Shown here piece after piece: positions 1-64,000 of a DNA stretch of 64,000 nt (its first letter is position 1; every line of letters begins with the position of its first letter). Source of the stretch: Thermoanaerobaculia bacterium (GTDB lineage: Bacteria > Acidobacteriota > Thermoanaerobaculia > Multivoradales > Multivoraceae); the NCBI GenBank assembly GCA_963666565.1, contig OY762911.1, positions 3,808,001 through 3,872,000 on the forward strand, given 5' to 3'. Below the pieces are notes generated by a model. The model was not told the DNA's origin and ran no database searches. It was given only the letters and a program-made list of their open reading frames with translations. The translations under genes were made by a program, and so were the position numbers.

Positions 1-824
1 ATGACGAGGTCCGGCCGCGTCATGTCGTGGATGCAGTCGAAGGTCACGACCAGGTCGAAGTTCGGCTCCTGGGGGAGGTCCTCGCCGCGAGCGATCTTCC
101 AGTCGACGTTCGTGACGCCCGCTTCGCGGGTGCGCTCGTGCGCGATGTCGATCGCGTGGGCGGACGGGTCGTACCCGGTGAAACGCGACTCCGGGAAGGC
201 GCGGGCCAGGGACAGGAGCGCCACGCCGCCGCCGCAACCGACGTCGATGACGTCGATCCCGGCCCGCAGCCGGTCCTCGACGCCGTCGAGCGCGGGAACG
301 ATCCGCGGTACCAGCGCCTGCCGGGTCCAGGGACCGAGCATCCGCTCGGTGCGATGCGCGGCGCAGGGCCCGAGTTGCTGGTAGGACAGGCCGACCCCGG
401 TCCTGAACGCCTCCGCCGTACCGTCGATGACGTCGTGGTCGGGCGGATAGCCGAACGCGCCGGCGGCGAAGGCCACGGAGTTCTCCTCGTCGGCGAGCAC
501 CGCCGCGGCCACGCCGTCGAGTTCGAAGCGCGGCTCGCCGCCGTTCTCGGCCGCGTGGTACTCGAGCAGTCCGGCGGCCGCCTGGCCGTGCAGCCACTCG
601 CGCAGCCAGCGCTCCTTGAGCCCGCTGGCCTCGGCCAGCTCCGCGGGGCTGACCGGACCCAGACCCTGCAGGGTGCGGTAGATGCCCAGCCGGTCGCCGA
701 GGTGGATCATCAGGGAGACGAGCTCGCCCTGCTTGAACTTCCACACCTTCAGGGCGAAGGCCCCGACCTGTTCCGGGTCGAGCCGGCCGTAGAGCGCCTG
801 CGTGCCGCTGTCGTCGTCTGTCAT
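1..824 (-). CDS. Class I SAM-dependent methyltransferase with N-terminal wHTH (Rv2258c-like), 3'-truncated by the window edge
   Basis: Not in the ORF track. Manual minus-strand translation gives MTDDDSG...LMIHLGDRLGIYRTL...LAEASGLKERWLREWL...FDLVVTFDCIHDM. AGGAGGAG RBS at 831-838. Confidence 0.85.
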   Translation of the reverse strand, partial: MTDDDSGTQALYGRLDPEQVGAFALKVWKFKQGELVSLMIHLGDRLGIYRTLQGLGPVSPAELAEASGLKERWLREWLHGQAAAGLLEYHAAENGGEPRFELDGVAAAVLADEENSVAFAAGAFGYPPDHDVIDGTAEAFRTGVGLSYQQLGPCAAHRTERMLGPWTRQALVPRIVPALDGVEDRLRAGIDVIDVGCGGGVALLSLARAFPESRFTGYDPSAHAIDIAHERTREAGVTNVDWKIARGEDLPQEPNFDLVVTFDCIHDMTRPDLV

Positions 825-957
825 CTCGGGCTCCTCCTCTCTGGGTGCGCGGGCCTTCTCATGCACACGAAACGGGCCGCACGGTATCATCGCCGCCCGC
901 ACGAACAGCCTCGTCCAGGGAGTCCGCGCGACGCCTGAACGTCCCAGGAGATTGCCC

Positions 958-2691
958 ATGCCAGCCACCCGCCTTGCCGCCCTCGCCCTGCTGCTTCTGC
1001 CTGTTCCGCTCGCGGCCCAGGAGGAAGGCGTGGCGGCCCCGCCCCAGAACCACTGGCTGGCCGCCACGGCGGTCGGCGACGGCGCGGGGCCGGTCGACCA
1101 GTCGCTGCTCGAGGCCGCTCCCACCCGCGAGTCCTGGCTCCACTACGGCGGCAACTACGCGAGCTGGAGGCACTCGCCGATCACGGAACTGACGCCCGAG
1201 AGCGTCTCCGACCTCCGCGTCGCCTGGGTCGCCCAGACCGGCGTGCCGAGCCAGCTCGAATCCTCGCCCGTGGTGTACGACGGCGTGCTCTACCTCACGT
1301 CCTCGATGAACCGTCTGCTCGCCTACGACGCCGGCGACGGCACGTTGCTCTGGCGCTACGACCACGAGAACCCGTCCGATCTGCGGATCTGCTGCGGGCC
1401 GGTGAACCGGGGCGTCGGCATCTCCGGCGACCTCGTCGTCATGGGCACCCTGGACGCCCGGTTGCTCGCCTTCGACCGCAAGACGGGCGAGCTGGCATGG
1501 GAGACCGAGGTCGTTCCCTACGCGAAGGGCTTCTCGATCACGTCGGCGCCGCTCATCGCGGAGGGCGTGGTCGTCATAGGCATCGGCGGCGGCGAGTACG
1601 GCGTACGCGGCTTCTTCGACGGCTACGAGTTGGAGACCGGCGAACTCCTCTGGCGCCACTACACGGTGCCGGACACGGGCGAACCCGGCGTCGACACCTG
1701 GCTGGGCGAGTCGTACAAGACGGGCGGCGCCGCCACCTGGGCGACCGGCAGCTACGACCCGGCGACGAAGACCCTGTTCTGGACCACCGGCAACCCCTCG
1801 CCCGACTGGAACGGCGACACCCGTCTAGGCGACAACCTCTACAGCGACAGCGTGCTGGCGGTCGACATCATGACCGGCGAACGCAAGTGGCACTTCCAGT
1901 TCACGCCCCACGACGTCTGGGACTACGACGGCAACTCCGAGGTTTGGCTCGTCGACGTGCAGGTCAACGAGCAGACGATTCCCGCCCTGGTCCAGGCGAA
2001 CCGGAACGGCTACTTCTACGTGCTCGACCGTCGCGACGGCGGCTTCCTGCACGCCAGCCAGTACGTCCACCAGTTGAACTGGGCGACGCTGGACGAGAAC
2101 GGCCGCCCCGTCGTCGACGAGGCGATGAAGCCGGCGGACGAGCCGACCCAGCGCGTCTGCCCCGGCCTCGCCGGCGGCAACAACGCCGCCTACGCCGGCG
2201 CCTACAGCCCGGACACCGGCTTCGCCTACGTGCCGACGATCGAGAGCTGCATGATGTTCCGGAAGGGCCTCGTCACCTTCATCGAGGGCATCCCCTTCTT
2301 CGGCGGCGAGCCGATTCCGACCGACACCGCCGAGGGCAAGTCGTACGGGCACCTGTCGGCGATCGACGTCAGCACGGGCGAAACGAAGTGGAGCTATCGG
2401 GATCCGGTGCCGATGCTCGCCGGCGTGCTGAGCACCGCCGGCGGCCTCGTCGTCACCGGCAACGCCTCCGGCCACCTCCTCGGCTTCGACGCCGAGACCG
2501 GCGAGGAAGTGTGGCGCTACCAGACCGGTTCGGGCATTCGCAGCCATCCGATCGCCTACCAGTACGAGGGCAGGACCTACCTCGCCGTCGGCTCCGGCGG
2601 CGGCGGCATCGTCCAGACCACGGTCGGCACCGCGCCCTCGCTGCCGGAGGGCAGCATGCTGCTCGTCTTCGAGTTGGCGGCCGGTGGCTAG
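958..2691 (+). CDS. PQQ-dependent alcohol dehydrogenase (methanol/ethanol family), lanthanide-type active-site motif
   Basis: Signal peptide; vicinal CC (RICCGPVNRG); GGEYGVRG; TGNPSP; HDVWDYDG; Trp-docking repeats; AGGAG RBS just upstream of the ATG. Confidence 0.93.
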   Translation: MPATRLAALALLLLPVPLAAQEEGVAAPPQNHWLAATAVGDGAGPVDQSLLEAAPTRESWLHYGGNYASWRHSPITELTPESVSDLRVAWVAQTGVPSQLESSPVVYDGVLYLTSSMNRLLAYDAGDGTLLWRYDHENPSDLRICCGPVNRGVGISGDLVVMGTLDARLLAFDRKTGELAWETEVVPYAKGFSITSAPLIAEGVVVIGIGGGEYGVRGFFDGYELETGELLWRHYTVPDTGEPGVDTWLGESYKTGGAATWATGSYDPATKTLFWTTGNPSPDWNGDTRLGDNLYSDSVLAVDIMTGERKWHFQFTPHDVWDYDGNSEVWLVDVQVNEQTIPALVQANRNGYFYVLDRRDGGFLHASQYVHQLNWATLDENGRPVVDEAMKPADEPTQRVCPGLAGGNNAAYAGAYSPDTGFAYVPTIESCMMFRKGLVTFIEGIPFFGGEPIPTDTAEGKSYGHLSAIDVSTGETKWSYRDPVPMLAGVLSTAGGLVVTGNASGHLLGFDAETGEEVWRYQTGSGIRSHPIAYQYEGRTYLAVGSGGGGIVQTTVGTAPSLPEGSMLLVFELAAGG

Positions 2692-3568
2692 CGCCCCGAA
2701 ACCCGTCGCAGACTCCGTGTTTCGGCCCATCCCGTCCGGGGACGAACCCCGGACACTCAGCCGGACGGGCGCGGCCGGCCTGCTCGCACTGTGCCTGGCG
2801 GTCGCGCCCCTGCAGGCCGAGGACCTGCGCGTGTGCCTGCTGGACGACGACCTGCCGCGAGCCCACCGCGCCGAGGCCTCCGGCTTCGATCACGACCTGT
2901 TCCGGGAAGCCGCCGAGCGCCTCGGTCGCAGATTCGTTCCCGTCTGGCGCCCGAAGGCACCGCCCTACTCGGAGATCGACGACACGGATCTCCCGTTCGA
3001 GGCGCTGATGGAACGCGAATGCGACGTCGCGGCCTCCGTGCCGGGCCCGCTCGCGCTCGGGCGGCTCGCCGGAGCGGTCGATCTCAGCCCGCCCTACTAC
3101 GCGGCCGCCTTCGAGCTCTACATGCCGGGCGAGGAGGAACTCGACTGGGAGGGTCTGCCGGAAGCGGTCGCGGGCCGCAAGGTGGCGGTGCGACTGCAGT
3201 CTCTCGGCCACTTCGCCGCCCAGGCAGCGGGCCTGGACTGGACCTCGCAGCCAAGCGCCGCCGAGGTCGTGGCCGCCGTGGACGACGGCCGTGCCGCCGC
3301 GGCCCTGATCTTCGGGCCGGCCCTCGCCAGCCTCGGCAAGGCGCCGGTGAGCGCCTTCGAGCCGCCTCCAGGGCTCCGTTTCAACGAACACGCCGCCGTG
3401 CGCGCCGGCGACGCGCTCGGCGACGAAGTCGCGCCGGTACTGGAGGAGTTGCGCCGCGACGGCACTCTCGCGCGTCTGGCAACGCGCTACGGCATCTTCC
3501 GCATCGAGCCCTTTCCAACCGTGTCCTCGCCGGAAGCGATCCGCGCTCTCGGTATCGGCGGTCCCTAG
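2684..3568 (+). CDS. Periplasmic substrate-binding protein (SBP family 3), MxaJ/XoxJ-like; start uncertain (GTG 2684 or 2717)
   Basis: Signal peptide then EDLRVC..., SGFDHDLF..AAERLG, ECDV, SPPYY. Lies directly after the PQQ dehydrogenase. Confidence 0.8.
   Translation: MASAPKPVADSVFRPIPSGDEPRTLSRTGAAGLLALCLAVAPLQAEDLRVCLLDDDLPRAHRAEASGFDHDLFREAAERLGRRFVPVWRPKAPPYSEIDDTDLPFEALMERECDVAASVPGPLALGRLAGAVDLSPPYYAAAFELYMPGEEELDWEGLPEAVAGRKVAVRLQSLGHFAAQAAGLDWTSQPSAAEVVAAVDDGRAAAALIFGPALASLGKAPVSAFEPPPGLRFNEHAAVRAGDALGDEVAPVLEELRRDGTLARLATRYGIFRIEPFPTVSSPEAIRALGIGGP
2688..2728. repeat. CTAG-preceded REP-like hairpin, family A, copy 1
   Basis: CTAGCGCC-CCGAAACCCG-TCGCAGACTC-CGTGTTTCGG; near-identical to 3565-3605 and similar to 28602-28640. 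Confidence 0.75.
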
Positions 3569-3605
3569 CGCCGCCAAACCTGTCGCAGACTCCGTGTTTG
3601 GCCCC
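3565..3605. repeat. REP-like hairpin, family A, copy 2
   Basis: CTAGCGCC-GCCAAACCTG-TCGCAGACTC-CGTGTTTGGC; the stem differs from copy 1 by a compensatory change. Confidence 0.75.
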
Positions 3606-3632
3606 GGCCTCTACCTCACCAGGAGCAACGTC

Positions 3633-4196
3633 TTGCCCATCACCACCCAGCCGCGCGCCGTGCCGACTTCCTCCTCTTCGCTCATCGCACTGGTCCTGCC
3701 GGCGCTCCTGGCGGCCTGCGCCACGGGCGGCGGGCCGGCGCCCGAGCGGCCCGGCGGGCCAGCCGCCGAACAAGCCGCAACAGCGGCGTCGCCAGCGGCA
3801 CCCGAGCCCGCGGCAGCGCCCGCGACACACGAACCCGCGGCGGCGGCGGCGCCCGCGGCGCCCGAACCCGCGGCAGCCGACGCCGCGGAACCGGACGCGG
3901 CTTCCTCGCCAGTCGCCACCTACCTGGACGACCCCGCCGCGATCACCGCCGGGCGGCGCATGTTCCGGGCCGTCTGCACCGGCTATTGCCACTCGACCAC
4001 GCCGGGCGTGACGAAGGACGCGCCGAACCTCTTCGACTGCGACTGGGACCACGGCGACGAGGACGCCGACCTCTACCGCGTGATCGTCGACGGCGTGCCG
4101 GACACGGAGATGCTCCCCTTCGACGGGAAGATCCCCGAGGACACGATCTGGAAGGTGATCGCCTACGTGCGCTCGAACAGCCAGGACTGCGGCTGA
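3633..4196 (+). CDS. Lipoprotein mono-heme cytochrome c (XoxG/cytochrome cL-like position)
   Basis: AGGAG RBS then TTG; lipobox LAAC; Ala/Pro-rich linker; CTGYCH heme site; APNLFD..W.HG; likely axial Met in EMLPF. Confidence 0.8.
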   Translation: MPITTQPRAVPTSSSSLIALVLPALLAACATGGGPAPERPGGPAAEQAATAASPAAPEPAAAPATHEPAAAAAPAAPEPAAADAAEPDAASSPVATYLDDPAAITAGRRMFRAVCTGYCHSTTPGVTKDAPNLFDCDWDHGDEDADLYRVIVDGVPDTEMLPFDGKIPEDTIWKVIAYVRSNSQDCG

Positions 4197-4400
4197 TCCA
4201 CGAGGCGGTTGCTCCCCAATCCGGTGCTTGGCCGCTCGGCGCCGGAAGTTGTTCGCTTCGGGCGAAACAGAAGGAACCGTACACTTTCGCCGGAACCGGA
4301 CCGGCGCCGGCTGGCCAGCCGGCGGATATAGTCCCGTGCGCTTCCCCCACAGACCCTGCGGCGCGGAACGAACGCGCCGAAACAGCCCACGGAGAGTCCC

Positions 4401-5165
4401 GTGCTCGAGATCCAGACGATTCCCGTCCTGAGCGACAACTACTCCTACGTGCTCCACGACACGGGGAGCGGCAAGACGGCGGTCGTCGACCCGCCGGAGA
4501 CGGGGCCGATCGAGGAGGCGCTCGCCGCCGGCGGCTACGGCATCGACTGGATCGTCATCACCCACCACCACATGGATCACATCGCCGCGGTGCCGGAGCT
4601 CAAGGCGAAGTACGGCTGCCAGGTCGTCGGGCCGGCCGCCGACGAGCACCGGATTCCGGGGCTCGACCTGACCGTGCGCGAAGGGGACACGTTCCGATTC
4701 GGCGACGCCGAAGCGCAGGTCATCGACACGCCAGGCCACACCACCGGCCACATCACGTACTGGTTCGAGGACGACCGGGCCCTCTTCTGCGCGGACGCGC
4801 TGTTCGCCCTGGGCTGCGGCCGGGTGTTCGAGGGCACGATGGAGCAGATGTGGGAGTCGCTGGCCAAGCTGCGAGCGCTGCCGGACGACGCGATCGTGCA
4901 CTGCGGCCACGAGTACACCCTCTCCAACGCGCACTTCGCAGTCACCGTCGATCCCGACAACGAGGAGCTGATGGACCGGGTCGCCGAGATCGAGAAGCTG
5001 CGGCGGAACGGAAAGCCCACGGTGCCCTCGAACCTGGGCGTCGAGAAGCGGACCAACCCCTTCCTGCGGCCCGACGACGCGAGAATCCGCGCGCAACTCG
5101 GGATGGCCGGCGCCACGGACGCCGAGGTCTTCGGCGAGATCCGCACCCGCAAGGACAACTCCTGA
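4401..5165 (+). CDS. gloB: Hydroxyacylglutathione hydrolase (glyoxalase II)
   Basis: DNYSY, THHHMDH, TPGHT.GH, GCGRVFEG, CGHEYT, EKRTNPFLR, C-terminal KDN. Confidence 0.95.
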   Translation: MLEIQTIPVLSDNYSYVLHDTGSGKTAVVDPPETGPIEEALAAGGYGIDWIVITHHHMDHIAAVPELKAKYGCQVVGPAADEHRIPGLDLTVREGDTFRFGDAEAQVIDTPGHTTGHITYWFEDDRALFCADALFALGCGRVFEGTMEQMWESLAKLRALPDDAIVHCGHEYTLSNAHFAVTVDPDNEELMDRVAEIEKLRRNGKPTVPSNLGVEKRTNPFLRPDDARIRAQLGMAGATDAEVFGEIRTRKDNS

Positions 5166-5229
5166 CACCCGCCACCGCTGGATGGCCCATGGAACACCTC
5201 CCGTCTTCGTGAATGTAGGGGTCACACGC

Positions 5230-6228
5230 ATGAACGAACAGGAAGCCGCCTGGCTGGCCCGCACCCGGGAAGAGCCGATCGACCCGGATCAGGAGATCTG
5301 CGACCCCCACCACCATCTCTGGGACTACCCGGAATCGCGGTACATGCTGGCGGAACTCCACGGCGACACCGGGGCTGGCCACAACGTGACCTCGACCGTC
5401 TTCGTCGAATGCGCTTCCGGCTACCGGGAGGAAGGCCCCGAAGAGATGCGGGTCGTCGGCGAGACCGAGTTCGTGCTGGAAGTCGCCGAACGTAGCGACG
5501 CTGCGGGTGCTTCGATCGCCGGCATCGTCAGCCACGCGAACATGCTCCTGGGCGATGGCGCCAAGGCGGTTCTCGAAGCCCACATCGAGGCCGGCGGCGG
5601 CCGCTTCCGCGGCATCCGCCATTCCGCCGCGTACGACCCCAGCCCGGACATCCGGGTGTCCCACTCCAAACCGCCGCCGAGCATGCTGCTGAGGGACGAC
5701 TTCCGGCGCGGGTTCGCCTGCCTCGGGCCGCTGGACCTCTCCTTCGACGCCTGGCTCTACCACCCCCAGATCGATGAACTGACCGATCTCGCCCACGCCT
5801 TCCCGGATACCCGGATCGTCCTCGACCACGTCGGCGGGCCGCTCGGTATTGGGCCCTACCAGGGCCGGCGGCGCGAGGTCGAGGCGGCCTGGCGCAAGTC
5901 GATCACCGACCTGGCGCGCTGCGAGAACGTCGTCGTCAAGCTCGGCGGCCTGCCGATGAAGATCTGCGGCTTCGGCTGGCACAAGCAGGACGCGCCGCCG
6001 TCCTCGGCCGAGACCGCGGAGGCCCACCGGCCCTACTACCTCCACTGCATCGACCGCTTCGGCGTCGACCGTTGCATGTTCGAGTCGAACTTCCCGGTCG
6101 ACCGCGCGGGAGGCGCCTACACGCTCCTCTGGAACTCCTTCCAGCGCATCGTGGCGGACTTCTCCGACGACGAGAAGGCAGCGCTGTTCCGGAACACGGC
6201 GCGCAGCGTCTACCGGCTCGACCCCTGA
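5230..6228 (+). CDS. Amidohydrolase family 2 protein (LigI/lactonase-like)
   Basis: DPHHHLW, FRGIRH, VLDHVGGP, VKLGG, RCMFESNFPVD, TARSVYRL. Confidence 0.9.
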   Translation: MNEQEAAWLARTREEPIDPDQEICDPHHHLWDYPESRYMLAELHGDTGAGHNVTSTVFVECASGYREEGPEEMRVVGETEFVLEVAERSDAAGASIAGIVSHANMLLGDGAKAVLEAHIEAGGGRFRGIRHSAAYDPSPDIRVSHSKPPPSMLLRDDFRRGFACLGPLDLSFDAWLYHPQIDELTDLAHAFPDTRIVLDHVGGPLGIGPYQGRRREVEAAWRKSITDLARCENVVVKLGGLPMKICGFGWHKQDAPPSSAETAEAHRPYYLHCIDRFGVDRCMFESNFPVDRAGGAYTLLWNSFQRIVADFSDDEKAALFRNTARSVYRLDP

Positions 6229-6401
6229 ATCCGGCGGGACGGCCGCACGGGAACGCGATGCGCCACTCCCGGCCTGCGAAGCCGCGCGGCGCCACCTCGC
6301 GCCACCCGCGAACCACCCGGGGCGCCCGCCATCGGGCTTGCGGATGGCACGCGCGCACCCCGGCCGGGTCCGCCGCAACGGGCCGCGCAAGCTGAGGCAG
6401 G

Positions 6402-7451
6402 ATGTCGCGACTCGGCAAGACGCTCGACGAGGTGCGCGGCCTGCTGGCCGATGCGGGCGTCGGTTCCGAGCTGCACGGCGACGGCAGCTTCCTGTGCCGC
6501 TCGGTCGCCTCGCTTGAACGCGCCCGGCCGAACCAGTTGTCCTTCGCCAAGGACGAACGGACCTTGAAGGCGACGAACACCCGCGCTGGCGCGCTCGTCG
6601 TGCCGGCGGCGACGACCCGGCTGCCGGCCCATCAGCTCGCCGTCGAGGATCCGTTCGCCGCGTTCACCGTCATCCTTGGCCACATCGACCGGGAAAGCCG
6701 GCGGGAGAACGCGGGCGTTCATCCGTCGGCCGTCGTGGCGATCAGCGCCTCCATCGGGGCCGGCGTGTCCATCGGCGCCGGCGTCACGGTGCGCGACCGG
6801 GCCGAGGTCGGCGACCGCACCATTCTCCACGCGAACGCCTGCGTCGGCCGGCGCAGCCGCATCGGCGCCGACTGCGTCCTCTTCCCGAACGTCGTCGTCA
6901 TGGAGGACGTGACGCTCGGCGACCGGGTCGTCGTCCACGGCGGCACGGTGATCGGCTGCGACGGCTACGGCTACCTGCAGCGGGAGGGCCGCCACGTCAA
7001 GATTCCCCAGGTCGGCACCGTCGAGATCGGAGACGACGTCGAGATCGGCGCCCAGGTCACGATCGACCGGGCGGCGCTCGACGCGACGGTGATCGGCCGC
7101 GGCGCCAAGCTCGGCGATCTGGTCCACATCGCCCACAACACGATCGTCGGCGAGCACTGCCTGATCCTGCCCCTGGCCAAGACGGCGGGGGGCGCCCGGC
7201 TCGGCGACGGCGTCGTCCTGGCCGGGGGCGCCGGCGCCGCGGACGGTGTGACGGTCGGCGACGGCGCGATGCTCGGCGGCAACACGATCAGCTACCGCGA
7301 CGTGCCCGCCGGCGCCGTCCTGTACGGCGATCCGGCCCGCCCCAAGTCGCACCAGTTGCGCATCCAGGCGGTGCTGAACCGCCTTCCACAGATGGAGCGC
7401 GACCTGCGCGGCCTGCTGCGGCGCAAGGAACGCGGGAGCGAAACGGAGTGA
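6402..7451 (+). CDS. lpxD: UDP-3-O-(3-hydroxyacyl)glucosamine N-acyltransferase
   Basis: Hexapeptide repeats; IGCDGYGY, KIPQVG.V.IGDDVEIGA..TIDR, VHIAHN, GDPARP. Confidence 0.93.
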   Translation: MSRLGKTLDEVRGLLADAGVGSELHGDGSFLCRSVASLERARPNQLSFAKDERTLKATNTRAGALVVPAATTRLPAHQLAVEDPFAAFTVILGHIDRESRRENAGVHPSAVVAISASIGAGVSIGAGVTVRDRAEVGDRTILHANACVGRRSRIGADCVLFPNVVVMEDVTLGDRVVVHGGTVIGCDGYGYLQREGRHVKIPQVGTVEIGDDVEIGAQVTIDRAALDATVIGRGAKLGDLVHIAHNTIVGEHCLILPLAKTAGGARLGDGVVLAGGAGAADGVTVGDGAMLGGNTISYRDVPAGAVLYGDPARPKSHQLRIQAVLNRLPQMERDLRGLLRRKERGSETE

Positions 7452-7533
7452 AGAGGACGAGGTGAGCCGGCGCCTGGCGTGCCGGTCCCGGAGCGGGAGG
7501 CATAAGCTAGGACGCCCTGCCCGGAGCCCCACC

Positions 7534-10194
7534 GTGCACAGCCGCGTCCTCATTCGAGCCTTCCTGATCGCAGCCGTCGCGCTCTTCCTCGTCGGCGACA
7601 CCGCGTCGGCGGCCAAGAAGAAGAAACGTCCGCCCTGCCAGGACGGCAGCCAGCCCGCGGTCGAGAACCTGCCGTCCCAGCACCGGCAATGGGCCGAGGA
7701 AGTCTCCCTGCTGCTCAGCGACGAGGAGCTCCACTCCTTCCTCTGCCTGTCCCAGGACTACCAGCGCGACGCCTTCATCGACGAGTTCTGGAAGGCGCGC
7801 GATCCCTACCCGGATACGGCCCGCAACGAGTTCCGGGAACACTGGAGCGAGCGGCTGGCCATGGTCCGCCAGTTGTTCGAGAACACGGACGACGAGCGGG
7901 CGCGCTACTACCTGCTGAACGGGCCGCCCGGCGTCCACGTGGAGATCTGCCCCAGGCGATCGGCGACGAGCATCGAGGCCTGGTTCTACGGTTTCGAGGA
8001 CTTGAGCCAGGTGATGGGCGCGATCTTCTCCCGCCGGCTCCGGCACGACCAGTACGCGGTCATCTTCTACCGGCGGCTCGGGGTTGGCCCCTGGCGGGCG
8101 TGGTACCCGAGCGAGGAACTCAGCCTCTCGGCCCTCCAGCCTGGAGGCCGCCTCGACCTGCCCGGCGCCGGAATCGGCGGTCTCCGCAGGGAGGACCTGG
8201 GCGCCGGCTGCAAGGAGGAGGAACTCGGATACGCGCTCCAGATCATCCAGATCCTGAACGACTGGGGCGGCATGCTCGGCTTCTTCTATGAGCGGATGAT
8301 CGGCGAGAAACTGGAGCCGATCGAGGCGCCGTCCGACGAGTGGCTGCGCACGTTCGAGTCCTACTCGACCGACCTGCCCTCGGGCGCGCCGCAACTGGCC
8401 GCCGCGCTCGATGTCTCCTTCCCGGGCCGCAAGGAGAGCCGGACCGTGGTCCAGACCCTGGTCCGGGTCGAGCCGGATGGCGCCGCCCTCGCCGACCTCG
8501 CCGGCGCCCGCTCCTATGCCTTCGAGCTGATCGGAGAGGTTCTGCGGGCGGACGCGGACACCGGCGCCGACCGCCTGTTCGAGAGCTTCCGCTACCGATT
8601 CGAGTTTCCGGTCGAGAGCGGCGAGGCGACCGGCGAAACGCAACCGGCCATGCCCCTCGTCGCCCAGCGCTACCTGCGCCCCGGCGAGTACAAGCTGATC
8701 CTGCGCGTAGACGACCTGAACGGCGACGCGGTGTGGCGCCACGCCGAACCGCTCGAAGTGCCGAGGGTTGAAGAGGCCGCCGGCTGGACGGAGGCCGACC
8801 TGGAACCGATCTTCGCCGAGGCGAACCGTTCGCTGGCCTCCGGCGAGCCGACGATCCGCATCATTCCGCCGGGCGGCGAACTCGTCTCCGGCTACCTCCG
8901 CTTCGACACGGCGGTCACCGGGCCGATCGACCGGGTTCGCTTCACGCTGGACGACAAGGACCTGTTCACGACGAAGCGGGCGCCCTACAGCGTCGACGTG
9001 CGGTTGGGCGAACTGCCCCGCAGCCAGATGCTGCGGGCGATCGCCTACGATGCGGAACGCAACCAGATCGCAAGCGACTCCTATCTGATCAACGGCTCGC
9101 CGCACCGCTTCGACGTTCGGATCATCGAGCCGATCCCCGGCAACGAGTACAGCGCCAGCGTCCGCCTGCGGGCGCAGGTCACCGTACCCGAGGGCCGCAG
9201 CCTGGAGGAGCTCCAGGTCTTCCGCAACGCCGACCAGGTGGCGACGCTCTACGAGGAACCCTTCACCGTCCCGGTCGAACTGCCCGGCGGTCGGGAACTC
9301 ACGATCATCCGGATCGTGGGCAAGCTGCTCGACGCCGAAGGACCGGCGGCCTTCGTCGAGGACACGGCGATCATCAACGGGCCGGCGACCCTGGAGGAGG
9401 TCCAGGTCGACTTCGTCGAGCTCTACACGACCGTCGACGACCGAGACCGGCGGCCGCTGCTCGACCTCGGCCGGGACGCCTTCCAGGTTCTGGAAGACGG
9501 CGTCGCCCAGGAGATCCTGCGCTTCGAGCGGGTCGACGACACGCCGCTCGTCGGCACCATCCTGCTCGATGTCTCGGCCTCGATGGAGGAACGGCTTGCG
9601 GAGTCCGTCAAGGCGGCCGCCGACTTCTTCCAGCAGGTGATCACCGAGCGCGACGAGCTCTCGATCGTCACGTTCAACGACCGGCCGCACCTTGCGTCGC
9701 CCTTCACCCGCGACCGGATCGAGTTCGCGAAGGGTCTGATGGGGCTTCGCGCCGAACGCGGCACGGCGCTCTACGACAGCCTCATCTTCACCCTGTACCA
9801 CCTGAACGGTCTGCCAGGCCAACGCGCCGTGCTCCTGCTCTCCGACGGCGTCGACGAACACAGCCGCTACGACCTAGACGACGCGCTGGAGTACGCCCGC
9901 CGTTCCGAGGCGGCCATCTACGCGATCGGCTTGGCGCTGCCGAAGAAGGCGAAGGAAAGCCCGAAGAAGGTGCTGGAACAGTTGGCGCTGGAGACCGGCG
10001 GCCGCGCCTTCTTCGTGGAGAACACAAGCGAACTCGCCGCCGTCTACGACCGGATCGGCCTCGAGCTGCGCTCGAAGTACTTCCTCGCCTACCAGTCGTC
10101 CAGCACCGCGCCCTCGGACGCGTTCCGCCGGGTCGAGGTCGTGGTCGACGAGAGAGGCGCCAGGGCGCGGACGATCCGCGGCTACTACCCGTAG
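7534..10194 (+). CDS. Secreted GWxTD-domain / Ig-like / VWA-domain protein
   Basis: Signal peptide; FIDEFWKARDPYPDTARNEF; C-terminal VWA with DVSASM MIDAS, GTALYD, LLSDG, ETGGRAF, ending GYYP. Confidence 0.85.
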   Translation: MHSRVLIRAFLIAAVALFLVGDTASAAKKKKRPPCQDGSQPAVENLPSQHRQWAEEVSLLLSDEELHSFLCLSQDYQRDAFIDEFWKARDPYPDTARNEFREHWSERLAMVRQLFENTDDERARYYLLNGPPGVHVEICPRRSATSIEAWFYGFEDLSQVMGAIFSRRLRHDQYAVIFYRRLGVGPWRAWYPSEELSLSALQPGGRLDLPGAGIGGLRREDLGAGCKEEELGYALQIIQILNDWGGMLGFFYERMIGEKLEPIEAPSDEWLRTFESYSTDLPSGAPQLAAALDVSFPGRKESRTVVQTLVRVEPDGAALADLAGARSYAFELIGEVLRADADTGADRLFESFRYRFEFPVESGEATGETQPAMPLVAQRYLRPGEYKLILRVDDLNGDAVWRHAEPLEVPRVEEAAGWTEADLEPIFAEANRSLASGEPTIRIIPPGGELVSGYLRFDTAVTGPIDRVRFTLDDKDLFTTKRAPYSVDVRLGELPRSQMLRAIAYDAERNQIASDSYLINGSPHRFDVRIIEPIPGNEYSASVRLRAQVTVPEGRSLEELQVFRNADQVATLYEEPFTVPVELPGGRELTIIRIVGKLLDAEGPAAFVEDTAIINGPATLEEVQVDFVELYTTVDDRDRRPLLDLGRDAFQVLEDGVAQEILRFERVDDTPLVGTILLDVSASMEERLAESVKAAADFFQQVITERDELSIVTFNDRPHLASPFTRDRIEFAKGLMGLRAERGTALYDSLIFTLYHLNGLPGQRAVLLLSDGVDEHSRYDLDDALEYARRSEAAIYAIGLALPKKAKESPKKVLEQLALETGGRAFFVENTSELAAVYDRIGLELRSKYFLAYQSSSTAPSDAFRRVEVVVDERGARARTIRGYYP

Positions 10195-10226
10195 ACTCGG
10201 GGGATCGTGCCGCGCGAGAGCCCGAG

Positions 10227-10814
10227 ATGAACCGGACCCGCTGCGCCTGGGTGAACGAAGACCCTCTCTATGTCGCCTACCACGACGAGGAGTGGGGCGT
10301 TCCCGTCCGCGACGACCGCCAGCTCTACGAGATGCTGGTTCTGGAGGGCGCGCAGGCCGGCCTGAGCTGGTACACGATCCTCAGGAAGCGCGAGACGTAC
10401 CGGCTCGCGTTCGATGGGTTCGATCCGGAACGCGTGGCGCGCTACGGCGACGAGAAGATCGCCTCGCTGCTCGAGGACCCGGGAATCGTCCGCAACCGCC
10501 TCAAGGTGCGTGCCGCCATCGGCAACGCCCGCGCGTGGCTGGACCTCCGCGAGTCGGGCGTGGACTTCTCGGACTTCCTGTGGGACTTCACCGGCGGCGA
10601 GCCCGTCGTCAACTCCTGGCGCCGGCTCGAAGACACTCCCGCCTCGACGCCGGCCTCCGAGGCCATGAGCAAGGCGCTCAAGGTACGTGGCTTCCGCTTC
10701 GTCGGCCCCACCATCTGCTACGCCTTCATGCAGGCGGTCGGGATGGTGAACGACCACGTGACGACGTGCTTCCGGTGGCAGGAGTGCGGAGACCTGGGCG
10801 AAGACGCGCGGTAG
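10227..10814 (+). CDS. tag: DNA-3-methyladenine glycosylase I
   Basis: RCAW, YHDEEWG, LEGAQAGLSW.TIL.KR, IVRNRLK, FVGPTICYAFMQAVGMVNDH. Confidence 0.96.
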   Translation: MNRTRCAWVNEDPLYVAYHDEEWGVPVRDDRQLYEMLVLEGAQAGLSWYTILRKRETYRLAFDGFDPERVARYGDEKIASLLEDPGIVRNRLKVRAAIGNARAWLDLRESGVDFSDFLWDFTGGEPVVNSWRRLEDTPASTPASEAMSKALKVRGFRFVGPTICYAFMQAVGMVNDHVTTCFRWQECGDLGEDAR

Positions 10815-10901
10815 CCGGCTTGGATTCCCCGGCGCAGGCGCCGGCCCTGTGGTTCGCGGCGGCCGTCAACAGGACGAGGATGCCGTCGATACCGAGCCAA
10901 T

Positions 10902-10985
10902 CCTGCCGCTGAGAGACTGCCGAATCTGCCGTTGAAAGACCGCCGTTTCTGCCGTTGAAAGACCGCCGTTTCTGCCGTTGACGGC
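10902..10985. repeat. Tandem 23-bp direct repeats (about 3.6 units) upstream of the ATPase gene
   Basis: cctgccgctgagagactgccgaa / tctgccgttgaaagaccgccgtt x2 / tctgccgttgacggc. Confidence 0.9.
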
Positions 10986-11005
10986 TTCCCGGAAGCCTCC
11001 GAAGC

Positions 11006-11014
11006 TGGTACATT
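11006..11014 (+). promoter_or_regulatory. Candidate extended -10 promoter (TGnTACATT)
   Basis: TGGTACATT lies 36 nt before the ATG at 11051, followed by a hairpin CGACCGT-N5-ACGGTCG at 11016-11034. Confidence 0.4.
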
Positions 11015-11050
11015 CCGACCGTCGTCAACGGTCGAAGCCATGGCGGACAG

Positions 11051-12301
11051 ATGACTTACCGGCACAGAATCCTGGAACGCGAACTGACCGCGCAGCTCGA
11101 GTCGATCGGAGCGGTCGTCCTGGAAGGAACCAGGGCCTGCGGCAAGACGACGACGGCTCGGCAGGTCGCGGCCAGCGAGGTCCTCCTCGACGTCGACGAC
11201 GAGGCGCGGCGGCTGGCCGGGCTCGAGCCGGCCCGCATCCTGATCGGCGAGACGCCGCGCCTGATCGACGAGTGGCAACTGGCGCCGGCCGTCTGGAATC
11301 ATGTCCGAAGGGCCATCGACGACCGTCGTCTTCCCGGACAGTTCATTCTCACCGGGTCGGCCGTGCCGGCCGACGACGCGATCCGCCACTCGGGCGCCGG
11401 GCGCCTGACCCGACTGCGCATGCGCCCGCTTTCCCTCTTCGAACTGAATCGTTCGTCCGGCGAAGTCTCTCTGGCGGGCCTGCTCGACGGGCGGCGCGCC
11501 GAAGCGGCCAGAACGACGTTGCCGCTCGATCGCCTGGCGGAACTGATCTGCGTCGGCGGGTGGCCGGCGAATCTGGGCCGAGCGATGAAAACCGCGCTGC
11601 GCGCGAACACGGACTACCTCGACGAAGTCCGCCGCCTGGACATCACGGCGCCCGACGGGAAGAACCGGGATCCGGTACGGGTGGGGATGCTGCTGCGCTC
11701 CCTGGCAAGGAACACCGCGACCCCCGCGACGGTCGCGACCATGGCCGCCGACACGGGCGCCGGCGAGGCCGCGATCAAGCCGCACACCGCAACGGAGTAC
11801 CTGGTCGCGCTGGAACGGATCATGCTGCTCGAAAACCAGCTCGCCTGGCCTACCCATCTGCGCTCGCGGTCGGTTCTCAGAACCACACCGATACGGCACT
11901 TGGCCGATCCGTCGCTCGCGGCGGCAGCGCTGCGCGCAACCCCTGCCCGGCTGGTCCGGGATCTCGAATTCCTGGGTCTGCTCTTCGAGTCCATGGTCGT
12001 GCGCGACCTGCGCGTCTACGCCCAGGCAACCGACGCGGAGGTGTTCCACTACCGGGAGAAGAGCGGCCTCGAGGTCGACGCAATCGTCCAGGCCAACGAC
12101 GGCAGCTGGGCGGCCTTCGAGGTCAAGCTGGGCGAAGGAAGAACGAACCAGGCCGCCCGAAATCTCCTGAGGCTCGCGGCGAAGGTGGACCAGGATCGCA
12201 TGGGGCCGCCCGCCGCGCTGGGCGTGATCACGAGCAGCGGTTACGGCTACACCCGCGAAGACGGGGTGGCAGTGATCCCGGTAGGAGCGCTGGGTCCGTG
12301 A
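11051..12301 (+). CDS. ATP-binding protein, AAA_14 + DUF4143 with C-terminal PD-(D/E)xK-like motif
   Basis: Walker A GTRACGKTT, LIDEWQ, FILTGS, GGWP, DPSLAAA, GLLFES, EVDAIV...FEVK. Confidence 0.92.
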   Translation: MTYRHRILERELTAQLESIGAVVLEGTRACGKTTTARQVAASEVLLDVDDEARRLAGLEPARILIGETPRLIDEWQLAPAVWNHVRRAIDDRRLPGQFILTGSAVPADDAIRHSGAGRLTRLRMRPLSLFELNRSSGEVSLAGLLDGRRAEAARTTLPLDRLAELICVGGWPANLGRAMKTALRANTDYLDEVRRLDITAPDGKNRDPVRVGMLLRSLARNTATPATVATMAADTGAGEAAIKPHTATEYLVALERIMLLENQLAWPTHLRSRSVLRTTPIRHLADPSLAAAALRATPARLVRDLEFLGLLFESMVVRDLRVYAQATDAEVFHYREKSGLEVDAIVQANDGSWAAFEVKLGEGRTNQAARNLLRLAAKVDQDRMGPPAALGVITSSGYGYTREDGVAVIPVGALGP

Positions 12302-12327
12302 CCGCCGCGGCGTGGCTGGATCCGCCG

Positions 12328-13581
12328 ATGACCGTCCGTTTCGCCGCCCCGGCACTGCTGTTGGCGGCCGCGGCGGTCCATGCCTCCGACTGGCCGCAGT
12401 TCCGGGGGCCGACCGGGCAGGGGCATGCGCCGGACGGCCCGGTGCCGTTGACCTGGAGCGAGACGGAGAACGTCGCCTGGAAGGCGCCGGTACCGGGACG
12501 GGGCTGGTCTTCGCCGGTGATCGCCGACGGCCTGGTGTGGCTGACGACGGCGGTTACCGACCGCGAGGCCGGCACATCGCTGCGACTGCTGGCTTACGAC
12601 GCGGGCCGGGGCGAGGCCGCGATGGATGTCGAGGTCTTTGCCATTTCCGACACCACTTTGCTCAACCAGAAGAACAGCTTCGCCTCGCCGACGCCGGCGA
12701 TCGACCCGGGCGGCCAGCGGGTCTACGTCCACTTCGGGGCCCAGGGCACGGCGGCGGTCGCCGCGGGCGGCGAGTCGGCCGGCGAAGTTCTCTGGCGAAC
12801 GCGCTTTCCCTACACGTCGCAGCACGGGAACGGCGGTTCGCCCATTCTCCACGACGGGTTGCTGATCGTGAGCATCGACGGCTACGACACCGCGTACCTC
12901 GTCGCGGTCGATGCCGCCACCGGCAAGGAACGCTGGCGGTCGGTGCGGCAGGCGCCGATCTCGCAGGCCTACTCCACGCCGCTCACAATCCGGGTCGAGA
13001 ATGGCGAGCAGGCGGAGCAGATCGTCAACGTCAGCGCCTTCCGCGCCTCGGCGCACGAGCCGGCGACCGGCCGCGAGATCTGGCGGGTCGAGTACCCGGG
13101 CGGCTTCTCCAACGTCTCCCGACCCGTGTACGGCCACGGGCTCGTCTACCTCTCGACCGGCTTCAACGAACCGCTCCTTCTCGCCGTCCGCCCCACCGGC
13201 ACGGGCGACGTCACGAACTCGGAAGTCGCCTGGCGGTTGCGCCGCGGAGCGCCGCTCACCGTGTCGCCGCTTCTCGTCGGCGACGCGCTCTACACGGTTA
13301 CCGACAACGGGATCACCACCTGCATCGACGCGCTCACCGGCGAGATCCGCTGGCAGCACCGGCTCGGCGGCAACCACTCCGCCTCGCCGATCCATGCCGG
13401 CGGCCGGATCTACTTTCAGAACGAGGAGGGCGTCACGACCGTCATCGCGCCCGACGCCGAGTTCGAGCAACTCGCCCGCAACGAACTCGACGGCGCAACC
13501 CTCGCCTCGATAGCCGTCTCAGGCGGAGCGTTCTTCATCCGCACGGGCTCGCACCTCTACCGGGTCGAGCAGCCGCCGTAA
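12328..13581 (+). CDS. PQQ-like beta-propeller repeat protein (BamB-like)
   Basis: Signal peptide, DWPQFRGP.GQG, WSETENVAWK..VPG.GWSSPVI, YSTP, SASPI. Confidence 0.88.
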   Translation: MTVRFAAPALLLAAAAVHASDWPQFRGPTGQGHAPDGPVPLTWSETENVAWKAPVPGRGWSSPVIADGLVWLTTAVTDREAGTSLRLLAYDAGRGEAAMDVEVFAISDTTLLNQKNSFASPTPAIDPGGQRVYVHFGAQGTAAVAAGGESAGEVLWRTRFPYTSQHGNGGSPILHDGLLIVSIDGYDTAYLVAVDAATGKERWRSVRQAPISQAYSTPLTIRVENGEQAEQIVNVSAFRASAHEPATGREIWRVEYPGGFSNVSRPVYGHGLVYLSTGFNEPLLLAVRPTGTGDVTNSEVAWRLRRGAPLTVSPLLVGDALYTVTDNGITTCIDALTGEIRWQHRLGGNHSASPIHAGGRIYFQNEEGVTTVIAPDAEFEQLARNELDGATLASIAVSGGAFFIRTGSHLYRVEQPP

Positions 13582-13807
13582 CCTCATGCTGGTGCTGTAA
13601 CCTCCCGCTGATGCCGAAGACGACCTCTTCACGATCCAACACGAGCCATCGGGCGGACGGCGAGCAGATTCCCGAGGCCCGTCCTGGCCCGGCTAAGCAG
13701 CTTCCCGAAAGGAACCGAACGACATTCGGGGCGGCGCCGGACGCCACGGTTCCCAGCCGGACCGAATGGGACAGGCGGGAAGCACGGCTGTGGCGAAGGA
13801 GCCCGAG

Positions 13808-15226
13808 ATGAAGCAGGTAACTTCCTGTGTGCTTGGTCTCCTGCTCGCCGCGGCGCTCCTCGCCCAGACGGCGGAGGTCGCCGGCCACTGGGAGGGCGCG
13901 ATCGAGGCGCCGACCGATTCCCTCGTCATCATGGTCGACCTGGAGGAGGTCGACGGCGCCTGGTCGGGGACGATCGACATTCCCGCCCAGGGCGCCAACG
14001 GCCTGCCGCTGTCGGACATCGGCGTGGACCTGGACAGCGGCGCGGTCCGCTTCTCGATGAGCGGCGTCCCCGGCGAGCCGACCTTCGAGGGCACGCTCGC
14101 CGGCGCCGAGATCGCCGGCGAGTTCCGCCAGGGTCCGGCCCGGCTCCCCTTCAGGCTCGGCCGCGACGCCGTGGAAGTCGAGGCGCCCCCGCGACCGCAG
14201 GAGCCGCAGCCGCCCTTCCCCTACGACGAGGAGGAAGTCGAGTACGCGAACGGCGACGTCACGATCGCCGGCACCCTGACCCTGCCGCCGGGCGCTGGCA
14301 AGGTCCCGGCGGCGCTCCTGATCTCTGGCAGCGGCGCCCTGAACCGCGATCTCGAGCTCGCGGGCCACAAACCCTTCCTCGTGCTGGCAGACCACCTGAC
14401 CCGGCTCGGCATCGCCGTACTGCGGGTCGACGACCGCGGCATCGGCGGCTCCACCGGCAGCACATCGCAGTCGACATCCCGGGACAAGGCGAACGACGTT
14501 CTCGTTGGCGTGCGCTTCCTGCGCGGTCACGACCGGATCGACTCGGAGCGCGTGGGTCTCATCGGCATTTCAGAAGGAGGGCTGGTGGCCCCGCTGGCGC
14601 TCAACCGGGTCGAACCGGGCACGATCGCGTACGCCGTGCTGCTGGCCGGACCGGGGGTGCCCGGCGGCGACCTGCTGCGCCAGCAGCTCCGACGGATCGC
14701 GGCGGCGAACGGCGCCCCCGCGCAGATGATCGAGGAACTCGCTGCGCTTCAGGATCGGGCGCTCGAGATCATCGGTTCCGGGATGCCGCCACAGGAGGCG
14801 GAAGCCGCCCTACGGGAGGTCGTCATTGACCAGTTGGCCGCATCGCCCGAGACGGCGAAACTGAGCGGCGAGGCGCTGGAAACCGCCGTGTCCGCCGCAG
14901 TCGAATCGACCCTCAGTCCCTGGTTCCGGTTCTTCATCCGCTACGACCCGCGCCCCGCCCTGGGAGGGCTCGCCGTGCCGACCCTCGCCCTCTTCGGCGG
15001 CAAGGACACCCAGGTGGACGCCGATCAGAACCAGACGGCGATCGAGGCCGCGATCGCGCCTTCCGGCAACCCGGACGTGATAATCCGGCGCTTCCCCGAC
15101 CTGAACCACCTCTTCCAGACCGCCGGCACCGGCTCGCCGGCGGAGTACGCGCTGATAGAGGAGACGATGGCGCCCGAAGTCCTCGGCCTGATCGGCGAGT
15201 GGATCCTGGAGCGCTTCGGCGACTGA
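13808..15226 (+). CDS. Secreted alpha/beta hydrolase (S9/S15-like)
   Basis: RBS AAGGAG; signal peptide; RPQEP.PPFPY, ISGSG..NRD, DDRGIGGS, GISEGG nucleophile, KDTQV, LNHLFQ. Confidence 0.88.
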   Translation: MKQVTSCVLGLLLAAALLAQTAEVAGHWEGAIEAPTDSLVIMVDLEEVDGAWSGTIDIPAQGANGLPLSDIGVDLDSGAVRFSMSGVPGEPTFEGTLAGAEIAGEFRQGPARLPFRLGRDAVEVEAPPRPQEPQPPFPYDEEEVEYANGDVTIAGTLTLPPGAGKVPAALLISGSGALNRDLELAGHKPFLVLADHLTRLGIAVLRVDDRGIGGSTGSTSQSTSRDKANDVLVGVRFLRGHDRIDSERVGLIGISEGGLVAPLALNRVEPGTIAYAVLLAGPGVPGGDLLRQQLRRIAAANGAPAQMIEELAALQDRALEIIGSGMPPQEAEAALREVVIDQLAASPETAKLSGEALETAVSAAVESTLSPWFRFFIRYDPRPALGGLAVPTLALFGGKDTQVDADQNQTAIEAAIAPSGNPDVIIRRFPDLNHLFQTAGTGSPAEYALIEETMAPEVLGLIGEWILERFGD

Positions 15227-15412
15227 AGGCCACACGAGCGCGCCGTACCCGCGCTCGCGGCGCCGGGACGGTTCCGCGGCCGGCGCGGTCGCTTCCATTA
15301 GACTCCCTCCCCGTTGGCCGGCGCACAGCGCTTGCCGACTCGAGGGCTTCCCGACTCGAACCGTGATCGACCCGACCGCCGGCAGCGCAGAACGACGACA
15401 AGGAACGTCCAG

Positions 15413-15736
15413 ATGCCCAGGATCACCTACATCGATCAGGCCGGCAGCGAGCGCGTGGTGGACGCGCCGCTCGGCGGCACGGTGATGGAGAGCGCCGTCG
15501 ACAACGACGTGGACGGGATCGTCGCCGCCTGCGGCGGCTCCTGCTCCTGCAGCACCTGCCACGTCTACGTGGACGAAGAATGGATCGAGGCGGTCGGCCC
15601 CCGGCACGACGATGAGGAGTACACCCTCGAGTTCGGGATCGACGTGCGGCCGACCAGCCGGCTGAGCTGCCAGATCGAGGTGACCGAGGAACTCGACGGC
15701 CTGGTCGTCCATCTGCCCGCCGAACAGGCCCAGTAG
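15413..15736 (+). CDS. 2Fe-2S ferredoxin, adrenodoxin/putidaredoxin type
   Basis: ACGGSCSCSTCHVYV...SRLSCQI. Confidence 0.93.
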   Translation: MPRITYIDQAGSERVVDAPLGGTVMESAVDNDVDGIVAACGGSCSCSTCHVYVDEEWIEAVGPRHDDEEYTLEFGIDVRPTSRLSCQIEVTEELDGLVVHLPAEQAQ

Positions 15737-15791
15737 GCGCTCCGGCCGCACCGCCCGACAACCGCCGCCGCTCCCAAGGAGACAGCACCCC

Positions 15792-16460
15792 ATGAGCCTC
15801 GAACTCACCTTTCTCGGTCACTCCGGCTTCCTGATGAGCGACGGGGAACGCACGCTCGCCATCGACCCCTTTCTCACCGGCAACCCGGTGGCGACGATGG
15901 AGGCCGCGGACGTCGAGTGCGACGCCATCGCCCTGACCCACGGCCATGCCGATCATTTCGGCGACACCCTGGCCATCGCCCAGGCCAACAACGCGAACGT
16001 GATCGCCGCGTTCGAGATGTGCAACTACCTGCAGGAACAGGGGCACGACAACGTGAACCCGGGTAATCCGGGGGGCCGGATCGAAACGGAGTTCGGCTGG
16101 GTCGCCTTCACTCACGCCTTCCATTCGTCGTCATACGAAGGCCGCTACATGGGGATGCCGTGCGGACTCGTCGTCCACATGGGCGGAAAGACCGTGTACC
16201 ACTGCGGCGACACGGGGCTCTTCGGCGACATGAAGCTGATCGGCGAGATCTACCGGCCGGACGCCGCCTGCGTGCCGATCGGCGATCGCTTCACGATGGG
16301 GCCGGAGCTGGCGACGAAGGCGGCCGAATCGATCGGCGCGCCGGTGGCGATCCCGGTCCACTACGACACCTGGCCGCCGATCGCGCAGGATCCGGCCGAC
16401 TTCGCGCCCGCCGGCGTCGACGTCAAGGTGATGGCGCCGGGCGATACGCTCGCCGTCTGA
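15792..16460 (+). CDS. Metal-dependent hydrolase, metallo-beta-lactamase fold (UPF0173)
   Basis: LGHSGF, IDPFLTGNP, THGHADH, HSSS, GDTGLF, PIGDRFTMG, PVHYDT. Confidence 0.92.
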   Translation: MSLELTFLGHSGFLMSDGERTLAIDPFLTGNPVATMEAADVECDAIALTHGHADHFGDTLAIAQANNANVIAAFEMCNYLQEQGHDNVNPGNPGGRIETEFGWVAFTHAFHSSSYEGRYMGMPCGLVVHMGGKTVYHCGDTGLFGDMKLIGEIYRPDAACVPIGDRFTMGPELATKAAESIGAPVAIPVHYDTWPPIAQDPADFAPAGVDVKVMAPGDTLAV

Positions 16461-16482
16461 CCGCGGCGGCTTCCCGCCGCGG
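16461..16482 (+). terminator. GC-rich hairpin right after the stop codon; possible terminator or stabiliser
   Basis: CCGCGGCGG-CTTC-CCGCCGCGG; no U-tract. Confidence 0.35.
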
Positions 16483-16542
16483 CAATCGTGAACCGGCCGC
16501 AACAAGCTCCGCGCCGCTCCGTACCACGAAGCTGACGACGCC

Positions 16543-17397
16543 ATGCTCCTGTTCGACCATGTCAGCAAGCGTTTCGGCGACCTGCGCGCGGTCGACGACC
16601 TGTCTTTCGAGTTGGAAGCCGGCGAGGTGTTCGGGCTGCTGGGGCCGAACGGCGCCGGCAAGACGACCGCGATCAACATGGCCGTCGGTTTGCTCGAACC
16701 GGACGAAGGAGTCGTCCGCTTCGCCGACCAGACCTTCGACCGGGATCCGCGCGAGGCGGAGAATCGCAGGTCGCTGGGCCTGGCGCCGCAGTCCATCGCT
16801 CTCTACGAGGAACTCACGGCCACGGACAACCTGCGGTTCTTCGGTCGCCTGCACGGCCTTGGAGGGTCCGACCTCGACGAGCGCATCGGGGCCTGCCTCG
16901 ACTTCGCCGACCTTGAAGACGTAGCGAAGAAGGCCGTCTCGAAGTTCTCCGGCGGCATGAAGCGGCGGCTCAATCTCGCGGTCGCCATCGTTCACGACCC
17001 GGACGTCATCCTGCTCGACGAGCCGACGGTCGGCGTCGATCCGCAGTCGAGGAACGCGATCTTCGACCGCGTCGAGCAGCTTCGGGACGACGGCAAGCAG
17101 ATCGTCTACACCACCCACTACATGGAAGAGGCGCAGCGCCTCTGCGACCGGGTCGCGATCCTCGACCGGGGACGGCTGATGGCTCTCGACACGGTGCCGG
17201 CGCTGATCGCGGCCCACGGCGGCCCCGGCAACCTGGTGGTTCACGGGAAAGACGGCGAGCAACGCCACGAGACGATGGACCCTCTGGCCACGCTCGCCCA
17301 ACTCCAGGACCGACAGACCGTCGACCACTTCCAGTACCTGCCGCCGGATCTCGAGACCGTGTTCCTGAACCTCACGGGCCGCGCGCTCCGGGACTGA
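16543..17397 (+). CDS. ABC-2 type exporter ATP-binding subunit
   Basis: GPNGAGKTT, FSGGMKRRL, LLDEPTVGVDPQSR, TTHYMEEA. Confidence 0.95.
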   Translation: MLLFDHVSKRFGDLRAVDDLSFELEAGEVFGLLGPNGAGKTTAINMAVGLLEPDEGVVRFADQTFDRDPREAENRRSLGLAPQSIALYEELTATDNLRFFGRLHGLGGSDLDERIGACLDFADLEDVAKKAVSKFSGGMKRRLNLAVAIVHDPDVILLDEPTVGVDPQSRNAIFDRVEQLRDDGKQIVYTTHYMEEAQRLCDRVAILDRGRLMALDTVPALIAAHGGPGNLVVHGKDGEQRHETMDPLATLAQLQDRQTVDHFQYLPPDLETVFLNLTGRALRD

Positions 17398-17434
17398 GCG
17401 AGTTTCGAATGGATCGACAACCGGGGAGCAGCCC

Positions 17435-18709
17435 GTGAGCAACATCGTGACGATGGCCCTGAAGGACATCCGGCTTCTGTTCCGGGATCGCCTGAGCCTC
17501 TTCTTCGTCCTTCTCTGGCCGCTGACGATGGCCATCTTCTTCGGCGCCATGTTCTCCGGCCTGGCCAGCGGGCCCGAGAGCGTTCCGGTCGCCCTCGCCG
17601 ACGAAGACCGGACCGCCGGTTCGGAGCGCTTCGCGGCCCGCCTTGCCGAGCTCGACGGGCTGGCCGTCGAGGTCGTGCCCCGGGAACAGGGGCTGGACCT
17701 GATTCGGCGCGGGCGGGCGCCGGTGCTGGTGACCCTGCAACCCGGCTTCGGCGCCGCGCTCGACAATCCGTTCGTCGCCACGCCACGGCTCGAGATGGCG
17801 GTCGACCCGAGGCAGGCGGCGGTGGCCGGCATGGTCAGGGGCCTCCTGCTGGAGTCCGCCGGCGCCGAACTCGCCGACCTGATGGCGGACCCGGCGCGAA
17901 TGGCCACCGCGAACGCCGCCAACCGGACCGGCATCGCCGCCCTGCCGCCCTCGGCGGCGCGCGACGAGTTCCTGAGCTTTCTCGACACGACGCCGCGCAT
18001 CTCGTCGCTCATCGAAGAGTTGGGAATCGGCGGCGCGACCACCGCGGCAACTCGCGGCGGGACGCCGCTCGAGGTCGAGCAGACCACGGTCCAGGCCGAA
18101 CAGCGGGGCCCGACGAACGCCTACGCGACGACCTTCCCCCAAGCCATGATCTGGGCGCTGATCGGCGGCGCGGCCTCCTTCAGCCTGTCGCTCACCCTGG
18201 AGCGGAGCCGGGGCACCCTTCTCCGGTTGCTCGTCTCGCCCACCGGCACCAGGGAGGTGCTGGCGTCGAAGGCGCTGGCGGCCATGGCCACCTCGGTTGC
18301 CGTGACGACGGCGCTGATCGCCCTGGGAATCGCCGCGTTCGGCGTCGAGCCCAGGTCCTACCCCTTGCTGGCCTTGGCCGTCTTGTGCGGCGCGATCTGC
18401 TTCAGCGGCCTGACGATGGCCTTCTCCGTGCTCGGCTCGACGGAGGGCGGCACGGCGGGGGTGAGCTGGGGGATCATGCTCCCCATGTCGATGCTCGGCG
18501 GCGTCATGTTCCCGCTGTTCCTGATGCCGCAGTGGATGCAGGTGCTCAGCAACATCAGCCCGATGAAATGGGCCCTGCTCGCCCTTGAGGGCGCGGTCTG
18601 GCGGGGCTTCACGCCGGTCGAGATGATCCCGCCTTGCAGCGTGCTGGTGCTGATCGGCGTAGTCACCTTCAGTTTCGGCGCCTCCCGGCTGCGCTGGAGC
18701 GCGGACTGA
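17435..18709 (+). CDS. ABC-2 type exporter permease
   Basis: N-terminal TM helix, large loop, ER..GTL.RL..SP, several C-terminal TM helices, LGG.MFP. Confidence 0.9.
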   Translation: MSNIVTMALKDIRLLFRDRLSLFFVLLWPLTMAIFFGAMFSGLASGPESVPVALADEDRTAGSERFAARLAELDGLAVEVVPREQGLDLIRRGRAPVLVTLQPGFGAALDNPFVATPRLEMAVDPRQAAVAGMVRGLLLESAGAELADLMADPARMATANAANRTGIAALPPSAARDEFLSFLDTTPRISSLIEELGIGGATTAATRGGTPLEVEQTTVQAEQRGPTNAYATTFPQAMIWALIGGAASFSLSLTLERSRGTLLRLLVSPTGTREVLASKALAAMATSVAVTTALIALGIAAFGVEPRSYPLLALAVLCGAICFSGLTMAFSVLGSTEGGTAGVSWGIMLPMSMLGGVMFPLFLMPQWMQVLSNISPMKWALLALEGAVWRGFTPVEMIPPCSVLVLIGVVTFSFGASRLRWSAD

Positions 18710-18713
18710 CTCC

Positions 18714-19637
18714 TTGACCGGTTCCCTGCTCGTCATCGGCTCGGTCAACTACGACCTGATCTTCCGGCATCCGAGGCTGCCCCGGCAGGGAGAGACGATC
18801 TCCGGCGCCGAACTGTTCGAATCCTGCGGTGGCAAGGGCGCCAACCAGGCCGTGGCGGCGGTGCGCTGCCGCGGCGCGCTCGGCGAGGCCGCACCGTCCG
18901 TTCTCATCGGCGGCGCGGTCGGCGCCGACGCCCACGCCGCGGCCCAACGGCGGGTCTTTGCGGAAGACGGACTCGACACCCGGTGCCTGCTCGTCCTCGA
19001 CGACCGCCACACCGGTCTCTCAGCCGTCTGGGTCGAGGCCGCCACCGGCGACAACCGGATCATGAACTCTCCGGGGGCGAACAGCCGGCTGACGGCGGGC
19101 GCCCTGGCCGCGGCGCCGATCGAGGAGGCGGGGCTGCTGCTGATCCAGAACGAAACCCCGGCAGACGGTGTGCGGAGCGCCGTCGAACGCGCTCACGGCG
19201 CCGGTGTGCCGGTGATCTGGAACCCGGCGCCCATCGACGAGGCGAGCGACCCGGGGCTCGATCCCCGGCACGTCGACTGGGTCACACCGAACGAAGTGGA
19301 GTGCGCGGTGCTGCTCGGCCGCGCCGGCGAGCGGATCGACGCCGGCAGCGCCGCCGACGCCGCGGCCGAGTTGCTCAGGCTCGGCTACCGCGGCGCGATC
19401 CTGACCCTGGGCCCGGCCGGAGTCCTGGTCGCGAAGCCGGAGTCGCCGCCGGAGTTGATCCCCGCCCCCCAGGTCGACGCGGTCGACACGACCGGTGCCG
19501 GCGACGCCTTCAACGGCGCCTTCGCCGCCGGCCTGCTTGCCACCTCCGACAGCCGCGAGGCCGCGGCCTTCGGCGTCCGCTACGCCAGCGACTCCGTGAC
19601 CAGGCATGGCACCCAGACTTCCTTCGCCCGCTGGTAG
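18714..19637 (+). CDS. rbsK: Ribokinase / PfkB family kinase
   Basis: IGSVNYD, GGKGANQA, QNE, NPAP, PNEVE, VDTTGAGDAFNG. Confidence 0.85.
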   Translation: MTGSLLVIGSVNYDLIFRHPRLPRQGETISGAELFESCGGKGANQAVAAVRCRGALGEAAPSVLIGGAVGADAHAAAQRRVFAEDGLDTRCLLVLDDRHTGLSAVWVEAATGDNRIMNSPGANSRLTAGALAAAPIEEAGLLLIQNETPADGVRSAVERAHGAGVPVIWNPAPIDEASDPGLDPRHVDWVTPNEVECAVLLGRAGERIDAGSAADAAAELLRLGYRGAILTLGPAGVLVAKPESPPELIPAPQVDAVDTTGAGDAFNGAFAAGLLATSDSREAAAFGVRYASDSVTRHGTQTSFARW

Positions 19638-19646
19638 CGTCGCCGC

Positions 19647-20945
19647 GTGGCTGGCCGCGGATCCTCCACCAAGCTCGCCCTGCTCGGCGGCACTCCGGTC
19701 CGCGACAGGGCGTGGCCCCAATGGCCGGCGCGCGGCGCCGAAGAGGAACGGGCTCTCATCGCGGCGTTCCGGGACGGCGACTGGGGCGGCTTCCCGCTGC
19801 CGAACGAGCGCTCGGCGGCCTTCGCCGCAGCCTTCGCCGAACGCCACGACTGCGAACACGCCCTCTGCGTGGCGAACGGCACGGTCTCGCTCGAAGTCGC
19901 GCTCCAGGCGATGGGCGTCGAGCCGGGCGCCGAGGTCATCGTGCCGGCATACACGTTCGAGGCGACCGCCTCGGCCGCCCTGTTCGCGGGTTGCGCGCCC
20001 GTGTTCGCCGACATCGACCCGGAGACGTACTGCATCGACGTCAACGCGGCCGAGGCGCTGGTCACCGAGCGCACCCAGGCGATCGTCCCCGTCCACCTGG
20101 CGATGACGATCGCCGACCTGGACGCCATCGGCAAGCTCGCCGGGAAGCACGGCTTGGCCGTGCTCGAGGACTGCGCCCACGCCCACGGCGCCCGCTGGCG
20201 CGGCCGCGGCGTCGGTTCCTGGGGCGACGCCGGATCCTTCAGCTTCCAGACCTCGAAGCTGATGACGGCCGGCGAGGGCGGCACCGTGACGACATCGGAC
20301 AACGCGCTTCTCGACCGGCTGCACGCCCTCGTGAACTGCGGCCGCCAGCGCCCGGGGGCCGCGGAACCCGCGGCGGTGATTGGCCACAACTACCGGATGA
20401 CGGACCTCCAGGCGGCGATCCTGAAAGTGCAGCTCGAGCGGCTCGATCGACAGCACGAGATCCGCGCCGCCAACGCCAGTCGCCTGCGCGCCGCGATCGA
20501 GGACATAGACGGGCTGACGAATCTCCGGATCGACGACCGCGTAACGACCCAGGCCATCTACCAGTTCGTCTTCCGCTTCGACACAACGGCCTTCGCCGGC
20601 ATCGACCGCGACGTCTTCGTCACGGCCCTCCAGGCCGAGGGCGTGCCGGCCGACGGCCGCTTCTACGAATCGCTGCCCTCAAGCGAACTGCTACGCCCGG
20701 ACCCGACCCGCTACCCGGCGTGGAGCACGGCTCTCGCGGACGCTCCGGCAGCGGACTGCCCGAACGCCGAACGCGCCGCGTATCGGGAGTCCGTCTGGCT
20801 GCCCCACCAGCTCCTGCTCGGCACGCAGGCCGACGTCGACGACATCGTCGAAGCCGTGCTCAAAGTGCAGCGCGGCGCCGCAGACCTCGCCGGACTAGAG
20901 AGCGCTGAAGTCGAGCGCCTGCGACAGGCGCGATCGGCGAGGTAG
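19647..20945 (+). CDS. DegT/DnrJ/EryC1/StrS PLP aminotransferase (RifK/BtrR-like)
   Basis: LALLGG.P, NGTVSL, EDCAHAHG, FSFQTSKLMTAGEGG (PLP Lys), NYRMTD.QAA. Confidence 0.92.
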   Translation: MAGRGSSTKLALLGGTPVRDRAWPQWPARGAEEERALIAAFRDGDWGGFPLPNERSAAFAAAFAERHDCEHALCVANGTVSLEVALQAMGVEPGAEVIVPAYTFEATASAALFAGCAPVFADIDPETYCIDVNAAEALVTERTQAIVPVHLAMTIADLDAIGKLAGKHGLAVLEDCAHAHGARWRGRGVGSWGDAGSFSFQTSKLMTAGEGGTVTTSDNALLDRLHALVNCGRQRPGAAEPAAVIGHNYRMTDLQAAILKVQLERLDRQHEIRAANASRLRAAIEDIDGLTNLRIDDRVTTQAIYQFVFRFDTTAFAGIDRDVFVTALQAEGVPADGRFYESLPSSELLRPDPTRYPAWSTALADAPAADCPNAERAAYRESVWLPHQLLLGTQADVDDIVEAVLKVQRGAADLAGLESAEVERLRQARSAR

Positions 20946-20970
20946 AGCGCAGGCTCCGCGGTTCTTCATC

Positions 20971-21378
20971 TCAAAGGCTTCCCGACCCGGTCGACAGCGC
21001 CGGCTCGACATCGGTCAACGAGAAATCGTCGCCCTTGAACAGGAGCGCCAGGTCTCTCTGTCGGGCCAGGGCGTAGGGGAAAACGTCTCCGAGGTTCAGG
21101 CGAGCCGGATGGCGGCCTTTCCCGAACCGGCGGTACGCTTCGACCGCGATCAGCGCCTGCTCGGCGTCGACCGGTTCGATCTCGACGAAGGGGAACGCGA
21201 GGAACTCCAGCAAAGCGCGGTTCGCGGCGTCGTCTCCACTGGTCACCGCGCCCAGTTCGGCCACCGAGCCGGCCGAAAGGAGGCCGCCGGCGGCGTCCGC
21301 GATCCGTTCCAGGTAGCGCACCGAGTCCGGTTCTCCCAGGAGGATCGCCACAACGACCGAGGAGTCGACGACGATCAC
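20971..21378 (-). CDS. vapC: Type II TA toxin, PIN-domain ribonuclease
   Basis: MIVVDSS..VAILLGEP, RFGKGRHPARLNLGD..YALA, LLFKGDDF..TD. Confidence 0.93.
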   Translation of the reverse strand: MIVVDSSVVVAILLGEPDSVRYLERIADAAGGLLSAGSVAELGAVTSGDDAANRALLEFLAFPFVEIEPVDAEQALIAVEAYRRFGKGRHPARLNLGDVFPYALARQRDLALLFKGDDFSLTDVEPALSTGSGSL

Positions 21379-21683
21379 TTCGGCACGCCTCGCTCATCGT
21401 AGATCTGCTCGAAGAGCGTCTCGGACAAAGGCCGGTCGGGATCGAGAGTCGGGTCGGCGGCAAGCAGGGCCGCGCGCAACTCGGGTCCCTTCTCGCTGAA
21501 CTTCGTCAACGCCGCCCGAATCTCCTCGGGGCTGCACTTTCGGATGCCCCGTTTCTCCTCCAGCGCCCCGATGGCGCTTTCGATTACCTTCACCTTGCTG
21601 CCGCGGCCACCTCCGTGCAGAACCTTGGCGAGGTACTCGACCCGTTCGTCGAGGTCCGGCCGGTGGGCTATGTTGATCGCCAT
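21375..21683 (-). CDS. vapB: Type II TA antitoxin (VapB-like)
   Basis: 102 aa MAINIAH...YDERGVPK; GTGA overlap with vapC; upstream TGCTACGAT extended -10 with repeated GCTACGAT near 21725-21744. Confidence 0.8.
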   Translation of the reverse strand: MAINIAHRPDLDERVEYLAKVLHGGGRGSKVKVIESAIGALEEKRGIRKCSPEEIRAALTKFSEKGPELRAALLAADPTLDPDRPLSETLFEQIYDERGVPK

Positions 21684-21875
21684 CCTGAAGTTCCCAAGGC
21701 CATCTCTCCCCGGCCTTGACGGACATCGTAGCATCGATCGTAGCGAGCGGCGCGGCGCCGGGGGCCAACGCCAGGCTGGAAGCGCCCGCCCCACTTGCTC
21801 ACGCCTGCTTCGATCACGCGCTCGAGCCACTCTCGGAATCGGCTCGCCCCGGAACTCGCGAATCGACTCGATGGC

Positions 21876-21908
21876 GCACAATCTGAAAGCAGAACTTTCA
21901 GATTGTGC
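21876..21908. promoter_or_regulatory. AT-rich perfect 14-bp inverted repeat (operator or terminator candidate)
   Basis: GCACAATCTGAAAG-CAGAA-CTTTCAGATTGTGC. Confidence 0.5.
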
Positions 21909-21922
21909 CGCGCCTCGCCTTT

Positions 21923-23191
21923 CTAGGCCCAGGTCAGCGCGCCGTCGCTCTGCCCGAACGAGTCCGTCTCCACGCCCATCGACTGCAGCAGAGTCACGTA
22001 GAGATTGCAAAGCGGCGCGTTGTGCCTGCCCTCGTGGACGACGTGCTGGCCGTGGCTGAAACCGCCGCCGGCGAGGAGGATCGGCAGATCCTTCGGCTCA
22101 TGGGAGTTGGCATTGCCCAGGTTGCTGCCGAACAACACGGCCGTGTCGTCGAGGAGCGAGCCGTTGCCGTCGCTGCGCTCGCCCATGTCGACCAGGAGAT
22201 CGTCGAAGCTCTCGACGATCTCGGTCTCGATCTTCTTGAGCTGCGCGATCTTCGCCGGGTCCTGGCCGTGGTGCGAGAGACTGTGCTGGTCGAAGTTCAC
22301 GCCCGGGACGTCGATGACCACGCCGTGATCCTGGATCATCAGGCTGATGACGCGAGACGAGTCGGTCTCCAGGATCAGCGGGATCATCCGGAACATCAGC
22401 TTGATGCGGCCGATCAGGTCGTTGCGCGACGGAATGTCGACGGGCGGTTCGGCATCGACCACCGGCTTCGGCTTCTGTTGCCAGGCCTTGACCTCGGCGA
22501 GGTCGAGTTCGGCGGTACGCACCGCGTCGAAGTAGGAGTCCAGCTTCACCTGGTCGGCCATGCTCACCCGCCGGCGGAGCGCCGACGTCTGCGACTTGAG
22601 CCGGTCGAGGATGCTGCCGCCGTCGTTCAGGCTCCGCTTCTCGCGCTCGACTTCTTCCGGGGTGCCCTGCAGGAACAACTGCCGGAACAGGTTCGACGGG
22701 CTCGTCTCCGCCGGCACCATGGCGCCGCTCCTGGTGTAGGACTGGCTCTGCGGCGCCGCCGTCCCGAGCACGACGGACGGGAACCGGGTCGTGTAGCCGA
22801 GATGGTTCGCGGCCACCTGGTCCATCGAGATCGTGTTGCGGAAACCGTCCAGACCGGGGCGCCGGGCCGCCGTCAGGAACGTGATCTCCGAGTTGTGCGG
22901 CTGCCGGCCGGTCTGCTCCTCGTGCGAGAACCCGCTGAACAGGGTGAAGTTGTCGCGGTGCTTCTCGAGCAGCGAGAGGTACTCCGTGGCCTCCCACGCC
23001 GCGCCCGCGGTCTTCGGGAACCACGCCTCCTTGTAGAGGCCGAGCGTGTTGCAGATGTTGACCATCCGCCTGGGCCCCGCGGCCGCGGCATGGGCCAGCC
23101 GTGGCGTCATCGACTCCAGCATGGGCAGCGCCAGGGCGACGCCGGAGGCGCGGAGGAACGTACGGCGATCGAGCGGCTTGGTCAGGTTCAT
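21923..23191 (-). CDS. DUF1552 (HXXSHH) family protein with Tat-like signal
   Basis: LDRRTFLR..GVALALP.LESM, NTISMDQVAA, HSLSHH, LLDDT.VLFGSNLGNANSH, LPILLAGG. Confidence 0.9.
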   Translation of the reverse strand: MNLTKPLDRRTFLRASGVALALPMLESMTPRLAHAAAAGPRRMVNICNTLGLYKEAWFPKTAGAAWEATEYLSLLEKHRDNFTLFSGFSHEEQTGRQPHNSEITFLTAARRPGLDGFRNTISMDQVAANHLGYTTRFPSVVLGTAAPQSQSYTRSGAMVPAETSPSNLFRQLFLQGTPEEVEREKRSLNDGGSILDRLKSQTSALRRRVSMADQVKLDSYFDAVRTAELDLAEVKAWQQKPKPVVDAEPPVDIPSRNDLIGRIKLMFRMIPLILETDSSRVISLMIQDHGVVIDVPGVNFDQHSLSHHGQDPAKIAQLKKIETEIVESFDDLLVDMGERSDGNGSLLDDTAVLFGSNLGNANSHEPKDLPILLAGGGFSHGQHVVHEGRHNAPLCNLYVTLLQSMGVETDSFGQSDGALTWA

Positions 23192-23193
23192 CG

Positions 23194-25659
23194 CTACCTC
23201 GTCCTGAAGAGATCGCTGTTCGCAACCTCGTGAATCATCGTCCTGAAGGGGAACCCGTCGTCGCTCAGCTTCGCGACGACATCCTCCACGCCGTCCCGGT
23301 CCGCGAACTCGATCTCGGCGCCGGTCGAGTAGACGAGGAGCTGGGACACGAGATGACGCGCCACCTGCTCCACGTCCCTGCCGAGCAACGCCTTGTACTC
23401 CTCGATCCCGGCGAAGGCCTCGCCGTCCGCCGTCACGCCGGAGGCATCCACCGGCGGCCCCTGCCTGTACGGCATCGGATAGGCGAATCCGTCCGGAGTC
23501 GTGCCTTCGCCGCCCGCGGCACGGTAACGGGTGCGGAAGCCGCCGATCGGGTCGAAGGACTCGAGAGCGAAGCCGGGCGGGTCGATCACCCGGTGGCAAC
23601 TGTTGCACACGGGCTCGTTGCGGTGCTTCGCCAACTGCTCCCGGACCGTGGTGGCGCCGCGCGTGTCCGGCTCCAGGGCCTCGACGCTCTCGGGCGGCGG
23701 CGGCGCCGGCTGGCCGAGCAGGTTCGCCAGCACGAAGTTGCCGCGCGGAATCGGCGACGTGATCGTGCCGTTGGCGGTGATCTTGTGGATGCTCGCCTGG
23801 GTGATCAGACCGCCGCGGACGCTGTCCGGCGGCAGCGCCACCTTGCGCATGTACTGGCCTTCGACGCCCGGCACGCCGTAGTGCTCGGCGAGCCGGCGGT
23901 TGAGGAAGGTGAAGTCGGCGTCGATCAGGCTGCCCACGCCGTGGTTCCCGGCGATCAGTTCGGCCAGGAACATCTGCGTCTCCCGGGCCATCGACTGCCC
24001 CAGCCGGTCGTCGTACTCGGGATAGAGCCCGGAGTCGGGGGCCGTGGCCTTCATCTCGTAGAGGCGGAACGCCTGGCCCGCGAAGTCCTTGACGAACCGC
24101 TCGGTCCTGGGATGGTCGAGCAGCCGCTCGACCTGGGCCGCGAAGATCGCCGGATCCGCCAGACTCCCGTCGACGGCGCGCGCCAGCAGCTCGTCGTCCG
24201 GCAGACTCCGCCACAGGAAGTAGGAAAGCCGCGACGCGAGGGCGTGATCGTCCAGCCGGCCGGGGTCGCCGGTCTGGAACAGGAAGGGCGGAGCGCTCAG
24301 GATGGCGCGGAGCGGAATCCGCACCGCTTCGATGAACGGCCGGCCGTCCTCGAGCAGCGGCCGGGCGAGACTCGCGTAGGCCTCGAGCTCGTCCCCGGCG
24401 AGCGGGCGCCGGAAAGCCCGCGGCGCGAACGCGGCGACGACGTCGACCACGTGCTCGTACGGGGCCTTGCTGAGCGTGACCTCGCCGCCCTCGTCGAACT
24501 CGACGCCCGCCAGCAGCTTCCGTGTGCTCGACGGCGGCCAGTCATCGAACAGCGGCCCCTCGATCGTCAGGGAACGAAGCGCGATCCCCTCGCCCTTGTA
24601 GCTCTCGACGTTCGTTTCCGGAGCGAAGTAGTTGGTGTACTCGCCCGGGGGGCGGTCCGCTTCGGCAAGAGACGGCGCGAGGAGGTCGCCCGGCCGGAGG
24701 AACGTCTCGAACTGCACCGTCCGCGGCGTCTCGCCGACCAGATCGTAGTAGGCGATCAACTCGTCGAGCGAAGCGGCCGCCGCCTGCTTGGAGCCCAGAT
24801 AGACCGTCAGCGTCACCGGCGCGGTGGCCTGATACGCCCAGCCCTCGATCGTGGCGCGGTAACGGCCGGCGTAGGGCACGTCGTAGCCCTCCGTCTCGCT
24901 GTGCATGAGGTACGTCGACCCGCCGTCGAAGAACATGACCGCCGCGTCGTCCAGCATCTTGGTGATCCCGCCGCCCAGGATCTCCGCCTTGCTCATGTAG
25001 GTGAGGTATTGCGAATCGGCGTAGGCGATCTCGCGCCGCCCGGTGGCCGGCCGGGGACCGATCTTGATCGCCTCGTCGAGCGCCCGGTCCGCCACTTCGA
25101 GGTAGCTGCGGACATGCAGGGGCGACATGCTCTGGTTTGCCGCCACCGTGTCGAAGCCGCCGGAGTCGGCCTCCGCGGGCAGGCTCTGGCTGAGTTCCAT
25201 CGCGACGGCCTCGTCGATGGCGAGCAGATCCTGGATCGTGTAGGCGTACTCGAGCCGGGTCAGCCGGCGCAGCGGCACGCGCTGGCCCCCGCGAGTAGCC
25301 AGGTTGGCCTCGACCAAGGCGCCCTTGAGGGACGCCAATGCCGCCTCGATCAGCTCGGACTCGGGCTTCGGCGCCTCGGGCGGCGGCATTTCGCCGTTCG
25401 CGATCCGGTCGTGAATGCGCTGCCAGGTGCGGATCGTCTTCGCGTCCGTCAGGTCGTGGCTCAGCCGGGTGATGCTGAGCGGAGTCGCGGTTCGGTTCCC
25501 GTGGCAGCGGACGCAGGAACGGTCGACGAGCGGCGCAACGTCCGCGAAGAACCCCGAAGGACTCTCAAGGAGACCGGCGTCCGCCGTCTGCTGCGCGGAG
25601 ACGGCCGGCACGAGCAGGGCAAACGGCAACATCGCGAGAGCAACGCGGTTCTGCTTCAT
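23194..25659 (-). CDS. DUF1587/1595/1592/1588/1585 planctomycete-type cytochrome c domain protein
   Basis: Signal peptide, CVRCH, GEMPP, LRRLTRLEY, RAFRRP, LASRLSYFLWRSLPD, RGGLITQ, CNSCH..IDPPGFALE.FD. Confidence 0.9.
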   Translation of the reverse strand: MKQNRVALAMLPFALLVPAVSAQQTADAGLLESPSGFFADVAPLVDRSCVRCHGNRTATPLSITRLSHDLTDAKTIRTWQRIHDRIANGEMPPPEAPKPESELIEAALASLKGALVEANLATRGGQRVPLRRLTRLEYAYTIQDLLAIDEAVAMELSQSLPAEADSGGFDTVAANQSMSPLHVRSYLEVADRALDEAIKIGPRPATGRREIAYADSQYLTYMSKAEILGGGITKMLDDAAVMFFDGGSTYLMHSETEGYDVPYAGRYRATIEGWAYQATAPVTLTVYLGSKQAAAASLDELIAYYDLVGETPRTVQFETFLRPGDLLAPSLAEADRPPGEYTNYFAPETNVESYKGEGIALRSLTIEGPLFDDWPPSSTRKLLAGVEFDEGGEVTLSKAPYEHVVDVVAAFAPRAFRRPLAGDELEAYASLARPLLEDGRPFIEAVRIPLRAILSAPPFLFQTGDPGRLDDHALASRLSYFLWRSLPDDELLARAVDGSLADPAIFAAQVERLLDHPRTERFVKDFAGQAFRLYEMKATAPDSGLYPEYDDRLGQSMARETQMFLAELIAGNHGVGSLIDADFTFLNRRLAEHYGVPGVEGQYMRKVALPPDSVRGGLITQASIHKITANGTITSPIPRGNFVLANLLGQPAPPPPESVEALEPDTRGATTVREQLAKHRNEPVCNSCHRVIDPPGFALESFDPIGGFRTRYRAAGGEGTTPDGFAYPMPYRQGPPVDASGVTADGEAFAGIEEYKALLGRDVEQVARHLVSQLLVYSTGAEIEFADRDGVEDVVAKLSDDGFPFRTMIHEVANSDLFRTR

Positions 25660-25891
25660 CGATCTCCCCTTCGGACGCCGCGTACCGGTCTGGCTGGAAC
25701 TCGCCTCAAGAACCTGGAACACCATACCACCTTCGTCGATTGCCCCGGTTGCATCGCAGCCCCACCCCATCTCACTCGCGTCCGATCGTTGCGCCGGCCC
25801 TCGGGGCGTACGCCCGACGCCGGCGGCACGCCTCTGTTCGAAGCCGGCGCAACGCGCGTCGCCCGGTTCCGGCCCGCGTCCGTGGGCTGCC

Positions 25892-27301
25892 TCAGCCGCC
25901 CTCGAGCGGCAGAACCGCACCCACATGGTCGCGGATCCACCTGGCGTCGAACCACTCCAGCGGGTTCACCGGCAACCCGCCCAGGAGCACCGCGAAGTGG
26001 AGATGGTCGCCGCCGGCAAGCCCGGTCTGGCCGCTCAGGCCCAGACGCTGACCGCTCTCCACCGGCTCGCCGACCTCGACGTCCATCCGGGACAGGTGCG
26101 AGTACAGCGTCTGCAGGCCGTAACCGTGATCGAGGATGACCGTGTTGCCGTAGATGCCGAGGTACTCCGCCAGGACGACGACGCCGGCGTTGGCGGCCGG
26201 AACGTCGGCCTGGACCCGCGACGCGAGGTCGAAGCCGAGATGATCCTGCGTATCGACGACCCGGCCCTCGTAGAGGTACCGCCGCCGGGCCGCGAACTCG
26301 TCCATCACCTGCGTGTTCCGCATCTGGCGAAACGGGCCGCTCCAGAGCTGACGCGGCGCCGAGTCGGCCGCGATCCCGACCAGACGCTCGGCGTTCATCC
26401 GCCGCAGATCCCCGTTCACCATCAGGTAGTTCTCCAGCAGGTTGCCGCGGTCTGCGAGTTCCGGCGTCCGCGACATGATCGCCGGGACCACGCGTGCCAT
26501 GAAGGCGTCGCTGAGCCGGATGGTCGAGGACTTGAGCGGCGACGGCTCCACCGCGCCCAGGAACCGCACGCTCGCCTCGTTGCCGAGCTCGTCGCGCGCC
26601 ACCAGCCGGAAGGGCGCCGGATCGGCGCTGTCGTAGGGAACGCCGAACAGGACGAAGCGCTCCCGCGGGCCGCCGCCCGGGAGCGGATGGCCGGGGAACC
26701 GGTAGGGACCGACCTCGACGCCGCTCTCCGTCGCGCTCTCGCCGACGAGGTAGCGCAGCACGCCGCTGCCGGACTGGGTCGGCGTCGCCACCACGCGCAC
26801 CGCGCTCAGCTCCGGCGGGCGGAACCGGACCGGCAACGCGATCTCGGCGACCCTGGGCGCAGGCCGGCGCAGCAGGGTCCCGGGCCGCTCGACCGTGACC
26901 CGCACCGTCGCCTCGCCCTCGACCAGGTCCGGCGTGGCTTCCCTGCCCACCTCTACCTCGACCGTCGCCTCCGCCACCGGGTTGCCGCCCAGGGACCACG
27001 GACCGGGCGGGCGGTGGGTCCTCTCCTCGAGCAGCGTGGATTCCCCGTCCTGGATCAACTCCACCCGGATCGAACCGAGTCCCCGGCCGCCTGCCTCCGC
27101 CACGGACGTGACGACCGTCCTGGGGCCGATGCCGGGCAGATCGGAGCGGATCGTGACGACGGGTTCCGGTCCGACGCGAATCCACAGCACCGCGCCGGCG
27201 GCCGCGAGAGCCACGACGAGCGGCGCGGCGATCGCGGCCCAGGGCGGCTGGCCCCGCCGGCGCGGTCCCAGGCGAACGGCTTCCCTTCCGGTGAGCGCCA
27301 A
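25892..27301 (-). CDS. M23 family metallopeptidase with N-terminal TM anchor
   Basis: HLGFDLA, IYGNTVILDHG.GL.TLYSHLS, GDHLHF, PVNP. Confidence 0.92.
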   Translation of the reverse strand: MALTGREAVRLGPRRRGQPPWAAIAAPLVVALAAAGAVLWIRVGPEPVVTIRSDLPGIGPRTVVTSVAEAGGRGLGSIRVELIQDGESTLLEERTHRPPGPWSLGGNPVAEATVEVEVGREATPDLVEGEATVRVTVERPGTLLRRPAPRVAEIALPVRFRPPELSAVRVVATPTQSGSGVLRYLVGESATESGVEVGPYRFPGHPLPGGGPRERFVLFGVPYDSADPAPFRLVARDELGNEASVRFLGAVEPSPLKSSTIRLSDAFMARVVPAIMSRTPELADRGNLLENYLMVNGDLRRMNAERLVGIAADSAPRQLWSGPFRQMRNTQVMDEFAARRRYLYEGRVVDTQDHLGFDLASRVQADVPAANAGVVVLAEYLGIYGNTVILDHGYGLQTLYSHLSRMDVEVGEPVESGQRLGLSGQTGLAGGDHLHFAVLLGGLPVNPLEWFDARWIRDHVGAVLPLEGG

Positions 27302-27315
27302 GAACCCGCGGCCCG

Positions 27316-27717
27316 TCAGGCGACTTCGAGCAGCTCGACCCAGTTGCCGTCCGGATCCTCGATCATCGAGATCCTGATTCCGGGACGAATCTCCCGCGGC
27401 GAGATGACGACCTTGCGGCCCGCTTCCTCCGCCCGCGCCGTCGCCTCGTCGAGGTTCGACACCGAGATCGTCCAGTAGCGGTAGCCGGTCGCGCCGGCGA
27501 TGCCTCCGGGCGGCGCCCCGGCCTCCGGCGCCCGCGACAGCGACACGAGCTTGATCAGGCTCGTGCCGCAGAGCAGGCGGTGCATCGTGCCGCCCGGCAT
27601 CGGCGTCTCGCCCTGGTCTTCAAGCCCCAGCACGTCGCGGTAGAAGTGAAGCGACGCCTCCGCGTCCCGCACCACGATGCCGAGATCGATCGAGTCCTTC
27701 GTCAATTGCACGCCCAA
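27316..27717 (-). CDS. VOC (glyoxalase/bleomycin resistance) family protein
   Basis: GIVVRD.EASL.FYRDVLGL; EDPDGNWVEL. Confidence 0.9.
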   Translation of the reverse strand: MGVQLTKDSIDLGIVVRDAEASLHFYRDVLGLEDQGETPMPGGTMHRLLCGTSLIKLVSLSRAPEAGAPPGGIAGATGYRYWTISVSNLDEATARAEEAGRKVVISPREIRPGIRISMIEDPDGNWVELLEVA

Positions 27718-27861
27718 AGCAGCCTCCTCCCCAACGGTCGTCGTGGCCGCGGATGTTACCCGTCGGCGACCGGGGCCGCGGATGAAGCCGTCCTCCGGCT
27801 CACTCGCTTCCTGGCCGGCTACGCCGGAAGCGCGTCGAACGACCCCCGCACCCAGCGGCTG

Positions 27862-28503
27862 TCAGGGATCGATGCGCCGGGCCTCTCCTTCCTTCTGTCG
27901 GGCCAGGATCACCCGAACGAGCAGAAGAACGCCGACCGCCATGACGGCGACCGGCCAGAAGTCGAGGACGTCCTCCATCCAGACGAACTCCGGCAGGCTC
28001 GCGATGACGAGGACTCCGCCCGGGATCAGCGGCCACCAGCGGTTCCGCCGCTCGTAGAGCATGGAGGCGACGTAGATCAGGATGAACCCCGCCCCGAGGC
28101 CCAGAGCGACGTTCTCGCCGTCGCCGAAGGAACGGGAATCGAGTTCCTCGAACGCCAGACCGCCTCCGATTCCCAGCAGCAGCGCGCCGGGAATGAGCAG
28201 TCCGAACGCCCGCCGGTACAGGTAGCCGGCGACGAAGACCCCGCCGATCAGAATGAAGAGCAGGTGTCCATGGGCGCCCGCGTCGAGGCGCTCGAGCGCC
28301 AGCAGCACGCCGCCCAGGACGATCAGGGCCAGGCCGGCGGCGATCTGACCGGCAAGAGTCGGGCCGGCGTCGGCCGCCGGCTGCTCCGGCGCTTCCGGCG
28401 GTTCGGGCGGCGCCGGCGGCTCGGCCGGCCCGGCGGATGCGGACGATTCGGGTGCGGCGCCCGCGGACGAAGAGGTCTCGTCGTTCATCTCGTCATGTTC
28501 CAT
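27862..28503 (-). CDS. Multi-pass membrane protein (LiaF/LiaI-like TM repeats)
   Basis: GGAGG RBS; Pro-rich N-terminus; about 6 TM helices; WWPLIPGGVL and FWPV motifs. Confidence 0.7.
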   Translation of the reverse strand: MEHDEMNDETSSSAGAAPESSASAGPAEPPAPPEPPEAPEQPAADAGPTLAGQIAAGLALIVLGGVLLALERLDAGAHGHLLFILIGGVFVAGYLYRRAFGLLIPGALLLGIGGGLAFEELDSRSFGDGENVALGLGAGFILIYVASMLYERRNRWWPLIPGGVLVIASLPEFVWMEDVLDFWPVAVMAVGVLLLVRVILARQKEGEARRIDP

Positions 28504-28601
28504 TGCGTCGTTCCTCCCTCCTGCACTCTACGCACGACGAGGCGGCGAGGTTCCAGTCCTTCCACCGTTCGACAACTTCCCGGCGGCATTCCGCTGGTAC
28601 G

Positions 28602-28640
28602 CTAGCCCCGAAACGCCTCGCAAGCTCGGCGTTTCGGCCC
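28602..28640. repeat. REP-like hairpin, family A, copy 3
   Basis: CTAGCC-CCGAAACGCC-TCGCAAGCTC-GGCGTTTCGG: perfect 10-bp stem, loop similar to copies 1 and 2. Confidence 0.65.
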
Positions 28641-28712
28641 AGTCCGTCCTCGCCATGACCTTCCGCCACAGAACTCGCTCCGCTGCCTTCCGCGGCGAAA
28701 GCTCCTGAGCCC

Positions 28713-29432
28713 ATGCCTGTCTTCGAACGGGGCGACACGCGGATCCGGTGGTGGGAGGCCGGCGAGGGCTTCCCCGTGCTGCTGTTCGCGCCGGGCGGCA
28801 TGCGCTCCGCCGCCGACATCTGGGGAACGAGCCCGTTCGACCCGCGCGAGGCGCTCTCCGGCTCCTTCCGGGTCATCTCGATGGACCAGCGCAACGCCGG
28901 CGGTTCCAGCGCGCCGGTAACCGCCGGCGACGGCTGGCATTCCTACACGGGAGACCACCTGGCGCTGCTGGATCACCTGGGCATCGAGCGCTGCCACCTG
29001 ATGGGCGGCTGCATCGGCTCCTCCTATTGCCTCGGCGTCCTCCAGGCCGACGCATCCCGGGTCGCCGCCGCCGTGCTCCAGAACCCGATCGGGAACCATG
29101 AGAACCAGGACCTGTTCTACGGCATGTTCGACGCCTGGGCCGACGCCCTTCTGGAGCGGCGGGACGACGTGGATCCCGCGGCGCTGCCGCCCTTCCGCGA
29201 GCGGATGTACGGCGGCGACTTCACCTTCAACGCCGACCGCGACTTCGTGGCCGGAATCGAGACGCCGCTCCTGATTCTGGCCGGCGACGACGCCTACCAT
29301 CCCCGGCCGATCGCCGAGGAGATCGCCGCCCTGGCACCGAACAACGAGACGATCCTCGAGTGGAAGAGCGAGGAAGCCGCGGCTGCCGCCGCGACCGAGG
29401 TGGCGGCCTTCCTGGAACGGCACACACCGTAG
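28713..29432 (+). CDS. Alpha/beta hydrolase with Cys nucleophile elbow
   Basis: GEGFPVLL.APGGM, MDQRNAG.S, GGCIG, GDD.YH. Confidence 0.85.
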   Translation: MPVFERGDTRIRWWEAGEGFPVLLFAPGGMRSAADIWGTSPFDPREALSGSFRVISMDQRNAGGSSAPVTAGDGWHSYTGDHLALLDHLGIERCHLMGGCIGSSYCLGVLQADASRVAAAVLQNPIGNHENQDLFYGMFDAWADALLERRDDVDPAALPPFRERMYGGDFTFNADRDFVAGIETPLLILAGDDAYHPRPIAEEIAALAPNNETILEWKSEEAAAAAATEVAAFLERHTP

Positions 29433-29449
29433 CCTCTCCGGGGAATCCG

Positions 29450-31261
29450 ATGATCGAAGCGACTCTGCTCGGCGCCGTCCTGGCCCTGGGAACCCCGCCA
29501 GGCGCGGCGGCGACCCCCGAGGCCGCCCAGGCCGAGACCCGGCAGGAAGCCCCGTTCGGCCGCGGCGTCGGCGAACTGAGCGACGTCGTCGAAGTGACCG
29601 TGGTCAACGTGGACGTCGTCGCCACCGACCGCAACGGGCGTCCCGCGGACGACCTGTCGCGCCAGAACTTCCGTGTCTTCGACGACGGCCGGCCGGTCGA
29701 ACTCAGCTACTTCAGCCGGGGCGGCGGCGCCGGCGACCCGGCCCCGGGTCTCCTGCGGGAGCCACTGTCGATCGCCTTCTTCTTCGACAACACGCATCTC
29801 TCCGTCGCCAGCCGCTCCGCCGTGATGGACCAGATCAAGGACTTCGCCCGCGGCCAGCTCGAAGCCGGCGGCCGGGACGTCCCGGTCTATGGGATGGTGG
29901 TCGCCTTCGACGGCGAGCTGCGCCTGCTCCAGGACCTCACCGCGGACTACATCGCCCTCGCCCAGGGCCTGAACCGGGCCGAAGCCTCGCACCAGGTCTT
30001 CACCGAAGCCCAGGGGCTCAAGCGCAGGTCCCAGGAGAGCTTTCTCCAGTTGATGGACCAGCTGAACGCCCGGCGGTACGAGTCGGCGGGCAGCATCGGC
30101 GCCCTGCGCGCGACCCTCGCGGAACTGCTCGCCTATGCGCGCGTCATCCACCAGGACAGCGCCCGCACCGCCGATGCCATCGAGGAGATCGTCGATTCGC
30201 TGGCCCTGGTTCCGGGACGCAAGGCCTTCTTCCTGATCAGCGACGGCTTCGCGGCCCGGCCGTTCGACCGCCTGCTCCAGAACGTCCAGAAGCGGGTGGC
30301 CGGCCGCCGGGAAGAAACCGGCATCGAACTGATGGAGAACCGGGAGGTCGACGGTCCGGAGGGATTCGACGCGCCGAACAACCTCTACACGAGGAACTCG
30401 AACATCCAGGGCACGGCCGCGCTCACGGCCACGTCCTTCCAGCAGGATCTGGCGACCTTCGATCTGAGCGCCCGCTACGAGGGTCTGGCGGCGCGCGCGA
30501 ACTCCCACCGGGTCTCGTTCTACGCCTTCAAGCCGCCCGAGGTCGAAGTCGCCGCGGCGGCGCTGTCCGAGCGGGTGTCCGACCAGCAGAAGCTCACCTA
30601 CCTGTCCGACCTCCGCGGCGTGCTGAACGGGCTGGCCCACGACACCGGCGGCCGCTCCTGGGTCTCCGGCCGCAACGTGCAGACGTTCTTCGACCAGGTG
30701 GCCGAAGACCTCGGTTCCTACTACTCGCTCGGCTACCTGCTCGACGAGTTCGTCGAGGGCTCGATCCACGAGGTTCGCATCAAGCCGCGGCCGCGCCACC
30801 TGAGGCTTCGCCACCGGACGAGCTACGTAGCGCGCTCCCTGCGCGAGCGGCTGGCCGAGCGAACGGTCGGCGCGCTCCTGCTCGGCTGGACCGAGAACAC
30901 CCACGGGCTCCACATCGACAGCATCGAATGGGACACCGGCGCGGGCGGCTTCTACGACGTCGACTTCACCGTCTCGGTGCCCCTGGACGAACTCGTCATG
31001 ATCGAGCAGGCGGGAGAACGCACGAACCAGGTTCGCGTGGTCGCCGTCGTGCTCACCGAGGAGGGGGAGCAATTGGCGCCGAGCCACCTCGTTCTGCCTC
31101 TGGCCATCCCCGACCGGGACTGGTCGGAGGCCCGGGACCAGTTCTTCGCCGTCAGCTTCGAGTACCCGATTCCGCGCGGCAGCCACCGGGTCGCCATCGG
31201 CCTCTGGGACGAGAACGGCGGCGCCGGTTCCTACATCCGGAGGGAGTTCAGTGTGCGCTGA
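29450..31261 (+). CDS. Secreted VWFA-related protein (Acidobacteria type)
   Basis: Signal peptide; VEVTVVNVDVVATDRNG.P..DL....F...DDG; GRKAFFLISDG; LAHDTGG; YYSLGY. Confidence 0.85.
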   Translation: MIEATLLGAVLALGTPPGAAATPEAAQAETRQEAPFGRGVGELSDVVEVTVVNVDVVATDRNGRPADDLSRQNFRVFDDGRPVELSYFSRGGGAGDPAPGLLREPLSIAFFFDNTHLSVASRSAVMDQIKDFARGQLEAGGRDVPVYGMVVAFDGELRLLQDLTADYIALAQGLNRAEASHQVFTEAQGLKRRSQESFLQLMDQLNARRYESAGSIGALRATLAELLAYARVIHQDSARTADAIEEIVDSLALVPGRKAFFLISDGFAARPFDRLLQNVQKRVAGRREETGIELMENREVDGPEGFDAPNNLYTRNSNIQGTAALTATSFQQDLATFDLSARYEGLAARANSHRVSFYAFKPPEVEVAAAALSERVSDQQKLTYLSDLRGVLNGLAHDTGGRSWVSGRNVQTFFDQVAEDLGSYYSLGYLLDEFVEGSIHEVRIKPRPRHLRLRHRTSYVARSLRERLAERTVGALLLGWTENTHGLHIDSIEWDTGAGGFYDVDFTVSVPLDELVMIEQAGERTNQVRVVAVVLTEEGEQLAPSHLVLPLAIPDRDWSEARDQFFAVSFEYPIPRGSHRVAIGLWDENGGAGSYIRREFSVR

Positions 31262-31832
31262 CCTCGAACCCGCAACCGGGGCCGTCCACCTCACCGAAGC
31301 CGAGCTGGAGGCGGGCTTCCCGCACGTCCTGGCCTCCCCCGCCGACGGCGGCACGCTGGAGATGATCGTCCGGCGTCCCGGCGTCGACCGGCGCGAGCCG
31401 GTCGACGAGGGGCGGCTGACCGCCGAGGAGGGCCTCGAGGGAGACACATGGAAGGTCCGGCGCGGCTACTCGCTGCCCGACGGCTCGCCCGACCCCGACG
31501 CGCAGCTCACCCTGACCAACGCGCGCTTCGCCGCCCTGATCGCCGGCGACCGCGAGCGGTGGCCGCTCGCCGGCGACCAGCTCTACGTCGACCTCGACCT
31601 GAGCGAGAGCAACCTGCCGCCCGGGACCCGGCTCCGCATCGGCGGCGCGACGCTGGAGGTCACGGCCCTCCCCCACACCGGCTGCGCCAAGTACCGGAAG
31701 CGTTTCGGCGTGGAGGCGCTCAAGTTCACCGCCACGCCCGAGGGCAGGTCGCGCCATCTGCGCGGCATCTACGCCCGCGTCGTCGAGCCCGGAACGGTGC
31801 GGGTCGGCGACACGATCCGAAAGGCGGGCTAG
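31251..31832 (+). CDS. MOSC domain protein
   Basis: GLEGD, LAGDQLYVDLDLS..NLPPGTRL.IG, PHTGC.K, RGIYARVVEPG.VRVGD. Confidence 0.9.
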   Translation: MCADLEPATGAVHLTEAELEAGFPHVLASPADGGTLEMIVRRPGVDRREPVDEGRLTAEEGLEGDTWKVRRGYSLPDGSPDPDAQLTLTNARFAALIAGDRERWPLAGDQLYVDLDLSESNLPPGTRLRIGGATLEVTALPHTGCAKYRKRFGVEALKFTATPEGRSRHLRGIYARVVEPGTVRVGDTIRKAG

Positions 31833-31837
31833 CGCCC

Positions 31838-32248
31838 ATGGGGGTCACCAGGGGAGTGCGGCAGCTCGTCGCCGAGGCCGACGCCGCGGTCGAGACGGTC
31901 ACGGTCGCCGAAGCCCGCGAGCGCCAGGCCGGCGGCGCGCTCATCGTCGATCTGCGCGACATCCGCGAGCGGGCCCGCGAAGGCTTCATCCCCGGCGCCT
32001 ACCACGCCCCGCGGGGGATGATCGAGTTCTGGGTCGACCCGGAGAGTCCCTACTACAAGGAGATCTTCGGCAGTGGCCGGGAGTTCATCTTCCATTGCGC
32101 CAGCGGCTGGCGCTCCGCGCTCGCCACGAAGGCGGTCCAGGACATGGGGCTCGCGCCCGTGTCCCACATCGGCGGCGGCTTCACGGCCTGGAAGAAGGCC
32201 GACGCGCCCGTGCTGCGAACGGAGGACGGCCGGGCGCCCCGCGCTTGA
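31838..32248 (+). CDS. Single-domain rhodanese
   Basis: VDLRD.RE...G.IPGA.H.PRG, HCASGWRS, GGF.AW. Confidence 0.92.
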   Translation: MGVTRGVRQLVAEADAAVETVTVAEARERQAGGALIVDLRDIRERAREGFIPGAYHAPRGMIEFWVDPESPYYKEIFGSGREFIFHCASGWRSALATKAVQDMGLAPVSHIGGGFTAWKKADAPVLRTEDGRAPRA

Positions 32249-32273
32249 CAGCAAGGTACCGATTCCTTAGCCT
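32245..32273 (+). promoter_or_regulatory. Sigma70 promoter of the lysW operon
   Basis: TTGACA (32245-32250), 17-bp spacer, TAGCCT (32268-32273). Confidence 0.8.
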
Positions 32274-32301
32274 CTGCGCCCGTTCAAGGCCTGTACGCAA
32301 G

Positions 32302-32391
32302 ATGCCCGTCCTCCTCACCTCCGCCTCGACCGCCCCTCTCGCCAAGGGTCGCCGCGGCGGCGCGAAGCGTCCGGGACAGGATCCTGGATGA
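32302..32391 (+). CDS. Putative leader peptide MPVLLTSASTAPLAKGRRGGAKRPGQDPG (29 aa)
   Basis: ATG about 20 nt after the predicted TSS; Lys and Arg codons clustered just before the attenuator hairpins; weak SD. Confidence 0.55.
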   Translation: MPVLLTSASTAPLAKGRRGGAKRPGQDPG

Positions 32392-32421
32392 CCCGCTAGA
32401 TCGAGAACGCATCTTCTCCCG

Positions 32422-32463
32422 GAGGCCGGCCATCCAGAAGGATGAGCCGGCCTCTCTGTTCTT
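32422..32463 (+). terminator. Leader terminator (attenuator) hairpin upstream of lysW
   Basis: GAGGCCGGC-CATCC-AGAA-GGATG-A-GCCGGCCTC followed by TCTGTTCTT; lies between the promoter and the first gene. Confidence 0.7.
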
Positions 32464-32511
32464 GAAACGCGCCTCTTGCCGAAGTGCAAACCCAACCGAG
32501 GAGACAGCGCC

Positions 32512-32697
32512 ATGGAACTCCAGACCGTCGACGCCGACAGCGAGTGCCCCGAGTGCTTCGAGTCCGTGAGGCTCGAGGCCGTGATGCAGCATGAGATCGT
32601 CCAGTGCGCCGGCTGCGGCATCGACCTCGAAGTGATCGAGCTCGACCCCGTCACCCTGGAACTCGCACCGGAAGAAGAAGAGGACTGGGGCGAGTAG
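32512..32697 (+). CDS. lysW: Amino-group carrier protein LysW
   Basis: GAGGAG RBS; CPEC...CAGC zinc ribbon; acidic; C-terminal EEDWGE. Confidence 0.96.
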
Positions 32698-32709
32698 CGG
32701 AGCCGAAGA

Positions 32710-33600
32710 ATGCGCATCGGAGTCCTCTACAGCCGGGTCCGGCCCGAAGAGAAGCTGCTGTTCGCCGAGTTCGAACGGCGGCGGGCCGACGTGGAGCCGA
32801 TCGACGACCGCGGAGTCGTCCTCGCGCTCGGCGGCGGCAGCGCGATCGAGCCGTCCTTCGACTTCGACGTCGTGTTCGACCGTTCGCTCAGCTACAGCCG
32901 CGCCCTCGTCAACCTGCGCGTCCTGGCCGACCGCGGCGTGGCGACGGTCAACCCGGTGGACGTGGTGGAGAACTGCGGCGACAAGGTCCGCACCTCCAGC
33001 CTGCTCCAGGCGGCCGGGCTGCCGACGCCCGCAACCCGGGTGGCCTCGACGCCGGCGGCCGCGCTGCGGGCGATCGAGGAACTCGGCTACCCGGTCGTGA
33101 TGAAGCCGACCGTCGGATCCTGGGGCCGCCTGGTGGCCCGCATCAACGACCGGGACGCCGCGGAAGCGCTGCTGGAGCACAAGAGCACGCTCGGCTCCTA
33201 CCAGCACTCCATCTTCTACCTGCAGCGCTACGTCGACAAGCCGGAGCGCGACATCCGGGCCTTCGTCGCCGGCGGCGAGACCCTCTGCGCGATCTACCGC
33301 CGGGCGCCGCACTGGATCACGAACACGGCGCGCGGCGCTTCCACCGGGAACTGCCCGGTGACGGCCGAGATCGACGACCTCTGCCGGCGAGCGGCAGGCG
33401 CCGTCGGGGGCGGCCTGGTGGCGGTCGACCTGGTCGAAGACCCCGACGACGGCCTGCTCGTGCTGGAGGTCAACCACACGATGGAGTTCCGCAACTCGAT
33501 CGAACCCACCGGCGTCGACATCCCCGCGCGGATGGTCGACTTCGTCGAGCGGGTGGCCAGCGCCGGCTGGGACGCCGCGCACGACCGGGAGGGAGCATGA
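32710..33600 (+). CDS. lysX: Alpha-aminoadipate--LysW ligase (RimK-family ATP-grasp)
   Basis: [39 protein letters not shown]. Confidence 0.94.
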
Positions 33601-33662
33601 CCGCGCGCGCCGGCATCCCCGCGTCGACTCCGGGCGGCGGACCCGCGGAGGTCGCGGCATGA
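33597..33662 (+). CDS. 21-aa bridging mini-ORF between lysX and lysY
   Basis: [21 protein letters not shown]; ATGA overlaps with the lysX stop and the lysY start; SD-like GGGAGG upstream. Confidence 0.4.
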
Positions 33663-34741
33663 CCCTGCGCGCGAGCGTCGTCGGCGGCTCCGGCTACGCG
33701 GGCGGCGAGCTGCTCCGGCTGCTGATCGGCCACGGCGGCTTCGAGGTCGCGCAGGTCACCTCGCGGCGGCTGGCCGGTTCGTTCGTCCACTTCACGCACC
33801 CGAACCTGCGCGGCCACACCGACCTGCGCTTCTCCACCGCGGACGAACTCGAGCCCTGCGACCTGCTCTTCCTCTGCCTGCCGCACGGCGCCGCCGCCAG
33901 GAACATCGACGGCTACGCCGCGCTCGCGCCGAAGGTCATCGACCTCTCGGCCGACTTCCGGCTGCGTTCCGCGGAGGCATGGGAGGAGTGGTACGGCGCC
34001 GCCCACGCCGCGCCGGAATGGCTCGACCGGTTCGTCTACGGCTTGCCCGAACTCGACCGCGAGGCCGTGGCCGGCGCCGGCCGCGTCAGCGGCGTCGGCT
34101 GCAACGCGACGGCGACCCTGCTCGGCCTGCTGCCCCTGCTCGAACCCGAGCTCCTGGCGAGCGGCCTGGTCGACTGGCGGCGCGGCGTCGTCACGGAGCT
34201 GAAGGTCGGCAGCAGCGAGGGCGGCGCCTCGTCGTCGGACGCCTCCCACCACCCCGAACGGTCCGGCGTCGTGCGGAGCTTCCGGCCGACCGGCCACCGG
34301 CACACGGCGGAGGTCGAGCAGGCGTTCGCCCACCGAGGCGTCGAAGCCGCCGGCAACGTCCACCTCTCGGTGACCGCGGTCGAGATGGTGCGCGGCGTCC
34401 TGGCCACCAGCCACCTGTTCCTCGGCGGCGAACGTGCCGGCAAGGCCGCCGAACGCGATCTCTTCCGGGCCTTCCGGGCCTTCTGCCGGCGACATCCCTT
34501 CGTCCGCCTCGTGAAGGACCGGCGCGGCATCCACCGCTATCCCGAACCGAAGATCCTCGCCGGCAGCAACCACGCCGAGGTCGGCTTCGACCTCGATCCG
34601 AAGACAGGCCGCCTGGTCGTCCTCTGCGCCATCGACAACCTGATGAAGGGCGCGGCCGGCAACGCGGTCCAGTGCGCCAACCTGATGTGCGGGTACGAAG
34701 AGACCCGGGGCCTCGACTTCCTCGGCCTTCATCCCGTCTAG
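33659..34741 (+). CDS. lysY: [LysW]-aminoadipate-6-phosphate reductase (ArgC family)
   Basis: VGGSGYAGGELLRLL, HPNLRG, DLSADFRL, YGLPE, GCNAT, HHPERS, IDNLMKGAAG.AVQ. Confidence 0.93.
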   Translation: MTLRASVVGGSGYAGGELLRLLIGHGGFEVAQVTSRRLAGSFVHFTHPNLRGHTDLRFSTADELEPCDLLFLCLPHGAAARNIDGYAALAPKVIDLSADFRLRSAEAWEEWYGAAHAAPEWLDRFVYGLPELDREAVAGAGRVSGVGCNATATLLGLLPLLEPELLASGLVDWRRGVVTELKVGSSEGGASSSDASHHPERSGVVRSFRPTGHRHTAEVEQAFAHRGVEAAGNVHLSVTAVEMVRGVLATSHLFLGGERAGKAAERDLFRAFRAFCRRHPFVRLVKDRRGIHRYPEPKILAGSNHAEVGFDLDPKTGRLVVLCAIDNLMKGAAGNAVQCANLMCGYEETRGLDFLGLHPV

Positions 34742-34772
34742 GAGCTTGCGCCTGGCGGCGGTAACCACGGAA

Positions 34773-35675
34773 ATGGCCGAAACCAGCTCACACAACCCCG
34801 GCGAACCGCTCGTGATCAAGGCCGGCGGCGGCAAGGCTCTCGACCTGGAGGCGATCGCCGCGGACATCGGCGCCCTGTGGCAATCCGGCAAGCCCGTGGT
34901 TCTCGTCCACGGCGGTGCCGAGACCACGAACGAGGTCGCCGAGCAGTTGGGACATCCGCCGCGGTTCGTGACCAGCGAGAGCGGCTACTCCAGCCGCCGG
35001 ACGGACCGCCGGACGCTCGAGATCTTCGAGATGGTCTACTGCGGCCTGCTGAACAAGCGCTGGGTCGAACTCCTGCAGCGCCGGGGCGTTCAGGCGGTCG
35101 GCCTGTCGGGACTCGACGGCCGGCTATTCGAGGGCCGCCGCAAGGACAAGCTGCGCATCCGCCACGCCGGCCGGCGCATGGTGCTGCGCGACGACTGGAC
35201 CGGCACGGTCGAGAAGGTGAACGGCGAGCTCCTGCGCCTGCTGCTCGATGGCGGCTACCTGCCCGTGCTGACGCCTCCCGGCGCCTCCTTCGACGGCGAG
35301 GCTGTGAACGTCGACGGCGACCGCGCCGCCGCCGCCATCGCCGCCGCCCTGGGCGCTCCGACCCTCGTCTACCTCTCGGGCGCGCCGGGCCTGCTCGCCG
35401 ACTTCCCCGACGAGGACTCCCTGATTCCCCGCTTCCAGGTCGCCCGCGACGCGCTCTCCGGCGCCGCGCCCGAGGCCGGGCTCGAACCCCTGGCGGCAGC
35501 AGCCGAGGACCGGATGAAGAAGAAGGTGCTCGGCGCCGCCGAGGCGCTCCGCGGCGGGGTCGACCGGGTTATCTTCGCCGACGGCCGGGTCGACGGACCG
35601 GTTCGGGCCGCTCTCGACGGCGCCGGCACGCACGTCGTCGTCAGGCAGGCGAACAGGCAGGAGGAACCGCGATGA
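34773..35675 (+). CDS. lysZ: [LysW]-aminoadipate kinase (ArgB family)
   Basis: VIKAGG, LVHGG, SG.SSR.TD, GLSGLDG, NVDGDRAAA, MKKK. Confidence 0.92.
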   Translation: MAETSSHNPGEPLVIKAGGGKALDLEAIAADIGALWQSGKPVVLVHGGAETTNEVAEQLGHPPRFVTSESGYSSRRTDRRTLEIFEMVYCGLLNKRWVELLQRRGVQAVGLSGLDGRLFEGRRKDKLRIRHAGRRMVLRDDWTGTVEKVNGELLRLLLDGGYLPVLTPPGASFDGEAVNVDGDRAAAAIAAALGAPTLVYLSGAPGLLADFPDEDSLIPRFQVARDALSGAAPEAGLEPLAAAAEDRMKKKVLGAAEALRGGVDRVIFADGRVDGPVRAALDGAGTHVVVRQANRQEEPR

Positions 35676-36952
35676 GCGCCACCACAGCGGATGCGGGGAA
35701 CGCGGGCCGGCAGGCCCGCGCCACGGCCGGCGCACGCGGCGCGCCGGATGCCGGCCAGAAGGCCGGCGCGCCGACGGCCGCCGCGCCTGGCGCGGAGGAC
35801 CGCCGCCTCGGAACCTGGGCGCCGCGCAAGCCGACTCCGCCGATCGTCCGCGGCGAGGGCTGCGAGCTCGTCGCTGAGAACGGCGACCGCTACCTCGACC
35901 TGACCGCCGGCTACGGCGTCTGCTGCCTGGGCTACAACCACCCGGCAATCGTCCGGGCGTTGACGGCCCAGGCGGAGCGGCTCACGTACTGCCCGATGAA
36001 CATGCCCAGCCGGGACCGGGCCGAGTACGTCGAGGCGCTGGCCGCCGTCCTGCCCGACTCTCTCGACCGGGTCTTCCTGTGCAACAGCGGCACGGAAGCG
36101 GTCGAGGGGGCGCTCAAGTTCGCCGCGCTGGCGACCGGCCGCAGCCGCACCGTCGCGCTTCGCAACAGCTTCCACGGCCGCACCCTGGGAGCGCAGGCGA
36201 CGATGTGGAACCCCGCCGCCCGCAAGCCCTACGCCGGGCTGCTCCACGACAACGTCTTCGTCCAGCCGGAAGCCGAGGCCATAGACGAAGCGGTCGACGA
36301 AGACACGGCTGCGCTGATCCTCGAACCGGTCCAGGGCGAGGGCGGCGTCAACGTGCTGAGCGACGACGTGCTGCTCGCGGCCCGCCGCGCCTGCGACCGG
36401 CACGGGGCGTTGCTCGTCCTCGACGAGGTGCAGACCGGCTTCGGCCGTTGCGGAACCTGGTTCGCCCACCGCACGACGCCCGGCCTGGAGGCCGACCTGA
36501 TGCCGCTCGCCAAGGGCATCGGCGGCGGCTTCCCGCTCGGGGCGATCGCCTACGGCGAGCGCGTCGCGGCCGCGCTTCGGCCCGGTTGCCACGGCTCGAC
36601 CTACGGCGGCAATCCGCTCGCCTGCGCCGCCGGTCTGGCCGTGATCGAGACCCTGCGCGCGCTCGACCTGCCGGCCAGGGCGGCCCGGGTCGGCGAGGCC
36701 TTCCTGGGCGCCCTGCGCGACCGACTGGCGTCGAACCCGCGAGTGCGCGAAGTGCGCGGCCGCGGCCTGATGCTGGGCGTCATGCTGCGGCAACGCGCTG
36801 GACGCTACCTGGCCCGCCTGACTTCGGAGCACCGGATCCTGGCGCTGCCCGCCGGGCCGAACGTGATCCGGATGCTGCCGCCCCTCGTCGTCGGCGAGGA
36901 CGAACTCGAGCGCGCCGCGGACGCCCTCTCGGCGGTGCTCGCGGAGGACTGA
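35672..36952 (+). CDS. lysJ: [LysW]-aminoadipate semialdehyde transaminase (ArgD family)
   Basis: GAGGA RBS with ATGA overlap; YLD..AGYGV, CNSGTEAVEGALK, FHGRT, EPVQGEGG, DEVQTGFGR, AKGIGGG, HGSTYGGNPL. Confidence 0.93.
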   Translation: MSATTADAGNAGRQARATAGARGAPDAGQKAGAPTAAAPGAEDRRLGTWAPRKPTPPIVRGEGCELVAENGDRYLDLTAGYGVCCLGYNHPAIVRALTAQAERLTYCPMNMPSRDRAEYVEALAAVLPDSLDRVFLCNSGTEAVEGALKFAALATGRSRTVALRNSFHGRTLGAQATMWNPAARKPYAGLLHDNVFVQPEAEAIDEAVDEDTAALILEPVQGEGGVNVLSDDVLLAARRACDRHGALLVLDEVQTGFGRCGTWFAHRTTPGLEADLMPLAKGIGGGFPLGAIAYGERVAAALRPGCHGSTYGGNPLACAAGLAVIETLRALDLPARAARVGEAFLGALRDRLASNPRVREVRGRGLMLGVMLRQRAGRYLARLTSEHRILALPAGPNVIRMLPPLVVGEDELERAADALSAVLAED

Positions 36953-36954
36953 GG

Positions 36955-38295
36955 ATGGCGAAGACGGACGCCTGCGACCGGCACGCTGCCGACGCCGCGA
37001 CGCCGGACCGGCCGGCGGCGAGGCGCTTGCCGTGGCCGAAGCCGCCCGGCCCGGCGAGCCCGCCCGGCCAGCGCGACGCGGTCCGCGACCGGGCCGAGAT
37101 CGAACTCGTGCGCGGTCTCGTCGCGGTGCCGTCGCTGTCGCGGCACGAGGCCGCCGCCAGCGGCTGGCTGGCGGCCGAAATGGAGGCACGCGGCCTGGAG
37201 CGCTGCCACGTCGACGGAGCGCTGAACGCGGTCGGCGAGCTGGGCGATCCCGCAGCGTCCCGCCTCGTCGTCCTGCTCGGACACATCGACACCGTGCCGG
37301 GGAACATCCCGGTCCGGATCGAGGACGAGGGCTCCCCCCAAGGCATCCTGCACGGCCGGGGGTCGGTCGACGCGAAGGGACCGCTCGCCAGCTTCGTCGC
37401 GGCTGCCGCGCGGCTCGGCGGCGACTGGGCCCGCGCCCACGACCTGCGGGTGATCGTCGCCGGCGCGACGGAAGAGGAGGCGGCGAGTTCCCGCGGCGCC
37501 CACTTCCTGCTGAAGCGGCTGAACGGCCGCGACGAGCCGGCGCCCGACGTCTGCGTCATCGGCGAACCCAGCCACTGGCACCGGCTGACCCTCGGCTACA
37601 AGGGGCGCCTGCTGATCGACCTGATGGCCCGGCGGCCGAGCAGCCACACGGCGGGCCCGGAGGTCGGCGTCGGCATCACCGCGTTCGACCTCTGGCGGCG
37701 GCTGGAACGGGTGGCCGAGCGGAACGGCGGCCGGACGCCGTTCGAACGCGTCCTGCCCAGCCTGCGGTCGATCGGGACCACGAGCGACGGCCTCTACGAC
37801 ACGGTCCGCGCCGACTACGGCCTGCGGCTCCCCGTCGACTTCGACGCCGGCGCGCTGGTCGACGAACTGACGGACTGGTTCCGCGGCGCGGCGGCCGACA
37901 TCGACGGGCCGCTCTTCTCCGACCTCGACCCGGACCGGGCCACCGGCACGATCCGCTGCGAGCGGGGCGACGCCAGCCTGGAACTCAGCCTGCGCGGCTA
38001 CGAGATCGGGGTGCGTGCCGACCGGCACTCGCCACTGGTCCGGGCGTTCCTCGCCGCCATCCGCGGCGTCGGCGGACCCGACGTCGCGCCGAAGTTCGTC
38101 GTCAAGACCGGTACCTGCGACATGAACATCGTCTGGCCGGTCTGGCGCTGCCCCATCCTTGCCTACGGTCCGGGGGACAGTACACTCGACCACACACCCG
38201 ACGAGCACCTGGATCTGAACGAGTACCTGCTGGCGGTCGACACCGTGGAACTGGCGCTGAGGAACCTCGCCGCGGCCATGCCGGCGGCCGGCTGA
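36955..38295 (+). CDS. lysK: [LysW]-lysine hydrolase (M20/ArgE family)
   Basis: LLGHIDTVPG, GRGSVDAKG, EEE..S.GA, IGEPS, GYKG, KTGT.DMN, YGPGDS.LDHTP.EH. Confidence 0.93.
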   Translation: MAKTDACDRHAADAATPDRPAARRLPWPKPPGPASPPGQRDAVRDRAEIELVRGLVAVPSLSRHEAAASGWLAAEMEARGLERCHVDGALNAVGELGDPAASRLVVLLGHIDTVPGNIPVRIEDEGSPQGILHGRGSVDAKGPLASFVAAAARLGGDWARAHDLRVIVAGATEEEAASSRGAHFLLKRLNGRDEPAPDVCVIGEPSHWHRLTLGYKGRLLIDLMARRPSSHTAGPEVGVGITAFDLWRRLERVAERNGGRTPFERVLPSLRSIGTTSDGLYDTVRADYGLRLPVDFDAGALVDELTDWFRGAAADIDGPLFSDLDPDRATGTIRCERGDASLELSLRGYEIGVRADRHSPLVRAFLAAIRGVGGPDVAPKFVVKTGTCDMNIVWPVWRCPILAYGPGDSTLDHTPDEHLDLNEYLLAVDTVELALRNLAAAMPAAG

Positions 38296-38299
38296 CCGC

Positions 38300-39862
38300 G
38301 TGGCCTCCGGCCCCGGCACGCCCCGAGTCGACCGCACGGCCTTCGGCGTCAGCGTCGGGCTGATCGCGGTGGTCTGCGCTCCGCTCGCGCTGGCGCCCCA
38401 GGCCGGCGGCGCGCTGGTGGTCCAAGCCTACGAGTCCCTGACGGAGCGCTTCGGCCTCGTCTACCAGTGGGCGACGCTGGCGGTCACCGCGTTCCTCGTC
38501 TGGCTCGCCTTCAGCCGCCACGGCAGGCGCAGGCTCGGCAGCGACGACAGCCGGCCCGACTTCAACATCTTCAGTTGGATGGCGATGCTCTTCTGCGCCG
38601 GCATCGGGGCCGGACTCCTCTACTGGTCGACGATCGAGTGGGTGACCTACCTCGACAAGCCGCCGTTCGAACTCGCCCCGAACTCCACCGAGGCGGTCGA
38701 GTGGGCGGCGACCTACGGCATCTTCCACTGGGGCATCTCGGCCTGGGCGTTGTACGGCTTTCCGGCGGTGGCGATCGCCATCCCCTACTACCGCCAGCAC
38801 GCGCCGGTGCTTCGGCTGAGTACGGGGCTGCACGCGCTGATCGGCCGCGACGGCTACGACCGGGCGCCCGCCCGGATCGTCGACGTGCTGTTCATCCTGG
38901 CGCTGGTCGGCGGCACCGGCACCTCGCTGGGGCTGGGAACGCCGATGGTGGCCGCCTGCATCGGCGAGGTCCTGGGAATCGAGCAGACGTTCGGGCTCCA
39001 GGTGACGATCCTGGCGGTCTGCGTCACCCTGTTCGCCGCCAGCGTCTACCTCGGGCTCGAACGGGGCATCAAGCCGCTCTCCGACGGGTCGATCCTGGCC
39101 GCGATCCTCCTGCTCGCCTTCATCCTGATCGTCGGACCGACCAACTTCCTCCTGCGTTCCGGCACGAACTCGATCGGGCTGATGCTCGAGAACTTCATCC
39201 GGCTGAACACCTGGACGGATCCGGTGGCGCGGACCGGCTTCATCGAGGACATGACCGTCTTCTACTGGGCCTGGTGGATCGCCTACGGCCCGTTCATGGG
39301 CCTGTTCGTCACCCGCATCTCCCGCGGCCGGACGGTGCGGGAACTGATCCTGGGCATGCTGATCCTGGGCACCCTCGGCTGCGCCCTCTTCTACGCCGTG
39401 CTCGGCAACTACAGCATGCACCTGGACCTCTCGGGAGCGCTGCCGGTGCGGGAGATCGCAGCCCAGGCCGGCGCCGAGAACGCCATCGCACAGAGCATCG
39501 GCTTCCTGCCGCTCGGAACCGCCGCGCTCGCCGTCTTCGCGCTCGTGGCGATCGTCTTCATCGCCACGACCTACGACTCGGCGTCCTACTGCCTGGCGGC
39601 GTCGGCCACCCGCAACCTGCCGGAGGGAACCCACCCGGCCCGCTGGCACCGGCTGTTCTGGGCCGTCGCCGTCGGCGTGCTGCCGGTCACGCTGATGTTC
39701 ATCGGCCAGGAGGGAGGCGCCGACCAACTGCGGGTCATCCAGTCGGCCACCCTGGTCGTCTCGCTGCCGCTCCTCGTCGTGGGAGCGCTGATGGTCGTGT
39801 CTCTGATGCGCTCGCTGCGGGAAGCGGACGGCGAACCGGCGCCCGACTCCCGCCGAGCCTGA
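38300..39862 (+). CDS. BCCT family transporter
   Basis: SW.AMLFCAGIG, FHWG.SAW, GTSLGLG, FYWAWWIAYGPFMGLF.TRISRGRTVRE; about 12 TM helices. Confidence 0.93.
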   Translation: MASGPGTPRVDRTAFGVSVGLIAVVCAPLALAPQAGGALVVQAYESLTERFGLVYQWATLAVTAFLVWLAFSRHGRRRLGSDDSRPDFNIFSWMAMLFCAGIGAGLLYWSTIEWVTYLDKPPFELAPNSTEAVEWAATYGIFHWGISAWALYGFPAVAIAIPYYRQHAPVLRLSTGLHALIGRDGYDRAPARIVDVLFILALVGGTGTSLGLGTPMVAACIGEVLGIEQTFGLQVTILAVCVTLFAASVYLGLERGIKPLSDGSILAAILLLAFILIVGPTNFLLRSGTNSIGLMLENFIRLNTWTDPVARTGFIEDMTVFYWAWWIAYGPFMGLFVTRISRGRTVRELILGMLILGTLGCALFYAVLGNYSMHLDLSGALPVREIAAQAGAENAIAQSIGFLPLGTAALAVFALVAIVFIATTYDSASYCLAASATRNLPEGTHPARWHRLFWAVAVGVLPVTLMFIGQEGGADQLRVIQSATLVVSLPLLVVGALMVVSLMRSLREADGEPAPDSRRA

Positions 39863-39934
39863 TTCCCGGTGAACGGGGCGCTCGCCGCCCGCTTCAACAC
39901 CGGCTTCGGCCCGGAACCGGGTTCGCCCCGGAAC

Positions 39935-40735
39935 TCAGCGCTCGCCGCCGGCCCCGAGCGCCGACTTGAGCTCCCCGACGGCGCTCGCCATCGCGTCGAG
40001 CGCGCTCTCCCAGTCTTCCCAGTGGAACGCGTGCCCGGCCTCGATCGCCTCGTCCCAGGAAGCGTTGATCGCGAACAGCGCGTCGGCCGCCTCGTGGCGC
40101 TTCGCGGGGTCCCGGAGCCGCAGAACGGCGCGGCCCACCTCGGCGCGTTGCCGGCCCAGCGACCGCAGCCGCGCCAGGTTGCGGCCGCCCCGCGCCAGCG
40201 CTTCCTGGCCCGCTTCACCGGGAATGCCGACCTCTTCGTGATCCGCGTCCGGGCCGTGACAGCGATTGCACTGCGCCTGCAGGCCGCCTTCGACGCCCAG
40301 CGACTGGGCCGCCAGACTCCCGTGGCAAGTCGTGCAGGTCGGCGCCGCGCGGACCTGCCGCTCGAGGAGCGCGTAGTGGGCGCTCTCCTGCAGCGCCCGG
40401 TACTCGGCATCGTGGCAGCGGCCGCAGGTCCGCGGCAGATTCCAGTGGTTTGTCGGGCTGTCGCCGCGGGCGCTGTTGAGCACCCCCTTGTGGGCCCGCA
40501 ACTCGACGAACGTCGACGTGTTGCCGCCATGACAGTCCGCGCAGGAGACGCCGGCAGAGGCGTGCGCCGAGTCGCGGAACTGCCGCAGGTGGACCTGCGC
40601 CACTTCGTCCAGTTCCTGGGCGGCGTGGCAGTCGATGCACGGATCCTGTGCCCAGGCGGCGGCAGAGAACGCGACGCCGGCAAGCAGCGGAGCCGCCCGC
40701 TTCGCCGTCGTCCTGGCCGTCCTGACGCCGTTCAC
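39935..40735 (-). CDS. Secreted pentaheme cytochrome c
   Basis: Signal peptide; CIDCH, CADCH, CGRCH, CTTCH, CNRCH. Confidence 0.88.
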   Translation of the reverse strand: MNGVRTARTTAKRAAPLLAGVAFSAAAWAQDPCIDCHAAQELDEVAQVHLRQFRDSAHASAGVSCADCHGGNTSTFVELRAHKGVLNSARGDSPTNHWNLPRTCGRCHDAEYRALQESAHYALLERQVRAAPTCTTCHGSLAAQSLGVEGGLQAQCNRCHGPDADHEEVGIPGEAGQEALARGGRNLARLRSLGRQRAEVGRAVLRLRDPAKRHEAADALFAINASWDEAIEAGHAFHWEDWESALDAMASAVGELKSALGAGGER

Positions 40736-40775
40736 GGTTTCAGACTACCAACTGCCGCCAACGCCGCCCCCGCCG

Positions 40776-42506
40776 TCACCGCCAGTCGAACTCCGGCGTC
40801 AGCGCGACCTCCCGGTCCCCTCCCGGCAGGTCGGGCAGGCGCAGGCGGTAGTAGTTCAGCGGAATCCCGCCGTACCAGTAGCGGTGCCGCGCGATCCGCG
40901 CCGGCCGCTCGACGACATGGCGCACCGTCCCCGCGTCCGAGCCGCCGGAGACCGGCGCCAGCGTCGCCGTCAGGCGGGCGAGCCGCACCGGCGACCCGAT
41001 CAGGAGTTCGCCGTCGGCCCGCGGCCGGTAACGGATGCCGTCCGGCCCATGCGGCCGGAGACCGGCGCCGATCAGCCGGACGCGCAGGTCGCCGTGCTGG
41101 ATCTCCGTCGGGGCCGATCCGAGGTGAATCTGCGACGTCTCGAGCGGCAGGAGCCCCTTGGCGGCCGCCGAGACGTAGCGCAGGCGCCGGGCCCCGTGGT
41201 CGGGATCGATCTCCAGCGGGAACGAGGCCGCCGTCAGCCACAGGGGCGCCACGAACAGCGTCGCCGCCACCGCCGTCGCCGCCAGCCACCGCCGCGGCGG
41301 CGGCCGCTCGATCAGGAACCAGCAGGCCGGGTAGAGGGGAAGGAACCAGCGGTTCGCGATGGCGCCCGCTCCGCCATAGAAGTTGTAGGGGTTCTTGATC
41401 AGGAAGGCCAGGAGCCCGACGGCGACGCCGGCCAGCAGCCAGCGGCGCCGCGACCCCGGCCGCAGGCAGGCGCAGGCCAGGAGCAACGGAAGGAAGTACG
41501 GAACGACGCCGACGCTCCGCCCGATCAGCGCGTAGACGACGTTGTGGCCGAGCAGGGCGGCGTCCATGTCCGGCAACAGGAAGCCCTCGCGAACCCAGGA
41601 GGCGTCCCCGCCGGCCGCCAGCCGCTCGGGCCAGCGCTCCCGGTCGAAGTCGACGTCCGGATAGCCCGTGGCGCTGCTGAATCCCTGCCGTTCGCTCGCG
41701 TAGGGAGTCCAGGCGCCGCCGCTGGCGCGGTGAAACCAGGCGGAACCGAGCAGCAGCAGGATGGCGGCGGACGCAACGAGGGCCGCGGAGCGGCGTCCCC
41801 AGGCCTCGCGCAAGGTCGGCGTCGCGGCCGCCAGCGCGGCGGCGAGCAGCGCAAGGTAGAACGGCCGGCCGGCGCCGGCGACGGCCAGCAGCGCGCCGCC
41901 GGCCGCCAGGCGCACCGCCGGGAGTTTCCCACCCTCGAACCAGGGGTCCAGGCAGCACAGGCCAAGCGCCGTCACGACCAGGTAGAAGAGGTCCGCGTGG
42001 ATCCAGAAGACGTGGCCGAAAGCGACCGAGAAGAAGAGCAGGAGAGCCGCCACCAGCGGTCCGTCGGCGCCGACCCGCGCGGCCAGCAAGCAGTCGAGCA
42101 GCAGCGCCGCCGCGACGAGCAGCAGCAGATTGGCCAGGATCGGCCCCTGCACGGGCGCCAGGCGGACGAACGGCGCGAGGTAGAGAGAGTAGAAAGCCGG
42201 CTTGGCGTAGACCAGCGTCGCGCCGCCGTCGACGCTCTGCAGGATCAGCGGGTCGGGCACCTTGCCCGTCAACCGCTGGTAGCGCCGGAAGTCGGCCTCC
42301 TCGTAGCGACGGTCGAAGTCGAAGGCCAGGCTCTGGGCCTGCATCGCGTAGACCCCCTCGTCGCCGACCGTGTACGGCCAGTCGGACGGGTCGAAGACGG
42401 CCGCGCCGACGGCCAGGGCGAGCAGTAGCGCCCAGAGCGCGCCCCGCTGCCAGGTCGGCGTTCCAAGACACCGCCACGCCTGCCCGCTGCCGGAGGGTTC
42501 CTCCAT
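40776..42506 (-). CDS. Polytopic membrane protein, GT-C (ArnT/PMT-like) glycosyltransferase candidate
   Basis: First TM helix followed by GDE..Y..QA.SL..D.D; many TM helices; late NRW..P.YP motif. Confidence 0.65.
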   Translation of the reverse strand: MEEPSGSGQAWRCLGTPTWQRGALWALLLALAVGAAVFDPSDWPYTVGDEGVYAMQAQSLAFDFDRRYEEADFRRYQRLTGKVPDPLILQSVDGGATLVYAKPAFYSLYLAPFVRLAPVQGPILANLLLLVAAALLLDCLLAARVGADGPLVAALLLFFSVAFGHVFWIHADLFYLVVTALGLCCLDPWFEGGKLPAVRLAAGGALLAVAGAGRPFYLALLAAALAAATPTLREAWGRRSAALVASAAILLLLGSAWFHRASGGAWTPYASERQGFSSATGYPDVDFDRERWPERLAAGGDASWVREGFLLPDMDAALLGHNVVYALIGRSVGVVPYFLPLLLACACLRPGSRRRWLLAGVAVGLLAFLIKNPYNFYGGAGAIANRWFLPLYPACWFLIERPPPRRWLAATAVAATLFVAPLWLTAASFPLEIDPDHGARRLRYVSAAAKGLLPLETSQIHLGSAPTEIQHGDLRVRLIGAGLRPHGPDGIRYRPRADGELLIGSPVRLARLTATLAPVSGGSDAGTVRHVVERPARIARHRYWYGGIPLNYYRLRLPDLPGGDREVALTPEFDWR

Positions 42507-42736
42507 ACCCGCCGGGACGCTAGCACCGGGGCGCTCCAGCGCTGGACCGGAGAATCCGGTCGCCCCCGCGGCGCGGAGGGGCCCCGGGGCGGTTCGCCTC
42601 TTGATCTGACGAAAGCACGACGGCGCCGTGACGGCGGCATTGCGAACAACGCATGGCGCTGCTCCGAACGCCTACCGATCGGCGAGTGTTGTACTCTCCG
42701 GACCGGTCGACCTACCACCATGAAGGGAGCCGTTTC

Positions 42737-45436
42737 ATGAAGAAGCTCGAAGTCGCGCCCCGTCGCCTGACGCACCTGCTGGTCCTGTTCCTGACTCTCG
42801 GTCTGGCGGTTCCGGTCCTGGCTCAGGAAGGCGACAACCAGGACGAAGCCGAGGCCGAGGAAACCACGGAGTTCGAAGAGACGATCGTCGTCGTCGGCAC
42901 CCGAACGGAGGGACGGACGGTCACCGCATCCCCCGTGCCGGTCGACGTCATTCCCGAGACCGAGCTGGTCAGCCAGGGCGCCAACGACCTGACGGACCGG
43001 ATCCGCAAGGTCGTCCCGTCCTACAACGTCGGCATGCAGCCGATCAGCGACGCGGCCACCCTGGTTCGCCCGGCCAACCTCCGCGGTCTGGCGCCGGACC
43101 ACACCCTGATCCTGGTCAACGGCAAACGCCGTCACCGCGCCGCGGTCATCGCCTGGCTGGGGAACGGCATCTCGGACGGCTCCCAGGGGCCGGACATCTC
43201 CGTCATCCCGTCCATCGCCCTGCGCCAGGTCGAGGTCCTGCGCGACGGCGCCTCGGCGCAGTACGGCTCCGACGCGATCGCCGGCGTCATCAACTTCCAG
43301 CTCAAGGACGCGAGTTCGGGCGGCAGCATCGAAGTCCGCTCGGGCCAGTTCGCGGACGCGAACCCGGGGTCCAGTTCCGGCTTCGGCGGGCAGTACACGT
43401 TCGCCGGCGAGAACGGCCTCTCCTACGCCGTAGCCGCCAACCTCGGCATGCCGATGGGCGACAACGGCTTCTTCAACCTGAGCCTGGAGTACGGCGCCGC
43501 CGACCCGACGAGCCGCAGCGTTCAGCGGAACGACGCGATCGCCATCATCAACACCGGCAACAGCCACATCCGCAATCCGGCCCAGGTTTGGGGCTCGCCG
43601 CTGGTCGAGGACGACATCAAGCTCTTCGCCAACTTCGGCAGCCTGTTCGACAACGGCGTCCAGTTCTACGGCCACGCGAACTACGCCACGCGGACGACGA
43701 CCGGCGGCTTCTACTTCCGCAATCCGAACACGCGGACCGGCGTCTTCACCTACTCGGACACGGCGAGGCGGGGCAAGTTCCTGCTCGTCGGCGACCGCGA
43801 ATGGGCCGCGACCGGCGTCGAGGGCGCCGGCAACTGCCCCGCCGTCCCGGTCGTCGATCACGTGCCCGACGCGGCCGCGCTGGCGGCCGTCGAAGCGGAC
43901 CCGAACTGCTTCACGCTGCGGACCCGCTTCCCCGGCGGCTTCACGCCGCAGTTCGGCGGCGACCTGACCGACTCCTCGATCATCGCCGGCCTCCGCGGCT
44001 ACCTCGACAGCGGCATGACCTGGGATCTCAGCGTCAACGTCGGCAACAGCGAGGTCGACCAGTTCATCTACAACACGGTGAACGCCTCGCTCGGCTACGA
44101 CACGCCGACCTCGTTCAGCCCCGGCATCTACGAGCAGACGGACACGAACGTCAACTTCGACATCACCTACCCGGTGCGCGACAACGTCAGCCTCGCCGCC
44201 GGCGTGGAGTGGCGGAACGAGCAGTTCCGGATCGGCGCCGGCGACCCGGCTTCCTGGGAGATCGGCCCCTACGCCGCCCAGGGCTTCAGCTCCGGATCCA
44301 ACGGCTTCAACGGCTACCGCGCCGACGTGACGGCCGGCACCTGGGACCGCGCCAACGTCGCGGTCTACGGCGACGTCGAGTTCGAGGACCCGGACGAGAT
44401 GTGGACCGTAACCACGGCGCTCCGCATCGAGGACTTCGACGGCTTCGGCAACACGACGAACGCGAAGGTCTCGGGGCGCCGCGTCGTATCCGACGCGGTC
44501 TCGCTGCGCGCCGCCGTCAGCACCGGCTTCCGCGCGCCGACGCCCGGTCAGCAGAACGCGTTCAACGTGACGACGGCCTTCGATCCCGAGACCGGCGGCC
44601 TGTCCAACAGCGGCACCGTTCCCTCCAACTCCGCGCCCGCGGCGCTGCGGGGCGGCGAGGATCTCCAGCCCGAAGAGGCCGTCAACTTCTCGGCCGGCCT
44701 GATCGTCGACAAGGGCGACTTCACCCTGACGGCGGACGTCTTCCACATCGACGTCGACGACCGGCTCGCGATTTCGGAGACCTTCCGGCAGTGCGCCCTC
44801 ATCCAGGAACCGAACTGCGTGACGGACGACGAGATCGAGCAGTTGCTCTCCGGTGGCTTCGTCGAGGCGCGGAACCTGAAGAACTTCCGGTTCTTCGTCA
44901 ACGACTTCGCCACCCAGACGCAGGGCCTGGACGTGGTCGGCACCTGGACGCCGGCGGAGCTCGGCGGCGACACGAGCTTCAGCCTCGTGTTCAACTACAC
45001 GAAGACGGAGGTCACGGACCACAATCCAGACACCGTCGGCCCCTTCCGCATCGCCACGATCGAGAAGGGACTGCCGGAGTTCCGCTGGAACCTGGCGATG
45101 AACCACGACGCCCGAAGCTGGAACCTGATGACCCGTCTGAACTACTTCGACGGCTGGTGGGACAGCGAGGACGCGCAGAACTTCCTCGGCCGGAACAACG
45201 CGCCGATGTACTCGGACTACAACGGCGAGTTCCTGCTCGACGTCGAGGTCGGCATTCCGCTGCCGAACAACACGTCGATCGCCATCGGCGTCCAGAACCT
45301 GCTGAACACCTACCCGGAAGAGAACCCCGGCGCCGCCGACGCAGTCGGCAACCGGTACGGCCAGTTCTCGCCGTTCGGCTTCAACGGGTCCTACTACTAC
45401 GTCCGGTTCAACTACGCCTGGGGCCAGAACTTCTAG
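42737..45436 (+). CDS. TonB-dependent receptor
   Basis: Signal peptide; ETIVVVGTR TonB box; LRGL.PD.TLILVNGKRRH; EVLRDGASAQYGSDAIAGVIN; STGFRAP; C-terminal Phe. Confidence 0.95.
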   Translation: MKKLEVAPRRLTHLLVLFLTLGLAVPVLAQEGDNQDEAEAEETTEFEETIVVVGTRTEGRTVTASPVPVDVIPETELVSQGANDLTDRIRKVVPSYNVGMQPISDAATLVRPANLRGLAPDHTLILVNGKRRHRAAVIAWLGNGISDGSQGPDISVIPSIALRQVEVLRDGASAQYGSDAIAGVINFQLKDASSGGSIEVRSGQFADANPGSSSGFGGQYTFAGENGLSYAVAANLGMPMGDNGFFNLSLEYGAADPTSRSVQRNDAIAIINTGNSHIRNPAQVWGSPLVEDDIKLFANFGSLFDNGVQFYGHANYATRTTTGGFYFRNPNTRTGVFTYSDTARRGKFLLVGDREWAATGVEGAGNCPAVPVVDHVPDAAALAAVEADPNCFTLRTRFPGGFTPQFGGDLTDSSIIAGLRGYLDSGMTWDLSVNVGNSEVDQFIYNTVNASLGYDTPTSFSPGIYEQTDTNVNFDITYPVRDNVSLAAGVEWRNEQFRIGAGDPASWEIGPYAAQGFSSGSNGFNGYRADVTAGTWDRANVAVYGDVEFEDPDEMWTVTTALRIEDFDGFGNTTNAKVSGRRVVSDAVSLRAAVSTGFRAPTPGQQNAFNVTTAFDPETGGLSNSGTVPSNSAPAALRGGEDLQPEEAVNFSAGLIVDKGDFTLTADVFHIDVDDRLAISETFRQCALIQEPNCVTDDEIEQLLSGGFVEARNLKNFRFFVNDFATQTQGLDVVGTWTPAELGGDTSFSLVFNYTKTEVTDHNPDTVGPFRIATIEKGLPEFRWNLAMNHDARSWNLMTRLNYFDGWWDSEDAQNFLGRNNAPMYSDYNGEFLLDVEVGIPLPNNTSIAIGVQNLLNTYPEENPGAADAVGNRYGQFSPFGFNGSYYYVRFNYAWGQNF

Positions 45437-45465
45437 GAGTCAGGGCATCGACGCGGTCGCCGGCC

Positions 45466-45593
45466 GGGTGCGCGGGTCTTCCGACCCGCACCGTGCTGGG
45501 TGCGCGGGTCTTCCGACCCGCTCCGTGGCGGGTGCGCGGGTCCTCTGATCCGCACCGTGCTGGGTGCGCGGGTCTTCCGACCCGCACCCGGCG
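45466..45593. repeat. Four tandem 32-bp REP-like palindromic units (family B)
   Basis: GGGTGC-GCGGGTC-TTCC-GACCCGC-ACCGTGCT with starts at 45466, 45498, 45530 and 45562; lies between convergent genes. Confidence 0.9.
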
Positions 45594-45620
45594 AAGCCGG
45601 CCAGTAAACCGCGCCGGCCG

Positions 45621-47402
45621 TCAGGCCGGCGTCCCTCTCTCCAGGCTCTGCAGCAACCAGTACCGCCGGTACAACTCGTTCGCCTCGTACAGCTCCTCGT
45701 GGCTGCCGGCGGCCACCAGCCGGCCCCGGTCGAGCACATGGATGCGCCGGGCCCGGCGCGCGGTGGCCAGGCGGTGGGCGATGACGATCGTCGTCCGGCC
45801 CTCGAGCAACTGCTCGATCGCCCGCTGGACAGTCGCCTCCGAGTCCGGGTCGAGGGCGCTCGTCGCCTCGTCGAGAAGCAGGATCCGCGGGTCGCGCAGG
45901 AACGCCCGCGCGATCGCGATCCGCTGGCGCTGACCCGCCGAGAGCCGCACGCCGCGCTCGCCCACTTCCGTGGCGAACCCCGCGTCCAGGCGTTCGATGA
46001 ACGAGACCGCGCCCGCCGCTTCCGCGGCCGCCCGGACCTCGTCGTCCCCGGCGCCGGGCCGGGCGAGGCGGATGTTCTCCGCCACCGAACCCGAGAACAG
46101 GAAGATGTCCTGCGGCACCAGCGCGATCCGGCGCCGCAGATCGGCCAGCGCGACGTCCGCCAGAGGCCGGCCGTCGATGAGCAGTTCGCCGTTCTGGGGC
46201 TCGTAGAACCGGAGCAGGAGCGAGAAGAGAGTGCTCTTGCCGGATCCGCTCGGCCCGACGAGCGCGGCCAACTCGCCCGGCGCCACCTCCAGCGACACCT
46301 CGGCCAGCGCGGGCTGCTCGGCGCCCTCGTACCGGAAGCCGACCGCACGGGCGCTGATCCGGGCCGCGTCCCCGGCCAGGCGCACCGGCGACGGCGGATC
46401 GGCGATCGCCGACCCCTCGTCGAGCAGTTGAAAGACCCGCTCGCTCGATCCCCGAAGTCTGCGATAGCCGGCATAGAGAGCGCCCAACTGCCCGACCGAA
46501 GTCGCGATCGCGAACGTGTAGAGCAGGAAGGAGGTCAACTGGCCGGCCGTCAACGCCCCCTCGAGCATGAGGCGCCCGCCGAACCCGAGCACGAGGGCAA
46601 AGGAGGTGAAGCCGACGAAGGTCATCAGCCCCCCGAAGGCCCCGTACAGGCGCACGTTGCGGAGCTGGACGGCAAGTAAATCGACCAGTCGCTCGCGGTA
46701 GCGGCCACGCGCCCGGTTCTCGGCGGAGAACGCCTGCAGGGTGCGGACGCCGGAGAGGGCTTCTTCGGCCCAGGCGGACGTCTCGGCCACCGCGTCGCGC
46801 TCCTCGACCGCGACCCGTTCCAGCCGCCGGCCGAAGACGAGCGCGAACACCACGACGGGTGGAACGATCAGCAGGGCCACCACGGTCAACCGGGTCTGGA
46901 GAACGAGCAGGATGACCAGAACGCCGACGAACCGCACGGCAGCCTGAAGCCCGGAGGGAATCTGCTCGGTCAGAGCCGTCTGCACCACGGTCAGGTCCGA
47001 TCCCATCCGGGAGAGCAGCTCGCCCACGCGACGCCGGTCGAAGAAGTCGATGGACAGGCCGACCAGGTGGCCGAAGAGCCGCCGCCGCAGATCGCGCAGC
47101 AGCCGCGCGCCGGCGGCGCCGAGCAGCCAGGTCTGGAAGTAGCCGAGGACGCCCAGAACCGCGAACAGGGCGATCAACCCGACCACGAGTTCGTCCAGCT
47201 CCCGTACGGACCGGGAAGCCATGGCGGTGTCGACGAACTCCCCCACCCGCATCGGCACCACCAGAAAGACCCCGCTGCCCGCGAGCAGCAGGACTGTCCC
47301 GAGGACAAGCTGCGGCAGGTAGGGCCGGGCCAGTCCGAACAGCCGGCGGAACGAAACCGGCGCTGCGGACCGCTCGTCCGCCTCGCGACTCTTTGCCGTC
47401 AC
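45621..47402 (-). CDS. ABC exporter, fused TM + ATPase (MsbA-like)
   Basis: ABC membrane domain (FFD.RRVGELLSR), GPSGSGKST, LSAGQRQRIAIARA, LDEATSALD, IAHRL. Confidence 0.94.
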   Translation of the reverse strand: MTAKSREADERSAAPVSFRRLFGLARPYLPQLVLGTVLLLAGSGVFLVVPMRVGEFVDTAMASRSVRELDELVVGLIALFAVLGVLGYFQTWLLGAAGARLLRDLRRRLFGHLVGLSIDFFDRRRVGELLSRMGSDLTVVQTALTEQIPSGLQAAVRFVGVLVILLVLQTRLTVVALLIVPPVVVFALVFGRRLERVAVEERDAVAETSAWAEEALSGVRTLQAFSAENRARGRYRERLVDLLAVQLRNVRLYGAFGGLMTFVGFTSFALVLGFGGRLMLEGALTAGQLTSFLLYTFAIATSVGQLGALYAGYRRLRGSSERVFQLLDEGSAIADPPSPVRLAGDAARISARAVGFRYEGAEQPALAEVSLEVAPGELAALVGPSGSGKSTLFSLLLRFYEPQNGELLIDGRPLADVALADLRRRIALVPQDIFLFSGSVAENIRLARPGAGDDEVRAAAEAAGAVSFIERLDAGFATEVGERGVRLSAGQRQRIAIARAFLRDPRILLLDEATSALDPDSEATVQRAIEQLLEGRTTIVIAHRLATARRARRIHVLDRGRLVAAGSHEELYEANELYRRYWLLQSLERGTPA

Positions 47403-48871
47403 CTGCCGACCGTCAGCGTGACGACGAGTTCGGGCCGCTCGGCGTCCGCGACGATCTCGTCGAAGACGCCGGCGTCCATCGACAGCGGAATCTCGAACGC
47501 CACCGAGCCGTGTTCGACCTGTTCGGGAATGTTGCGGCCCACCCGGCCCGCGAGGTCGCCCGAAGCGACCGCGTCGCCGCCGTCCGGCTGGCCGCCCCGG
47601 TGGAGTTCGACGCCGACGTTCACCCGCCGCAGCGCCCGGCCGGTCTGAAGCGCCAGTTCCGCGCGCAGTTCCACCCGGCCGCGGCGTACGCGGCGTTCCA
47701 CCTGCAGGCGCTCGATCGTCACCCCCTCGCAGAGGTACGGCGCGGTGTCGCGCGTGATCCAGGCGTACCCCGCGGGAAGCGACTCGACCGGCCCGAGCGG
47801 CAGCCGCAGCACCATCGGCGACGCCATCGCGATCCGTTCGATCACCGCCGCGTCGTCGGCACGCGCGGAGCCGGGCGTCACCTCGCCCGCGGCGGGCGCC
47901 GGTTCGGGCACGGATACAGCCCGTGCGGACGGTTCAGGCGCGGACGGCTGGGGCTCAACCACCGTCTCGACCGGCACCTCCGCGGGTTCAGCCGCGCGCG
48001 CAACCCGTGCGGGAGCAGCCGGCGTGGCCAGCGCGGGCTTCACGGGCTCGGCCGGCGCCTCGAACGGCGCCTCCGCCGGCGCAGGCGGTTCAGCCTCGGC
48101 CAGCGTCTCGACGGCCGACTCGTCCGGCGCAGGCGGTCTGGAGACCGTTTCGACCGGCTCAGCCGGGCGCGGCGCCGGGCGGCCGGCGGGGACGTAATGC
48201 CCCTCGAAGAACACCGTCGAGGGACGATCGCCGGGTCCGGCCCGCCGGGACGTGCCCGCGATCCGGGCGATCCGCCCGTCCGCCTCCCGGTTCAGCCGTT
48301 CCCGCCAGTTCGCGCTCCGTCCGTCCGCGGAGACGCGCTCGCCGTCGAATGCGAGCCCGTCGCCGTCGACGGCGCCTTGCGAGCGCACGATCGAGCCGCC
48401 GGACGAGACGCTGAATCGCCGCCATGCGTCCTCGGCGGCGTCGAACGAACTGAACGTCCGCCCCGACCTGCCGTCGGCGAAGGACCAGGTTTCCGCGATC
48501 AGGCAGCCGTCCTCCAGCTTCTCCACCCGGCTGCGGCCGACGACCTCGCCACCCGACTCCAGCCGCCATTCGCCGAGCAGGAAGTCCAGCGCCCGCCGCT
48601 CTTCGCTCGACTCGCACCCTTCCGACTCCTGCGCCGCCAGGGGCAGAGCCGCCGCCAGACCGGAACCGCACAGCACCACGAACGCCAGCGGCCAACCTGC
48701 ACGGAGCTGACCGGCGGCCCTGGCCTTCCGCTGGGTGCGCGGGTCTTCCGACCCGCTGCCGCCGAAGGCGGCCTCTTCATCCGGGCTGCACCGCTTCGCG
48801 GCGCCGCCCGTGGGCGGACCGGAAGACCCGCACACCCAGCGGGCAGCCCGCTTCACGCAAACCCGTTCCAT
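47399..48871 (-). CDS. Secreted hypothetical protein: N-terminal beta-rich domain (DFLLGEW), Pro/Ala/Glu linker, C-terminal domain
   Basis: Signal peptide WPLAFVV...LAAQE; ATG 7 nt after the upstream stop; start uncertain because of a repeat insertion. Confidence 0.65.
   Translation of the reverse strand: MERVCVKRAARWVCGSSGPPTGGAAKRCSPDEEAAFGGSGSEDPRTQRKARAAGQLRAGWPLAFVVLCGSGLAAALPLAAQESEGCESSEERRALDFLLGEWRLESGGEVVGRSRVEKLEDGCLIAETWSFADGRSGRTFSSFDAAEDAWRRFSVSSGGSIVRSQGAVDGDGLAFDGERVSADGRSANWRERLNREADGRIARIAGTSRRAGPGDRPSTVFFEGHYVPAGRPAPRPAEPVETVSRPPAPDESAVETLAEAEPPAPAEAPFEAPAEPVKPALATPAAPARVARAAEPAEVPVETVVEPQPSAPEPSARAVSVPEPAPAAGEVTPGSARADDAAVIERIAMASPMVLRLPLGPVESLPAGYAWITRDTAPYLCEGVTIERLQVERRVRRGRVELRAELALQTGRALRRVNVGVELHRGGQPDGGDAVASGDLAGRVGRNIPEQVEHGSVAFEIPLSMDAGVFDEIVADAERPELVVTLTVGR
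48728..48842. repeat. Inverted doublet of family B repeats (REPIN-like)
   Basis: CCGCTGGGTGCGCGGGTCTTCCGACCCGC at 48728-48756 and its near reverse complement at 48814-48842. Confidence 0.8.
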
Positions 48872-48878
48872 GCCGTTC

Positions 48879-50174
48879 TCAGGCGCCCAGGAAGACGATC
48901 TTGAGCACGAACACCGCCGCCAGCACCGCAACCGCCGGTCGCAACTCGCCGAATCGGCCGGCCAGCAGCTTGATCGCCGTGTAGGCGATGAACCCTGCCG
49001 CGATGCCATGGGCGATCGAGTAGCTGAACGGGATGGTGACCGCCAGCACCACGGCCGGCACGTACTCCGTCGCGTCGCTCCAGTCGATCTCGGTCACCGC
49101 GCGCACCATCACGCTGGCGACGAAGAGCAAGGCCGCCGCGGTGGCGAAGGGAGGAATCGTCGCCGCCAGCGGTGACAGGAAGAGAGTGAGCAGGAACAGG
49201 ACGGCGACCGTGACCGCGGTCAACCCGGTCCGGCCGCCAGCCTTCACGCCCGCCCCGCTCTCGATGTAGCTCGTGACCGAAGACGTGCCCAGCACCGCGC
49301 CGAGCGCCGAAGCGCCGGAGTCCACGATCACCGCCTGCTTCAACCGCGGCAGGTTCCCCTCACCGTCGAGCAGGTCGCCTTCCTTGGCGACAGCGATCAG
49401 TGTGCCCGAGGTGTCGAAGAGGTCCGTGAACAGGAAGGCGAAGATGACGCCGAACAGGGTCGCGTCGAACGCGGCGCCGATGTCCAACTGGCCGAACGTC
49501 GGCGCCAGCGAGGGGACCGCCGACACGGCGCCCTGCCAGGTCGCCTCGCCGGCCAGGAGGCCCACCGCGGTTACGGCGAGGATGCCGATCAGCACCGCGC
49601 CGCGCCACCCGCGCGCATCGAGGGCGGCGATCAGCGCCAGGCCCGCGACCGCGAGGACGGCGCTCCAGGACGTGACGTCGCCGAGCCCCACGAGCGTGGC
49701 CTCGTCCGCGACGACCAGGCCGGCGTTCGTCATCGCGATGATCGCCAGGAAGAACCCGATGCCCGCCGCCGTCGCCATCTTGAGCGAGCGCGGGAACGCA
49801 TCGACGATCCAGGTCCTGATCGGCAGCACGGAGATCAGGACGAAGCAGACGCCGGAGATGAACAGTGCCCCAAGCGCGACCTGCCAGTCGTGCCCCATCC
49901 CGAGCACGACGCCGTAGGTGAAGAAGGCGTTGATTCCCATGCCCGGCGCTAGAGCGATCGGGTAGTTCGCGTAGAGCCCCATCGCGGCGCAGGCGATCGC
50001 CGTCGCAAGGCAGGTAGCGACGAAGACGGCCCCCCGGTCCATCCCCGCCTCGCTCAGGATCTGCGGGTTGACGACCGCGATGTACGCCATCGTCAGGTAG
50101 GTCGCGGCGCCGGCCGCGATCTCGCGGCGGGCCGTGGTCCGGTTCGCTTCGAGTTGGAAGATGCGGTTCAGCAA
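48879..50174 (-). CDS. NCS2 family purine permease (AzgA-like)
   Basis: T.RREI.AG..TYLTMAYI.VNP.IL, PIALAPGMG.NAFF, DLFDT.GT, YIES.AG..AGGRTG. Confidence 0.94.
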   Translation of the reverse strand: MLNRIFQLEANRTTARREIAAGAATYLTMAYIAVVNPQILSEAGMDRGAVFVATCLATAIACAAMGLYANYPIALAPGMGINAFFTYGVVLGMGHDWQVALGALFISGVCFVLISVLPIRTWIVDAFPRSLKMATAAGIGFFLAIIAMTNAGLVVADEATLVGLGDVTSWSAVLAVAGLALIAALDARGWRGAVLIGILAVTAVGLLAGEATWQGAVSAVPSLAPTFGQLDIGAAFDATLFGVIFAFLFTDLFDTSGTLIAVAKEGDLLDGEGNLPRLKQAVIVDSGASALGAVLGTSSVTSYIESGAGVKAGGRTGLTAVTVAVLFLLTLFLSPLAATIPPFATAAALLFVASVMVRAVTEIDWSDATEYVPAVVLAVTIPFSYSIAHGIAAGFIAYTAIKLLAGRFGELRPAVAVLAAVFVLKIVFLGA

Positions 50175-50337
50175 GGCGCCTCCGTCCGGCCGGCAGCGAA
50201 CGCCATCGGCCCATCGCCCCGCATCCTAGCCGCTGGAAGCGCCGGCACAGAGTTCTCGGGGCCGAAATCCGTCTTGGTCCTGTAGAGCCCCGGAAACCGT
50301 CCGGGCGACGAAGGACCATGCAACGGGAGTACGAGCC

Positions 50338-50823
50338 ATGCAGAGAGCGGCAGTAGTAGAGTCGGACGCGACGATGACAAGGCAAGCCCTCAGGGACGTC
50401 GGTTTCGACGACAATCAGGCGCAGGCGCTGGTCGACCTGAGCGGCACCGCCGCCGAACGACGCGAACTGAAGGCCGACGTGACCACGCTCAAGGCCGACG
50501 TAGCGGTACTCAAGACCGACGTGACCGAGCTGAAGCACGGCCTCGCCAACTTCCGCACCGAGACGCGGGGCGAGTTCGCAAGACTGGACACCCGGGTCGA
50601 CAGTCTGCGAGACGAAATGAACGCCAGGTTCGGCGGCGTGGACGCGAGGTTCAAGGGCTTGGAAGACCGGATGGACGCCAGATTCGACGGCGTGGACGCG
50701 AGATTCGACGGCATGGAGAGCCGGATGAAGCTCATGCTGTGGATCATGGGAATCGGCGCGACCGTCTACACGGGCACAACGGTCTCCCTGATCTTCCTGC
50801 TCTATCGCGTCGTGGTGGCCTAA
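50338..50823 (+). CDS. Coiled-coil protein with C-terminal TM helix (DUF1640/CCDC90-like)
   Basis: L..VGF...QA.AL; LKADV repeats; ARFDGVDARF repeats; hydrophobic C-terminus. Confidence 0.75.
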   Translation: MQRAAVVESDATMTRQALRDVGFDDNQAQALVDLSGTAAERRELKADVTTLKADVAVLKTDVTELKHGLANFRTETRGEFARLDTRVDSLRDEMNARFGGVDARFKGLEDRMDARFDGVDARFDGMESRMKLMLWIMGIGATVYTGTTVSLIFLLYRVVVA

Positions 50824-51875
50824 GCGCTCGCACCCCCTCTCCGGATCAGTCGGCGGCTCCAGGCGAAGAGTCGGCGGCTCCAGGCGAAGAGTCGGCGGCT
50901 CCAGGCGAGAAGGCCTCGCAGGATCTCGGCCGTCGCGGCCCGGTTCCTGATCAGGTTGCGGACGGTCAGGATCGACAGAAGGATTGCGACCAGCAAGACG
51001 CTCGCGAGGAGCGCGACCAGCAAGATGCTCGCGAGAATCGAGATCGCGACGAGGACGGCGAGCGCCTTCGCCACGAGGCCAACCATGCAGCCACTGGCCC
51101 TTCGCCGGCGGCGCGGTCGGCCATACCGCCGGCCGTCACGCCGGCGGTCGCGCCCGAACCAGCCGAAGCGCAGCCTGTCCAGCGTTCCACGCAGCATCGT
51201 CCTTCGGCCCGTCGGGTCGCGAAGAGCGCGCAGCCGGTCGCGGAGGGTAACGCGGCCCTTGCCAGCGAGGTCGGCCTCGTTCAACTGGTACTGGAAACGG
51301 ATGGACGTCAGGCCGTAGAGAACGCTGACGACGAACATGTAGCTCGCCGACAGGGACGATTCGAGCGCCGTGGACAGGCCGCCAACCAGGATCCCTGCAA
51401 GGATCAACAGTACGCTGCCGTCGAATCGCTTGACGGTCGCCCTGGCTATCCACTCCTCCAGGTCCGTGGCGACTTCCTCGAGGTCGGCGGCCGTCGCGGC
51501 CAGGGCCCGAATCTTCAGAGCGAAACGCTGGGCGGACTCCACCTGCTCGGACCTCGTGAGAACGAAGCCGTCTTCCATCGGCTGCCCCCGGCTGACGGCG
51601 CATGCGCGATAGCAGCGTCCGAGCAGGCTGCCAAAGCCCGCATTTCCGGGCGCCCTCGCGACGCACTCCTCGAGAATCGGCAGGGCCTCTTCCTGCCGGC
51701 CGGCGGCCAGCAGCTCGCTGCCGAGGGTCGCCTGCTCCGCGACGTCTCCGCCGTCCGTCTCCGCCGCAAGCCGCCGGGCCTCGGCCAACGGATTCCCGCC
51801 TTCAGACCCGCCGTGGTCCCGCAAGCGGCGGACATCGAGGCCGGCGCGTTCGCGTCGCTGTCGCTCCGATCTCAA
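50820..51875 (-). CDS. Hypothetical membrane protein with TPR-like N-terminal segment
   Basis: GRQEEALPILEECVARAPGN..LGRCY; 3-4 hydrophobic segments; no family recognised. Confidence 0.5.
   Translation of the reverse strand: MRSERQRRERAGLDVRRLRDHGGSEGGNPLAEARRLAAETDGGDVAEQATLGSELLAAGRQEEALPILEECVARAPGNAGFGSLLGRCYRACAVSRGQPMEDGFVLTRSEQVESAQRFALKIRALAATAADLEEVATDLEEWIARATVKRFDGSVLLILAGILVGGLSTALESSLSASYMFVVSVLYGLTSIRFQYQLNEADLAGKGRVTLRDRLRALRDPTGRRTMLRGTLDRLRFGWFGRDRRRDGRRYGRPRRRRRASGCMVGLVAKALAVLVAISILASILLVALLASVLLVAILLSILTVRNLIRNRAATAEILRGLLAWSRRLFAWSRRLFAWSRRLIRRGGASA
50848..50909. repeat. 21-bp tandem repeat x3 (VNTR)
   Basis: AGTCGGCGGCTCCAGGCGAAG x3, encoding AWSRRL(F) repeats on the minus strand. 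Confidence 0.9.
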
Positions 51876-51972
51876 ACGACTCCGAGGGCGAGGAGCTCTC
51901 TCCTTCCCCCGCTGCGGCCCCTCCTACCGGGTCCGCTCCTGTCGCGTTTCACATGTCGGCGTCGTCCCACCT

Positions 51973-52866
51973 TCAGTCGACTCCGAAAGCGAAGAGCTTG
52001 CCCGAGGCGCCGCCGAAGAATCCGCCGTAGGCACCGACCTCCGAGGCCTGGCCGCTGTAATCGAAGAAGGCGTACTCGCCGGCGCGGAGGGTCTCCGCCT
52101 GGACCTCGCAGACGCCCGGCACCACCTCCTTGTAGTCCACCCGGCGCATCTGCTTCGGCGGCGTGCCTGCGGAACTTCCCCTCCAACTGTTGACCTTGCC
52201 GGTAACGAAGGAGCGCTGCTCCTTTCTCGGCATCGCCTCCAGGACGATCAGCAGAATCTCGGCCGGATTCGCGGCGCCGCTCGTCTGGTTCGGAACACCG
52301 GCCTGTGGCGCCTCGAAGCAGAAGTAGAACGTCGGGTCCCGGTCGGTCGTACGCACCGGCGAACGTTCCCCCCTGACCATCGCCTTCGCCTTGGTCGACT
52401 TCAGACCCCACGTCAGACCCGAGACGAGTCCGCTTCCGGCCTTCGACGAAGTCGGCTGGGTGAGTTCCAGGGCGACCAGGGACTCTCCCTCGAAGAGGAA
52501 GATCCCGGGATACTCGCAGGACGTTCCCTCAAAGTGCGCCGCCCGGCCGGCAGCCGTCGACCCGCTTTCTCCGGACACGCCGTCGGAGCTCGGCGCGGCC
52601 GGAGCATTCGCGCTGACCATCGCCTCCAGAATCTCGGGTGCGATCTCCGCCTCACTCAACGCCAGCAGGGTGTCGACCGAGGTCTCGAAGTCGGTGGAGG
52701 AACTCTGGATCTTGGCGACGATCACGGCTGCAGGCAGTCCGGCCTGCGCCATGCGGACGATGTCGTCGTTGGTCAACACGTCGCCGGCCTCCTGACCGGC
52801 CGCCGGCCACGCAGCGAGGCCGATGAGGAGCAGACCAGCGGGAAGGAGCGAAAAGGTTCTCTTCAT
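51973..52866 (-). CDS. Secreted hypothetical protein
   Basis: AAGGAG RBS and TACAAT -10; signal peptide; LTNDDIV.M..AGL...IVAKI module; ends GEYAF...FAFGVD. Confidence 0.75.
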   Translation of the reverse strand: MKRTFSLLPAGLLLIGLAAWPAAGQEAGDVLTNDDIVRMAQAGLPAAVIVAKIQSSSTDFETSVDTLLALSEAEIAPEILEAMVSANAPAAPSSDGVSGESGSTAAGRAAHFEGTSCEYPGIFLFEGESLVALELTQPTSSKAGSGLVSGLTWGLKSTKAKAMVRGERSPVRTTDRDPTFYFCFEAPQAGVPNQTSGAANPAEILLIVLEAMPRKEQRSFVTGKVNSWRGSSAGTPPKQMRRVDYKEVVPGVCEVQAETLRAGEYAFFDYSGQASEVGAYGGFFGGASGKLFAFGVD

Positions 52867-53018
52867 GACGTCTCCTTGATTGACATGGATGCGGTCATTG
52901 TAAGCGCCCGGTCGAGTGCCGGCCACGACCCAAATGGTACGCTTCGTACGGATGCCGCAGCCACACCGGCTGCGTCACGGCTCGCCTACAGCCGCCGGCG
53001 CTGGCGCAAGATCGCCCG

Positions 53019-57683
<4,665 letters not shown>

Positions 57684-57694
57684 GCCAACCGCCT

Positions 57695-57731
57695 ATTCTA
57701 ACCCGTCGATTGACGGTAAAGCGCCGTCAAT
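57695..57731 (-). promoter_or_regulatory. Candidate -10 (TAGAAT) and inverted-repeat operator upstream of the carboxylase gene
   Basis: ATTGACGG-N7-CCGTCAAT at 57709-57731; TAGAAT on the minus strand at 57700-57695, 11 nt before the ATG. Confidence 0.5.
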
Positions 57732-57780
57732 GTGGAACTTGTCCGCCGCGAGGGCTATTCCGCCGCGGCCCTGACCAGGC

Positions 57781-58704
57781 TCAGTTTCCGCGTTCCTCCG
57801 CCCTGGTCGGGCCGATCTCCTGCAGCGTCGCCAGACTGGGCGCGACCATGACCCGCGCCGCCGTCTCCTCGTAGGCCGCGTACATTTCCGGCAGCTTCTC
57901 CCGCAGCTCCTCTTGGTCGCGGATCGTCCACTCCTCCTCCCACACCGGGCCGTAGGGCGCCTGGAGGTTCCAGGCCGTCGTGATGAACCAGTACGCGAAC
58001 TCCTGCATCTGGACCCGGAACCGGACCTCCCCGTCTTCGATGTCGAGGTACTGGTCGACCTGGTACCAGCCCTCGTCCGCGGCCTTCGCCATCGCCCGCG
58101 CGAGTTCCGAGTCCTCGGCGATGCCCCAGACCTCCGGGAACGTGTAGTGCAGGCCGATGTCCGTCACGTAGTGGAGGATGTGCTCGACCACCTCCATCAC
58201 CTGACCCTCGGGCACGTCCTGCATGATCACGTCGCACACCGAGTTTTCGCGCTCGATCGCCGCCCACCGTTCGTCGGTCTCGTCCATGAAGCTGTAGTCG
58301 AAACCGAGCGGTACCGGAATCAGGGCGTTGTAGCGATAGTGGTTCGCGAGCAGTTCGCGCTGGAGATCCGCGTCGAGCCCGGCGTCCCGCGGGAACGACT
58401 CGGCGATCGTCTTCGCGACAAGGCGCATGTAGTCGTCCGAGATGTCGTCGCGGGCGGCGAGCTTGAGGCCGTACACCTGCAGTTCCTTGCTGAACGGCGG
58501 TATGGCATCCGTGCGCACCACGTCGCCGTGCCGGTACACGTCCTCGGGGACATCGCCGATGGGCGACAGCAGGATGCAGTCGCCGAGGTGGGTGGGTGCG
58601 GTATCGGCTGACGCGACTCCACCGGCATCGGCATCTTCTCGGCCACCGCACGCCACGATCAAGAGCAGCAGCGGCAGGAAAGCGAACGGGAATCGTCTGT
58701 TCAT
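57781..58704 (-). CDS. Hypothetical lipoprotein
   Basis: GGAGG RBS; lipobox IVAC; acidic body with EVVEHILH and QEFAYW. Confidence 0.75.
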   Translation of the reverse strand: MNRRFPFAFLPLLLLIVACGGREDADAGGVASADTAPTHLGDCILLSPIGDVPEDVYRHGDVVRTDAIPPFSKELQVYGLKLAARDDISDDYMRLVAKTIAESFPRDAGLDADLQRELLANHYRYNALIPVPLGFDYSFMDETDERWAAIERENSVCDVIMQDVPEGQVMEVVEHILHYVTDIGLHYTFPEVWGIAEDSELARAMAKAADEGWYQVDQYLDIEDGEVRFRVQMQEFAYWFITTAWNLQAPYGPVWEEEWTIRDQEELREKLPEMYAAYEETAARVMVAPSLATLQEIGPTRAEERGN

Positions 58705-58865
58705 CGGCCACCTCCAGGCAAGAAGGGTGAGTCTACGAGACAACCGGTGGTAGCTTCGCCTCAAGACGACGCATCGGACTGCCGCCCACACCAGGGAAAC
58801 GCCGAGTCCGATCATCTTGACCCCAGGAACGCCTCGTGCGTCCCTGGACCTCTTCGGGGCTCCGC

Positions 58866-59741
58866 ATGCTCGGCAACGATCCGGCTCACGGGCGCCGCCA
58901 CTTCTTACCCCAGATCGTCGGATCCTTCGCCGACCCGGCGGCCGAGAACCCGACCGTCGAGATGGTCGAGGCGGCGTTCCGTCACCATGGCCTGCACTGG
59001 CGCTACCTGAACTGCGAAGTGCCGGCGGACCGGCTGGCGGAGGCGGTGGGCGGCGCCCGCGCGATGGGCTGGGCCGGGTTCAATTGCTCGCTGCCGCACA
59101 AGGTCGCGGTGATCGAGCACCTCGACGGGCTGGGCGAGTCGGCGCGGTTGATCGGGGCGGTCAACTGTGTCGTCCGCGACAGCGACGGCACGTTCATCGG
59201 CGAGAACACGGACGGCAAGGGCTTCCTTCGGTCGCTCGAGCAGGTGACGCCGGCGGCGGGCAAGCGGGTCGCGATCTTCGGGGCCGGCGGCGCCGCGCGG
59301 GCGATCGCGGTCGAACTCGCGCTCGCGGGCGCGGCCGAGATCACGATCGTCAACCGTGCCCTCGAGCGAGGCCAAGGACTGGCACGGCACATCGCTAGCC
59401 ACACGGCAACCCGGGCCCGGTTCGAGCAATGGCGCGGCGCCTACCGACTGGCCGCGGAAGTCGACGTGGCGATCAACGCCACCTCCATCGGCCTGTTCCC
59501 GGACGTGGACGCCGAACTGCCGCTCGACCTCGACTCGCTCCGGCCCGCCATGGTGGTCGCCGACGTCATTCCGAACCCGCCCAGGACCCGCCTGCTCGAC
59601 GCGGCCGCAGCGCGCGGCTGCACCGTGCTCGACGGCCTCGGCATGCTGGTCAACCAGGGAGTGAGCGGGATCCGCTACTGGACCGGAGTCGAGGTGGATG
59701 CCCGCGTCATGCGCGCCCGCCTGGAAGCGATCTTCGGCTGA
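58866..59741 (+). CDS. aroE: Shikimate dehydrogenase family protein
   Basis: GFNCSLPHK, IGAVNC, GENTDGKGF, GAGGAARA, NR, NATSIG, DGLGMLVNQG. Confidence 0.9.
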   Translation: MLGNDPAHGRRHFLPQIVGSFADPAAENPTVEMVEAAFRHHGLHWRYLNCEVPADRLAEAVGGARAMGWAGFNCSLPHKVAVIEHLDGLGESARLIGAVNCVVRDSDGTFIGENTDGKGFLRSLEQVTPAAGKRVAIFGAGGAARAIAVELALAGAAEITIVNRALERGQGLARHIASHTATRARFEQWRGAYRLAAEVDVAINATSIGLFPDVDAELPLDLDSLRPAMVVADVIPNPPRTRLLDAAAARGCTVLDGLGMLVNQGVSGIRYWTGVEVDARVMRARLEAIFG

Positions 59742-59852
59742 AGCCGGTCGAGCGGCACGGCGCCGGAATCAGGACGCCGAACGGGTCATGCGCGCTCGCC
59801 TGGAGGCGATCTTCGGCTGAAGCCGGTCGAGCAGCACCGCGGCGAGAATCAG
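59706..59852. repeat. Imperfect tandem duplication (period 79 bp) at the convergent aroE / permease junction
   Basis: GTCATGCGCGC(C/T)CGCCTGGA(A/G)GCGATCTTCGGCTGAAGCCGGTCGAGC(G/A)GCAC at 59706 and 59785. Confidence 0.85.
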
Positions 59853-61199
59853 AGCCCCGAACACGACCTTCTGCTCGTAGGAGGCCACGCCCGCGATGTT
59901 CAGCCCGTTCTGGATGACGGCGATGATCATCGCGCCGATCAGCGTCCCCGCGATGCGGCCGCGGCCGCCCGCCAGGCTCGCGCCGCCGACGACCACGGCG
60001 GCGATCACCTGCAGCTCGTAGAGCTCGCCGGCGTTCGGCCGTCCGCCCTCGAAGCGCGAGGCGTCAACCATCCCGGCCAGGCCCGCGAACGCTCCGCACA
60101 GGCAGTAGACGGCGAGGAGCACGGCGGTCACCGGCACGCCCGACAGGCGCGCCGCCTCGACGTTGCCGCCGACAGCGTAGACGTAGCGTCCGAACATCGT
60201 CCGCGTCATCAGCAGGTGAGCGGCGACGAACAGGACAAGCATGAGCACGATGGGGTTCGGCACGCCGAGCACGGCGCCGTTGCCGAGCCAGGCGAAGGCC
60301 GCCGCGTCGACCCGCACCGCCTCCGGCGTCCCCTCGGCGCCGCCGCCCGACAGGCGCCGCTGATGACCGACGGCGAGAATCAGGGCCAGGCCGCGCGCCA
60401 GCATCATCAGGCCCAGGGTGGCGACGAACGGCGGCACCCGGAACGCGGTGACCATCGTGCCGCTCAGGAGACCCCCCAGGGCCGCGGCCGCGACGCCCAG
60501 GAGCATCGCCGCCGCCAGGAGCCCGGCCGGCGAGGCCGCGGCGCCTCCGAACCACTCCTGCGCCGCCACCGCCGCGATCACGCCGGCCAGCGCCAGCAGG
60601 CTGCCGACCGAGAGATCGATTCCCGCGGTCAGGATGACCAACGTCATGCCGAGCGCGATGATCGCGATGTCCGCGTTCTGGTTCACCACGTTGAGCAGGT
60701 TGCGGGCGGTCAGGAACGTCGGCCACCGGTAGCTCCGGGGCGCGAACACGCGCACGCCGGCGGTTCGCACCGGCCCCCACTCGGACGCGATCCGATGGGT
60801 GGCGATCGCATCGAGGGAACCGCCGGCTCCGGCGATCCGCTCCAGTTCGAGCCGCACGTCGCGCGGCTGGCCCAACGCGCGGCCGGCGATCCGGACTCCG
60901 GCGGCGTCGAGGCCCCGCTCGATCGCCTGCGCGAACACCCGGTCGGCCTCCGTGTCCCGCGCCACGACGAGCACGGAGCATGGCGCCGGGCACGCCTCCA
61001 GCACCTGCCGCGCGACCGCGCCGCCCGAACGACTCGTGATCGGGTTCTGCTCGCGCCAGGTCGCCGCGCTCGAGATCAGGCAGAGCAGGACCAGCACGAC
61101 GACCGAGAGGTTCCGGCCCAGCAGGTCCAGCAACCGGCGGCGCCACCGGCCGGCGGCGGACTCCCCGGTCCCTTCAGGCAACGGAAGACTCCTCCGCAA
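59769..61199 (-). CDS. Sugar ABC transporter permease (RbsC family) with extra extracytoplasmic domain
   Basis: GMTLVILTAGIDLSVGS, FGRYVYAVGGN.EAARLSG, ELQVIAAVVVGG.SL.GG.G. Confidence 0.92.
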   Translation of the reverse strand: MRRSLPLPEGTGESAAGRWRRRLLDLLGRNLSVVVLVLLCLISSAATWREQNPITSRSGGAVARQVLEACPAPCSVLVVARDTEADRVFAQAIERGLDAAGVRIAGRALGQPRDVRLELERIAGAGGSLDAIATHRIASEWGPVRTAGVRVFAPRSYRWPTFLTARNLLNVVNQNADIAIIALGMTLVILTAGIDLSVGSLLALAGVIAAVAAQEWFGGAAASPAGLLAAAMLLGVAAAALGGLLSGTMVTAFRVPPFVATLGLMMLARGLALILAVGHQRRLSGGGAEGTPEAVRVDAAAFAWLGNGAVLGVPNPIVLMLVLFVAAHLLMTRTMFGRYVYAVGGNVEAARLSGVPVTAVLLAVYCLCGAFAGLAGMVDASRFEGGRPNAGELYELQVIAAVVVGGASLAGGRGRIAGTLIGAMIIAVIQNGLNIAGVASYEQKVVFGALILAAVLLDRLQPKIASRRARMTRSAS

Positions 61200-62772
61200 G
61201 GCCGATGCCGGCGGCGATCCGCAACACCCCGGCGGGGTCGGCGCGCGCCGGATCCGGGATCTCGCCCCGGATGCGCCCCTCGTGCATGACCAGCACCCGG
61301 TCGCTCATGCCGAGAACCTCCTCCAGTTCCGAGCTGATCAGAAGCACGGACTTGCCTTCCGACGCGATCCGGCGGATCCACTCGTAGATCTCGTAGCGGG
61401 CCCCGACGTCGATGCCCCGGGTCGGCTCGTCGCAGAGAACGACCTTGGCGCCGCGCTCCAGCCATCTGGCGATCACGACCTTCTGCTGGTTGCCGCCGGA
61501 GAGCGTCGCCGCCCGCTGGCCGGGCCGGGCAAGCCGTATGTCCAGTTGCTCCCGCCAGCGGCCGAAGGCGAGCCCCTCGCGACGGCGATCGACGAGGCCG
61601 CGCCAGCGCCGGAAGCGGTCCAGGTTGGGAAGCGCGAAGTTGTCCCGCGCGCTCCGGCTCAGCACGAGGCCCTGGCCCCGGCGATCCTCCGGCAGCAGGC
61701 AGATGCCGCTCCGGATCGCCCGCCGCGGCGACCGGAGGTCGAGCCGCTCGCCGTCGAGCCGGACCTCGCCGCCGTCGGGCGCCATGGCGCCGGCGATCAT
61801 CAGCGCCACCTCGGTCCGGCCCGCGCCCACCAGGCCGGCGAGTCCCAGAACCTCGCCGCGACGGATGTCGAAGGAGACGCCCTGGACCCGGCGACCGGCC
61901 GACAGCCCCCGGACTTCGAGCCGCGTCTCGCCGATCACCCGCGGGCGCCGAGGCGGAAACTCCGCGCTCAGACTGCGGCCGACCATGGCCTGGATCAACT
62001 CGTCGCGGTCCAGGGGCAGGCGGCCGTCGCCGCCGCCGGCCGGGCGGCGCCGGTCGATCTCGTCGCGGTCAGGGGCCAGGAGACCATCGCCGCGACTGCC
62101 CTGCCCACGCCGGTCGATGCCGTGTACCAGTTCGCCGTCGCGGAGCACGGCGACCCGGTCGGCGACCGCCTCGATCTCCTCGAGGCGGTGGCTGATGTAG
62201 ATCGCGGCAGCGCCGCGGCGCGCCACTCCCCGCACCTGGCGCAGCAAGGCCCGCGCCTCGCGCGGCGACAGCGCCGCCGTCGGCTCGTCCAGGACCAGCA
62301 GCCGGGGTTCGAGCGCCAGGGCCTTCGCGATCTCGACCGCCTGGCGGGCGCCGAGCGAAAGCTCCGAGCAGCGGGCATCGGGATCGATGTCCATCTCCAG
62401 CAGGCCGAGCAGACGCCGTGCCTCTCGCTCCTCCCAACGCCGGCGCACGAGCCCCCGCCTGGACCAGCCGGCGCCGAGGAAGAGGTTCTCGCGCACGCTC
62501 AGTTGCGGCACCAGGCTCAGTTCCTGGTGGATCACCGCGATTCCCCGTTCGCGCGCGTCGGCCGGCGACGCGAACGCCGCGGCCTCGCCCTCGAACTCCA
62601 TCCGGCCGCCGTCCGGCCGCTCGGCGCCCGAGACGATCCGGATCAGCGTGCTCTTGCCGGCGCCGTTCTCGCCGACCAGGCCCAGCACCTCCCCGGCGCG
62701 CACCGCCAGACTCACCCCGCGAAGGGCGCGAACGCCCGGGTAGCTCTTGCCGATCCGATGGAGTTCGAGCAA
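61174..62772 (-). CDS. Sugar ABC transporter ATP-binding protein (RbsA family, two ABC domains)
   Basis: KSYPGV.AL, GENGAGKST, LDEPTA, GLVGAGRTE, LSGGNQQKV, DEPTRGIDVGA; TTG start assumed. Confidence 0.92.
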   Translation of the reverse strand: MLELHRIGKSYPGVRALRGVSLAVRAGEVLGLVGENGAGKSTLIRIVSGAERPDGGRMEFEGEAAAFASPADARERGIAVIHQELSLVPQLSVRENLFLGAGWSRRGLVRRRWEEREARRLLGLLEMDIDPDARCSELSLGARQAVEIAKALALEPRLLVLDEPTAALSPREARALLRQVRGVARRGAAAIYISHRLEEIEAVADRVAVLRDGELVHGIDRRGQGSRGDGLLAPDRDEIDRRRPAGGGDGRLPLDRDELIQAMVGRSLSAEFPPRRPRVIGETRLEVRGLSAGRRVQGVSFDIRRGEVLGLAGLVGAGRTEVALMIAGAMAPDGGEVRLDGERLDLRSPRRAIRSGICLLPEDRRGQGLVLSRSARDNFALPNLDRFRRWRGLVDRRREGLAFGRWREQLDIRLARPGQRAATLSGGNQQKVVIARWLERGAKVVLCDEPTRGIDVGARYEIYEWIRRIASEGKSVLLISSELEEVLGMSDRVLVMHEGRIRGEIPDPARADPAGVLRIAAGIGLAEESSVA

Positions 62773-62795
62773 GTGACCGCCGGGAGGCCCGCGCC

Positions 62796-63785
62796 TCAGT
62801 CGAGCGTCTCGTCCCGCTCGGCGTCGGCCTGCCGGTAGAGCTCCGTCGGGATCAGGTGGACGCGCTCGAAGTCCTCGCCGTCGAGGTAGCTCACGATGTT
62901 CCGCACCGTCATGACGCCCATCCGATCCGGGTACTGGATCGGATCGGCGTAGATCTTCCCCTCCCGGATCGCCCGGCGGCCCGCGATCTCGCCGTCGAAG
63001 CCGACGATCCTGACCTGGTCCGCGCGCCCCGCCTGCTCGAGCGCTGTGCGCGCGCCCAGGGCCGAGGGATCGTTGATCGCGAACACGCCGGCAAGGTCCG
63101 GGTGGGCCTGGATGCCGTCCGCCATCGCCCGGTAGCCCTCGTCGCGCAGGCCGCCGCCCTCGAGTTCGGCCACGATCTCGATCCGGCCCTCGGTCCGGCC
63201 GCGGTTGTACTCGCCGATCGCGTGGCGGAAGCCGTCCACCCGCAGGACGCAGGAGTTGGCCTGCTTGAAGTGCAGCACCAGCACCTGGCCGCCGGCCTCG
63301 CCGAGCGCCTCGATCATCGCTTCGCCGGCGAGCAGCCCGCCCTGGTAGTTGTCGGTGCCGACGTGACCGGCGATCTCGACGCCCTCGGCGACGGCCTGGA
63401 GGTCGGACGTGAACACCGGCACCCCCGCTTCGTTCGCCCGCCGCACCGCGGGACCGATGGCGATCCGGTCCACCGGGTTGAGCACGATCGCGGCGACGCC
63501 GGAAGCCAGGAAGTTGTCGACCTGCTGCGACTGCCGGTTCACGTCGCGCTCGGCATCGGTGACCACGACGTCGAAGCCGTGGAGCTCGGCCTCGGCGGTG
63601 AGACTGTCGGCGACGATCTTGAAGAACGGATTCTTGAGCGTCATCGCCGAGAAGCCGATCGTTCCCCGGGCGACGCTGCCGCTGCCTTCGTCCGGACCCG
63701 CGTCGCCGCCACAGGCGGCGAGCGCGAAGACGAGCGCTGCCGCAGGACTCCAGTTCGCCGTCCGCTTCACGATCCCTTCCCCCAT
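62796..63785 (-). CDS. Sugar ABC substrate-binding lipoprotein (RbsB family)
   Basis: GGAGG RBS; lipobox LAAC; NPFF, GTDNYQGG, FAIND..ALGA, VGFDG, Q.P..MG. Confidence 0.92.
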   Translation of the reverse strand: MGEGIVKRTANWSPAAALVFALAACGGDAGPDEGSGSVARGTIGFSAMTLKNPFFKIVADSLTAEAELHGFDVVVTDAERDVNRQSQQVDNFLASGVAAIVLNPVDRIAIGPAVRRANEAGVPVFTSDLQAVAEGVEIAGHVGTDNYQGGLLAGEAMIEALGEAGGQVLVLHFKQANSCVLRVDGFRHAIGEYNRGRTEGRIEIVAELEGGGLRDEGYRAMADGIQAHPDLAGVFAINDPSALGARTALEQAGRADQVRIVGFDGEIAGRRAIREGKIYADPIQYPDRMGVMTVRNIVSYLDGEDFERVHLIPTELYRQADAERDETLD

Positions 63786-63893
63786 CGCTTCGACCTCCCT
63801 CGACATCCTGGCAACCTGAACCTCGGATTGTGCCACGCAACCCGGAGGGGCGAGGCGGCGCGCCTGTCGGGCGTGCCGGCGACCGCGACGAGC

Positions 63894-64000
63894 ATGAGCA
63901 GGACGGTCCCGCACGCCGGGCCGGATAGAGTCACGCCGATGACCGAGACCGGTACGCCCACGCCGGCACCCGCGGCGCAGCCGCTGCTCCGCATCCGCGA
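63894..64000 (+). CDS. 5' fragment of a gene running off the window, possibly an ABC ATPase
   Basis: MSRTVPHAGPDRVTPMTETGTPTPAPAAQPLLRIR; the PLLRIR resembles ABC ATPase N-termini; divergent from the sugar operon. Confidence 0.4.
   Translation, partial: MSRTVPHAGPDRVTPMTETGTPTPAPAAQPLLRIR

Follow-up and report, generated by a model that had tools for sequence, protein, structure and literature searches.

The classical attenuators of the enterobacteria are the trp, his, leu, thr and ilv leaders. The lysine (alpha-aminoadipate) gene cluster of Thermus thermophilus is reportedly controlled by a leader-peptide attenuator as well. Two other types of leader RNA are known to respond to lysine, namely the lysine riboswitch (L-box) and T-box leaders. 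A literature search yielded no paper on a lysine leader peptide in Acidobacteria; the same search also missed the paper on the Thermus leader. In the parts of PMC3356886 and PMC12998189 covered by term searches neither "leader" nor "attenuat" occurs, and the lysW dealt with in the passages of PMC5584792 considered here is a transporter, that is, a different gene. An attenuator of lysW has apparently not been described in the Acidobacteriota so far, whereas the class of mechanism is classical.

We analysed a stretch of 64,000 nucleotides from a Thermoanaerobaculia bacterium, called the window in the following. An initial annotation of this DNA had proposed an attenuator upstream of the lysW operon that senses both Lys and Arg. 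The leader proved to be real and conserved. We consider it likely, with a probability of about 75%, that the 267-nt region in front of lysW is a ribosome-mediated leader-peptide transcription attenuator coupling lysWXYZJK to charged tRNA-Lys.

The operon lysW-lysX-lysY-lysZ-lysJ-lysK is located on the forward strand (32512..38295) and was identified with NCBIfam models. The first gene, lysW (32512-32697, + strand), is preceded by the Shine-Dalgarno sequence GAGGAGA at 32498-32504 and matches TIGR01206 with 65.2 bits (cut-off 53.2). LysX matches TIGR02144 with 322.3 bits (cut-off 275.6) and LysY belongs to the argC family (328.8 bits). For LysJ (389 bits, cut-off 700) and LysK (314.8 bits, cut-off 363) the best match is the respective LysW-pathway model, in both cases below the cut-off. 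LysZ reaches 388 bits with NF010659 (cut-off 223) versus 155.3 bits with the bifunctional model NF010662, and scores best as the [LysW]-aminoadipate kinase type. An argC-argB-argD-argH cluster is found separately in the genome (argC 410 bits), and no second LysX/ArgX was detected in the genome by tblastn. The genome consists of one contig and is 97% complete; dapA was not found in it and lysA reached just 42.6 bits against a cut-off of 297.9. From this gene content the alpha-aminoadipate route looks like the sole lysine route of the genome.

The promoter-like site (32245..32273, + strand) consists of TTGACA at 32245-32250, a 17-nt spacer and TAGCCT at 32268-32273, as the initial annotation had claimed; its ORF, Lys and Arg codons, segments and hairpin were also found where it had placed them. 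Most of the genus leaders in alignment A1 keep TTGACA and TA(G/C)CCT. The TGA stop codon of the upstream gene (32246-32248) sits within the -35 hexamer, and the terminator hairpin lies about 175 nt past this stop, downstream of the promoter-like site and in the 5' leader of lysW. A consensus scan of the window called neither the promoter nor the terminator, because the -10 hexamer shares just 3 of 6 positions with TATAAT and the stem is bulged. The scan also missed an obvious hairpin with a T-run at another locus (L243). It is overly strict where stems have bulges or mismatches, and a miss therefore weighs nothing. One contig from an RNA library, belonging to a relative about 91% alike, covers 31933-33575; such contigs reveal neither RNA ends nor strand nor level, and DNA may be present in the library.

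The leader ORF (32302..32391, + strand), delimited by the sequence and by comparison within the genus, runs from ATG 32302 to TGA 32389-32391 and comprises 29 codons plus the stop (MPVLLTSASTAPLAKGRRGGAKRPGQDPG*). The initial annotation had named conservation of this ORF in related lysW leaders as a check, and the ORF is indeed conserved: an ATG frame of 27-31 codons is present in 30 of 32 distinct lysW-type leaders, and one of 29-31 codons in 20 of the 21 leader-bearing lysW loci of the genus that were first examined. The start ATG and the stop TGA do not vary inside either of the main length classes, which have 29 and 31 codons. The stop is fixed at one codon position per tabulated length class, while the adjacent codons vary. 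A second copy of the leader, situated upstream of the homocitrate synthase gene hcs, resembles that of lysW in having an ATG frame (27-34 codons for the two copies), a fixed stop and 2-3 in-frame AAG. Neither leader type has a Shine-Dalgarno sequence 5-10 nt before its ATG, unlike the genes lysW and hcs themselves, which are preceded by strong ones. The other two frames of the leaders are also mostly open, with 0-1.04 stops per sequence, because open frames are cheap at 70% GC. Counts per codon position and counts of synonymous and non-synonymous changes were flat and scarcely unlike those of shifted frames, and they spoke neither for nor against translation; since variation is even across the codon positions, there is no sign of selection on the peptide itself. 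We infer that the leader ORF is translated.

Folding of the leader RNA gave the following elements. Segment 1 (CGTCCGGGA; 32368..32376, + strand), with TCCGGGA at 32370-32376, is the 5' strand of the 1:2 hairpin (-13.4 kcal/mol). Segment 2 (TCCTGGATG, running on into ACCCGCT; 32382..32399, + strand) contains TCCTGGA (32382-32388) and CTGGATG (32384-32390) and holds the stop codon, UGA 32389-32391. Its alternative partners are segment 1 and the 5' arm of the terminator (CATCCAG, 32431-32437). The terminator hairpin, formed by segments 3 and 4 (32422..32454, + strand), has 14 pairs, a bulged A at 32445 and the loop AGAA, with a folding energy of -30.1 kcal/mol. It is followed by the U-rich tail TCTGTTCTTG (32455..32464, + strand; 6 T of 10); the tails of relatives are T-richer, e.g. 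TTTTCTTCTTTC. The 2:3 structure is made up of 7+2+3 pairs between 32384-32397 and 32424-32437. Nested in it is a small hairpin, GAGAA/TTCTC (32403..32418, + strand), whose 5 pairs occur in 21 of 21 sequences of the RNAalifold consensus with zero variation and which belongs to a spacer nearly invariant within the genus. The geometry of 1:2, 2:3 and 3:4 pairings with a terminator before lysW, as proposed in the initial annotation, is supported by these results, and the pairings hold in register.

The Lys codon AAG 32365 abuts segment 1, and segment 2 begins 17 nt after it. Folds with a placed ribosome, which had been suggested as a further check, gave a divided answer. When only the RNA 3' of the ribosome was considered, the folds of G000, the genome of the window, agreed with the proposal: with the ribosome at the invariant AAG, 32365 in the lysW leader, the downstream RNA forms 2:3 (-21.8 kcal/mol for the lysW and -20.6 for the hcs leader), and with the ribosome at the stop it leaves the terminator arm free (-4.3 and -0.8, respectively). 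The masked folds of the whole leader were equivocal, as the terminator arm was paired to 0.66 in all four states of G000 because the start-codon region pairs competitively.

The whole leader (32280-32470) folds with -81.6, corresponding to z = -2.68 versus 200 shuffles. Of 200 dinucleotide shuffles, 12 did as well as or better than the 2:3 duplex of the window (-18.5); taken alone, the window sequence is only marginally above chance. This marginal value would fit the view that there is no regulation at all and that an ordinary terminator or stability hairpin is accompanied by an ORF and by complementarities which are by-products of 70% GC. The largely open other frames and the several genomes of the genus without the leader could be read in the same way. 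Nevertheless we regard this explanation as extremely unlikely: the hairpin is located downstream of a conserved promoter-like site within the lysW 5' leader, the leader is far better conserved than its flanks, a duplicate of it stands specifically before the second operon of the pathway, and its Lys codons are 7-8 fold enriched.

Within the genus, strong matches to the covariance model R1 (111-156 bits) were obtained in 36 of 42 genomes, leaving 6 of 42 without a strong match to the lysW leader. In four of these no-match genomes the upstream DNA was read and the leader was absent (G010, G012, G019, G021). Among the genus lysW loci first examined the leader was present at 21 of 25, and a loose pattern scan of the genome contigs found it in 9 of at least 120 loci. 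The terminator stem is invariant in 21 of 21 sequences except for a G-C/G-U exchange at its base. Across 30 leaders of the lysW set 93.0% of the cells are paired in 1:2, compared with at most 52.2% when the partner is slid, and 87.6% in 2:3, compared with at most 52.5%. It is because of the conservation in relatives and in the paralogue (ATG, stop position, AAG and in-register complementarity) that the case for an attenuator can be made. The comparisons suggested in the initial annotation spoke for the attenuator. As to covarying stems, the consensus structure of the lysW set shows a compensatory change in 0 of 24 predicted pairs, and its 2:3 helix one double change in one sequence, not above the shuffle rate. 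Covariation was found in the hcs leaders, where 2:3 contains two compensatory double changes, one of them involving a base of the terminator loop.

This paralogous leader was detected as a second, weaker full-length match to R1 (23-34 bits) directly upstream of hcs in 36 of 42 genomes, including G000. The operon in question is hcs-lysT-lysU-HICDH, with hcs matching TIGR02146 at 491 bits. From its occurrence at both loci it seems that the attenuator has been duplicated, so that each half of the split alpha-aminoadipate pathway has a copy. An ATG frame of 30-34 codons is present in 30 of 36 hcs-type leaders. Their stop is constant at codon 31 though TAG (21) and TGA (4) alternate and the preceding codons vary. 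The ATG follows a -10-like CACAAT after 10 nt, so that a nearly leaderless start may be possible. The sequence of the terminator stem is identical in the lysW leader and the hcs paralogue. For 2:3 of the hcs leaders the pairing amounts to 95.1% versus at most 51.6% with the partner slid, the P1 hairpin alternates between G-C (19) and C-G (6), and the 2:3 duplex of the G000 hcs leader is better than 200 of 200 shuffles. In three hcs leaders (L194, L196, L201) no good antiterminator was found, and a C.A mismatch in the antiterminator occurs in 8 of 27. Five genomes have lost the hcs promoter and frame by deletion and retain the hairpin right before hcs, which would hardly be expected if the terminator were efficient.

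The retention of the hairpin alone in these five genomes would be understandable if a trans-acting factor or a small ligand, i.e. an RNA-binding protein or an undescribed riboswitch, stabilized the terminator or the antiterminator and the frame were incidental or secondary. The strong constraint on the RNA points in the same direction. The spacer 32392-32409 and the terminator stem are invariant across the genus, the stem even between the two paralogues, and both are more constrained than base pairing in an attenuator needs; the leader lacks a Shine-Dalgarno sequence and its codon positions vary equally. On the other hand, ATG, stop position and in-frame AAG are kept while neighbouring bases diverge, the conservation of the spacer does not extend to the sister genus (G193), and dissimilar leaders of other genera again combine a Lys-rich frame with a terminator. 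Furthermore, a search of 4227 Rfam families with E up to 10, covering 31500-33500, 32230-32530 and the hcs leader, gave no relevant match but only unrelated ones at chance level. We therefore think it very unlikely that such a factor or ligand is the regulator.

Two more specific candidates were rejected. The sequence TGGT follows the stop in most relatives and could suggest a T-box, but the leader of the window, three further leaders and those of hcs lack it. An anti-Shine-Dalgarno role was considered for TCTCCT of the spacer, which is able to base-pair with the ribosome-binding site of lysW, but leaders of the second sequence group have not retained it.

As to the amino acid that is sensed, the two AAG codons of the window leader have to be considered. 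The first (codon 15; 32344..32346, + strand) encodes Lys in 17 of the 18 ORFs with 29 codons; the sole exception, L019, is out of register and a member of the other sequence group. The second (codon 22; 32365..32367, + strand), situated inside GGC GCG AAG (Gly-Ala-Lys), is the proposed stall site. All lysW-type ORFs of the two length classes (18 of 18 and 9 of 9) keep it, as do 25 of 25 hcs-type ORFs at the equivalent place, so that one AAG is common to all 52 tabulated ORFs. Of the AAR triplets, 64 of 66 and 71 of 72 are in the ATG frame. The leaders contain on average 2.29 (lysW) and 2.73 (hcs) Lys codons, whereas 0.34 would be expected from the base composition, an excess of about 7-8 fold. 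These 2-3 Lys codons of the genus leaders are not adjacent and are fewer than in related genera.

The Arg codons of the window leader are CGC 32350, CGC 32353 and CGT 32368 (+ strand). The initial annotation took the mixed codons, in particular AAG-CGT, as a sign that one attenuator reads both amino acids, starvation for either relieving termination. An Arg codon does follow the invariant AAG directly in all tabulated lysW-type leaders (always CGT in the 18 ORFs with 29 codons, either CGC or CGT in the 9 with 31), and when the peptides were read by eye, 9 of 12 leader lineages showed a Lys-Arg pair, a count that is not independent as the lineages are related. However, the CGT after AAG lies in segment 1 and is therefore constrained as RNA regardless of Arg. 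With 2.86 (lysW) and 2.12 (hcs) per leader the Arg codons do not exceed the 4.5 expected from the base composition; the proteins of the lysW operon themselves contain 9.1% Arg. In the hcs leader no Arg is invariant: R13 and R17, which lie on opposite sides of a covarying hairpin, alternate with Pro, and Trp replaces R22 in 5 of 25. No Lys-Arg pair is present in the leaders of G030, G081 and G194, and the Lys-rich stretch of G194 is without Arg. The assumption of two end products of LysW chemistry in this genome failed as well, given the separate arg cluster and the aminoadipate-specific type of LysZ. Of the expected conserved codons only the Lys part held, and dual sensing by the hungry codons is in our view distinctly unlikely. 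The attenuator appears to sense lysine, not arginine.

In other genera of the order Lys-rich short frames are found as well, followed by hairpins with T-runs. Such leaders precede lysW in G030, G083 and G081 (6-9 Lys) and hcs in G195, G199, G201 and G200 (2-6 Lys, counted by script) as well as in G194 (about 8 Lys, read from the sequence). They share little or no sequence with the leader of the window. In another family, all three hcs-positive genomes (G322, G304, G390) were without a Lys-rich frame before hcs. G304 and G390 have a promoter with an inverted-repeat, operator-like site before hcs; in G322 a promoter-like site is followed by repeated ATTGCA words.

For the lysW leader of the window we propose the following mechanism, in which stalling, termination and read-through are deduced from the sequence comparisons. 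Transcription would begin downstream of TTGACA/TAGCCT and the 29-codon frame would be translated. With plentiful Lys-tRNA the ribosome would reach UGA and cover segment 2, the 3:4 terminator would form and transcription would stop before lysW. With scarce Lys-tRNA the ribosome would stall at AAG, mainly at GCG-AAG 32365, covering segment 1 and leaving segment 2 free. The free segment 2 could then pair with the emerging 5' arm of the terminator (2:3, with GAGAA/UUCUC nested), whereby 3:4 would be blocked and read-through into lysW would result. The paralogous leader of hcs-lysT-lysU-HICDH would act likewise on the first half of the alpha-aminoadipate pathway. Since both halves carry such leaders, we propose that they form one lysine regulon.

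The two paralogous leaders have the sequence GGC GCG AAG C.. in identical form, and the RNA on either side of it is unusually invariant. Gly-Ala-Lys followed by Arg or Pro might be more than a hungry codon, either a Lys-Arg pair sensing both basic amino acids or an arrest motif of the nascent peptide or the mRNA. We regard this idea as speculative and on the whole unlikely. If it were true, an arrest motif would allow a leader with 2-3 Lys codons and no Shine-Dalgarno sequence to act as a sensitive switch, and the two copies would have been held identical by concerted evolution after the pathway was split.

The proposed attenuator would provide a concrete and testable control mechanism for lysine synthesis by the LysW/alpha-aminoadipate pathway in Acidobacteriota of a group that has been little studied. 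The group also offers a natural experiment: related genera have one operon with one Lys-rich leader, whereas in the genus studied here the pathway is split and paralogous leaders stand before both halves, one or both of which leaders have disappeared again in some species. As the Lys leader family is missing from Rfam, the alignments made here could seed one.

Compared with the known systems, the leaders share with L-box and T-box RNAs the association with lysine-related genes and the choice between terminator and antiterminator in a 5' leader, but the lysW and hcs leaders are short and mostly taken up by the frame. They resemble the enterobacterial leaders in the 1:2, 2:3 and 3:4 pairings, in the stop codon that would position the ribosome over segment 2 and in the regulatory codons adjoining segment 1. 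In contrast to these, the leader frame has no Shine-Dalgarno sequence and its regulatory codons are few and non-adjacent. Moreover, 2:3 forms in equilibrium folds even without a ribosome, so that the default known from the trp leader, where no translation means termination, is not evident. A further resemblance is to the lys leader of Thermus thermophilus. The pathway is the same (hcs and the LysW-dependent genes), and there, too, a short frame with Lys codons, alternative hairpins and a terminator are said to precede the biosynthetic genes. The system described here differs from that of Thermus in belonging to the phylum Acidobacteriota, in having only 2-3 spaced AAG codons and in the division of the pathway between two operons, both preceded by a paralogous leader of their own.

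The region at 32245-32511 upstream of lysW is, at about three chances in four, a ribosome-mediated, Lys-tRNA-sensing transcription attenuator. This reading draws on sequence features, conservation, codon statistics, in-register complementarity, a few compensatory changes and the pathway context; from these we infer transcription start, translation, stalling, termination and read-through of the leader. The features listed in the initial annotation were all found in place when the sequence was read. A promoter-like site (TTGACA at 32245-32250, a 17-nt spacer and TAGCCT at 32268-32273) precedes a leader frame of 29 codons at 32302-32391 (MPVLLTSASTAPLAKGRRGGAKRPGQDPG, then stop), which contains AAG lysine codons at 32344 and 32365 and the arginine codons CGC at 32350 and 32353 and CGT at 32368. 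The upstream hairpin, formed by segments 1 and 2, occupies 32368-32390. The sequence CTGGATG (32384-32390) is complementary to CATCCAG (32431-32437), giving the antiterminator 2:3, and the terminator hairpin 3:4 at 32422-32454 is followed by TCTGTTCTTG. A consensus scan of the window called neither promoter nor terminator. The whole leader folds better than shuffles (z = -2.68), and its 2:3 duplex of -18.5 kcal/mol was equalled by 12 of 200 dinucleotide shuffles. Since the genome has 70% GC, other frames are also largely open. Taken by itself, the window sequence is weakly persuasive for an attenuator.

Downstream of the leader, lysW (32512-32697) is followed by lysX, lysY, lysZ, lysJ and lysK. 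LysW, LysX and LysZ pass the curated NCBIfam cut-offs, LysY is assigned to the argC family, and for LysJ and LysK a LysW-pathway model is the best match, yet below cut-off. The longest frames of lysJ (35672-36952) and lysK (36079-38295) begin with about 55 and more than 100 low-complexity residues, respectively, rich in Ala, Gly, Pro and Arg. These stretches lie outside the family models (the LysJ match begins at residue 58), and the true start codons of both genes are uncertain. In the window's genome (97% complete, single contig) no dapA and no lysA above cut-off were found; therefore, alpha-aminoadipate is probably its only lysine route. The diaminopimelate route appears to be missing, raising the question of which cell-wall component is used.

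The leader is widespread in the genus. lysW is present in all 24 other genus genomes of the first draw, and the leader was found in 21 of the 25 loci (L001-L025), 20 of them with an ATG frame of 29-31 codons. With a covariance model of the conserved core, strong matches were obtained in 36 of 42 genus genomes. The leader frame proposed from the window is indeed kept in relatives, as ATG frames of 27-31 codons occur in 30 of 32 distinct lysW-type leaders. In L017 (G024) and L170 (G045) the start of the frame is replaced by an approximately 18-nt tandem repeat (...GPSLSDGTLSSDG...) and the frame is open for 87-99 codons, with the core unbroken from Gly-Ala-Lys onward. Conservation is much stronger from GGC GCG AAG up to the terminator than at the frame start or in the DNA 3' of the terminator. 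Among the matches listed, the same leader occurs in records labelled Candidatus Multivorans sp., Thermoanaerobaculia bacterium and other Acidobacteriota labels. Six genus genomes are without a strong match (G010, G012, G019, G021, G051 and G053; loci L025, L006, L014, L020, L245 and L244). In G010, G012, G021 and G051 lysW comes after a rhodanese-like upstream gene with a short spacer between, and G019 is without the lysW leader and also without the frame of the second leader type described next.

The covariance model gave a second, weaker, full-length match in most genus genomes. In the window's genome this match lies at C1:2790706-2790838 (region C1:2790682-2790845; locus L148 at about 1440-1640, and L220). 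In it, a TTGACA-17-CACAAT site is followed by a frame of 30 codons (MTQSTITPSLVKPLHKRGVKPRLQDWVPIA, then stop) with three AAG codons. With the lysW leader it shares the GGCCGGCCATCCAG...GGATG.GCCGGC hairpin and the T-rich tail, the terminator stem being identical in sequence. Downstream are homocitrate synthase (hcs; TIGR02146, 491 bits), both the large and the small homoaconitase subunit and a homoisocitrate dehydrogenase-like gene, so that this is a paralogous leader upstream of an hcs-lysT-lysU-HICDH operon. The hcs-type element was found in 36 of 42 genus genomes, with a frame of 30-34 codons in 30; L216 is internally duplicated, with an open frame of 82 codons. The model matches in L210, L213 and L215 were false positives within coding DNA. 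In five genomes (G004, G017, G019, G047 and G050; L208, L212, L211, L200 and L214) promoter and frame are lost and only the hairpin is left, directly after the stop of the upstream gene and about 25 nt before the hcs ATG. There, hcs transcription would have to pass an intact 'terminator'.

In the initial annotation the leader was thought to sense both lysine and arginine as the two end products of LysW chemistry. The arginine part could not be upheld. Base composition predicts 0.34 Lys and 4.5 Arg per 30 codons; lysW-type leaders contain 2.29 Lys and 2.86 Arg, and hcs-type leaders 2.73 Lys and 2.12 Arg per leader. Thus, Lys codons exceed expectation 7-8 fold, and Arg codons show no enrichment. 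In the proteins that the operon encodes, the shares are 1.8% Lys and 9.1% Arg. The Gly-Ala-Lys codon does not vary among the 52 tabulated ORFs; a second Lys codon is almost invariant, and a third is common. Of the AAR triplets, 64 of 66 and 71 of 72 are in the ATG frame; as the genomes are related, the Lys-codon counts are consistent rather than independent. Only one Arg of the lysW leader is invariant; its codon, the CGT/CGC that follows AAG, lies within segment 1. No Arg is fixed in the hcs leader, where R22 is replaced by Trp in 5 of 25 cases and R13 and R17, the two sides of a small hairpin with closing pair G-C (19) or C-G (6), swap with Pro. The premise of two end products fails because the genome has a separate argC, argB, argD and argH cluster, LysZ matches [LysW]-aminoadipate kinase with 388 bits, and a search of the genome for a second LysX-like ligase found none.

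In the proposed attenuator a ribosome arriving at the UGA within segment 2 would allow the terminator to form; a ribosome held at AAG would cover segment 1 and leave segment 2 free to capture the 5' arm of the terminator. Pairing was scored in 30 lysW-type (alignment A4) and 27 hcs-type sequences (A3), with a slid partner as control. In the lysW leaders the 1:2 helix was 93.0% and the 2:3 helix 87.6% paired, compared with at most 52.5% when slid by 1-3 columns. The hcs 2:3 helix, which extends into the terminator loop, has 12 pairs and was 95.1% paired versus at most 51.6%; the hcs 1:2 helix is built on the GGGCGC of Gly-Ala. In the lysW set none of the 24 consensus pairs had a double change, the variation being too small to reveal covariation. 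The hcs 2:3 helix showed two compensatory double changes. One (L198) ties a frame base to a terminator-loop base, and in the other (L192) segments 2, 3 and 4 are altered together. Against this, a C.A mismatch occurs at the position of the L192 change in 8 of 27 hcs leaders, and L194, L196 and L201 are without a good antiterminator.

Folding with ribosome masking had been suggested initially. For the leaders of the window's genome, the RNA 3' of the ribosome folded into 2:3 with the ribosome at the invariant AAG (lysW -21.8, hcs -20.6 kcal/mol) and had an unpaired arm with the ribosome at the stop (-4.3 and -0.8 kcal/mol); the terminators have -30.1 and -21.9 kcal/mol. Masked folds of the whole leader were not clean for this genome, since the terminator arm has an alternative partner in the start-codon region. 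This region (32299-32316; AAGATGC..., GATGCCCGTCCTCC) is complementary to GCATCTT in the spacer (32408-32414) and to the terminator 5' arm (32422-32435). The pairing is present in MFE folds; it may have arisen by chance from the high GC content, or it may take part in the switch as a fourth element. At equilibrium 2:3 forms even without a ribosome; thus the clearly discriminating state is the ribosome at the stop codon.

Several points do not fit the attenuator model and therefore keep two other readings alive, namely that the leader is a factor- or ligand-binding RNA, which we consider improbable, or that the Gly-Ala-Lys-Arg/Pro core has a special role. Leader frames of both types are without a Shine-Dalgarno sequence. 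In the hcs leader the ATG of the frame follows the -10-like hexamer by 10 nt, making a nearly leaderless start conceivable; this does not hold for the lysW leader, with its ATG 28 nt after the hexamer. The Lys codons are few and spaced, and variation is flat across codon positions. Both the bare hairpin before hcs in five genomes and the strong lysW-leader match missing in six count on the same side. The stem and the spacer after the stop (32392-32409, CC.G.TAGATCGAGAAC) are nearly invariant in the genus (30 leaders for the spacer), beyond what an attenuator needs. Both other frames meet a stop codon in the spacer (in the window, TAG at 32397), and no explanation of its near-invariance was found. 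The spacer is, however, not conserved in the sister genus G193, which argues against a factor- or ligand-binding RNA; the pre-lysW leader there is plainly homologous (...GGAKRRCAKPVFVEKRGLHPSG, then stop) and has the same hairpin.

Within the order, lysW occurs in 56 of 300 sampled genomes and 12 of 89 genera. In three genomes of another family, lysW is immediately preceded by a short Lys-rich frame followed by a GC hairpin and 7-10 consecutive T, the frames being ...RKQGKKKVEKKTEQKLDPGRGLFV in G030, MNVQTPVAAAEAKKVTKAKKAKRSAGAGGGLPT in G083 and ...ESKKKIEKKKAEKKIKPDPGERLFV in G081, each followed by a stop. In five genomes from other genera of the family to which the window's genus belongs (G194, G195, G199, G200 and G201) hcs and lysW share a strand, with lysW about 3 kb downstream, a spacing that fits one operon hcs-lysT-lysU-HICDH-lysW; by eye, lysW there seems to come after the end of a dehydrogenase-like gene. 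In all five, hcs is preceded by a short frame containing Lys codons and by a hairpin with a T-run, with 2-6 Lys in four (script count) and about 8 in G194 (read by eye). No leader was seen at the lysW loci of G198 and G282, and in G197 the hairpin lies about 300 nt upstream of lysW. The simplest history would be that one ancestral operon, headed by a single Lys leader, was split in this genus, each half keeping a copy. In the phylum, HCS scored above cut-off in 9 of 301 sampled genomes, a tally including three unpublished genomes (G321, G346 and G441), all non-carriers. Three carriers lie outside this family, and in none of them does a Lys-rich frame precede hcs. In two of the three, G304 (L253) and G390 (L254) from another acidobacterial family, hcs is preceded by TTGACA...TATAGT overlapping the inverted repeat ATTGCAC...GTGCAA, which looks like repressor-type control of the same pathway.

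No Rfam family covers either leader. Full-text literature, with most subscription journals outside its coverage, yielded no description of such an element in Acidobacteria, nor of the Thermus leader. We regard the annotation of the leader as sound and useful, with a neat story in its duplication; the mechanism itself is no surprise. The logic of both leaders is that of classical amino-acid attenuators, and the leader of the Thermus thermophilus lysine cluster reportedly follows the same logic as proposed here.
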